Below, piece by piece: positions 1-64,000 of a DNA stretch of 64,000 nucleotides. This DNA comes from Auanema rhodensis (lineage: Eukaryota > Animalia > Nematoda). The translations under genes were made by a program, and so were the position numbers. The stretch is taken from positions 4,898,001 through 4,962,000 of the forward strand of contig OZ059897.1 in assembly GCA_964057225.1 (NCBI GenBank), given 5' to 3'. Below the pieces are notes generated by a model, which saw only the letters and a program-made list of their open reading frames with translations, was not told the origin of the DNA and made no database searches. The first letter of the stretch is position 1, and the number at the start of each line of letters is the position of its first letter.

Positions 1-377
1 AGTCATGGTTACCATGCACCAATATCAATAAAAATTTGTTTTTAGACTAATATGGACATGGGGAAACTAATTTTGAAAACCGCATCTCTTTATCTTTCAC
101 GTGAAGCAAGTCACATACCAAGTGCACATCACGTGCACATTTAATTAGCATAAATTAAAGTTCACGTAAATTTCAAACTCATGGTTACCATGCACCAATA
201 TCAATAAAAATTTGTTTTTAGACTAATATGGACATGGGGAATCTAATTTTGAAAACCGCATCTCTTTATCTTTCACGTGAAGTGAGTTACATACCAAGTG
301 CACATCACGTGTACATTTAATTAGCATAAATTAAAGTTCACGTAAATTTCAAAGTCATGGTTACCATGCACCAATAA

Positions 378-3300
378 CAATAAAAATTTGTTTTTAGACT
401 AATATGGACATGGGGAATCTAATTTTGAAAACCGCATCTCTTTATCTTTCACGTGAAGCGAGTTACATACCAAGTGCACATCACGTGTACATTTAATTAG
501 CATAAATTAAAGTTCACGTAAATTTCAAAGTCATGGTTACCATGCACCAATATCAATAAAAATTTGTTTTTAGACTAATATGGACATGGGGAATCTAATT
601 TTGAAAACCGCATCTCTTTATCTTTCACGTGAAGCGAGTTACATACCAAGTGCACATCACGTGTACATTTAATTAGCATAAATTAAAGTTCACGTACATT
701 TCAAAGTCATGGTTACCATGCACCAATATCAATAAAAATTTGTTTTTAGACTAATATGGTCATGGGGAATCTAATTTTGAAAACCGCATCTCTTTATCTT
801 TCACGTGAAGCAAGTCACATACCAAGTGCACATCACGTGCACATTTAATTAGCATAAATTAAAGTTCACGTAAATTTCAAACTCATGGTTACCATGCACC
901 AATATCAATAAAAATTTGTTTTTAGACTAATATGGACATGGGGAAACTAATTTTGAAAACCGCATCTCTTTATCTTTCACGTGAAGCAAGTCACATACCA
1001 AGTGCACATCACGTGCACATTTAATTAGCATAAATTAAAGTTCACGTAAATTTCAAACTCATGGTTACCATGCACCAATATCAATAAAAATTTGTTTTTA
1101 GACTAATATGGACATGGGGAATCTAATTTTGAAAACCGCATCTCTTTATCTTTCACGTGAAGTGAGTTACATACCAAGTGCACATCACGTGTACATTTAA
1201 TTAGCATAAATTAAAGTTCACGTAAATTTCAAAGTCATGGTTACCATGCACCAATAACAATAAAAATTTGTTTTTAGACTAATATGGACATGGGGAATCT
1301 AATTGTGAAAACCGCATCTCTTTATCTTTCACGTGAAGCAAGTTACATACCAAGTGCACATCACGTGCACATTTAATTAGCATAAATTAAAGTTCACGTA
1401 AATTTCAAAGTCATGGTTACCATGCACCAATATCAATAAAAATTTGTTTTTAGACTAATATGGACATGGGGAATCTAATTTTGAAAACCGCATCTCTTTA
1501 TCTTTCACGTGAAGCGAGTTACATACCAAGTGCACATCACGTGAACATTTAATTAGCATAAATTAAAGTTCACGTAAATTTCAAAGTCATGGTTACCATG
1601 CACGAATATCAATAAAAATTTGTTTTTAGACTAATATGGACATGGGGAATCTAATTTTGAAAACCGTATCTCTTTATCTTTCACGTGAAGTGAGTTACAT
1701 ACCAAGTGCACATCACGTGTACATTTAATTAGCATAAATTAAAGTTCACGTAAATTTCAAAGTCATGGTTACCATGCACCAATATCAATAAAAATTTGTT
1801 TTTAGACTAATATGGACATGGGGAATCTAATTTTGAAAACCGCATCTCTTTATCTTTCACGTGAAGCAAGTTACATACCAAGTGCACATCACGTGTACAT
1901 TTAATTAGCATAAATTAAAGTTCACGTAAATTTCAAAGTCATGGTTACCATGCACCAATATCAATAAAAATTTGTTTTTAGACTAATATGGACATGGGGA
2001 ATCTAATTTTGAAAACCGCATCTCTTTATCTTTCACGTGAAGCGAGTTACATACCAAGTGCACATCACGTGTACATTTAATTAGCATAAATTAAAGTTCA
2101 CGTAAATTTCAAAGTCATGGTTACCATGCACCAATATCAATAAAAATTTGTTTTTAGACTAATATGGACATGGGGAATCTAATTTTGAAAACCGCATCTC
2201 TTTATCTTTCACGTGAAGCAAGTTACATACCAAGTGCACATCACGTGTACATTTAATTAGCATAAATTAAAGTTCACGTAAATTTCAAAGTCATGGTTAC
2301 CATGCACCAATATCAATACAAATTTGGTTTTAGACTAATATGGACATGGGGAATCTAATTTTGAAAACCGCATCTCTTTATCTTTCACGTGAAGCAAGTT
2401 ACATACCAAGTGCACATCACGTGTACATTTAATTAGCATAAATTAAAGTTCACGTAAATTTCAAAGTCATGGTTACCATGCACCAATATCAATAAAAATT
2501 TGTTTTTAGACTAATATGGACATGGGGAATCTAATTTTGAAAACCGCATCTCTTTATCTTTCACGTGAAGCGAGTTACATACCAAGTGCACAGCACGTGT
2601 ACATTTAATTAGCATAAATTAAAGTTCACGTAAATTTCAAAGTCATGGTTACCATGCACCAATATCAATAAAAATTTGTTTTTAGACTAATATGGACATG
2701 GGGAATCTAATTTTGAAAACCGCATCTCTTTATCTTTCACGTGAAGCGAGTTACATACCAAGTGCACATCACGTGTACATTTAATTAGCATAAATTAAAG
2801 TTCACGTAAATTTCAAAGTCATGGTTACCATGCACCAATATCAATAAAAATTTGTTTTTAGACTAATATGGACATGGGGAATCTAATTTTGAAAACCGCA
2901 TCTCTTTATCTTTCACGTGAAGCGAGTTACATACCAAGTGCACATCACGTGTACATTTAATTAGCATAAATTAAAGTTCACGTAAATTTCAAAGTCATGG
3001 TTACCATGCACCAATATCAATAAAAATTTGTTTTTAGACTAATATGGACATGGGGAATCTAATTTTGAAAACCGCATCTCTTTATCTTTCACGTGAAGCG
3101 AGTTACATACCAAGTGCACATCACGTGTACATTTAATTAGCATAAATTAAAGTTCACGTAAATTTCAAAGTCATGGTTACCATGCACCAATATCAATAAA
3201 AATTTGTTTTTAGACTAATATGGACATGGGGAATCTAATTTTGAAAACCGCATCTCTTTATCTTTCACGTGAAGCGAGTTACATACCAAGTGCACATCAC

Positions 3301-6300
3301 GTGTACATTTAATTAGCATAAATTAAAGTTCACGTAAATTTCAAAGTCATGGTTACCATGCACCAATATCAATAAAAATTTGTTTTTAGACTAATATGGA
3401 CATGGGGAATCTAATTTTGAAAACCGCATCTCTTTATCTTTCACGTGAAGCGAGTTACATACCAAGTGCACATCACGTGTACATTTAATTAGCATAAATT
3501 AAAGTTCACGTAAATTTCAAAGTCATGGTTACCATGCACCAATATCAATAAAAATTTGTTTTTAGACTAATATGGACATGGGGAATCTAATTTTGAAAAC
3601 CGCATCTCTTTATCTTTCACGTGAAGTGAGTTACATACCAAGTGCACATCACGTGTACATTTAATTAGCATAAATTAAAGTTCACGTAAATTTCAAAGTC
3701 ATGGTTACCATGCACCAATATCAATAAAAATTTGTTTTTAGACTAATATGGACATGGGGAATCTAATTTTGAAAACCGCATCTCTTTATCTTTCACGTGA
3801 AGCGAGTTACATACCAAGTGCACATCACGTGTACATTTAATTAGCATAAATTAAAGTTCACGTAAATTTCAAAGTCATGGTTACCATGCACCAATATCAA
3901 TAAAAATTTGTTTTTAGACTAATATGGACATGGGGAATCTAATTTTGAAAACCGCATCTCTTTATCTTTCACGTGAAGCGAGTTACATACCAAGTGCACA
4001 TCACGTGTACATTTAATTAGCATAAATTAAAGTTCACGTAAATTTCAAAGTCATGGTTACCATGCACCAATATCAATAAAAATTTGTTTTTAGACTAATA
4101 TGGACATGGGGAATCTAATTTTGAAAACCGCATCTCTTTATCTTTCACGTGAAGCGAGTTACATACCAAGTGCACATCACGTGTACATTTAATTAGCATA
4201 AATTAAAGTTCACGTAAATTTCAAAGTCATGGTTACCATGCACCAATATCAATAAAAATTTGTTTTTAGACTAATATGGACATGGGGAATCTAATTTTGA
4301 AAACCGCATCTCTTTATCTTTCACGTGAAGCGAGTTACATACCAAGTGCACATCACGTGTACATTTAATTAGCATAAATTAAAGTTCACGTAAATTTCAA
4401 AGTCATGGTTACCATGCACCAATATCAATAAAAATTTGTTTTTAGACTAATATGGACATGGGGAATCTAATTTTGAAAACCGCATCTCTTTATCTTTCAC
4501 GTGAAGCGAGTTACATACCAAGTGCACATCACGTGTACATTTAATTAGCATAAATTAAAGTTCACGTACATTTCAAAGTCATGGTTACCATGCACCAATA
4601 TCAATAAAAATTTGTTTTTAGACTAATATGGTCATGGGGAATCTAATTTTGAAAACCGCATCTCTTTATCTTTCACGTGAAGCAAGTCACATACCAAGTG
4701 CACATCACGTGCACATTTAATTAGCATAAATTAAAGTTCACGTAAATTTCAAACTCATGGTTACCATGCACCAATATCAATAAAAATTTGTTTTTAGACT
4801 AATATGGACATGGGGAAACTAATTTTGAAAACCGCATCTCTTTATCTTTCACGTGAAGCAAGTCACATACCAAGTGCACATCACGTGCACATTTAATTAG
4901 CATAAATTAAAGTTCACGTAAATTTCAAACTCATGGTTACCATGCACCAATATCAATAAAAATTTGTTTTTAGACTAATATGGACATGGGGAATCTAATT
5001 TTGAAAACCGCATCTCTTTATCTTTCACGTGAAGTGAGTTACATACCAAGTGCACATCACGTGTACATTTAATTAGCATAAATTAAAGTTCACGTAAATT
5101 TCAAAGTCATGGTTACCATGCACCAATAACAATAAAAATTTGTTTTTAGACTAATATGGACATGGGGAATCTAATTGTGAAAACCGCATCTCTTTATCTT
5201 TCACGTGAAGCAAGTTACATACCAAGTGCACATCACGTGCACATTTAATTAGCATAAATTAAAGTTCACGTAAATTTCAAAGTCATGGTTACCATGCACC
5301 AATATCAATAAAAATTTGTTTTTAGACTAATATGGACATGGGGAATCTAATTTTGAAAACCGCATCTCTTTATCTTTCACGTGAAGCGAGTTACATACCA
5401 AGTGCACATCACGTGAACATTTAATTAGCATAAATTAAAGTTCACGTAAATTTCAAAGTCATGGTTACCATGCACGAATATCAATAAAAATTTGTTTTTA
5501 GACTAATATGGACATGGGGAATCTAATTTTGAAAACCGTATCTCTTTATCTTTCACGTGAAGTGAGTTACATACCAAGTGCACATCACGTGTACATTTAA
5601 TTAGCATAAATTAAAGTTCACGTAAATTTCAAAGTCATGGTTACCATGCACCAATATCAATAAAAATTTGTTTTTAGACTAATATGGACATGGGGAATCT
5701 AATTTTGAAAACCGCATCTCTTTATCTTTCACGTGAAGCAAGTTACATACCAAGTGCACATCACGTGTACATTTAATTAGCATAAATTAAAGTTCACGTA
5801 AATTTCAAAGTCATGGTTACCATGCACCAATATCAATAAAAATTTGTTTTTAGACTAATATGGACATGGGGAATCTAATTTTGAAAACCGCATCTCTTTA
5901 TCTTTCACGTGAAGCGAGTTACATACCAAGTGCACATCACGTGTACATTTAATTAGCATAAATTAAAGTTCACGTAAATTTCAAAGTCATGGTTACCATG
6001 CACCAATATCAATAAAAATTTGTTTTTAGACTAATATGGACATGGGGAATCTAATTTTGAAAACCGCATCTCTTTATCTTTCACGTGAAGCAAGTTACAT
6101 ACCAAGTGCACATCACGTGTACATTTAATTAGCATAAATTAAAGTTCACGTAAATTTCAAAGTCATGGTTACCATGCACCAATATCAATACAAATTTGGT
6201 TTTAGACTAATATGGACATGGGGAATCTAATTTTGAAAACCGCATCTCTTTATCTTTCACGTGAAGCAAGTTACATACCAAGTGCACATCACGTGTACAT

Positions 6301-8378
6301 TTAATTAGCATAAATTAAAGTTCACGTAAATTTCAAAGTCATGGTTACCATGCACCAATATCAATAAAAATTTGTTTTTAGACTAATATGGACATGGGGA
6401 ATCTAATTTTGAAAACCGCATCTCTTTATCTTTCACGTGAAGCGAGTTACATACCAAGTGCACAGCACGTGTACATTTAATTAGCATAAATTAAAGTTCA
6501 CGTAAATTTCAAAGTCATGGTTACCATGCACCAATATCAATAAAAATTTGTTTTTAGACTAATATGGACATGGGGAATCTAATTTTGAAAACCGCATCTC
6601 TTTATCTTTCACGTGAAGCGAGTTACATACCAAGTGCACATCACGTGTACATTTAATTAGCATAAATTAAAGTTCACGTAAATTTCAAAGTCATGGTTAC
6701 CATGCACCAATATCAATAAAAATTTGTTTTTAGACTAATATGGACATGGGGAATCTAATTTTGAAAACCGCATCTCTTTATCTTTCACGTGAAGCGAGTT
6801 ACATACCAAGTGCACATCACGTGTACATTTAATTAGCATAAATTAAAGTTCACGTAAATTTCAAAGTCATGGTTACCATGCACCAATATCAATAAAAATT
6901 TGTTTTTAGACTAATATGGACATGGGGAATCTAATTTTGAAAACCGCATCTCTTTATCTTTCACGTGAAGCGAGTTACATACCAAGTGCACATCACGTGT
7001 ACATTTAATTAGCATAAATTAAAGTTCACGTAAATTTCAAAGTCATGGTTACCATGCACCAATATCAATAAAAATTTGTTTTTAGACTAATATGGACATG
7101 GGGAATCTAATTTTGAAAACCGCATCTCTTTATCTTTCACGTGAAGCGAGTTACATACCAAGTGCACATCACGTGTACATTTAATTAGCATAAATTAAAG
7201 TTCACGTAAATTTCAAAGTCATGGTTACCATGCACCAATATCAATAAAAATTTGTTTTTAGACTAATATGGACATGGGGAATCTAATTTTGAAAACCGCA
7301 TCTCTTTATCTTTCACGTGAAGCGAGTTACATACCAAGTGCACATCACGTGTACATTTAATTAGCATAAATTAAAGTTCACGTAAATTTCAAAGTCATGG
7401 TTACCATGCACCAATATCAATAAAAATTTGTTTTTAGACTAATATGGACATGGGGAATCTAATTTTGAAAACCGCATCTCTTTATCTTTCACGTGAAGTG
7501 AGTTACATACCAAGTGCACATCACGTGTACATTTAATTAGCATAAATTAAAGTTCACGTAAATTTCAAAGTCATGGTTACCATGCACCAATATCAATAAA
7601 AATTTGTTTTTAGACTAATATGGACATGGGGAATCTAATTTTGAAAACCGCATCTCTTTATCTTTCACGTGAAGCGAGTTACATACCAAGTGCACATCAC
7701 GTGTACATTTAATTAGCATAAATTAAAGTTCACGTAAATTTCAAAGTCATGGTTACCATGCACCAATATCAATAAAAATTTGTTTTTAGACTAATATGGA
7801 CATGGGGAATCTAATTTTGAAAACCGCATCTCTTTATCTTTCACGTGAAGCGAGTTACATACCAAGTGCACATCACGTGTACATTTAATTAGCATAAATT
7901 AAAGTTCACGTAAATTTCAAAGTCATGGTTACCATGCACCAATATCAATAAAAATTTGTTTTTAGACTAATATGGACATGGGGAATCTAATTTTGAAAAC
8001 CGCATCTCTTTATCTTTCACGTGAAGCGAGTTACATACCAAGTGCACATCACGTGTACATTTAATTAGCATAAATTAAAGTTCACGTAAATTTCAAAGTC
8101 ATGGTTACCATGCACCAATATCAATAAAAATTTGTTTTTAGACTAATATGGACATGGGGAATCTAATTTTGAAAACCGCATCTCTTTATCTTTCACGTGA
8201 AGCGAGTTACATACCAAGTGCACATCACGTGTACATTTAATTAGCATAAATTAAAGTTCACGTAAATTTCAAAGTCATGGTTACCATGCACCAATATCAA
8301 TAAAAATTTGTTTTTAGACTAATATGGACATGGGGAATCTAATTTTGAAAACCGCATCTCTTTATCTTTCACGTGAAG
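378..8378. repeat. 22-monomer (3,872-bp) higher-order tandem duplication
   Basis: Rare variants pair at offset 3,872: 697/4569, 1604/5476, 1667/5539, 2319/6191, 2593/6465, 3627/7499. Confidence 0.9.
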
Positions 8379-11300
8379 TGAGTTACATACCAAGTGCACA
8401 TCACGTGTACATTTAATTAGCATAAATTAAAGTTCACGTAAATTTCAAAGTCATGGTTACCATGCACCAATATCAATAAAAATTTGTTTTTAGACTAATA
8501 TGGACATGGGGAATCTAATTTTGAAAACCGCATCTCTTTATCTTTCACGTGAAGCGAGTTACATACCAAGTGCACATCACGTGTACATTTAATTAGCATA
8601 AATTAAAGTTCACGTAAATTTCAAAGTCATGGTTACCATGCACCAATATCAATAAAAATTTGTTTTTAGACTAATATGGACATGGGGAAACTAATTTTGA
8701 AAACTGCATCTCTTTATCTTTCACGTGAAGCAAGTCACATACCAAGTGCACATCACGTGCACATTTAATTAGCATAAATTAAAGTTCACGTAAATTTCAA
8801 ACTCATGGTTACCATGCACCAATATCAATAAAAATTTGTTTTTAGACTAATATGGACATGGGGAATCTAATTTTAAAAACCGCATCTCTTCATCTTTCAC
8901 GTGAAGCAAGTTACATACCAAGTGCACAGCACGTGTACATTTAATTAGCATAAATTAAAGTTCACGTAAATTTCAAAGTCATGGTTACCATGCACCAATA
9001 TCAATAAAAATTTGTTTTTAGACTAATATGGACATGGGGAATCTAATTTTGAAAACCGCATCTCTTTATCTTTCACGTGAAGCGAGTTACATACCAAGTG
9101 CACATCACGTGTACATTTAATTAGCATAAATTAAAGTTCACGTAAATTTCAAAGTCATGGTTACCATGCACCAATATCAATAAAAATTTGTTTTTAGACT
9201 AATATGGACATGGGGAATCTAATTTTGAAAACCGCATCTCTTTATCTTTCACGTGAAGCGAGTTACATACCAAGTGCACATCACGTGTACATTTAATTAG
9301 CATAAATTAAAGTTCACGTAAATTTCAAACTCATGGTTACCATGCACCAATATCAATAAAAATTTGTTTTTAGACTAATATGGACATGGGGAAACTAATT
9401 TTGAAAACCGCATCTCTTTATCTTTCACGTGAAGCAAGTCACATACCAAGTGCACATCACGTGCACATTTAATTAGCATAAATTAAAGTTCACGTAAATT
9501 TCAAACTCATGGTTACCATGCACCAATATCAATAAAAATTTGTTTTTAGACTAATATGGACATGGGGAATCTAATTTTGAAAACCGCATCTCTTTATCTT
9601 TCACGTGAAGTGAGTTACATACCAAGTGCACATCACGTGTACATTTAATTAGCATAAATTAAAGTTCACGTAAATTTCAAAGTCATGGTTACCATGCACC
9701 AATAACAATAAAAATTTGTTTTTAGACTAATATGGACATGGGGAATCTAATTGTGAAAACCGCATCTCTTTATCTTTCACGTGAAGCAAGTTACATACCA
9801 AGTGCACATCACGTGCACATTTAATTAGCATAAATTAAAGTTCACGTAAATTTCAAAGTCATGGTTACCATGCACCAATATCAATAAAAATTTGTTTTTA
9901 GACTAATATGGACATGGGGAATCTAATTGTGAAAACCGCATCTCTTTATCTTTCACGTGAAGCAAGTTACATACCAAGTGCACATCACGTGCACATTTAA
10001 TTAGCATAAATTAAAGTTCACGTAAATTTCAAAGTCATGGTTACCATGCACCAATATCAATAAAAATTTGTTTTTAGACTAATATGGACATGGGGAATCT
10101 AATTTTAAAAACCGCATCTCTTCATCTTTCACGTGAAGCAAGTTACATACCAAGTGCACAGCACGTGTACATTTAATTAGCATAAATTAAAGTTCACGTA
10201 AATTTCAAAGTCATGGTTACCATGCACCAATATCAATAAAAATTTGTTTTTAGACTAATATGGACATGGGGAATCTAATTTTGAAAACCGCATCTCTTTA
10301 TCTTTCACGTGAAGCGAGTTACATACCAAGTGCACATCACGTGTACATTTAATTAGCATAAATTAAAGTTCACGTAAATTTCAAAGTCATGGTTACCATG
10401 CACCAATATCAATAAAAATTTGTTTTTAGACTAATATGGACATGGGGAATCTAATTTTGAAAACCGCATCTCTTTATCTTTCACGTGAAGCGAGTTACAT
10501 ACCAAGTGCACATCACGTGTACATTTAATTAGCATAAATTAAAGTTCACGTAAATTTCAAACTCATGGTTACCATGCACCAATATCAATAAAAATTTGTT
10601 TTTAGACTAATATGGACATGGGGAAACTAATTTTGAAAACCGCATCTCTTTATCTTTCACGTGAAGCAAGTCACATACCAAGTGCACATCACGTGCACAT
10701 TTAATTAGCATAAATTAAAGTTCACGTAAATTTCAAACTCATGGTTACCATGCACCAATATCAATAAAAATTTGTTTTTAGACTAATATGGACATGGGGA
10801 ATCTAATTTTGAAAACCGCATCTCTTTATCTTTCACGTGAAGTGAGTTACATACCAAGTGCACATCACGTGTACATTTAATTAGCATAAATTAAAGTTCA
10901 CGTAAATTTCAAAGTCATGGTTACCATGCACCAATAACAATAAAAATTTGTTTTTAGACTAATATGGACATGGGGAATCTAATTGTGAAAACCGCATCTC
11001 TTTATCTTTCACGTGAAGCAAGTTACATACCAAGTGCACATCACGTGCACATTTAATTAGCATAAATTAAAGTTCACGTAAATTTCAAAGTCATGGTTAC
11101 CATGCACCAATATCAATAAAAATTTGTTTTTAGACTAATATGGACATGGGGAATCTAATTTTGAAAACCGCATCTCTTTATCTTTCACGTGAAGCGAGTT
11201 ACATACCAAGTGCACATCACGTGAACATTTAATTAGCATAAATTAAAGTTCACGTAAATTTCAAAGTCATGGTTACCATGCACCAATATCAATAAAAATT

Positions 11301-14300
11301 TGTTTTTAGACTAATATGGACATGGGGAATCTAATTTTGAAAACCGCATCTCTTTATCTTTCACGTGAAGTGAGTTACATACCAAGTGCACATCACGTGT
11401 ACATTTAATTAGCATAAATTAAAGTTCACGTAAATTTCAAAGTCATGGTTACCATGCACCAATATCAATAAAAATTTGTTTTTAGACTAATATGGACATG
11501 GGGAATCTAATTTTGAAAACCGCATCTCTTTATCTTTCACGTGAAGCAAGTTACATACCAAGTGCACATCACGTGTACATTTAATTAGCATAAATTAAAG
11601 TTCACGTAAATTTCAAAGTCATGGTTACCATGCACCAATATCAATAAAAATTTGTTTTTAGACTAATATGGACATGGGGAATCTAATTTTGAAAACCGCA
11701 TCTCTTTATCTTTCACGTGAAGCGAGTTACATACCAAGTGCACATCACGTGTACATTTAATTAGCATAAATTAAAGTTCACGTAAATTTCAAAGTCATGG
11801 TTACCATGCACCAATATCAATAAAAATTTGTTTTTAGACTAATATGGACATGGGGAATCTAATTTTGAAAACCGCATCTCTTTATCTTTCACGTGAAGCA
11901 AGTTACATACCAAGTGCACATCACGTGTACATTTAATTAGCATAAATTAAAGTTCACGTAAATTTCAAAGTCATGGTTACCATGCACCAATATCAATACA
12001 AATTTGGTTTTAGACTAATATGGACATGGGGAATCTAATTTTGAAAACCGCATCTCTTTATCTTTCACGTGAAGCAAGTTACATACCAAGTGCACATCAC
12101 GTGTACATTTAATTAGCATAAATTAAAGTTCACGTAAATTTCAAAGTCATGGTTACCATGCACCAATATCAATAAAAATTTGTTTTTAGACTAATATGGA
12201 CATGGGGAATCTAATTTTGAAAACCGCATCTCTTTATCTTTCACGTGAAGCGAGTTACATACCAAGTGCACATCACGTGTACATTTAATTAGCATAAATT
12301 AAAGTTCACGTAAATTTCAAAGTCATGGTTACCATGCACCAATATCAATAAAAATTTGTTTTTAGACTAATATGGACATGGGGAATCTAATTTTGAAAAC
12401 CGCATCTCTTTATCTTTCACGTGAAGCGAGTTACATACCAAGTGCACATCACGTGTACATTTAATTAGCATAAATTAAAGTTCACGTAAATTTCAAAGTC
12501 ATGGTTACCATGCACCAATATCAATAAAAATTTGTTTTTAGACTAATATGGACATGGGGAATCTAATTTTGAAAACCGCATCTCTTTATCTTTCACGTGA
12601 AGCGAGTTACATACCAAGTGCACATCACGTGTACATTTAATTAGCATAAATTAAAGTTCACGTCAATTTCAAAGTCATGGTTACCATGCACCAATATCAA
12701 TAAAAATTTGTTTTTAGACTAATATGGACATGGGGAAACTAATTTTGAAAACCGCATCGCTTTATCTTTCACGTGAAGCAAGTCACATACCAAGTGCACA
12801 TCACGTGCACATTTAATTAGCATAAATTAAAGTTCACGTAAATTTCAAACTCATGGTTACCATGCACCAATATCAATAAAAATTTGTTTTTAGACTAATA
12901 TGGACATGGGGAATCTAATTTTGAAAACCGCATCTCTTTATCTTTCACGTGAAGTGAGTTACATACCAAGTGCACATCACGTGTACATTTAATTAGCATA
13001 AATTAAAGTTCACGTAAATTTCAAAGTCATGGTTACCATGCACCAATAACAATAAAAATTTGTTTTTAGACTAATATGGACATGGGGAATCTAATTTTGA
13101 AAACCGCATCTCTTTATCTTTCACGTGAAGCGAGTTACATACCAAGTGCACATCACGTGTACATTTAATTAGCATAAATTAAAGTTCACGTAAATTTCAA
13201 AGTCATGGTTACCATGCACCAATATCAATAAAAATTTGTTTTTAGACTAATATGGACATGGGGAATCTAATTTTGAAAACCGCATCTCTTTATCTTTCAC
13301 GTGAAGCGAGTTACATACCAAGTGCACATCACGTGTACATTTAATTAGCATAAATTAAAGTTCACGTAAATTTCAAAGTCATGGTTACCATGCACCAATA
13401 TCAATAAAAATTTGTTTTTAGACTAATATGGTCATGGGGAATCTAATTTTGAAAACCGCATCTCTTTATCTTTCACGTGAAGCAAGTCACATACCAAGTG
13501 CACATCACGTGCACATTTAATTAGCATAAATTAAAGTTCACGTAAATTTCAAACTCATGGTTACCATGCACCAATATCAATAAAAATTTGTTTTTAGACT
13601 AATATGGACATGGGGAAACTAATTTTGAAAACCGCATCTCTTTATCTTTCACGTGAAGCAAGTCACATACCAAGTGCACATCACGTGCACATTTAATTAG
13701 CATAAATTAAAGTTCACGTAAATTTCAAACTCATGGTTACCATGCACCAATATCAATAAAAATTTGTTTTTAGACTAATATGGACATGGGGAATCTAATT
13801 TTGAAAACCGCATCTCTTTATCTTTCACGTGAAGTGAGTTACATACCAAGTGCACATCACGTGTACATTTAATTAGCATAAATTAAAGTTCACGTAAATT
13901 TCAAAGTCATGGTTACCATGCACCAATATCAATAAAAATTTGTTTTTAGACTAATATGGACATGGGGAAACTAATTTTGAAAACCGCATCTCTTTATCTT
14001 TCACGTGAAGCAAGTCACATACCAAGTGCACATCACGTGCACATTTAATTAGCATAAATTAAAGTTCACGTAAATTTCAAACTCATGGTTACCATGCACC
14101 AATATCAATAAAAATTTGTTTTTAGACTAATATGGACATGGGGAATCTAATTTTGAAAACCGCATCTCTTTATCTTTCACGTGAAGTGAGTTACATACCA
14201 AGTGCACATCACGTGTACATTTAATTAGCATAAATTAAAGTTCACGTAAATTTCAAAGTCATGGTTACCATGCACCAATATCAATAAAAATTTGTTTTTA

Positions 14301-17300
14301 GACTAATATGGACATGGGGAATCTAATTTTGAAAACCGCATCTCTTTATCTTTCACGTGAAGCGAGTTACATACCAAGTGCACATCACGTGTACATTTAA
14401 TTAGCATAAATTAAAGTTCACGTAAATTTCAAAGTCATGGTTACCATGCACCAATATCAATAAAAATTTGTTTTTAGACTAATATGGACATGGGGAATCT
14501 AATTTTGAAAACCGCATCTCTTTATCTTTCACGTGAAGTGAGTTACATACCAAGTGCACATCACGTGTACATTTAATTAGCATAAATTGAAGTTCATATC
14601 AATAAAAATTTGTTTTTAGACTAATATGGACATGGGGAATCTAATTTTGAAAACCGCATCTCTTTATCTTTCACGTGAAGCGAGTTACATACCAAGTGCA
14701 CAGCACGTGTACATTTAATTAGCATAAATTAAAGTTCACGTAAATTTCAAAGTCATGGTTACCATGCACCAATATCAATAAAAATTTGTTTTTAGACTAA
14801 TATGGACATGGGGAATCTAATTTTGAAAACCGCATCTCTTTATCTTTCACGTGAAGCGAGTTACATACCAAGTGCACATCACGTGTACATTTAATTAGCA
14901 TAAATTAAAGTTCACGTAAATTTCAAAGTCATGGTTACCATGCACCAATATCAATAAAAATTTGTTATTAGACTAATATGGACATGGGGAATCTAATTTT
15001 GAAAACCGCATCTCTTTATCTTTCACGTGAAGCGAGTTACATACCAAGTGCACATCACGTGTACATTTAATTAGCATAAATTAAAGTTCACGTAAATTTC
15101 AAAGTCATGGTTACCATGCACCAATATCAATAAAAATTTGTTTTTAGACTAATATGGACATGGGGAATCTAATTTTGAAAACCGCATCTCTTTATCTTTC
15201 ACGTGAAGTGAGTTACATACCAAGTGCACATCACGTGTACATTTAATTAGCATAAATTAAAGTTCACGTAAATTTCAAAGTCATGGTTACCATGCACCAA
15301 TATCAATAAAAATTTGTTTTTAGACTAATATGGACATGGGGAATCTAATTTTGAAAACCGCATCTCTTTATCTTTCACGTGAAGCGAGTTACATACCAAG
15401 TGCACATCACGTGTACATTTAATTAGCATAAATTAAAGTTCACGTAAATTTCAAACTCATGGTTACCATGCACCAATATCAATAAAAATTTGTTTTTAGA
15501 CTAATATGGACATGGGAAATCTAATTTTGAAAACCGCATCTCTTTATCTTTCACGTGAAGCGAGTTACATACCAAGTGCACAGCACGTGTACATTTAATT
15601 AGCATAAATTAAAGTTCACGTAAATTTCAAAGTCATGGTTACCATGCACCAATATCAATAAAAATTTGTTTTTAGACTAATATGGACATGGGGAATCTAA
15701 TTTTGAAAACCGCATCTCTTTATCTTTCACGTGAAGCGAGTTACATACCAAGTGCACATCACGTGTACATTTAATTAGCATAAATTAAAGTTCACGTAAA
15801 TTTCAAAGTCATGGTTACCATGCACCAATATCAATAAAAATTTGTTTTTAGACTAATATGGACATGGGGAATCTAATTTTGAAAACCGCATCTCTTTATC
15901 TTTCACGTGAAGCGAGTTACATACCAAGTGCACATCACGTGTACATTTAATTAGCATAAATTAAAGTTCACGTAAATTTCAAAGTCATGGTTACCATGCA
16001 CCAATATCAATAAAAATTTGTTTTTAGACTAATATGGACATGGGGAATCTAATTTTGAAAACCGCATCTCTTTATCTTTCACGTGAAGTGAGTTACATAC
16101 CAAGTGCACATCACGTGTACATTTAATTAGCATAAATTAAAGTTCACGTAAATTTCAAAGTCATGGTTACCATGCACCAATATCAATAAAAATTTGTTTT
16201 TAGACTAATATGGACATGGGGAATCTAATTTTGAAAACCGCATCTCTTTATCTTTCACGTGAAGCGAGTTACATACCAAGTGCACATCACGTGTACATTT
16301 AATTAGCATAAATTAAAGTTCACGTAAATTTCAAAGTCATGGTTACCATGCACCAATATCAATAAAAATTTGTTTTTAGACTAATATGGACATGGGGAAA
16401 CTAATTTTGAAAACCGCATCTCTTTATCTTTCACGTGAAGCAAGTCACATACCAAGTGCACATCACGTGCACATTTAATTAGCATAAATTAAAGTTCACG
16501 TAAATTTCAAACTCATGGTTACCATGCACCAATATCAATAAAAATTTGTTTTTAGACTAATATGGACATGGGGAATCTAATTTTGAAAACCGCATCTCTT
16601 TATCTTTCACGTGAAGTGAGTTACATACCAAGTGCACATCACGTGTACATTTAATTAGCATAAATTAAAGTTCACGTAAATTTCAAAGTCATGGTTACCA
16701 TGCACCAATATCAATAAAAATTTGTTTTTAGACTAATATGGACATGGGGAATCTAATTTTGAAAACCGCATCTCTTTATCTTTCACGTGAAGCGAGTTAC
16801 ATACCAAGTGCACAGCACGTGTACATTTAATTAGCATAAATTAAAGTTCACGTAAATTTCAAAGTCATGGTTACCATGCACCAATATCAATAAAAATTTG
16901 TTTTTAGACTAATATGGACATGGGGAATCTAATTTTGAAAACCGCATCTCTTTATCTTTCACGTGAAGCGAGTTACATACCAAGTGCACAGCACGTGTAC
17001 ATTTAATTAGCATAAATTAAAGTTCACGTAAATTTCAAAGTCATGGTTACCATGCACCAATATCAATAAAAATTTGTTTTTAGACTAATATGGACATGGG
17101 GAATCTAATTTTGAAAACCGCATCTCTTTATCTTTCACGTGAAGCGAGTTACATACCAAGTGCACATCACGTGTACATTTAATTAGCATAAATTAAAGTT
17201 CACGTAAATTTCAAAGTCATGGTTACCATGCACCAATATCAATAAAAATTTGTTTTTAGACTAATATGGACATGGGGAAACTAATTTTGAAAACCGCATC

Positions 17301-20300
17301 TCTTTATCTTTCACGTGAAGCAAGTCACATACCAAGTGCACATCACGTGCACATTTAATTAGCATAAATTAAAGTTCACGTAAATTTCAAACTCATGGTT
17401 ACCATGCACCAATATCAATAAAAATTTGTTTTTAGACTAATATGGACATGGGGAATCTAATTTTGAAAACCGCATCTCTTTATCTTTCACGTGAAGTGAG
17501 TTACATACCAAGTGCACATCACGTGTACATTTAATTAGCATAAATTAAAGTTCACGTAAATTTCAAAGTCATGGTTACCATGCACCAATAACAATAAAAA
17601 TTTGTTTTTAGACTAATATGGACATGGGGAATCTAATTTTGAAAACCGCATCTCTTTATCTTTCACGTGAAGCGAGTTACATACCAAGTGCACATCACGT
17701 GTACATTTAATTAGCATAAATTAAAGTTCACGTAAATTTCAAAGTCATGGTTACCATGCACCAATATCAATAAAATTTGTTTTTAGACTAATATGGACAT
17801 GGGGAATCTAATTTTGAAAACCGCATCTCTTTATCTTTCACGTGAAGCGAGTTACATACCAAGTGCACATCACGTGTACATTTAATTAGCATAAATTAAA
17901 GTTCACGTAAATTTCAAAGTCATGGTTACCATGCACCAATATCAATAAAAATTTGTTTTTAGACTAATATGGACATGGGGAATCTAATTTTGAAAACCGC
18001 ATCTCTTTATCTTTCACGTGAAGTGAGTTACATACCAAGTGCACATCACGTGTACATTTAATTAGCATAAATTAAAGTTCACGTAAATTTCAAAGTCATG
18101 GTTACCATGCACCAATATCAATAAAAATTTGTTTTTAGACTAATATGGACATGGGGAATCTAATTTTGAAAACCGCATCTCTTTATCTTTCACGTGAAGC
18201 GAGTTACATACCAAGTGCACATCACGTGTACATTTAATTAGCATAAATTAAAGTTCACGTAAATTTCAAAGTCATGGTTACCATGCACCAATATCAATAA
18301 AAATTTGTTTTTAGACTAATATGGACATGGGGAAACTAATTTTGAAAACCGCATCTCTTTATCTTTCACGTGAAGCAAGTCACATACCAAGTGCACATCA
18401 CGTGAACATTTAATTAGCATAAATTAAAGTTCACGTAAATTTCAAAGTCATGGTTACCATGCACCAATATCAATAAAAATTTGTTTTTAGACTAATATGG
18501 ACATGGGGAATCTAATTTTGAAAACCGCATCTCTTTATCTTTCACGTGAAGTGAGTTACATACCAAGTGCACATCACGTGTACATTTAATTAGCATAAAT
18601 TAAAGTTCACGTAAACTTCAAAGTCATGGTTACCATGCACCAATATCAATAAAAATTTGTTTTTAGACTAATATGGACATGGGGAATCTAATTTTGAAAA
18701 CCGCATCTCTTTATCTTTCACGTGAAGCGAGTTACATACCAAGTGCACATCACGTGTACATTTAATTAGCATAAATTAAAGTTCACGTAAATTTCAAAGT
18801 CATGGTTACCATGCACCAATATCAATAAAAATTTGTTTTTAGACTAATATGGACATGGGGAAACTAATTTTGAAAACCGCATCTCTTTATCTTTCACGTG
18901 AAGCAAGTCACATACCAAGTGCACATCACGTGCACATTTAATTAGCATAAATTAAAGTTCACGTAAATTTCAAACTCATGGTTACCATGCACCAATATCA
19001 ATAAAAATTTGTTTTTAGACTAATATGGACATGGGGAATCTAATTTTGAAAACCGCATCTCTTTATCTTTCACGTGAAGTGAGTTACATACCAAGTGCAC
19101 ATCACGTGTACATTTAATTAGCATAAATTAAAGTTCACGTAAATTTCAAAGTCATGGTTACCATGCACCAATATCAATAAAAATTTGTTTTTAGACTAAT
19201 ATGGACATGGGGAATCTAATTTTGAAAACCGCATCTCTTTATCTTTCACGTGAAGTGAGTTACATACCAAGTGCACATCACGTGTACATTTAATTAGCAT
19301 AAATTAAAGTTCACGTAAATTTCAAAGTCATGGTTACCATGCACCAATATCAATAAAAATTTGTTTTTAGACTAATATGGACATGGGGAATCTAATTTTG
19401 AAAACCGCATCTCTTTATCTTTCACGTGAAGCGAGTTACATACCAAGTGCACATCACGTGTACATTTAATTAGCATAAATTAAAGTTCACGTAAATTTCA
19501 AAGTCATGGTTACCATGCACCAATATCAATAAAAATTTGTTTTTAGACTAATATGGACATGGGGAAACTAATTTTGAAAACCGCATCTCTTTATCTTTCA
19601 CGTGAAGCAAGTCACATACCAAGTGCACATCACGTGCACATTTAATTAGCATAAATTAAAGTTCACGTAAATTTCAAACTCATGGTTACCATGCACCAAT
19701 ATCAATAAAAATTTGTTTTTAGACTAATATGGACATGGGGAATCTAATTTTGAAAACCGCATCTCTTTATCTTTCACGTGAAGTGAGTTACATACCAAGT
19801 GCACATCACGTGTACATTTAATTAGCATAAATTAAAGTTCACGTAAATTTCAAAGTCATGGTTACCATGCACCAATAACAATAAAAATTTGTTTTTAGAC
19901 TAATATGGACATGGGGAATCTAATTTTGAAAACCGCATCTCTTTATCTTTCACGTGAAGCGAGTTACATACCAAGTGCACATCACGTGTACATTTAATTA
20001 GCATAAATTAAAGTTCACGTAAATTTCAAAGTCATGGTTACCATGCACCAATATCAATAAAAATTTGTTTTTAGACTAATATGGACATGGGGAATCTAAT
20101 TTTGAAAACCGCATCTCTTTATCTTTCACGTGAAGCGAGTTACATACCAAGTGCACATCACGTGTACATTTAATTAGCATAAATTAAAGTTCACGTAAAT
20201 TTCAAAGTCATGGTTACCATGCACCAATATCAATAAAAATTTGTTTTTAGACTAATATGGACATGGGGAAACTAATTTTGAAAACCGCATCTCTTTATCT

Positions 20301-23300
20301 TTCACGTGAAGCAAGTCACATACCAAGTGCACATCACGTGCACATTTAATTAGCATAAATTAAAGTTCACGTAAATTTCAAACTCATGGTTACCATGCAC
20401 CAATATCAATAAAAATTTGTTTTTAGACTAATATGGACATGGGGAATCTAATTTTGAAAACCGCATCTCTTTATCTTTCACGTGAAGTGAGTTACATACC
20501 AAGTGCACATCACGTGTACATTTAATTAGCATAAATTAAAGTTCACGTAAATTTCAAAGTCATGGTTACCATGCACCAATAACAATAAAAATTTGTTTTT
20601 AGACTAATATGGACATGGGGAATCTAATTTTGAAAACCGCATCTCTTTATCTTTCACGTGAAGCGAGTTACATACCAAGTGCACATCACGTGCACATTTA
20701 ATTAGCATAAATTAAAGTTCACGTAAATTTCAAACTCATGGTTACCATGCACCAATATCAATAAAAATTTGTTTTTAGACTAATATGGACATGGGGAATC
20801 TAATTTTGAAAACCGCATCTCTTTATCTTTCACGTGAAGTGAGTTACATACCAAGTGCACATCACGTGTACATTTAATTAGCATAAATTAAAGTTCACGT
20901 AAATTTCAAAGTCATGGTTACCATGCACCAATAACAATAAAAATTTGTTTTTAGACTAATATGGACATGGAGAATCTAATTTTGAAAACCGCATCTCTTT
21001 ATCTTTCACGTTAAGCGAGTTACATACCAAGTGCACATCACGTGTACATTTAATTAGCATAAATTAAAGTTCACGTAAATTTCAAAGTCATGGTTACCAT
21101 GCACCAATATCAATAAAAATTTGTTTTTAGACTAATATGGACATGGGGAATCTAATTTTGAAAACCGCATCTCTTTATCTTTCACGTGAAGTGAGTTACA
21201 TACCAAGTGCACATCACGTGTACATTTAATTAGCATAAATTAAAGTTCACGTAAATTTCAAAGTCATGGTTACCATGCACCAATATCAATAAAAATTTGT
21301 TTTTAGACTAATATGGACATGGGGAATCTAATTTTGAAAACCGCATCTCTTTATCTTTCACGTGAAGCGAGTTACATACCAAGTGCACATCACGTGTACA
21401 TTTAATTAGCATAAATTAAAGTTCACGTAAATTTCAAAGTCATGGTTACCATGCACCAATATCAATAAAAATTTGTTTTTAGACTAATATGGACATGGGG
21501 AATCTAATTTTGAAAACCGCATCTCTTTATCTTTCACGTGAAGCGAGTTACATACCAAGTGCACATCACGTGTACATTTAATTAGCATAAATTAAAGTTC
21601 ACGTAAATTTCAAAGTCATGGTTACCATGCACCAATATCAATAAAAATTTGTTTTTAGACTAATATGGACATGGGGAATCTAATTTTGAAAACCGCATCT
21701 CTTTATCTTTCACGTGAAGTGAGTTACATACCAAGTGCACATCACGTGTACATTTAATTAGCATAAATTAAAGTTCACGTAAATTTCAAAGTCATGGTTA
21801 CCATGCACCAATATCAATAAAAATTTGTTTTTAGACTAATATGGACATGGGGAATCTAATTTTGAAAACCGCATCTCTTTATCTTTCACGTGAAGCGAGT
21901 TACATACCAAGTGCACATCACGTGTACATTTAATTAGCATAAATTAAAGTTCACGTAAATTTCAAAGTCATGGTTACCATGCACCAATATCAATAAAAAT
22001 TTGTTTTTAGACTAATATGGACATGGGGAAACTAATTTTGAAAACTGCATCTCTTTATCTTTCACGTGAAGCAAGTCACATACCAAGTGCACATCACGTG
22101 CACATTTAATTAGCATAAATTAAAGTTCACGTAAATTTCAAACTCATGGTTACCATGCACCAATATCAATAAAAATTTGTTTTTAGACTAATATGGACAT
22201 GGGGAATCTAATTTTGAAAACCGCATCTCTTTATCTTTCACGTGAAGTGAGTTACATACCAAGTGCACATCACGTGTACATTTAATTAGCATAAATTAAA
22301 GTTCACGTAAATTTCAAAGTCATGGTTACCATGCACCAATATCAATAAAAATTTGTTTTTAGACTAATATGGACATGGGGAATCTAATTTTGAAAACCGC
22401 ATCTCTTTATCTTTCACGTGAAGCGAGTTACATACCAAGTGCACAGCACGTGTACATTTAATTAGCATAAATTAAAGTTCACGTAAATTTCAAAGTCATG
22501 GTTACCATGCACCAATATCAATAAAAATTTGTTTTTAGACTAATATGGACATGGGGAATCTAATTTTGAAAACCGCATCTCTTTATCTTTCACGTGAAGC
22601 GAGTTACATACCAAGTGCACATCACGTGTACATTTAATTAGCATAAATTAAAGTTCACGTAAATTTCAAAGTCATGGTTACCATGCACCAATATCAATAA
22701 AAATTTGTTTTTAGACTAATATGGACATGGGGAATCTAATTTTGAAAACCGCATCTCTTTATCTTTCACGTGAAGCGAGTTACATACCAAGTGCACATCA
22801 CGTGTACATTTAATTAGCATAAATTAAAGTTCACGTAAATTTCAAAGTCATGGTTACCATGCACCAATATCAATAAAAATTTGTTTTTAGACTAATATGG
22901 ACATGGGGAATCTAATTTTGAAAACCGCATCTCTTTATCTTTCACGTGAAGTGAGTTACATACCAAGTGCACATCACGTGTACATTTAATTAGCATAAAT
23001 TAAAGTTCACGTAAATTTCAAAGTCATGGTTACCATGCACCAATATCAATAAAAATTTGTTTTTAGACTAATATGGACATGGGGAATCTAATTTTGAAAA
23101 CCGCATCTCTTTATCTTTCACGTGAAGCGAGTTACATACCAAGTGCACATCACGTGTACATTTAATTAGCATAAATTAAAGTTCACGTAAATTTCAAAGT
23201 CATGGTTACCATGCACCAATATCAATAAAAATTTGTTTTTAGACTAATATGGACATGGGGAAACTAATTTTGAAAACTGCATCTCTTTATCTTTCACGTG

Positions 23301-26300
23301 AAGCAAGTCACATACCAAGTGCACATCACGTGCACATTTAATTAGCATAAATTAAAGTTCACGTAAATTTCAAACTCATGGTTACCATGCACCAATATCA
23401 ATAAAAATTTGTTTTTAGACTAATATGGACATGGGGAATCTAATTTTGAAAACCGCATCTCTTTATCTTTCACGTGAAGTGAGTTACATACCAAGTGCAC
23501 ATCACGTGTACATTTAATTAGCATAAATTAAAGTTCACGTAAATTTCAAAGTCATGGTTACCATGCACCAATATCAATAAAAATTTGTTTTTAGACTAAT
23601 ATGGACATGGGGAATCTAATTTTGAAAACCGCATCTCTTTATCTTTCACGTGAAGCGAGTTACATACCAAGTGCACAGCACGTGTACATTTAATTAGCAT
23701 AAATTAAAGTTCACGTAAATTTCAAAGTCATGGTTACCAGGGACCAATATCAATAAAAATTTGTTTTTAGACTAATATGGACATGGGGAATCTAATTTTG
23801 AAAACCGCATCTCTTTATCTTTCACGTGAAGCGAGTTACATACCAAGTGCACATCACGTGTACATTTAATTAGCATAAATTAAAGTTCACGTAAATTTCA
23901 AAGTCATGGTTACCATGCACCAATATCAATAAAAATTTGTTTTTAGACTAATATGGACATGGGGAATCTAATTTTGAAAACCGCATCTCTTTATCTTTCA
24001 CGTGAAGCGAGTTACATACCAAGTGCACATCACGTGTACATTTAATTAGCATAAATTAAAGTTCACGTAAATTTCAAAGTCATGGTTACCATGCACCAAT
24101 ATCAATAAAAATTTATTTTTAGACTAATATGGACATGGGGAATCTAATTTTGAAAACCGCATCTCTTTATCTTTCACGTGAAGCGAGTTACATACCAAGT
24201 GCACATCACGTGTACATTTAATTAGCATAAATTAAAGTTCACGTAAATTTCAAAGTCATGGTTACCATGCACCAATATCAATAAAAATTTGTTTTTAGAC
24301 TAATATGGACATGGGGAATCTAATTTTGAAAACCGCATCTCTTTATCTTTCACGTGAAGCGAGTTACATACCAAGTGCACATCACGTGTACATTTAATTA
24401 GCATAAATTAAAGTTCACGTAAATTTCAAAGTCATGGTTACCATGCACCAATATCAATAAAAATTTGTTTTTAGACTAATATGGACATGGGGAATCTAAT
24501 TTTGAAAACCGCATCTCTTTATCTTTCACGTGAAGCGAGTTACATACCAAGTGCACATCACGTGTACATTTAATTAGCATAAATTAAAGTTCACGTAAAT
24601 TTCAAAGTCATGGTTACCATGCACCAATATCAATAAAAATTTGTTTTTAGACTAATATGGACATGGGGAATCTAATTTTGAAAACCGCATCTCTTTATCT
24701 TTCACGTGAAGTGAGTTACATACCAAGTGCACATCACGTGTACATTTAATTAGCATAAATTAAAGTTCACGTAAATTTCAAAGTCATGGTTACCATGCAC
24801 CAATATCAATAAAAATTTGTTTTTAGACTAATATGGACATGGGGAATCTAATTTTGAAAACCGCATCTCTTTATCTTTCACGTGAAGCGAGTTACATACC
24901 AAGTGCACATCACGTGTACATTTAATTAGCATAAATTAAAGTTCACGTAAATTTCAAAGTCATGGTTACCATGCACCAATATCAATAAAAATTTGTTTTT
25001 AGACTAATATGGACATGGGGAAACTAATTTTGAAAACCGCATCTCTTTATCTTTCACGTGAAGCAAGTCACATACCAAGTGCACATCACGTGCACATTTA
25101 ATTAGCATAAATTAAAGTTCACGTAAATTTCAAACTCATGGTTACCATGCACCAATATCAATAAAAATTTGTTTTTAGACTAATATGGACATGGGGAATC
25201 TAATTTTGAAAACCGCATCTCTTTATCTTTCACGTGAAGCAAGTCACATACCAAGTGCACATCACGTGTACATTTAATTAGCATAAATTAAAGTTCACGT
25301 AAATTTCAAAGTCATGGTTACCATGCACCAATAACAATAAAAATTTGTTTTTAGACTAATATGGACATGGGGAATCTAATTTTGAAAACCGCATCTCTTT
25401 ATCTTTCACGTGAAGTGAGTTACATACCAAGTGCACATCACGTGTACATTTAATTAGCATAAATTAAAGTTCACGTAAATTTCAAAGTCATGGTTACCAT
25501 GCACCAATATCAATAAAAATTTGTTTTTAGACTAATATGGACATGGGGAATCTAATTTTGAAAACCGCATCTCTTTATCTTTCACGTGAAGCGAGTTACA
25601 TACCAAGTGCACATCACGTGTACATTTAATTAGCATAAATTAAAGTTCACGTAAATTTCAAAGTCATGGTTACCATGCACCAATATCAATAAAAATTTGT
25701 TTTTAGACTAATATGGACATGGGGAATCTAATTTTGAAAACCGCATCTCTTTATCTTTCACGTGAAGTGAGTTACATACCAAGTGCACATCACGTGTACA
25801 TTTAATTAGCATAAATTAAAGTTCACGTAAATTTCAAAGTCATGGTTACCATGCACCAATATCAATAAAAATTTGTTTTTAGACTAATATGGACATGGGG
25901 AATCTAATTTTGAAAACCGCATCTCTTTATCTTTCACGTGAAGCGAGTTACATACCAAGTGCACATCACGTGTACATTTAATTAGCATAAATTAAAGTTC
26001 ACGTAAATTTCAAACTCATGGTTACCATGCACCAATATCAATAAAAATTTGTTTTTAGACTAATATGGACATGGGAAATCTAATTTTGAAAACCGCATCT
26101 CTTTATCTTTCACGTGAAGCGAGTTACATACCAAGTGCACAGCACGTGTACATTTAATTAGCATAAATTAAAGTTCACGTAAATTTCAAAGTCATGGTTA
26201 CCATGCACCAATATCAATAAAAATTTGTTTTTAGACTAATATGGACATGGGGAATCTAATTTTGAAAACCGCATCTCTTTATCTTTCACGTGAAGCGAGT

Positions 26301-29300
26301 TACATACCAAGTGCACATCACGTGTACATTTAATTAGCATAAATTAAAGTTCACGTAAATTTCAAAGTCATGGTTACCATGCACCAATATCAATAAAAAT
26401 TTGTTTTTAGACTAATATGGACATGGGGAATCTAATTTTGAAAACCGCATCACTTTATCTTTCACGTGAAGCGAGTTACATACCAAGTGCACATCACGTG
26501 TACATTTAATTAACATAAATTAAAGTTCACGTAAATTTCAAAGTCATGGTTACCATGCACCAATAACAATAAAAATTTGTTTTTAGACTAATATGGACAT
26601 GGGGAATCTAATTGTGAAAACCGCATCTCTTTATCTTTCACGTGAAGCAAGTTACATACCAAGTGCACATCACGTGCACATTTAATTAGCATAAATTAAA
26701 GTTCACGTAAATTTCAAAGTCATGGTTACCATGCACCAATATCAATAAAAATTTGTTTTTAGACTAATATGGACATGGGGAATCTAATTTTGAAAACCGC
26801 ATCTCTTTATCTTTCACGTGAAGCGAGTTACATACCAAGTGCACATCACGTGAACATTTAATTAGCATAAATTAAAGTTCACGTAAATTTCAAAGTCATG
26901 GTTACCATGCACCAATATCAATAAAAATTTGTTTTTAGACTAATATGGACATGGGGAATCTAATTTTGAAAACCGCATCTCTTTATCTTTCACGTGAAGT
27001 GAGTTACATACCAAGTGCACATCACGTGTACATTTAATTAGCATAAATTAAAGTTCACGTAAATTTCAAAGTCATGGTTACCATGCACCAATATCAATAA
27101 AAATTTGTTTTTAGACTAATATGGACATGGGGAATCTAATTTTGAAAACCGCATCTCTTTATCTTTCACGTGAAGCAAGTTACATACCAAGTGCACATCA
27201 CGTGTACATTTAATTAGCATAAATTAAAGTTCACGTAAATTTCAAAGTCATGGTTACCATGCACCAATATCAATAAAAATTTGTTTTTAGACTAATATGG
27301 ACATGGGGAATCTAATTTTGAAAACCGCATCTCTTTATCTTTCACGTGAAGCGAGTTACATACCAAGTGCACATCACGTGTACATTTAATTAGCATAAAT
27401 TAAAGTTCACGTAAATTTCAAAGTCATGGTTACCATGCACCAATATCAATAAAAATTTGTTTTTAGACTAATATGGACATGGGGAATCTAATTTTGAAAA
27501 CCGCATCTCTTTATCTTTCACGTGAAGCAAGTTACATACCAAGTGCACATCACGTGTACATTTAATTAGCATAAATTAAAGTTCACGTAAATTTCAAAGT
27601 CATGGTTACCATGCACCAATATCAATACAAATTTGGTTTTAGACTAATATGGACATGGGGAATCTAATTTTGAAAACCGCATCTCTTTATCTTTCACGTG
27701 AAGCAAGTTACATACCAAGTGCACATCACGTGTACATTTAATTAGCATAAATTAAAGTTCACGTAAATTTCAAAGTCATGGTTACCATGCACCAATATCA
27801 ATAAAAATTTGTTTTTAGACTAATATGGACATGGGGAATCTAATTTTGAAAACCGCATCTCTTTATCTTTCACGTGAAGCGAGTTACATACCAAGTGCAC
27901 ATCACGTGTACATTTAATTAGCATAAATTAAAGTTCACGTAAATTTCAAAGTCATGGTTACCATGCACCAATATCAATAAAAATTTGTTTTTAGACTAAT
28001 ATGGACATGGGGAATCTAATTTTGAAAACCGCATCTCTTTATCTTTCACGTGAAGCGAGTTACATACCAAGTGCACATCACGTGTACATTTAATTAGCAT
28101 AAATTAAAGTTCACGTAAATTTCAAAGTCATGGTTACCATGCACCAATATCAATAAAAATTTGTTTTTAGACTAATATGGACATGGGGAATCTAATTTTC
28201 AAATCCGCATCTCTTTATCTTTCACGTGAAGCGAGTTACATACCAAGTGCACATCACGTGTACATTTAATTAGCATAAATTAAAGTTCACGTAAATTTCA
28301 AAGTCATGGTTACCATGCACCAATATCAATAAAAATTTGTTTTTAGACTAATATGGACATGGGGAAACTAATTTTGAAAACCGCATCTCTTTATCTTTCA
28401 CGTGAAGCAAGTCACATACCAAGTGCACATCACGTGCACATTTAATTAGCATAAATTAAAGTTCACGTAAATTTCAAACTCATGGTTACCATTCACCAAT
28501 ATCAATAAAAATTTGTTTTTAGACTAATATGGACATGGGGAATCTAATTTTGAAAACCGCATCTCTTTATCTTTCACGTGAAGTGAGTTACATACCAAGT
28601 GCACATCACGTGTACATTTAATTAGCATAAATTAAAGTTCACGTAAATTTCAAAGTCATGGTTACCATGCACCAATAACAATAAAAATTTGTTTTTAGAC
28701 TAATATGGACATGGGGAATCTAATTTTGAAAACCGCATCTCTTTATCTTTCACGTGAAGCGAGTTACATACCAAGTGCACATCACGTGTACATTTAATTA
28801 GCATAAATTAAAGTTCACGTAAATTTCAAAGTCATGGTTACCATGCACCAATATCAATAAAAATTTGTTTTTAGACTAATATGGACATGGGGAATCTAAT
28901 TTTGAAAACCGCATCTCTTTATCTTTCACGTGAAGCGAGTTACATACCAAGTGCACATCACGTGTACATTTAATTAGCATAAATTAAAGTTCACGTAAAT
29001 TTCAAAGTCATGGTTACCATGCACCAATATCAATAAAAATTTGTTTTTAGACTAATATGGTCATGGGGAATCTAATTTTGAAAACCGCATCTCTTTATCT
29101 TTCACGTGAAGCAAGTCACATACCAAGTGCACATCACGTGCACATTTAATTAGCATAAATTAAAGTTCACGTAAATTTCAAACTCATGGTTACCATGCAC
29201 CAATATCAATAAAAATTTGTTTTTAGACTAATATGGACATGGGGAAACTAATTTTGAAAACCGCATCTCTTTATCTTTCACGTGAAGCAAGTCACATACC

Positions 29301-31423
29301 AAGTGCACATCACGTGCACATTTAATTAGCATAAATTAAAGTTCACGTAAATTTCAAACTCATGGTTACCATGCACCAATATCAATAAAAATTTGTTTTT
29401 AGACTAATATGGACATGGGGAATCTAATTTTGAAAACCGCATCTCTTTATCTTTCACGTGAAGTGAGTTACATACCAAGTGCACATCACGTGTACATTTA
29501 ATTAGCATAAATTAAAGTTCACGTAAATTTCAAAGTCATGGTTACCATGCACCAATATCAATAAAAATTTGTTTTTAGACTAATATGGACATGGGGAAAC
29601 TAATTTTGAAAACCGCATCTCTTTATCTTTCACGTGAAGCAAGTCACATACCAAGTGCACATCACGTGCACATTTAATTAGCATAAATTAAAGTTCACGT
29701 AAATTTCAAACTCATGGTTACCATGCACCAATATCAATAAAAATTTGTTTTTAGACTAATATGGACATGGGGAATCTAATTTTGAAAACCGCATCTCTTT
29801 ATCTTTCACGTGAAGTGAGTTACATACCAAATGCACATCACGTGTACATTTAATTAGCATAAATTAAAGTTCACGTAAATTTCAAAGTCATGGTTACCAT
29901 GCACCAATAACAATAAAAATTTGTTTTTAGACTAATATGGACATGGGGAATCTAATTTTGAAAACCGCATCTCTTTATCTTTCACGTGAAGCGAGTTACA
30001 TACCAAGTGCACATCACGTGTACATTTAATTAGCATAAATTAAAGTTCACGTAAATTTCAAAGTCATGGTTACCATGCACCAATATCAATAAAAATTTGT
30101 TTTTAGACTAATATGGACATGGGGAATCTAATTTTGAAAACCGCATCTCTTTATCTTTCACGTGAAGCGAGTTACATACCAAGTGCACATCACGTGTACA
30201 TTTAATTAGCATAAATTAAAGTTCACGTAAATTTCAAAGTCATGGTTACCATGCACCAATATCAATAAAAATTTGTTTTTAGACTAATATGGTCATGGGG
30301 AATCTAATTTTGAAAACCGCATCTCTTTATCTTTCACGTGAAGCAAGTCACATACCAAGTGCACATCACGTGCACATTTAATTAGCATAAATTAAAGTTC
30401 ACGTAAATTTCAAACTCATGGTTACCATGCACCAATATCAATAAAAATTTGTTTTTAGACTAATATGGACATGGGGAAACTAATTTTGAAAACCGCATCT
30501 CTTTATCTTTCACGTGAAGCAAGTCACATACCAAGTGCACATCACGTGCACATTTAATTAGCATAAATTAAAGTTCACGTAAATTTCAAACTCATGGTTA
30601 CCATGCACCAATATCAATAAAAATTTGTTTTTAGACTAATATGGACATGGGGAATCTAATTTTGAAAACCGCATCTCTTTATCTTTCACGTGAAGTGAGT
30701 TACATACCAAGTGCACATCACGTGTACATTTAATTAGCATAAATTAAAGTTCACGTAAATTTCAAAGTCATGGTTACCATGCACCAATATCAATAAAAAT
30801 TTGTTTTTAGACTAATATGGTCATGGGGAATCTAATTTTGAAAACCGCATCTCTTTATCTTTCACGTGAAGCAAGTCACATACCAAGTGCACATCACGTG
30901 CACATTTAATTAGCATAAATTAAAGTTCACGTAAATTTCAAACTCATGGTTACCATGCACCAATATCAATAAAAATTTGTTTTTAGACTAATATGGACAT
31001 GGGGAATCTAATTTTGAAAACCGCATCTCTTTATCTTTCACGTGAAGTGAGTTACATACCAAGTGCACATCACGTGTACATTTAATTAGCATAAATTAAA
31101 GTTCACGTAAATTTCAAAGTCATGGTTACCATGCACCAATAACAATAAAAATTTGTTTTTAGACTAATATGGACATGGGGAATCTAATTTTGAAAACCGC
31201 ATCTCTTTATCTTTCACGTGAAGCGAGTTACATACCAAGTGCACATCACGTGTACATTTAATTAGCATAAATTAAAGTTCACGTAAATTTCAAAGTCATG
31301 GTTACCATGCACCAATATCAATAAAAATTTGTTTTTAGACTAATATGGACATGGGGAATCTAATTTTGAAAACCGCATCTCTTTATCTTTCACGTGAAGC
31401 GAGTTACATACCAAGTGCACATC

Positions 31424-31427
31424 ACGT
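31424..31427 (+). repeat. Target-site duplication ACGT, left copy (right copy 36018-36021)
   Basis: The uninterrupted monomer reads CATC-ACGT-GAAC, and ACGT is present on both sides of the element. The first A on the right could alternatively belong to the A tail. Confidence 0.8.
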
Positions 31428-31428
31428 T

Positions 31429-31463
31429 CATTCCGCGATTTGACCCCATTCCGCGATTTGACC
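31429..31463 (+). repeat. 17-bp direct repeat CATTCCGCGATTTGACC x2 (period 18) at the LINE 5' end; also at 47463-47497
   Basis: Copies at 31429-31445 and 31447-31463. Confidence 0.95.
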
Positions 31464-31479
31464 TCGTCTTGGGTGGTCG
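31446..31479 (+). promoter_or_regulatory. Possible internal Pol II promoter (Inr-like CCATTCC, DPE-like GGTCG at +28 to +32)
   Basis: With A31448 as +1, 31475-31479 = GGTCG fits RGWYV at the canonical DPE spacing. These are short degenerate motifs, so support is weak. Confidence 0.35.
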
Positions 31480-31637
31480 ACTCCTGCTCGTGTCTCTCTG
31501 CATCCCATAACGCCGGACTGGTTTTGCAAGGTACGCTTTCTTCTTTTTCTTCTAATTTTAATCCTTTTTCAATTTTCTTCTTCTTTTTTTTCTTTACTTC
31601 CTATTACTTCTTTTTTTCTCTACTTTTTCACTTAACC

Positions 31638-32702
31638 ATGTCTCACGTAACTAACGAGTTTCTTACTACTGCCCTCGAATCACTTTCCGATTCTCTACAT
31701 AACTCTTTTGCTGAACTATCAGTACAAATAAGAAACGAGCTCAGTAGTATCAAAACCGCAGTTGCATCGCATGACTCACGCATAAAACTCATCGAAACCG
31801 ATTTCAAATTGCGTCTCGAAAAGTTGGAGCAAAAGTTAACTCAACTCTCTTGCACTATTCCTAACACCATCAATAACTCACCTCTTTTTTCTTCTTCCAA
31901 TGTTGCATGCCAAATCCAAAAAATTAGAACAGAGGAGACAAAGTACGATTATCGTTCTAAGAGAGCCCTCTGGTTCCGTGTACCAGTCTCTTGCCCTGAC
32001 TTACCTTCTGACCCTTCTTCTTTACTGAAACTGGTCATTGAAAAATCCAACGACGCTACTTTGTCAACTCTCCTTAACACTAACCAAATAACCATTGCAC
32101 GTTGCATCCTCAAATCAAAATCCCCAGGCCCACTCATTATTACTTGTCCATCGGTTGAATTGCGGGACAAAATAATAGCATGTATCAAAGCAAATAAGAC
32201 TAAATGTTTTGAATTTTTATCTAAAACTTTTGTACGTCGCGACTATTTTCCTTTTGAAATTCAACTGGAAAATAACCTTCGCGAGGAAGCAAAAGAAAAA
32301 AATAAAAACAACACTAAGTCCGTCTTCTTGGTGCGAGATCTTCGACTTATTGAAGTTACCCGTAATACAACCGATCCTCCAAACTCTCAAATAGCTCCTA
32401 CTTCCTCTTGTAATCAAACCCCTAAAATACCTTCTGTTCACAACGCTCCTTTATCAACACTTCACTCTCAAACTATCACATCCCCAACCCTTTTTTCTAG
32501 CCCCCCTTGTAAATCTGGTAGAATAAGCCGGTCGAAGGAAAGACAGAACCGCACGTCGAAAGATAAGCGTTCTTCTGTTAGCCCAAGACGACGCAAAAAT
32601 CCACCACGATTTGCAAAGTTAACCTCAGATCAAATAACCAGGTCTGTCAGCATGAACCCTGCATCTCAACGTGTTGCGTCTGACAAAATGTCCTTTCGTT
32701 AA
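31638..32702 (+). CDS. LINE ORF1 protein (354 aa from the first ATG; coiled coil, putative RNA-binding core, Ser/Pro/Arg-rich tail)
   Basis: First ATG in context AACCATGT (MSHVTNEF...). The track's 31440 start is a TTG reading through a poly-pyrimidine UTR. Heptad-like N-terminus (LESLSDSL...LEKLEQKLTQL), an FVRRDY...LREEAKEKN...FLVRDLRLI block resembling invertebrate CR1 ORF1, and position upstream of APE-RT. Confidence 0.85.
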   Translation: MSHVTNEFLTTALESLSDSLHNSFAELSVQIRNELSSIKTAVASHDSRIKLIETDFKLRLEKLEQKLTQLSCTIPNTINNSPLFSSSNVACQIQKIRTEETKYDYRSKRALWFRVPVSCPDLPSDPSSLLKLVIEKSNDATLSTLLNTNQITIARCILKSKSPGPLIITCPSVELRDKIIACIKANKTKCFEFLSKTFVRRDYFPFEIQLENNLREEAKEKNKNNTKSVFLVRDLRLIEVTRNTTDPPNSQIAPTSSCNQTPKIPSVHNAPLSTLHSQTITSPTLFSSPPCKSGRISRSKERQNRTSKDKRSSVSPRRRKNPPRFAKLTSDQITRSVSMNPASQRVASDKMSFR

Positions 32703-35526
32703 CATTGTCTCGTCCTCAACCCCTCTTGTCTCTCCTAACCCTACCAGCTTCTCAGTTCAGTGTTTTAATGCACGATCTATTCTCAACAAACTTCATTCAC
32801 TATCTCACGTTATTTCCTTATCCTCTCCTGATATAATTGCTATATCAGAATCTTGGCTTTTTCCAGAGTTCGATACCCACCTACTTCCGTGCAAAGATAC
32901 TTACTCTATTTTTAGAGCCGATAGGTGTACCTCACGTGGTGGTGGCGTTGTCCTCTATGTAAAAAACCATGTCAAAGTCTGTCTCCTTTCTTGCTCTTCC
33001 CCTCAATCTTCCATACAATTTATTAACTTACTCATTCCTTCACTTAATACTGTTTTTTCACTTTGTTATCGCCCTCCATCAGCTTCTCATTCAGACTTTA
33101 TTTTGTTTCTAACTGATCTACGTAAACAAATTTCCAGACGATCGTTTTTTCTAACAGGTGATCTAAATTTCCCTAAAATCAATTGGGATCTCGGTGTTTG
33201 CTCACAACCATGCTCCTCTAGTAAATCTATTCTTCAATTTCTCAACGACTGCTGTTCTTACCAATTAGTAAAGTTCCCTACTAGAGGCAACAACATTCTC
33301 GATTATGTTATCACCGACAACATATCTAGCGTAGTCAACATAGCTCGTTCTTCTCCCCTCGGTTCCTCGGATCATCATTCTGTTGTTTTCCATATTGTCT
33401 CTGATACTTCTCAGCTAGCTACGGCGATCAACTCTTCTGATATTTCTTCTTCGGCAGCACTTCCTATGTTTTCTGATCGTAATTTTCAAGCTGCCGATTA
33501 CAACTTCATCAACCATAAACTAGCCAACATAGATTTTGCTAGTCATCTTTCCGGTCTTACTCCTTTAGACTCTTATTCCAAATTTATTCACATTCTTCAC
33601 TCGGTCATCGATTGCTGCGTACCCAGGAAACAAGAAAGAAGAAAAAAGAAGATTGACCGAGATATCTCTAAACTCTCTTCTCACATTAACAAACTTAGCT
33701 CCTCTTTTCATCATCATGATGAATCCCGCCGTAAAAAACTATCTCTTTCTCTTGATAAACTTATCAAGAATAGATTGGCTTCGGAAGAAGAACGTATTGC
33801 TAATTATAACAATTCAAAACTTTTTTACCGCTTCTGCAGAACTCGTCTGGGCGGCAACACTTCAGATATCCCTAATCTCAAAATAGATAATAATTCTGTT
33901 TCGTCTGATTCTGACAAAGCTTCTATCTTTGCCAGTACCTTCTCTGTTCACCCTCTCCCTATCTCTTCAGCTCATGCTCCTATTTCTTCTTCTTCTGGTA
34001 TCATCGATTTCATTGATGTGTCTCCGCTCAACGTTTACAAAATTCTCTGTCAGTTACCTCTCCGGGTATCAACCTCTCCTGACGGAATCCCTTATTTTTT
34101 CCTAAAAAATTGTGCTTCTACTATTTCTCAGCCTCTAGCCTTTGTCTTTCACAATCTTCTTGTCTCCTCCTCTTGCCCTGCTGACTGGAAAACAGCTTGG
34201 ATTCGTCCTGTTCTTAAATCAGGACTCTCTTCCAACCCGGCTAATTATCGTCCTATTTCTCTTACATCCAGTCTCTCTAAAGTTTTTGAACGTCTCCTGC
34301 GTTCACCTCTTCTTGACTTTGGTATTTCCTCCGGTTTTATTTCACCCAATCAGTTTGCCTTTCTTCCAAAACGCAATACTGTATCGGCAATTCTTAGTAG
34401 TCATGTTCTCTGGAGATCTGCTGTGGACAAGAAAAAACCTGTTTATGTTGCCTTTATTGATTTTTCCAAGGCTTTCGATCTTATAAATCATTCTGTTCTT
34501 TTGACTAAACTAAAATCAATTGGTATCGACGGCTGTATCCACTCCTTCCTCAAAAACTTTATTACTAATAGATCTTTCTCCGTATTGGTTAATTATTCTC
34601 TATCCGCCACCAGTCATTTGCCCTGCGGAGTTCCACAAGGGACTGTTCTGGGTCCACTACTTTTCCTATTCTACATAAATGATATTACGTCAAATTTACC
34701 TGATGACGTACATCCAACTCTCTATGCGGACGACCTTAAACTCAGCAGCACTAATCCTATAAGTTTACAATTGGCCTTGAATAATCTGAAAAATTGGTGT
34801 CTATTAAACGGTATGAAGGTAAATACCTCTAAATCTAAAGTAATGATTATATCTAGTACTACTACATCAAGATTGAACACAATTTTCAAATTTGGCGACA
34901 TCTCGTTAGCCACAGTATCAACATACAAAGATCTTGGTGTATGTACAGACTATAATCTTTCCTTCAATAGCCACATAAATAGAATATCTAACATTGCTGC
35001 TCACAAATGTCGTGTTATCTTGCGTTGTTTTTACTCAAGATCACCAACCTTGATGTTTAAACTCTTTTGCTGTTATATCAGACCTATATTGGAATATGCC
35101 TCAGTTGTATGGTCTCCCCAAAACAACAAAGATAAAGCACGCATTGAGTCTATACAAAAAAAATTCTTAAACGCTATTTTTAAGAGAGCCGAAATAGCTT
35201 TGGATTACAAAAACCAGCTATTGTTTCTTGGAGCTAAGGAACTATCTTTTAGAAGATCGATAATTGATCTAGTCTTTTATCATAATCAGATAACCAAAAA
35301 CATTCCAGAAAACAGCCTCAATTTTTTTACTGTCAAGCACTATGCTCATTCACTTCGTAGACATCTATGGAATGTTGAATATCCTGATCTTTGGAAAAGC
35401 GAAACAAGAACTGGAATTGAATACAGAGCTATTCAAACCTGGAACACTCTTCCTGAGAGCATCGTTCAACTGAGAAACACCGTCAGCTTCAAAAAACATC
35501 TATCTATTATTTTAAATGATTTTTAA
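32671..35526 (+). CDS. LINE ORF2: apurinic-like endonuclease plus reverse transcriptase (start not AUG; frame open from 32656; probably entered by +1 frameshift at 32694-32698)
   Basis: APE motifs FNARS, ISESWL, FRADR..GGGV, YRPP, GDLN, PTRGNNILD, SDH. RT motifs SPDGIP, NYRPISLTS, QFAF, DFSKAFD, GVPQGTVLGPLLF, YADD, KDLGV. CR1-type C-terminus YIRPILEYASVVWSP...WNTLP...FKKHL. No stops over 951 codons. Confidence 0.95.
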   Translation: MLRLTKCPFVNIVSSSTPLVSPNPTSFSVQCFNARSILNKLHSLSHVISLSSPDIIAISESWLFPEFDTHLLPCKDTYSIFRADRCTSRGGGVVLYVKNHVKVCLLSCSSPQSSIQFINLLIPSLNTVFSLCYRPPSASHSDFILFLTDLRKQISRRSFFLTGDLNFPKINWDLGVCSQPCSSSKSILQFLNDCCSYQLVKFPTRGNNILDYVITDNISSVVNIARSSPLGSSDHHSVVFHIVSDTSQLATAINSSDISSSAALPMFSDRNFQAADYNFINHKLANIDFASHLSGLTPLDSYSKFIHILHSVIDCCVPRKQERRKKKIDRDISKLSSHINKLSSSFHHHDESRRKKLSLSLDKLIKNRLASEEERIANYNNSKLFYRFCRTRLGGNTSDIPNLKIDNNSVSSDSDKASIFASTFSVHPLPISSAHAPISSSSGIIDFIDVSPLNVYKILCQLPLRVSTSPDGIPYFFLKNCASTISQPLAFVFHNLLVSSSCPADWKTAWIRPVLKSGLSSNPANYRPISLTSSLSKVFERLLRSPLLDFGISSGFISPNQFAFLPKRNTVSAILSSHVLWRSAVDKKKPVYVAFIDFSKAFDLINHSVLLTKLKSIGIDGCIHSFLKNFITNRSFSVLVNYSLSATSHLPCGVPQGTVLGPLLFLFYINDITSNLPDDVHPTLYADDLKLSSTNPISLQLALNNLKNWCLLNGMKVNTSKSKVMIISSTTTSRLNTIFKFGDISLATVSTYKDLGVCTDYNLSFNSHINRISNIAAHKCRVILRCFYSRSPTLMFKLFCCYIRPILEYASVVWSPQNNKDKARIESIQKKFLNAIFKRAEIALDYKNQLLFLGAKELSFRRSIIDLVFYHNQITKNIPENSLNFFTVKHYAHSLRRHLWNVEYPDLWKSETRTGIEYRAIQTWNTLPESIVQLRNTVSFKKHLSIILNDF
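32691..32702 (+). promoter_or_regulatory. Candidate +1 programmed ribosomal frameshift site UCC_UUU_CGU(_UAA), copy 1
   Basis: In-frame last codons of ORF1. A UUU to UUC slip places the ribosome in the ORF2 frame (TTC GTT AAC). The motif is identical to the influenza A PA-X shift site. Confidence 0.7.
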
Positions 35527-36002
35527 TCTGTTTCTTGTTAATGTAACTTGAAATCTTGTCCATGTATATATTTTTTTTTCTTTTACTAGCATTTGTGCCT
35601 AACTGCATGTTATGGTTGGATAGTTTCCTAGTTTACTTCTGAGACCTGTTACTACGTATCGAATCCTATAGACATTAGTCATATGGATGGAGCGTTAGTT
35701 ACCTCTCACTGTCAGAACGGGCTCGACTCAAGTCAAGAGTTCCACCGCACCTGTCAGAATACTACAGAGGTCAGTGATCTTCACTGAACAAATTTTCTCT
35801 CCTTTACCAAACTAGAACTTCAAAACTTTAACACACCAGTGGTGCTGTACGCTATCATAATGAAAGGAAATATGCAGGACTCGTTTTCTTTAAACATATT
35901 AAGTCGATTATTATGTATGTTTGTATTGTAAGGTTCTTCTGTATTTCTACAATTTTCCGCTATTTATTAACATTGTTTCCGCTCTTAACCTGTGATTCGA
36001 AC

Positions 36003-36008
36003 AATAAA
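36003..36008 (+). terminator. Polyadenylation signal AATAAA near the LINE 3' end (copy 2: 52038-52043)
   Basis: AATAAA is followed by CCCGTTC and 2-3 A residues at the 3' junction. Confidence 0.6.
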
Positions 36009-36017
36009 CCCGTTCAA

Positions 36018-39000
36018 ACGTGAACATTTAATTAGCATAAATTAAAGTTCACGTAAATTTCAAAGTCATGGTTACCATGCACCAATATCAATAAAAATTT
36101 GTTTTTAGACTAATATGGACATGAGGAATCTAATTTTGAAAACCGCATCTCTTTATCTTTCACGTGAAGTGAGTTACATACCAAGTGCACATCACGTGTA
36201 CATTTAATTAGCATAAATTAAAGTTCACGTAAATTTCAAAGTCATGGTTACCATGCACCAATATCAATAAAAATTTGTTTTTAGACTAATATGGACATGG
36301 GGAATCTAATTTTGAAAACCGCATCTCTTTATCTTTCACGTGAAGCAAGTTACATACCAAGTGCACATCACGTGTACATTTAATTAGCATAAATTAAAGT
36401 TCACGTAAATTTCAAAGTCATGGTTACCATGCACCAATATCAATAAAAATTTGTTTTTAGACTAATATGGACATGGGGAATCTAATTTTGAAAACCGCAT
36501 CTCTTTATCTTTCACGTGAAGCGAGTTACATACCAAGTGCACATCACGTGTACATTTAATTAGCATAAATTAAAGTTCACGTAAATTTCAAAGTCATGGT
36601 TACCATGCACCAATATCAATAAAAATTTGTTTTTAGACTAATATGGACATGGGGAATCTAATTTTGAAAACCGCATCTCTTTATCTTTCACGTGAAGCAA
36701 GTTACATACCAAGTGCACATCACGTGTACATTTAATTAGCATAAATTAAAGTTCACGTAAATTTCAAAGTCATGGTTACCATGCACCAATATCAATACAA
36801 AATTGGTTTTAGACTAATATGGACATGGGGAATCTAATTTTGAAAACCGCATCTCTTTATCTTTCACGTGAAGCAAGTTACATACCAAGTGCACATCACG
36901 TGTACATTTAATTAGCATAAATTAAAGTTCACGTAAATTTCAAAGTCATGGTTACCATGCACCAATATCAATAAAAATTTGTTTTTAGACTAATATGGAC
37001 ATGGGGAATCTAATTTTGAAAACCGCATCTCTTTATCTTTCACGTGAAGCGAGTTACATACCAAGTGCACATCACGTGTACATTTAATTAGCATAAATTA
37101 AAGTTCACGTAAATTTCAAAGTCATGGTTACCATGCACCAATATCAATAAAAATTTGTTTTTAGACTAATATGGACATGGGGAATCTAATTTTGAAAACC
37201 GCATCTCTTTATCTTTCACGTGAAGCGAGTTACATACCAAGTGCACATCACGTGTACATTTAATTAGCATAAATTAAAGTTCACGTAAATTTCAAAGTCA
37301 TGGTTACCATGCACCAATATCAATAAAAATTTGTTTTTAGACTAATATGGACATGGGGAATCTAATTTTGAAAACCGCATCTCTTTATCTTTCACGTGAA
37401 GTGAGTTACATACCAAGTGCACATCACGTGTACATTTAATTAGCATAAATTAAAGTTCACGTAAATTTCAAAGTCATGGTTACCATGCACCAATATCAAT
37501 AAAAATTTGTTTTTAGACTAATATGGACATGGGGAATCTAATTTTGAAAACCGCATCTCTTTATCTTTCACGTGAAGCGAGTTACATACCAAGTGCACAT
37601 CACGTGTACATTTAATTAGCATAAATTAAAGTTCACGTAAATTTCAAAGTCATGGTTACCATGCACCAATATCAATAAAAATTTGTTTTTAGACTAATAT
37701 GGACATGGGGAAACTAATTTTGAAAACCGCATCTCTTTATCTTTCACGTGAAGCAAGTCACATACCAAGTGCACATCACGTGCACATTTAATTAGCATAA
37801 ATTAAAGTTCACGTAAATTTCAAACTCATGGTTACCATGCACCAATATCAATAAAAATTTGTTTTTAGACTAATATGGACATGGGGAATCTAATTTTGAA
37901 AACCGCATCTCTTTATCTTTCACGTGAAGTGAGTTACATACCAAGTGCACATCACGTGTACATTTAATTAGCATAAATTAAAGTTCACGTAAATTTCAAA
38001 GTCATGGTTACCATGCACCAATAACAATAAAAATTTGTTTTTAGACTAATATGGACATGGGGAATCTAATTTTGAAAACCGCATCTCTTTATCTTTCACG
38101 TGAAGCGAGTTACATACCAAGTGCACATCACGTGTACATTTAATTAGCATAAATTAAAGTTCACGTAAATTTCAAAGTCATGGTTACCATGCACCAATAT
38201 CAATAAAAATTTGTTTTTAGACTAATATGGACATGGGGAATCTAATTTTGAAAACCGCATCTCTTTATCTTTCACGTGAAGCGAGTTACATACCAAGTGC
38301 ACATCACGTGTACATTTAATTAGCATAAATTAAAGTTCACGTAAATTTCAAAGTCATGGTTACCATGCACCAATATCAATAAAAATTTGTTTTTAGACTA
38401 ATATGGTCATGGGGAATCTAATTTTGAAAACCGCATCTCTTTATCTTTCACGTGAAGCAAGTTACATACCAAGTGCACATCACGTGCACATTTAATTAGC
38501 ATAAATTAAAGTTCACGTAAATTTCAAACTCATGGTTACCATGCACCAATATCAATAAAAATTTGTTTTTAGACTAATATGGACATGGGGAAACTAATTT
38601 TGAAAACCGCATCTCTTTATCTTTCACGTGAAGCAAGTCACATACCAAGTGCACATCACGTGCACATTTAATTAGCATAAATTAAAGTTCACGTAAATTT
38701 CAAACTCATGGTTACCATGCACCAATATCAATAAAAATTTGTTTTTAGACTAATATGGACATGGGGAATCTAATTTTGAAAACCGCATCTCTTTATCTTT
38801 CACGTGAAGCGAGTTACATACCAAGTGCACATCACGTGTACATTTAATTAGCATAAATTAAAGTTCACGTAAATTTCAAAGTCATGGTTACCATGCACCA
38901 ATATCAATAAAAATTTGTTTTTAGACTAATATGGACATGGGGAAACTAATTTTGAAAACCGCATCTCTTTATCTTTCACGTGAAGCAAGTCACATACCAA

Positions 39001-42000
39001 GTGCACATCACGTGTACATTTAATTAGCATAAATTAAAGTTCACGTAAATTTCAAAGTCATGGTTACCATGCACCAATATCAATAAAAATTTGTTTTTAG
39101 ACTAATATGGTCATGGGGAATCTAATTTTGAAAACCGCATCTCTTTATCTTTCACGTGAAGCAAGTTACATACCAAGTGCACATCACGTGCACATTTAAT
39201 TAGCATAAATTAAAGTTCACGTAAATTTCAAACTCATGGTTACCATGCACCAATATCAATAAAAATTTGTTTTTAGACTAATATGGACATGGGGAAACTA
39301 ATTTTGAAAACCGCATCTCTTTATCTTTCACGTGAAGCAAGTCACATACCAAGTGCACATCACGTGCACATTTAATTAGCATAAATTAAAGTTCACGTAA
39401 ATTTCAAACTCATGGTTACCATGCACCAATATCAATAAAAATTTGTTTTTAGACTAATATGGACATGGGGAATCTAATTTTGAAAACCGCATCTCTTTAT
39501 CTTTCACGTGAAGTGAGTTACATACCAAGTGCACATCACGTGTACATTTAATTAGCATAAATTAAAGTTCACGTAAATTTCAAAGTCATGGTTACCATGC
39601 ACCAATAACAATAAAAATTTGTTTTTAGACTAATATGGACATGGGGAATCTAATTTTGAAAACCGCATCTCTTTATCTTTCACGTGAAGCGAGTTACATA
39701 CCAAGTGCACATCACGTGTACATTTAAATAGCATAAAATAAAGTTCACGTAAATTTCAAAGTCATGGTTACCATGCACCAATATCAATAAAAATTTGTTT
39801 TTAGACTAATATGGACATGGGGAATCTAATTTTGAAAACCGCATCTCTTTATCTTTCACGTGAAGAGAGTTACATACCAAGTGCACATCACGTGTACATT
39901 TAATTAGCATAAATTAAAGTTCACGTAAATTTCAAAGTCATGGTTACCATGCACCAATATCAATAAAAATTTGTTTTTAGACTAATATGGACATGGGGAA
40001 TCTAATTTTGAAAACCGCATCTCTTTATCTTTCACGTGAAGCGAGTTACATACCAAGTGCACATCACGTGTACATTTAATTAGCATAAATTAAAGTTCAC
40101 GTAAACTTCAAAGTCATGGTTACCATGCACCAATATCAATAAAAATTTGTTTTTAGACTAATATGGACATGGGGAATCTAATTTTGAAAACCGCATCTCT
40201 TTATCTTTCACGTGAAGCGAGTTACATACCAAGTGCACATCACGTGTACATTTAATTAGCATAAATTAAAGTTCACGTAAATTTCAAAGTCATGGTTACC
40301 ATGCACCAATATCAATAAAAATTTGTTTTTAGACTAATATGGACATGGGGAATCTAATTTTGAAAACCGCATCTCTTTATCTTTCACGTGAAGTGAGTTA
40401 CATACCAAGTGCACATCACGTGTACATTTAATTAGCATAAATTAAAGTTCACGTAAATTTCAAAGTCATGGTTACCATGCACCAATAACAATAAAAATTT
40501 GTTTTTAGACTAATATGGACATGGGGAATCTAATTTTGAAAACCGCATCTCTTTATCTTTCACGTGAAGCGAGTTACATACCAAGTGCACATCACGTGTA
40601 CATTTAATTAGCATAAAATAAAGTTCACGTAAATTTCAAAGTCATGGTTACCATGCACCAATATCAATAAAAATTTGTTTTTAGACTAATATAGACATGG
40701 GGAATCTAATTTTGAAAACCGCATCTCTTTATCTTTCACGTGAAGAGAGTTACATACCAAGTGCACATCACGTGTACATTTAATTAGCATAAATTAAAGT
40801 TCACGTAAATTTCAAAGTCATGGTTACCATGCACCAATATCAATAAAAATTTGTTTTTAGACTAATATGGACATGGGGAATCTAATTTTGAAAACCGCAT
40901 CTCTTTATCTTTCACGTGAAGCGAGTTACATACCAAGTGCACATCACGTGTACATTTAATTAGCATAAATTAAAGTTCACGTAAATTTCAAAGTCATGGT
41001 TACCATGCACCAATATCAATAAAAATTTGTTTTTAGACTAATATGGACATGGGGAATCTAATTTTGAAAACCGCATCTCTTTATCTTTCACGTGAAGTGA
41101 GTTACATACCAAGTGCACATCACGTGTACATTTAATTAGCATAAATTAAAGTTCACGTAAATTTCAAAGTCATGGTTACCATGCACCAATAACAATAAAA
41201 ATTTGTTTTTAGACTAATATGGACATGGGGAATCTAATTTTGAAAACCGCATCTCTTTATCTTTCACGTGAAGCGAGTTACATACCAAGTGCACATCACG
41301 TGTACATTTAATTAGCATAAAATAAAGTTCACGTAAATTTCAAAGTCATGGTTACCATGCACCAATATCAATAAAAATTTGTTTTTAGACTAATATGGAC
41401 ATGGGGAATCTAATTTTGAAAACCGCATCTCTTTATCTTTCACGTGAAGAGAGTTACATACCAAGTGCACATCACGTGTACATTTAATTAGCATAAATTA
41501 AAGTTCACGTAAATTTCAAAGTCATGGTTACCATGCACCAATATCAATAAAAATTTGTTTTTAGACTAATATGGACATGGGGAATCTAATTTTGAAAACC
41601 GCATCTCTTTATCTTTCACGTGAAGCGAGTTACATACCAAGTGCACATCACGTGTACATTTAATTAGCATAAATTAAAGTTCACGTAAACTTCAAAGTCA
41701 TGGTTACCATGCACCAATATCAATAAAAATTTGTTTTTAGACTAATATGGACATGGGGAATCTAATTTTGAAAACCGCATCTCTTTATCTTTCACGTGAA
41801 GCGAGTTACATACCAAGTGCACATCACGTGTACATTTAATTAGCATAAATTAAAGTTCACGTAAATTTCAAAGTCATGGTTACCATGCACCAATATCAAT
41901 AAAAATTTGTTTTTAGACTAATATGGACATGGGGAATCTAATTTTGAAAACCGCATCTCTTTATCTTTCACGTGAAGTGAGTTACATACCAAGTGCACAT

Positions 42001-45000
42001 CACGTGTACATTTAATTAGCATAAATTAAAGTTCACGTAAATTTCAAAGTCATGGTTACCATGCACCAATATCAATAAAAATTTGTTTTTAGACTAATAT
42101 GGACATGGGGAAACTAATTTTGAAAACCGCATCTCTTTATCTTTCACGTGAAGCAAGTCACATACCAAGTGCACATCACGTGCACATTTAATTAGCATAA
42201 ATTAAAGTTCACGTAAATTTCAAACTCATGGTTACCATGCACCAATATCAATAAAAATTTGTTTTTAGACTAATATGGACATGGGGAATCTAATTTTGAA
42301 AACCGCATCTCTTTATCTTTCACGTGAAGTGAGTTACATACCAAGTGCACATCACGTGCACATTTAATTAGCATAAATTAAAGTTCACGTAAATTTCAAA
42401 GTCATGGTTACCATGCACCAATATCAATAAAAATTTGTTTTTAGACTAATATGGACATGGGGAATCTAATTTTGAAAACCGCATCTCTTTATCTTTCACG
42501 TGAAGTGAGTTACATACCAAGTGCACATCACGTGTACATTTAATTAGCATAAATTAAAGTTCACGTAAATTTCAAAGTCATGGTTACCATGCACCAATAA
42601 CAATAAAAATTTGTTTTTAGACTAATATGGACATGGGGAATCTAATTGTGAAAACCGCATCTCTTTATCTTTCACGTGAAGCAAGTTACATACCAAGTGC
42701 ACATCACGTGCACATTTAATTAGCATAAATTAAAGTTCACGTAAATTTCAAAGTCATGGTTACCATGCACCAATATCAATAAAAATTTGTTTTTAGACTA
42801 ATATGGACATGGGGAATCTAATTTTGAAAACCGCATCTCTTTATCTTTCACGTGAAGCGAGTTACATACCAAGTGCACATCACGTGAACATTTAATTAGC
42901 ATAAATTAAAGTTCACGTAAATTTCAAAGTCATGGTTACCATGCACCAATATCAATAAAAATTTGTTTTTAGACTAATATGGACATGGGGAATCTAATTT
43001 TGAAAACCGCATCTCTTTATCTTTCACGTGAAGTGAGTTACATACCAAGTGCACATCACGTGTACATTTAATTAGCATAAATTAAAGTTCACGTAAATTT
43101 CAAAGTCATGGTTACCATGCACCAATATCAATAAAAATTTGTTTTTAGACTAATATGGACATGGGGAATCTAATTTTGAAAACCGCATCTCTTTATCTTT
43201 CACGTGAAGCAAGTTACATACCAAGTGCACATCACGTGTACATTTAATTAGCATAAATTAAAGTTCACGTAAATTTCAAAGTCATGGTTACCATGCACCA
43301 ATATCAATAAAAATTTGTTTTTAGACTAATATGGACATGGGGAATCTAATTTTGAAAACCGCATCTCTTTATCTTTCACGTGAAGCGAGTTACATACCAA
43401 GTGCACATCACGTGTACATTTAATTAGCATAAATTAAAGTTCACGTAAATTTCAAAGTCATGGTTACCATGCACCAATATCAATAAAAATTTGTTTTTAG
43501 ACTAATATGGACATGGGGAATCTAATTTTGAAAACCGCATCTCTTTATCTTTCACGTGAAGCAAGTTACATACCAAGTGCACATCACGTGTACATTTAAT
43601 TAGCATAAATTAAAGTTCACGTAAATTTCAAAGTCATGGTTACCATGCACCAATATCAATACAAATTTGGTTTTAGACTAATATGGACATGGGGAATCTA
43701 ATTTTGAAAACCGCATCTCTTTATCTTTCACGTGAAGCAAGTTACATACCAAGTGCACATCACGTGTACATTTAATTAGCATAAATTAAAGTTCACGTAA
43801 ATTTCAAAGTCATGGTTACCATGCACCAATATCAATAAAAATTTGTTTTTAGACTAATATGGACATGGGGAATCTAATTTTGAAAACCGCATCTCTTTAT
43901 CTTTCACGTGAAGCGAGTTACATACCAAGTGCACATCACGTGTACATTTAATTAGCATAAATTAAAGTTCACGTAAATTTCAAAGTCATGGTTACCATGC
44001 ACCAATATCAATAAAAATTTGTTTTTAGACTAATATGGACATGGGGAATCTAATTTTGAAAACCGCATCTCTTTATCTTTCACGTGAAGCGAGTTACATA
44101 CCAAGTGCACATCACGTGTACATTTAATTAGCATAAATTAAAGTTCACGTAAATTTCAAAGTCATGGTTACCATGCACCAATATCAATAAAAATTTGTTT
44201 TTAGACTAATATGGACATGGGGAATCTAATTTTCAAATCCGCATCTCTTTATCTTTCACGTGAAGCGAGTTACATACCAAGTGCACATCACGTGTACATT
44301 TAATTAGCATAAATTAAAGTTCACGTAAATTTCAAAGTCATGGTTACCATGCACCAATATCAATAAAAATTTGTTTTTAGACTAATATGGACATGGGGAA
44401 ACTAATTTTGAAAACCGCATCTCTTTATCTTTCACGTGAAGCAAGTCACATACCAAGTGCACATCACGTGCACATTTAATTAGCATAAATTAAAGTTCAC
44501 GTAAATTTCAAACTCATGGTTACCATTCACCAATATCAATAAAAATTTGTTTTTAGACTAATATGGACATGGGGAATCTAATTTTGAAAACCGCATCTCT
44601 TTATCTTTCACGTGAAGTGAGTTACATACCAAGTGCACATCACGTGTACATTTAATTAGCATAAATTAAAGTTCACGTAAATTTCAAAGTCATGGTTACC
44701 ATGCACCAATAACAATAAAAATTTGTTTTTAGACTAATATGGACATGGGGAATCTAATTTTGAAAACCGCATCTCTTTATCTTTCACGTGAAGCGAGTTA
44801 CATACCAAGTGCACATCACGTGTACATTTAATTAGCATAAATTAAAGTTCACGTAAATTTCAAAGTCATGGTTACCATGCACCAATATCAATAAAAATTT
44901 GTTTTTAGACTAATATGGACATGGGGAATCTAATTTTGAAAACCGCATCTCTTTATCTTTCACGTGAAGCGAGTTACATACCAAGTGCACATCACGTGTA

Positions 45001-47461
45001 CATTTAATTAGCATAAATTAAAGTTCACGTAAATTTCAAAGTCATGGTTACCATGCACCAATATCAATAAAAATTTGTTTTTAGACTAATATGGTCATGG
45101 GGAATCTAATTTTGAAAACCGCATCTCTTTATCTTTCACGTGAAGCAAGTCACATACCAAGTGCACATCACGTGCACATTTAATTAGCATAAATTAAAGT
45201 TCACGTAAATTTCAAACTCATGGTTACCATGCACCAATATCAATAAAAATTTGTTTTTAGACTAATATGGACATGGGGAAACTAATTTTGAAAACCGCAT
45301 CTCTTTATCTTTCACGTGAAGCAAGTCACATACCAAGTGCACATCACGTGCACATTTAATTAGCATAAATTAAAGTTCACGTAAATTTCAAACTCATGGT
45401 TACCATGCACCAATATCAATAAAAATTTGTTTTTAGACTAATATGGACATGGGGAATCTAATTTTGAAAACCGCATCTCTTTATCTTTCACGTGAAGTGA
45501 GTTACATACCAAGTGCACATCACGTGTACATTTAATTAGCATAAATTAAAGTTCACGTAAATTTCAAAGTCATGGTTACCATGCACCAATATCAATAAAA
45601 ATTTGTTTTTAGACTAATATGGACATGGGGAAACTAATTTTGAAAACCGCATCTCTTTATCTTTCACGTGAAGCAAGTCACATACCAAGTGCACATCACG
45701 TGCACATTTAATTAGCATAAATTAAAGTTCACGTAAATTTCAAACTCATGGTTACCATGCACCAATATCAATAAAAATTTGTTTTTAGACTAATATGGAC
45801 ATGGGGAATCTAATTTTGAAAACCGCATCTCTTTATCTTTCACGTGAAGTGAGTTACATACCAAATGCACATCACGTGTACATTTAATTAGCATAAATTA
45901 AAGTTCACGTAAATTTCAAAGTCATGGTTACCATGCACCAATAACAATAAAAATTTGTTTTTAGACTAATATGGACATGGGGAATCTAATTTTGAAAACC
46001 GCATCTCTTTATCTTTCACGTGAAGCGAGTTACATACCAAGTGCACATCACGTGTACATTTAATTAGCATAAATTAAAGTTCACGTAAATTTCAAAGTCA
46101 TGGTTACCATGCACCAATATCAATAAAAATTTGTTTTTAGACTAATATGGACATGGGGAATCTAATTTTGAAAACCGCATCTCTTTATCTTTCACGTGAA
46201 GCGAGTTACATACCAAGTGCACATCACGTGTACATTTAATTAGCATAAATTAAAGTTCACGTAAATTTCAAAGTCATGGTTACCATGCACCAATATCAAT
46301 AAAAATTTGTTTTTAGACTAATATGGTCATGGGGAATCTAATTTTGAAAACCGCATCTCTTTATCTTTCACGTGAAGCAAGTCACATACCAAGTGCACAT
46401 CACGTGCACATTTAATTAGCATAAATTAAAGTTCACGTAAATTTCAAACTCATGGTTACCATGCACCAATATCAATAAAAATTTGTTTTTAGACTAATAT
46501 GGACATGGGGAAACTAATTTTGAAAACCGCATCTCTTTATCTTTCACGTGAAGCAAGTCACATACCAAGTGCACATCACGTGCACATTTAATTAGCATAA
46601 ATTAAAGTTCACGTAAATTTCAAACTCATGGTTACCATGCACCAATATCAATAAAAATTTGTTTTTAGACTAATATGGACATGGGGAATCTAATTTTGAA
46701 AACCGCATCTCTTTATCTTTCACGTGAAGTGAGTTACATACCAAGTGCACATCACGTGTACATTTAATTAGCATAAATTAAAGTTCACGTAAATTTCAAA
46801 GTCATGGTTACCATGCACCAATATCAATAAAAATTTGTTTTTAGACTAATATGGTCATGGGGAATCTAATTTTGAAAACCGCATCTCTTTATCTTTCACG
46901 TGAAGCAAGTCACATACCAAGTGCACATCACGTGCACATTTAATTAGCATAAATTAAAGTTCACGTAAATTTCAAACTCATGGTTACCATGCACCAATAT
47001 CAATAAAAATTTGTTTTTAGACTAATATGGACATGGGGAATCTAATTTTGAAAACCGCATCTCTTTATCTTTCACGTGAAGTGAGTTACATACCAAGTGC
47101 ACATCACGTGTACATTTAATTAGCATAAATTAAAGTTCACGTAAATTTCAAAGTCATGGTTACCATGCACCAATAACAATAAAAATTTGTTTTTAGACTA
47201 ATATGGACATGGGGAATCTAATTTTGAAAACCGCATCTCTTTATCTTTCACGTGAAGCGAGTTACATACCAAGTGCACATCACGTGTACATTTAATTAGC
47301 ATAAATTAAAGTTCACGTAAATTTCAAAGTCATGGTTACCATGCACCAATATCAATAAAAATTTGTTTTTAGACTAATATGGACATGGGGAATCTAATTT
47401 TGAAAACCGCATCTCTTTATCTTTCACGTGAAGCGAGTTACATACCAAGTGCACATCACGT
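36018..47461. repeat. 176-bp tandem satellite array, segment 2 (65 monomers between the two LINE copies)
   Basis: Same monomer and orientation. Length 11,444 = 65 x 176 + 4 (TSD). Confidence 0.99.
47458..47461 (+). repeat. Target-site duplication ACGT, left copy (right copy 52053-52056)
   Basis: Same junctions as copy 1. Confidence 0.8.
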
Positions 47462-47671
47462 TCATTCCGCGATTTGACCCCATTCCGCGATTTGACCTCG
47501 TCTTGGGTGGTCGACTCCTGCTCGTGTCTCTCTGCATCCCATAACGCCGGACTGGTTTTGCAAGGTACGCTTTCTTCTTTTTCTTCTAATTTTAATCCTT
47601 TTTCAATTTTCTTCTTCTTTTTTTTCTTTACTTCCTATTACTTCTTTTTTTCTCTACTTTTTCACTTAACC

Positions 47672-48736
47672 ATGTCTCACGTAACTAACGAGTTTCTTAC
47701 TACTGCCCTCGAATCACTTTCCGATTCTCTACATAACTCTTTTGCTGAACTATCAGTACAAATAAGAAACGAGCTCAGTAGTATCAAAACCGCAGTTGCA
47801 TCGCATGACTCACGCATAAAACTCATCGAAACCGATTTCAAATTGCGTCTCGAAAAGTTGGAGCAAAAGTTAACTCAACTCTCTTGCACTATTCCTAACA
47901 CCATCAATAACTCACCTCTTTTTTCTTCTTCCAATGTTGCATGCCAAATCCAAAAAATTAGAACAGAGGAGACAAAGTACGATTATCGTTCTAAGAGAGC
48001 CCTCTGGTTCCGTGTACCAGTCTCTTGCCCTGACTTACCTTCTGACCCTTCTTCTTTACTGAAACTGGTCATTGAAAAATCCAACGACGCTACTTTGTCA
48101 ACTCTCCTTAACACTAACCAAATAACCATTGCACGTTGCATCCTCAAATCAAAATCCCCAGGCCCACTCATTATTACTTGTCCATCGGTTGAATTGCGGG
48201 ACAAAATAATAGCATGTATCAAAGCAAATAAGACTAAATGTTTTGAATTTTTATCTAAAACTTTTGTACGTCGCGACTATTTTCCTTTTGAAATTCAACT
48301 GGAAAATAACCTTCGCGAGGAAGCAAAAGAAAAAAATAAAAACAACACTAAGTCCGTCTTCTTGGTGCGAGATCTTCGACTTATTGAAGTTACCCGTAAT
48401 ACAACCGATCCTCCAAACTCTCAAATAGCTCCTACTTCCTCTTGTAATCAAACCCCTAAAATACCTTCTGTTCACAACGCTCCTTTATCAACACTTCACT
48501 CTCAAACTATCACATCCCCAACCCTTTTTTCTAGCCCCCCTTGTAAATCTGGTAGAATAAGCCGGTCGAAGGAAAGACAGAACCGCACGTCGAAAGATAA
48601 GCGTTCTTCTGTTAGCCCAAGACGACGCAAAAATCCACCACGATTTGCAAAGTTAACCTCAGATCAAATAACCAGGTCTGTCAGCATGAACCCTGCATCT
48701 CAACGTGTTGCGTCTGACAAAATGTCCTTTCGTTAA
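47672..48736 (+). CDS. LINE ORF1 protein, copy 2
   Basis: Translation identical to copy 1 (offset 16,034); ATG at 47672. Confidence 0.85.
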   Translation: MSHVTNEFLTTALESLSDSLHNSFAELSVQIRNELSSIKTAVASHDSRIKLIETDFKLRLEKLEQKLTQLSCTIPNTINNSPLFSSSNVACQIQKIRTEETKYDYRSKRALWFRVPVSCPDLPSDPSSLLKLVIEKSNDATLSTLLNTNQITIARCILKSKSPGPLIITCPSVELRDKIIACIKANKTKCFEFLSKTFVRRDYFPFEIQLENNLREEAKEKNKNNTKSVFLVRDLRLIEVTRNTTDPPNSQIAPTSSCNQTPKIPSVHNAPLSTLHSQTITSPTLFSSPPCKSGRISRSKERQNRTSKDKRSSVSPRRRKNPPRFAKLTSDQITRSVSMNPASQRVASDKMSFR

Positions 48737-51560
48737 CATTGTCTCGTCCTCAACCCCTCTTGTCTCTCCTAACCCTACCAGCTTCTCAGTTCAGTGTTTT
48801 AATGCACGATCTATTCTCAACAAACTTCATTCACTATCTCACGTTATTTCCTTATCCTCTCCTGATATAATTGCTATATCAGAATCTTGGCTTTTTCCAG
48901 AGTTCGATACCCACCTACTTCCGTGCAAAGATACTTACTCTATTTTTAGAGCCGATAGGTGTACCTCACGTGGTGGTGGCGTTGTCCTCTATGTAAAAAA
49001 CCATGTCAAAGTCTGTCTCCTTTCTTGCTCTTCCCCTCAATCTTCCATACAATTTATTAACTTACTCATTCCTTCACTTAATACTGTTTTTTCACTTTGT
49101 TATCGCCCTCCATCAGCTTCTCATTCAGACTTTATTTTGTTTCTAACTGATCTACGTAAACAAATTTCCAGACGATCGTTTTTTCTAACAGGTGATCTAA
49201 ATTTCCCTAAAATCAATTGGGATCTCGGTGTTTGCTCACAACCATGCTCCTCTAGTAAATCTATTCTTCAATTTCTCAACGACTGCTGTTCTTACCAATT
49301 AGTAAAGTTCCCTACTAGAGGCAACAACATTCTCGATTATGTTATCACCGACAACATATCTAGCGTAGTCAACATAGCTCGTTCTTCTCCCCTCGGTTCC
49401 TCGGATCATCATTCTGTTGTTTTCCATATTGTCTCTGATACTTCTCAGCTAGCTACGGCGATCAACTCTTCTGATATTTCTTCTTCGGCAGCACTTCCTA
49501 TGTTTTCTGATCGTAATTTTCAAGCTGCCGATTACAACTTCATCAACCATAAACTAGCCAACATAGATTTTGCTAGTCATCTTTCCGGTCTTACTCCTTT
49601 AGACTCTTATTCCAAATTTATTCACATTCTTCACTCGGTCATCGATTGCTGCGTACCCAGGAAACAAGAAAGAAGAAAAAAGAAGATTGACCGAGATATC
49701 TCTAAACTCTCTTCTCACATTAACAAACTTAGCTCCTCTTTTCATCATCATGATGAATCCCGCCGTAAAAAACTATCTCTTTCTCTTGATAAACTTATCA
49801 AGAATAGATTGGCTTCGGAAGAAGAACGTATTGCTAATTATAACAATTCAAAACTTTTTTACCGCTTCTGCAGAACTCGTCTGGGCGGCAACACTTCAGA
49901 TATCCCTAATCTCAAAATAGATAATAATTCTGTTTCGTCTGATTCTGACAAAGCTTCTATCTTTGCCAGTACCTTCTCTGTTCACCCTCTCCCTATCTCT
50001 TCAGCTCATGCTCCTATTTCTTCTTCTTCTGGTATCATCGATTTCATTGATGTGTCTCCGCTCAACGTTTACAAAATTCTCTGTCAGTTACCTCTCCGGG
50101 TATCAACCTCTCCTGACGGAATCCCTTATTTTTTCCTAAAAAATTGTGCTTCTACTATTTCTCAGCCTCTAGCCTTTGTCTTTCACAATCTTCTTGTCTC
50201 CTCCTCTTGCCCTGCTGACTGGAAAACAGCTTGGATTCGTCCTGTTCTTAAATCAGGACTCTCTTCCAACCCGGCTAATTATCGTCCTATTTCTCTTACA
50301 TCCAGTCTCTCTAAAGTTTTTGAACGTCTCCTGCGTTCACCTCTTCTTGACTTTGGTATTTCCTCCGGTTTTATTTCACCCAATCAGTTTGCCTTTCTTC
50401 CAAAACGCAATACTGTATCGGCAATTCTTAGTAGTCATGTTCTCTGGAGATCTGCTGTGGACAAGAAAAAACCTGTTTATGTTGCCTTTATTGATTTTTC
50501 CAAGGCTTTCGATCTTATAAATCATTCTGTTCTTTTGACTAAACTAAAATCAATTGGTATCGACGGCTGTATCCACTCCTTCCTCAAAAACTTTATTACT
50601 AATAGATCTTTCTCCGTATTGGTTAATTATTCTCTATCCGCCACCAGTCATTTGCCCTGCGGAGTTCCACAAGGGACTGTTCTGGGTCCACTACTTTTCC
50701 TATTCTACATAAATGATATTACGTCAAATTTACCTGATGACGTACATCCAACTCTCTATGCGGACGACCTTAAACTCAGCAGCACTAATCCTATAAGTTT
50801 ACAATTGGCCTTGAATAATCTGAAAAATTGGTGTCTATTAAACGGTATGAAGGTAAATACCTCTAAATCTAAAGTAATGATTATATCTAGTACTACTACA
50901 TCAAGATTGAACACAATTTTCAAATTTGGCGACATCTCGTTAGCCACAGTATCAACATACAAAGATCTTGGTGTATGTACAGACTATAATCTTTCCTTCA
51001 ATAGCCACATAAATAGAATATCTAACATTGCTGCTCACAAATGTCGTGTTATCTTGCGTTGTTTTTACTCAAGATCACCAACCTTGATGTTTAAACTCTT
51101 TTGCTGTTATATCAGACCTATATTGGAATATGCCTCAGTTGTATGGTCTCCCCAAAACAACAAAGATAAAGCACGCATTGAGTCTATACAAAAAAAATTC
51201 TTAAACGCTATTTTTAAGAGAGCCGAAATAGCTTTGGATTACAAAAACCAGCTATTGTTTCTTGGAGCTAAGGAACTATCTTTTAGAAGATCGATAATTG
51301 ATCTAGTCTTTTATCATAATCAGATAACCAAAAACATTCCAGAAAACAGCCTCAATTTTTTTACTGTCAAGCACTATGCTCATTCACTTCGTAGACATCT
51401 ATGGAATGTTGAATATCCTGATCTTTGGAAAAGCGAAACAAGAACTGGAATTGAATACAGAGCTATTCAAACCTGGAACACTCTTCCTGAGAGCATCGTT
51501 CAACTGAGAAACACCGTCAGCTTCAAAAAACATCTATCTATTATTTTAAATGATTTTTAA
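48705..51560 (+). CDS. LINE ORF2 APE endonuclease plus reverse transcriptase, copy 2
   Basis: Translation identical to copy 1. Confidence 0.95.
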   Translation: MLRLTKCPFVNIVSSSTPLVSPNPTSFSVQCFNARSILNKLHSLSHVISLSSPDIIAISESWLFPEFDTHLLPCKDTYSIFRADRCTSRGGGVVLYVKNHVKVCLLSCSSPQSSIQFINLLIPSLNTVFSLCYRPPSASHSDFILFLTDLRKQISRRSFFLTGDLNFPKINWDLGVCSQPCSSSKSILQFLNDCCSYQLVKFPTRGNNILDYVITDNISSVVNIARSSPLGSSDHHSVVFHIVSDTSQLATAINSSDISSSAALPMFSDRNFQAADYNFINHKLANIDFASHLSGLTPLDSYSKFIHILHSVIDCCVPRKQERRKKKIDRDISKLSSHINKLSSSFHHHDESRRKKLSLSLDKLIKNRLASEEERIANYNNSKLFYRFCRTRLGGNTSDIPNLKIDNNSVSSDSDKASIFASTFSVHPLPISSAHAPISSSSGIIDFIDVSPLNVYKILCQLPLRVSTSPDGIPYFFLKNCASTISQPLAFVFHNLLVSSSCPADWKTAWIRPVLKSGLSSNPANYRPISLTSSLSKVFERLLRSPLLDFGISSGFISPNQFAFLPKRNTVSAILSSHVLWRSAVDKKKPVYVAFIDFSKAFDLINHSVLLTKLKSIGIDGCIHSFLKNFITNRSFSVLVNYSLSATSHLPCGVPQGTVLGPLLFLFYINDITSNLPDDVHPTLYADDLKLSSTNPISLQLALNNLKNWCLLNGMKVNTSKSKVMIISSTTTSRLNTIFKFGDISLATVSTYKDLGVCTDYNLSFNSHINRISNIAAHKCRVILRCFYSRSPTLMFKLFCCYIRPILEYASVVWSPQNNKDKARIESIQKKFLNAIFKRAEIALDYKNQLLFLGAKELSFRRSIIDLVFYHNQITKNIPENSLNFFTVKHYAHSLRRHLWNVEYPDLWKSETRTGIEYRAIQTWNTLPESIVQLRNTVSFKKHLSIILNDF
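48725..48736 (+). promoter_or_regulatory. Candidate +1 frameshift site UCC_UUU_CGU(_UAA), copy 2
   Basis: Same as copy 1. Confidence 0.7.
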
Positions 51561-52052
51561 TCTGTTTCTTGTTAATGTAACTTGAAATCTTGTCCATGTA
51601 TATATTTTTTTTTTCTTTTACTAGCATTTGTGCCTAACTGCATGTTATGGTTGGATAGTTTCCTAGTTTACTTCTGAGACCTGTTACTACGTATCGAATC
51701 CTATAGACATTAGTCATATGGATGGAGCGTTAGTTACCTCTCACTGTCAGAACGGGCTCGACTCAAGTCAAGAGTTCCACCGCACCTGTCAGAATACTAC
51801 AGAGGTCAGTGATCTTCACTGAACAAATTTTCTCTCCTTTACCAAACTAGAACTTCAAAACTTTAACACACCAGTGGTGCTGTACGCTATCATAATGAAA
51901 GGAAATATGCAGGACTCGTTTTCTTTAAACATATTAAGTCGATTATTATGTATGTTTGTATTGTAAGGTTCTTCTGTATTTCTACAATTTTCCGCTATTT
52001 ATTAACATTGTTTCCGCTCTTAACCTGTGATTCGAACAATAAACCCGTTCAA

Positions 52053-55000
52053 ACGTGAACATTTAATTAGCATAAATTAAAGTTCACGTAAATTTCAAAG
52101 TCATGGTTACCATGCACCAATATCAATAAAAATTTGTTTTTAGACTAATATGGACATGAGGAATCTAATTTTGAAAACCGCATCTCTTTATCTTTCACGT
52201 GAAGTGAGTTACATACCAAGTGCACATCACGTGTACATTTAATTAGCATAAATTAAAGTTCACGTAAATTTCAAAGTCATGGTTACCATGCACCAATATC
52301 AATAAAAATTTGTTTTTAGACTAATATGGACATGGGGAATCTAATTTTGAAAACCGCATCTCTTTATCTTTCACGTGAAGCAAGTTACATACCAAGTGCA
52401 CATCACGTGTACATTTAATTAGCATAAATTAAAGTTCACGTAAATTTCAAAGTCATGGTTACCATGCACCAATATCAATAAAAATTTGTTTTTAGACTAA
52501 TATGGACATGGGGAATCTAATTTTGAAAACCGCATCTCTTTATCTTTCACGTGAAGCGAGTTACATACCAAGTGCACATCACGTGTACATTTAATTAGCA
52601 TAAATTAAAGTTCACGTAAATTTCAAAGTCATGGTTACCATGCACCAATATCAATAAAAATTTGTTTTTAGACTAATATGGACATGGGGAATCTAATTTT
52701 GAAAACCGCATCTCTTTATCTTTCACGTGAAGCAAGTTACATACCAAGTGCACATCACGTGTACATTTAATTAGCATAAATTAAAGTTCACGTAAATTTC
52801 AAAGTCATGGTTACCATGCACCAATATCAATACAAAATTGGTTTTAGACTAATATGGACATGGGGAATCTAATTTTGAAAACCGCATCTCTTTATCTTTC
52901 ACGTGAAGCAAGTTACATACCAAGTGCACATCACGTGTACATTTAATTAGCATAAATTAAAGTTCACGTAAATTTCAAAGTCATGGTTACCATGCACCAA
53001 TATCAATAAAAATTTGTTTTTAGACTAATATGTACATGGGGAATCTAATTTTGAAAACCGCATCTCTTTATCTTTCACGTGAAGCGAGTTACATACCAAG
53101 TGCACATCACGTGTACATTTAATTAGCATAAATTAAAGTTCACGTAAATTTCAAAGTCATGGTTACCATGCACCAATATCAATAAAAATTTGTTTTTAGA
53201 CTAATATGGACATGGGGAATCTAATTTTGAAAACCGCATCTCTTTATCTTTCACGTGAAGAGAGTTACATACCAAGTGCACATCACGTGTACATTTAATT
53301 AGCATAAATTAAAGTTCACGTAAATTTCAAAGTCATGGTTACCATGCACCAATATCAATAAAAATTTGTTTTTAGACTAATATGGACATGGGGAATCTAA
53401 TTTTGAAAACCGCATCTCTTTATCTTTCACGTGAAGCGAGTTACATACCAAGTGCACATCACGTGTACATTTAATTAGCATAAATTAAAGTTCACGTAAA
53501 TTTCAAAGTCATGGTTACCATGCACCAATATCAATAAAAATTTGTTTTTAGACTAATATGGACATGGGGAATCTAATTTTGAAAACCGCATCTCTTTATC
53601 TTTCACGTGAAGCGAGTTACATACCAAGTGCACATCACGTGTACATTTAATTAGCATAAATTAAAGTTCACGTAAATTTCAAAGTCATGGTTACCATGCA
53701 CCAATATCAATAAAAATTTGTTTTTAGACTAATATGGACATGGGGAATCTAATTTTGAAAACCGCATCTCTTTATCTTTCACGTGAAGTGAGTTACATAC
53801 CAAGTGCACATCACGTGTACATTTAATTAGCATAAATTAAAGTTCACGTAAATTTCAAAGTCATGGTTACCATGCACCAATATCAATAAAAATTTGTTTT
53901 TAGACTAATATGGACATGGGGAATCTAATTTTGAAAACCGCATCTCTTTATCTTTCACGTGAAGCGAGTTACATACCAAGTGCACATCACGTGTACATTT
54001 AATTAGCATAAATTAAAGTTCACGTAAATTTCAAAGTCATGGTTACCATGCACCAATATCAATAAAAATTTGTTTTTAGACTAATATGGACATGGGGAAA
54101 CTAATTTTGAAAACCGCATCTCTTTATCTTTCACGTGAAGCAAGTCACATACCAAGTGCACATCACGTGCACATTTAATTAGCATAAATTAAAGTTCACG
54201 TAAATTTCAAACTCATGGTTACCATGCACCAATATCAATAAAAATTTGTTTTTAGACTAATATGGACATGGGGAATCTAATTTTGAAAACCGCATCTCTT
54301 TATCTTTCACGTGAAGTGAGTTACATACCAAGTGCACATCACGTGTACATTTAATTAGCATAAATTAAAGTTCACGTAAATTTCAAAGTCATGGTTACCA
54401 TGCACCAATATCAATAAAAATTTGTTTTTAGACTAATATGGACATGGGGAATCTAATTTTGAAAACCGCATCTCTTTATCTTTCACGTGAAGTGAGTTAC
54501 ATACCAAGTGCACATCACGTGTACATTTAATTAGCATAAATTAAAGTTCACGTAAATTTCAAAGTCATGGTTACCATGCACCAATAACAATAAAAATTTG
54601 TTTTTAGACTAATATGGACATGGGGAATCTAATTTTGAAAACCGCATCTCTTTATCTTTCACGTGAAGCGAGTTACATACCAAGTGCACATCACGTGTAC
54701 ATTTAATTAGCATAAATTAAAGTTCACGTAAATTTCAAAGTCATGGTTACCATGCACCAATATCAATAAAAATTTGTTTTTAGACTAATATGGACATGGG
54801 GAATCTAATTTTGAAAACCGCATCTCTTTATCTTTCACGTGAAGCGAGTTACATACCAAGTGCACATCACGTGTACATTTAATTAGCATAAATTAAAGTT
54901 CACGTAAATTTCAAAGTCATGGTTACCATGCACCAATATCAATAAAAATTTGTTTTTAGACTAATATGGTCATGGGGAATCTAATTTTGAAAACCGCATC

Positions 55001-58000
55001 TCTTTATCTTTCACGTGAAGCAAGTTACATACCAAGTGCACATCACGTGCACATTTAATTAGCATAAATTAAAGTTCACGTAAATTTCAAACTCATGGTT
55101 ACCATGCACCAATATCAATAAAAATTTGTTTTTAGACTAATATGGACATGGGGAAACTAATTTTGAAAACCGCATCTCTTTATCTTTCACGTGAAGCAAG
55201 TCACATACCAAGTGCACATCACGTGCACATTTAATTAGCATAAATTAAAGTTCACGTAAATTTCAAACTCATGGTTACCATGCACCAATATCAATAAAAA
55301 TTTGTTTTTAGACTAATATGGACATGGGGAATCTAATTTTGAAAACCGCATCTCTTTATCTTTCACGTGAAGCGAGTTACATACCAAGTGCACATCACGT
55401 GTACATTTAATTAGCATAAATTAAAGTTCACGTAAATTTCAAAGTCATGGTTACCATGCACCAATATCAATAAAAATTTGTTTTTAGACTAATATGGACA
55501 TGGGGAAACTAATTTTGAAAACCGCATCTCTTTATCTTTCACGTGAAGCAAGTCACATACCAAGTGCACATCACGTGTACATTTAATTAGCATAAATTAA
55601 AGTTCACGTAAATTTCAAAGTCATGGTTACCATGCACCAATATCAATAAAAATTTGTTTTTAGACTAATATGGTCATGGGGAATCTAATTTTGAAAACCG
55701 CATCTCTTTATCTTTCACGTGAAGCAAGTTACATACCAAGTGCACATCACGTGCACATTTAATTAGCATAAATTAAAGTTCACGTAAATTTCAAACTCAT
55801 GGTTACCATGCACCAATATCAATAAAAATTTGTTTTTAGACTAATATGGACATGGGGAAACTAATTTTGAAAACCGCATCTCTTTATCTTTCACGTGAAG
55901 CAAGTCACATACCAAGTGCACATCACGTGCACATTTAATTAGCATAAATTAAAGTTCACGTAAATTTCAAACTCATGGTTACCATGCACCAATATCAATA
56001 AAAATTTGTTTTTAGACTAATATGGACATGGGGAATCTAATTTTGAAAACCGCATCTCTTTATCTTTCACGTGAAGTGAGTTACATACCAAGTGCACATC
56101 ACGTGTACATTTAATTAGCATAAATTAAAGTTCACGTAAATTTCAAAGTCATGGTTACCATGCACCAATAACAATAAAAATTTGTTTTTAGACTAATATG
56201 GACATGGGGAATCTAATTTTGAAAACCGCATCTCTTTATCTTTCACGTGAAGCGAGTTACATACCAAGTGCACATCACGTGTACATTTAAATAGCATAAA
56301 ATAAAGTTCACGTAAATTTCAAAGTCATGGTTACCATGCACCAATATCAATAAAAATTTGTTTTTAGACTAATATGGACATGGGGAATCTAATTTTGAAA
56401 ACCGCATCTCTTTATCTTTCACGTGAAGAGAGTTACATACCAAGTGCACATCACGTGTACATTTAATTAGCATAAATTAAAGTTCACGTAAATTTCAAAG
56501 TCATGGTTACCATGCACCAATATCAATAAAAATTTGTTTTTAGACTAATATGGACATGGGGAATCTAATTTTGAAAACCGCATCTCTTTATCTTTCACGT
56601 GAAGCGAGTTACATACCAAGTGCACATCACGTGTACATTTAATTAGCATAAATTAAAGTTCACGTAAACTTCAAAGTCATGGTTACCATGCACCAATATC
56701 AATAAAAATTTGTTTTTAGACTAATATGGACATGGGGAATCTAATTTTGAAAACCGCATCTCTTTATCTTTCACGTGAAGCGAGTTACATACCAAGTGCA
56801 CATCACGTGTACATTTAATTAGCATAAATTAAAGTTCACGTAAATTTCAAAGTCATGGTTACCATGCACCAATATCAATAAAAATTTGTTTTTAGACTAA
56901 TATGGACATGGGGAATCTAATTTTGAAAACCGCATCTCTTTATCTTTCACGTGAAGTGAGTTACATACCAAGTGCACATCACGTGTACATTTAATTAGCA
57001 TAAATTAAAGTTCACGTAAATTTCAAAGTCATGGTTACCATGCACCAATAACAATAAAAATTTGTTTTTAGACTAATATGGACATGGGGAATCTAATTTT
57101 GAAAACCGCATCTCTTTATCTTTCACGTGAAGCGAGTTACATACCAAGTGCACATCACGTGTACATTTAATTAGCATAAAATAAAGTTCACGTAAATTTC
57201 AAAGTCATGGTTACCATGCACCAATATCAATAAAAATTTGTTTTTAGACTAATATGGACATGGGGAATCTAATTTTGAAAACCGCATCTCTTTATCTTTC
57301 ACGTGAAGAGAGTTACATACCAAGTGCACATCACGTGTACATTTAATTAGCATAAATTAAAGTTCACGTAAATTTCAAAGTCATGGTTACCATGCACCAA
57401 TATCAATAAAAATTTGTTTTTAGACTAATATGGACATGGGGAATCTAATTTTGAAAACCGCATCTCTTTATCTTTCACGTGAAGCGAGTTACATACCAAG
57501 TGCACATCACGTGTACATTTAATTAGCATAAATTAAAGTTCACGTAAACTTCAAAGTCATGGTTACCATGCACCAATATCAATAAAAATTTGTTTTTAGA
57601 CTAATATGGACATGGGGAATCTAATTTTGAAAACCGCATCTCTTTATCTTTCACGTGAAGCGAGTTACATACCAAGTGCACATCACGTGTACATTTAATT
57701 AGCATAAATTAAAGTTCACGTAAATTTCAAAGTCATGGTTACCATGCACCAATATCAATAAAAATTTGTTTTTAGACTAATATGGACATGGGGAATCTAA
57801 TTTTGAAAACCGCATCTCTTTATCTTTCACGTGAAGTGAGTTACATACCAAGTGCACATCACGTGTACATTTAATTAGCATAAATTAAAGTTCACGTAAA
57901 TTTCAAAGTCATGGTTACCATGCACCAATATCAATAAAAATTTGTTTTTAGACTAATATGGACATGGGGAAACTAATTTTGAAAACCGCATCTCTTTATC

Positions 58001-61000
58001 TTTCACGTGAAGCAAGTCACATACCAAGTGCACATCACGTGCACATTTAATTAGCATAAATTAAAGTTCACGTAAATTTCAAACTCATGGTTACCATGCA
58101 CCAATATCAATAAAAATTTGTTTTTAGACTAATATGGACATGGGGAATCTAATTTTGAAAACCGCATCTCTTTATCTTTCACGTGAAGTGAGTTACATAC
58201 CAAGTGCACATCACGTGTACATTTAATTAGCATAAATTAAAGTTCACGTAAATTTCAAAGTCATGGTTACCATGCACCAATAACAATAAAAATTTGTTTT
58301 TAGACTAATATGGACATGGGGAATCTAATTTTGAAAACCGCATCTCTTTATCTTTCACGTGAAGTGAGTTACATACCAAGTGCACATCACGTGTACATTT
58401 AATTAGCATAAATTAAAGTTCACGTAAATTTCAAAGTCATGGTTACCATGCACCAATAACAATAAAAATTTGTTTTTAGACTAATATGGACATGGGGAAT
58501 CTAATTTTGAAAACCGCATCTCTTTATCTTTCACGTGAAGCGAGTTACATACCAAGTGCACATCACGTGTACATTTAATTAGCATAAAATAAAGTTCACG
58601 TAAATTTCAAAGTCATGGTTACCATGCACCAATATCAATAAAAATTTGTTTTTAGACTAATATGGACATGGGGAATCTAATTTTGAAAACCGCATCTCTT
58701 TATCTTTCACGTGAAGAGAGTTACATACCAAGTGCACATCACGTGTACATTTAATTAGCATAAATTAAAGTTCACGTAAATTTCAAAGTCATGGTTACCA
58801 TGCACCAATATCAATAAAAATTTGTTTTTAGACTAATATGGTCATGGGGAATCTAATTTTGAAAACCGCATCTCTTTATCTTTCACGTGAAGCAAGTTAC
58901 ATACCAAGTGCACATCACGTGCACATTTAATTAGCATAAATTAAAGTTCACGTAAATTTCAAACTCATGGTTACCATGCACCAATATCAATAAAAATTTG
59001 TTTTTAGACTAATATGGACATGGGGAAACTAATTTTGAAAACCGCATCTCTTTATCTTTCACGTGAAGCAAGTCACATACCAAGTGCACATCACGTGCAC
59101 ATTTAATTAGCATAAATTAAAGTTCACGTAAATTTCAAACTCATGGTTACCATGCACCAATATCAATAAAAATTTGTTTTTAGACTAATATGGACATGGG
59201 GAATCTAATTTTGAAAACCGCATCTCTTTATCTTTCACGTGAAGTGAGTTACATACCAAGTGCACATCACGTGTACATTTAATTAGCATAAATTAAAGTT
59301 CACGTAAATTTCAAAGTCATGGTTACCATGCACCAATAACAATAAAAATTTGTTTTTAGACTAATATGGACATGGGGAATCTAATTTTGAAAACCGCATC
59401 TCTTTATCTTTCACGTGAAGCGAGTTACATACCAAGTGCACATCACGTGTACATTTAAATAGCATAAAATAAAGTTCACGTAAATTTCAAAGTCATGGTT
59501 ACCATGCACCAATATCAATAAAAATTTGTTTTTAGACTAATATGGACATGGGGAATCTAATTTTGAAAACCGCATCTCTTTATCTTTCACGTGAAGAGAG
59601 TTACATACCAAGTGCACATCACGTGTACATTTAATTAGCATAAATTAAAGTTCACGTAAATTTCAAAGTCATGGTTACCATGCACCAATATCAATAAAAA
59701 TTTGTTTTTAGACTAATATGGACATGGGGAATCTAATTTTGAAAACCGCATCTCTTTATCTTTCACGTGAAGCGAGTTACATACCAAGTGCACATCACGT
59801 GTACATTTAATTAGCATAAATTAAAGTTCACGTAAACTTCAAAGTCATGGTTACCATGCACCAATATCAATAAAAATTTGTTTTTAGACTAATATGGACA
59901 TGGGGAATCTAATTTTGAAAACCGCATCTCTTTATCTTTCACGTGAAGCGAGTTACATACCAAGTGCACATCACGTGTACATTTAATTAGCATAAATTAA
60001 AGTTCACGTAAATTTCAAAGTCATGGTTACCATGCACCAATATCAATAAAAATTTGTTTTTAGACTAATATGGACATGGGGAATCTAATTTTGAAAACCG
60101 CATCTCTTTATCTTTCACGTGAAGTGAGTTACATACCAAGTGCACATCACGTGTACATTTAATTAGCATAAATTAAAGTTCACGTAAATTTCAAAGTCAT
60201 GGTTACCATGCACCAATAACAATAAAAATTTGTTTTTAGACTAATATGGACATGGGGAATCTAATTTTGAAAACCGCATCTCTTTATCTTTCACGTGAAG
60301 CGAGTTACATACCAAGTGCACATCACGTGTACATTTAATTAGCATAAAATAAAGTTCACGTAAATTTCAAAGTCATGGTTACCATGCACCAATATCAATA
60401 AAAATTTGTTTTTAGACTAATATGGACATGGGGAATCTAATTTTGAAAACCGCATCTCTTTATCTTTCACGTGAAGAGAGTTACATACCAAGTGCACATC
60501 ACGTGTACATTTAATTAGCATAAATTAAAGTTCACGTAAATTTCAAAGTCATGGTTACCATGCACCAATATCAATAAAAATTTGTTTTTAGACTAATATG
60601 GACATGGGGAATCTAATTTTGAAAACCGCATCTCTTTATCTTTCACGTGAAGCGAGTTACATACCAAGTGCACATCACGTGTACATTTAATTAGCATAAA
60701 TTAAAGTTCACGTAAACTTCAAAGTCATGGTTACCATGCACCAATATCAATAAAAATTTGTTTTTAGACTAATATGGACATGGGGAATCTAATTTTGAAA
60801 ACCGCATCTCTTTATCTTTCACGTGAAGCGAGTTACATACCAAGTGCACATCACGTGTACATTTAATTAGCATAAATTAAAGTTCACGTAAATTTCAAAG
60901 TCATGGTTACCATGCACCAATATCAATAAAAATTTGTTTTTAGACTAATATGGACATGGGGAATCTAATTTTGAAAACCGCATCTCTTTATCTTTCACGT

Positions 61001-64000
61001 GAAGTGAGTTACATACCAAGTGCACATCACGTGTACATTTAATTAGCATAAATTAAAGTTCACGTAAATTTCAAAGTCATGGTTACCATGCACCAATATC
61101 AATAAAAATTTGTTTTTAGACTAATATGGACATGGGGAAACTAATTTTGAAAACCGCATCTCTTTATCTTTCACGTGAAGCAAGTCACATACCAAGTGCA
61201 CATCACGTGCACATTTAATTAGCATAAATTAAAGTTCACGTAAATTTCAAACTCATGGTTACCATGCACCAATATCAATAAAAATTTGTTTTTAGACTAA
61301 TATGGACATGGGGAATCTAATTTTGAAAACCGCATCTCTTTATCTTTCACGTGAAGTGAGTTACATACCAAGTGCACATCACGTGTACATTTAATTAGCA
61401 TAAATTAAAGTTCACGTAAATTTCAAAGTCATGGTTACCATGCACCAATAACAATAAAAATTTGTTTTTAGACTAATATGGACATGGGGAATCTAATTTT
61501 GAAAACCGCATCTCTTTATCTTTCACGTGAAGCGAGTTACATACCAAGTGCACATCACGTGTACATTTAATTAGCATAAATTAAAGTTCACGTAAATTTC
61601 AAAGTCATGGTTACCATGCACCAATATCAATAAAAATTTGTTTTTAGACTAATATGGACATGGGGAATCTAATTTTGAAAACCGCATCTCTTTATCTTTC
61701 ACGTGAAGCGAGTTACATACCAAGTGCACATCACGTGTACATTTAATTAGCATAAATTAAAGTTCACGTAAATTTCAAAGTCATGGTTACCATGCACCAA
61801 TATCAATAAAAATTTGTTTTTAGACTAATATGGTCATGGGGAATCTAATTTTGAAAACCGCATCTCTTTATCTTTCACGTGAAGCAAGTCACATACCAAG
61901 TGCACATCACGTGCACATTTAATTAGCATAAATTAAAGTTCACGTAAATTTCAAACTCATGGTTACCATGCACCAATATCAATAAAAATTTGTTTTTAGA
62001 CTAATATGGACATGGGGAAACTAATTTTGAAAACCGCATCTCTTTATCTTTCACGTGAAGCAAGTCACATACCAAGTGCACATCACGTGCACATTTAATT
62101 AGCATAAATTAAAGTTCACGTAAATTTCAAACTCATGGTTACCATGCACCAATATCAATAAAAATTTGTTTTTAGACTAATATGGACATGGGGAATCTAA
62201 TTTTGAAAACCGCATCTCTTTATCTTTCACGTGAAGTGAGTTACATACCAAGTGCACATCACGTGTACATTTAATTAGCATAAATTAAAGTTCACGTAAA
62301 TTTCAAAGTCATGGTTACCATGCACCAATAACAATAAAAATTTGTTTTTAGACTAATATGGACATGGGGAATCTATTTTTGAAAACCGCATCTCTTTATC
62401 TTTCACGTGAAGCGAGTTACATACCAAGTGCACATCACGTGTACATTTAATTAGCATAAAATAAAGTTCACGTAAATTTCAAAGTCATGGTTACCATGCA
62501 CCAATATCAATAAAAATTTGTTTTTAGACTAATATGGACATGGGGAATCTAATTTTGAAAACCGCATCTCTTTATCTTTCACGTGAAGCGAGTTACATAC
62601 CAAGTGCACATCACGTGTACATTTAATTAGCATAAATTAAAGTTCACGTAAATTTCAAAGTCATGGTTACCATGCACCAATATCAATAAAAATTTGTTTT
62701 TAGACTAATATGGTCATGGGGAATCTAATTTTGAAAACCGCATCTCTTTATCTTTCACGTGAAGCAAGTCACATACCAAGTGCACATCACGTGCACATTT
62801 AATTAGCATAAATTAAAGTTCACGTAAATTTCAAACTCATGGTTACCATGCATCAATATCAATAAAAATTTGTTTTTAGACTAATATGGACATGGGGAAT
62901 CTAATTTTGAAAACCGCATCTCTTTATCTTTCACGTGAAGTGAGTTACATACCAAGTGCACATCACGTGTACATTTAATTAGCATAAATTAAAGTTCACG
63001 TAAATTTCAAAGTCATGGTTACCATGCACCAATAACAATAAAAATTTGTTTTTAGACTAATATGGACATGGGGAATCTAATTTTGAAAACCGCATCTCTT
63101 TATCTTTCACGTGAAGCGAGTTACATACCAAGTGCACATCACGTGTACATTTAATTAGCATAAATTAAAGTTCACGTAAATTTCAAAGTCATGGTTACCA
63201 TGCACCAATATCAATAAAAATTTGTTTTTAGACTAATATGGACATGTGGAATCTAATTTTGAAAACCGCATCTCTTTATCTTTCACGTGAAGCGAGTTAC
63301 ATACCAAGTGCACATCACGTGAACATTTAATTAGCATAAATTAAAGTTCACGTAAATTTCAAAGTCATGGTTACCATGCACCAATATCAATAAAAATTTG
63401 TTTTTAGACTAATATGGACATGGGGAATCTAATTTTGAAAACCGCATCTCTTTATCTTTCACGTGAAGTGAGTTACATACCAAGTGCACATCACGTGTAC
63501 ATTTAATTAGCATAAATTAAAGTTCACGTAAATTTCAAAGTCATGGTTACCATGCACCAATATCAATAAAAATTTGTTTTTAGACTAATATGGACATGGG
63601 GAATCTAATTTTGAAAACCGCATCTCTTTATCTTTCACGTGAAGCAAGTTACATACCAAGTGCACATCACGTGTACATTTAATTAGCATAAATTAAAGTT
63701 CACGTAAATTTCAAAGTCATGGTTACCATGCACCAATATCAATAAAAATTTGTTTTTAGACTAATATGGACATGGGGAATCTAATTTTGAAAACCGCATC
63801 TCTTTATCTTTCACGTGAAGCGAGTTACATACCAAGTGCACATCACGTGTACATTTAATTAGCATAAATTAAAGTTCACGTAAATTTCAAAGTCATGGTT
63901 ACCATGCACCAATATCAATAAAAATTTGTTTTTAGACTAATATGGACATGGGGAAACTAATTTTGAAAACCGCATCTCTTTATCTTTCACGTGAAGCAAG
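52053..64000. repeat. 176-bp tandem satellite array, segment 3 (~68 monomers; continues beyond the window end)
   Basis: Same monomer and orientation, resuming at ACGTGAACATTTAATT. Confidence 0.99.
55620..61530. repeat. 18-monomer (3,168-bp) higher-order duplication containing nested 5-mer (880-bp) repeats
   Basis: Variants pair at offset 3,168: 55674/58842, 56291/59459, 56669/59837. The 880-bp pair is 56669/57549. Confidence 0.8.

Follow-up and report, generated by a model that had tools for sequence, protein, structure and literature searches.

Known modes of ORF2 expression and +1 frameshifting

The mode of ORF2 translation has been settled for only a few LINEs, i.e., L1 and SART1, in which reinitiation yields a free protein. 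Older proposals exist for the overlapping ORFs of the T1/Q, R1, and TRAS elements. Among LTR retrotransposons, the +1 shift sites of Ty1 and Ty3 are CUU_AGG_C and GCG_AGU_U. In these two elements the shift occurs toward the 3′ end of the structural ORF and produces a structural protein–enzyme fusion, Gag-Pol, while for the Dictyostelium non-LTR elements TRE5-A and TRE3-A a frameshift in the −1 direction is said to be necessary for the translation of ORF2 (PMC5911963). Translation of ORF2 depends on translation of ORF1 in both L1 and SART1 (PMC2881922), and the first ATG of L1 ORF2 can be replaced by other sense codons (PMC1965478).

The +1 signal of influenza A PA-X is UCC_UUU_CGU, at which the P-site tRNA-Phe slips from UUU to UUC while the A site holds CGU; the UCC codon stimulates the shift from the E site, and the frequency of the shift is about 1.3% (PMC3498833). 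The shorter motif UUU_CGN has been proposed as the +1 site of amalgaviruses (PMC5052127). Human +1 sites in PLEKHM2 and ASXL1 follow the consensus YCC_UUU_CG; in PLEKHM2 the site alone is sufficient, as demonstrated by a reporter and mass spectrometry, and a 3′ structure is unnecessary for either PA-X or PLEKHM2 (PMC12551717). Transposons are not mentioned in the searched passages of that paper, which surveys vertebrate coding sequences.

A search of the full-text literature revealed no LINE with a PA-X-type motif; most subscription papers, Repbase Reports, and supplements were outside its scope, and a prior mention is possible. The accessible parts of a major review of recoding (Atkins 2016; PMC5009743) name HeT-A, TART, and L1 and no such LINE site, and ORF1–ORF2 frameshifting is not mentioned in the searched parts of three further papers (PMC4120745, PMC1925062, PMC4122939). 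As far as these sources extend, it is the PA-X-type motif in a LINE that is new here, whereas frameshifting in non-LTR elements already has a precedent in TRE5-A and TRE3-A.

Structure and genomic setting of the element

We analyzed a CR1-like LINE within a 64,000-bp stretch of DNA, hereafter referred to as the window (Table 1). The window (1–64000) is a satellite array with a 176-bp monomer, identified by TRF and approximately 98% homogeneous, and the two LINE copies are its only non-satellite blocks. Copy 2 is situated at an offset of +16,034 from copy 1, with 99.98% identity across 4.7 kb; both copies occupy the same insertion point of the satellite monomer and have the flanking satellite in common. 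A 16,034-bp duplication expanded the satellite and took one LINE insertion along with its flanks, and copy 2, being a duplicate, provides no independent evidence, as the first-pass annotation of this DNA had cautioned. The possible target-site duplication was identified by comparing both element ends with the satellite monomer.

Table 1. Coordinates of the LINE copies and of the parts of copy 1 in the window
Feature	Position	Strand	Remarks
Full-length CR1-like LINE, copy 1	31428..36017	+	4,590 bp, inside 176-bp satellite
LINE copy 2, segmental duplicate	47462..52052	+	Motif at 48725–48736
Possible 4-bp target-site duplication ACGT, left copy	31424..31427	+	Right copy at 36018–36021; chance possible at 4 bp
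5′ UTR	31428..31637	+	18-bp tandem duplication at 31429–31463; long pyrimidine-rich tract
ORF1, 354 aa	31638..32702	+	ATG 31638, TAA 32700–32702; ends ...ATG TCC TTT CGT TAA
ORF2 frame, stop to stop, 956 codons	32656..35526	+	Opens after TGA 32653–32655; APE endonuclease and reverse transcriptase
CTG, near-cognate start candidate in the ORF2 frame	32680..32682	+	Kept in three of three subfamilies
Candidate +1 shift site TCC TTT CGT, with the ORF1 stop TAA directly behind it	32691..32702	+	Last three ORF1 sense codons
3′ UTR	35527..36017	+	AATAAA at 36003–36008

No poly(A), microsatellite, or tandem-repeat tail is present at the 3′ end of the element. In this respect it differs from vertebrate CR1, for which a short tandem-repeat 3′ tail is typical. 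ORF2 encodes an APE domain and a reverse transcriptase and has no RNase H match in Pfam, which fits the CR1 group of the Jockey superfamily. The element is classed here as "CR1-like" only, the trees described below containing no named CR1, L2, or Jockey references.

ORF1 proteins of the CR1 group have an RRM-type RNA-binding fold, often with a PHD domain. The predicted fold of the window's ORF1 comprises a coiled coil, an RRM, a C-terminal domain resembling that of L1 ORF1p, and a disordered tail ending MSFR; the model was built from an 18-sequence alignment and has a pLDDT of 76, with low values for residues 257–354. Its best Foldseek matches are human L1 ORF1p (E = 1.8e-5), in line with the RRM-type fold of the group. 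No PHD domain was found in this ORF1 by Pfam, and PHD matches under the Pfam cut-off occur in three families of the metagenome scan described below (L034, L102, L103).

The ORF1–ORF2 junction

ORF2 is in the +1 frame relative to ORF1, and the two frames overlap by 47 nt (32656–32702); this arrangement and the terminal TCC TTT CGT TAA, both reported previously from the sequence, agree with the coordinates. Pfam places Exo_endo_phos at ORF2 residues 37–240 and RVT_1 at residues 528–731. The first ATG in the ORF2 frame is indeed at 33466, behind the Exo_endo_phos match, and is codon 271 of the stop-to-stop frame, while the number given earlier, 266, counts from GTG32671. Behind the shift site 942 ORF2 codons are open, and canonical initiation has no access to the APE domain.

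The sequence TCCTTTCGT was found at 32691 and 48725 only, and the motif is the sole case of an in-frame TTT-CGN in ORF1 or ORF2. TCC TTT CGT matches, in the zero frame, the form YCC_UUU_CGN of PA-X-type sites. A slip from TTT (32694–96) to TTC (32695–97) predicts a fusion protein of 353 + 942 = 1,295 aa, a value that was recovered on recomputation, with a mass of 145.7 kDa. Within the overlap, which spans 14 ORF1 codons, the exact sequence would occur by chance with a probability of about 2e-4, YCY TTT CGN with one of 2e-3, and TTT CGN with one of 2e-2; these figures are based on the element's own codon use, are post hoc, concern one element within a large scan, and are insufficient alone to carry the case. 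RNA folds around the site are no better than those of shuffled sequences (z-scores 0.36, −0.01, −0.77, and 1.26), and hence no stimulatory structure is proposed.

The site is similar to that of PA-X in the identical 9-nt zero-frame motif, the +1 downstream frame, and the absence of a predicted 3′ structure. On the other hand, the LINE site, known here from sequence, is situated three codons before the ORF1 stop, belongs to a retrotransposon of a host genome, and would open an essential enzyme. The shifts in PLEKHM2 and ASXL1 add alternative C-termini to cellular proteins, and LINE families also use YCT before UUU. The likeness to Ty1 and Ty3 lies in the position of the +1 shift and in the type of fusion, but these are LTR elements with other shift sites, whereas the window element is non-LTR. 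In TRE5-A and TRE3-A the direction is −1 rather than +1, and no PA-X-type motif is named in the relevant passages. With L1 and SART1 the element shares the bicistronic LINE RNA and the ORF1p fold; ORF2 of these elements is translated at a low level in an ORF1-dependent manner, from an AUG at the ORF2 start and as a free protein, whereas the window LINE has no AUG before the APE domain and is predicted to produce a fusion.

Conservation in close subfamilies

Thirteen sequencing runs are listed, ten of which contain the element or a part of it; none of the thirteen is an RNA run with the element, a result that does not bear on its expression. Six were compared, all as Logan contigs, which drop rare variants, and the best-matching run is possibly the window's own source. 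Two other subfamilies were observed: the first is about 96% identical, differing at 13 of 357 bases, and the second about 90% identical, with 63 differences plus a gap of 3 bases over 620. In the narrow stretch around the junction, the former differs at 32675, 32705, and 32734. The latter differs at 32658, 32659, 32661, 32673, 32675, and 32676, and then first at 32705; its sole gap, 3 bases near 32735, keeps the frame. Neither has an indel before 32733 or a listed change at 32677–32704. The frame, the motif, and the ORF1 stop are common to all three subfamilies, and no ORF2-frame ATG arises in any of them.

On these contigs, the +1 junction is not a private indel. The first-pass annotation had named a 1-bp indel in this copy, an AUG before the APE domain, and lack of the motif in other copies as findings that would speak against a programmed shift; none of the three was observed in the two other subfamilies. 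Its list of non-AUG start candidates is reduced by the same comparison, as GTG32671 and TTG32674 are changed in the other subfamilies, whereas CTG32680 survives; ATT32704, which is not on that list, is likewise not kept. The motif itself is retained, but for its 12 bases taken alone the conservation in the 90% subfamily does not reach significance (p = 0.13), and the lower value for a 28-base block (p = 0.004) refers to a block picked after looking.

The motif in other LINE families

A metagenome scan anchored on TTTCG located 45–75 nt upstream of the APE start yielded 105 loci, 25 of them with short flanks, which form 42 LINE families at 70% DNA identity. The anchor fixes TTTCG and leaves free the frame, the preceding codon, and the place in ORF1; the scan is blind to the number of clade members devoid of the motif. 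When families are assigned by majority class, 14 have the window's +1 arrangement and 28 do not. A YCY codon precedes TTT_CG in 7/14 of the former and 1/28 of the latter (p = 8e-4), or in 2/8 and 0/27, respectively, if the clade described below is merged to one unit (p = 0.047). The exception is L102: 22 nt of its linker are tandemly duplicated, and with the duplication taken out it falls into the +1 class. The motif is located at most 10 codons from the end of a long ORF in 8/14 families of the +1 class and 3/28 of the others (p = 0.0025); with one tied family moved out of the +1 class, the counts are 7/13 and 4/29 (p = 0.011).

The codons TCC, TCT, CCC, and CCT are read by inosine tRNAs. All eight YCY families use one of these four, and TCA, TCG, CCA, and CCG occur in none. 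Six of the eight have no ORF2-frame ATG between the site and the APE domain and none above the site. An in-frame ATG is found 15–17 codons upstream of the APE Asn in the family comprising L078, L082, L098, and L039, and upstream of the site in L077, while the L038 family (TTA before TTT) has two ATGs. These three ATG-bearing families need no frameshift and could start ORF2 normally; they do not share the +1 frame beyond the reach of canonical initiation that is seen in the window LINE. L034, L045, and L100 are intact: ORF1 measures 449–466 aa from its first Met, and 939 codons follow the APE Asn. ORF2 is devoid of an ATG in all three, its frame opening just six codons upstream of the site.

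The ORF1 proteins of L034, L045, L100, L075, L078, L082, L102, and L103 are about 25–38% identical between families, and all of them end in (S/P)FR followed by 0–8 residues. The motif recurs at the ORF1 end and in the +1 arrangement in families whose APE domains are 27–34% identical to that of the window (L075: 47.9% over 71 residues). In the largest anchored family (32 loci), FR is an internal ORF1 protein motif located approximately 20 codons upstream of the stop; most of its loci belong to the −1 class, and it was not regarded as a shift site. The families L065, L067, L096, and L109, likewise of the −1 class, have a G_GAU_UUU-like context and were grouped with the non-motif families.

An unselected set was collected from a prokaryote genome collection by the APE-start pattern alone and contains 30 eukaryote-derived LINE loci (L001–L030). 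None of these 30 junctions, 26 of which have at least 100 nt upstream, carries TTTCG within 200 nt in the +1 arrangement; hence the motif is not general. The occurrence of eukaryotic LINE sequence within prokaryote genome records probably reflects host contamination of bins.

Phylogeny and other junction types

The phylogenetic analysis comprised an APE tree, FastTree, and IQ-TREE on 23 rows. Six motif families (L034, L045, L075, L078, L102, L103) form one clade with 96/98 support (IQ-TREE, 23 rows) and are not independent of one another. Since its APE domains are mostly 35–50% identical (range 35–61%), the motif appears to have lasted over a long divergence. L128 and L127 join this clade in the APE tree, and L077 is linked to it through ORF1 similarity only. 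The window's element and L032 are outside the metagenome clade and within the same larger group (98/97). Motif elements and four readthrough-type ones are separated in 0/200 bootstrap trees, suggesting more than one gain or loss of the motif.

UGA-CU is a readthrough context. Among the unselected loci, a single TGA-CT stop was observed in 5/5 loci with a same-frame upstream ORF of at least 80 codons and in 1/20 others (p = 1e-4). In such sister lineages ORF1 and ORF2 share a frame that is interrupted by one TGA with CT behind it; examples are L002, L013, L016, L020, and L024 of the unselected set, as well as L066 and L094, while in L058 the interruption is TGA-TAT. L013, L024, L066, and L058 belong to the window's larger group.

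Further arrangements were seen in both sets. The intact element L005 (L015 is of the same family) has ORF2 in the +1 frame without an ATG, and its ORF1 stop is 127 nt before the APE Asn; the ORF1 end, CTT TTT TAG, is a possible shifty-stop +1 site. L027 (T TTT TTA) and L065, L067, L096, and L109 (G GAT TTT) have ORF2 in the −1 frame, with possible −1 slippery sites in the overlap. Taken at sequence level, ORF1–ORF2 fusion via recoding looks like a recurring solution in the window's LINE group and makes a frameshift in the window LINE more likely a priori. By the same token, ORF1–ORF2 recoding is less exceptional in this group than the first-pass annotation implied, given the TGA-CT junctions, the −1-type heptamers, and the TTT-TAG junctions. 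Whether the whole animal CR1-like branch makes ORF2p only as a recoded ORF1–ORF2 fusion, with lineages having switched between the PA-X-type +1 shift (YCY_UUU_CGN), UGA-CU readthrough, and −1 slippage, is in our view an even bet; if it does, a Gag-Pol-like fusion would be a general LINE strategy beside the reinitiation model of L1.

Homologues of the ORF1 protein

A HMMER search of ORF1 against 1.84 billion representatives produced 24 matches. The three strongest (E = 4e-24 to 3e-19, 29–32% identity, from Auanema) end in TSFRK, NSFR, and STFRK. The last 100 residues of the strongest homologues are poorly alike, save a short SLPR-like patch, and the frequency of FR in the homologue set is 0.002 per residue. 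For these three only protein is available, so that the TTT and CGN codons are deduced from it, and one has Thr before Phe; their FR(K) ends could reflect the motif, and a protein end motif is also possible. FR is absent from the last ten residues of the other 21/24 homologues, some of which are fused or partial gene models. Among the 10/24 matches looked up, the closest named homologues are from Auanema sp. JU1783 (CAI4220742.1, CAI4221027.1, and CAI4220829.1), followed by Pristionchus and Ancylostoma, which makes a rhabditid nematode the probable host.

Word-indexed protein searches found no relative of ORF1 and, for the APE part, none of similar length, and there was no match in the viral sequence collection. 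The search with the ORF2 protein returned 42 distant proteins (22–32% identity), whose gene-called N-termini are uninformative on the junction. Eukaryotic clusters at 0.89–0.90 in the ESM Atlas serve as a lead only. The nematode-type ORF1 alignment showed no significant profile match to the ORF1s of L032 and L034 (probability 0.7% and 3.9%).

A proposed programmed +1 frameshift and its alternatives

These observations are best explained by the production of the endonuclease/reverse transcriptase as a rare ORF1–ORF2 fusion through a PA-X-type +1 shift at UCC_UUU_CGU, a reading to which we assign a probability of roughly 0.8. By analogy with PA-X, the P-site tRNA-Phe of a ribosome on UCC_UUU_CGU, the last three sense codons of ORF1, would re-pair from UUU to UUC. 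About 1% of ribosomes would thereby enter ORF2 and produce the 1,295-aa, 146-kDa protein, while the remaining ones would release the 40-kDa ORF1p. A high ORF1p:ORF2p ratio would be set by the shift, as is that of Gag to Gag-Pol in Ty1, and the fusion might tether the enzyme into ORF1p trimers on the element's own RNA. The element is intact despite an ORF2 that is AUG-less up to behind the APE domain, and its close subfamilies are present in several runs. The anchored scan, the related families, and the closest homologues with their deduced codons suggest that the site is conserved beyond the need of the protein. The junction motif is conserved and probably functional; a recoding signal already known from elsewhere would thus operate in a LINE.

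The main rival explanation is AUG-independent termination–reinitiation or near-cognate initiation as in L1, for instance from TAA32700 to CTG32680, which would yield free ORF2p and make the terminal FR a protein motif or a coincidence. It would agree with the tolerance of L1 ORF2 to a changed first ATG (PMC1965478), with the requirement of L1 and SART1 ORF2 for ORF1 translation (PMC2881922), with the retention of CTG32680, with the many AUG-less ORF2 frames among unselected loci, and with the presence of an ATG in three motif families. We nevertheless regard it as unlikely, since it leaves unexplained the link of an ORF1-terminal TTT_CGN to the +1 frame and to a YCY codon, with a pyrimidine third base in 8/8 families. 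Moreover, the other near-cognate candidates (GTG32671, TTG32674, ATT32704) are not kept, and the variable distance of FR from the stop, 0–8 codons across families, is a poor fit to a fixed protein end motif.

Splicing and trans-splicing are extensive in nematodes, and spliced RNA might join ORF1 in frame with ORF2, or trans-splicing might yield a shorter ORF2 message; the Pristionchus gene models P0050, P0055, and P0056 indeed fuse ORF1 and APE in one protein. Such processing is very improbable as the source of ORF2p here, given that the region 31428–33500 contains no TTTCAG acceptor and no GTAAG or GTGAG donor, that a trans-spliced message would still be devoid of an in-frame AUG upstream of the APE domain, and that the conserved motif would be left unexplained. 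Another reading, in which one extra base near ATG32688 disrupted a single-ORF or AUG-bearing LINE and chance accounts for the motif, draws on the position of this ATG directly before the motif and on the loss of rare variants from Logan contigs, which makes a rare in-frame master copy conceivable. It is hardly credible and appears largely refuted by the compared sequences: no contig covering the site has an indel (three subfamilies, six runs), and homologues at 30% identity likewise stop right after FR(K).

If the +1 shift operates as proposed, animal retrotransposons join viruses and two vertebrate genes as carriers of the PA-X-type signal, which offers a precise nine-base answer to the question of ORF2 expression for a group of AUG-less CR1-like elements. 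The predicted architecture, with the enzyme fused to a trimer-forming ORF1p, differs from that of L1 and SART1. In annotation, CR1-like elements split by a +1 shift of this kind should not necessarily be considered dead copies.

Additional features of ORF1

Immediately before the motif lies an ORF1-frame ATG (32688–32690), which all three subfamilies retain; the corresponding Met is not common to relatives. Initiation at this ATG followed by the shift would yield ORF2p without ORF1.

A 37-bp island of ORF1 (32495–32531), with no predicted structure, is situated approximately 160 nt upstream of the shift site. More diverged LINE families from the same runs match the element only at this island and then again from 32755.
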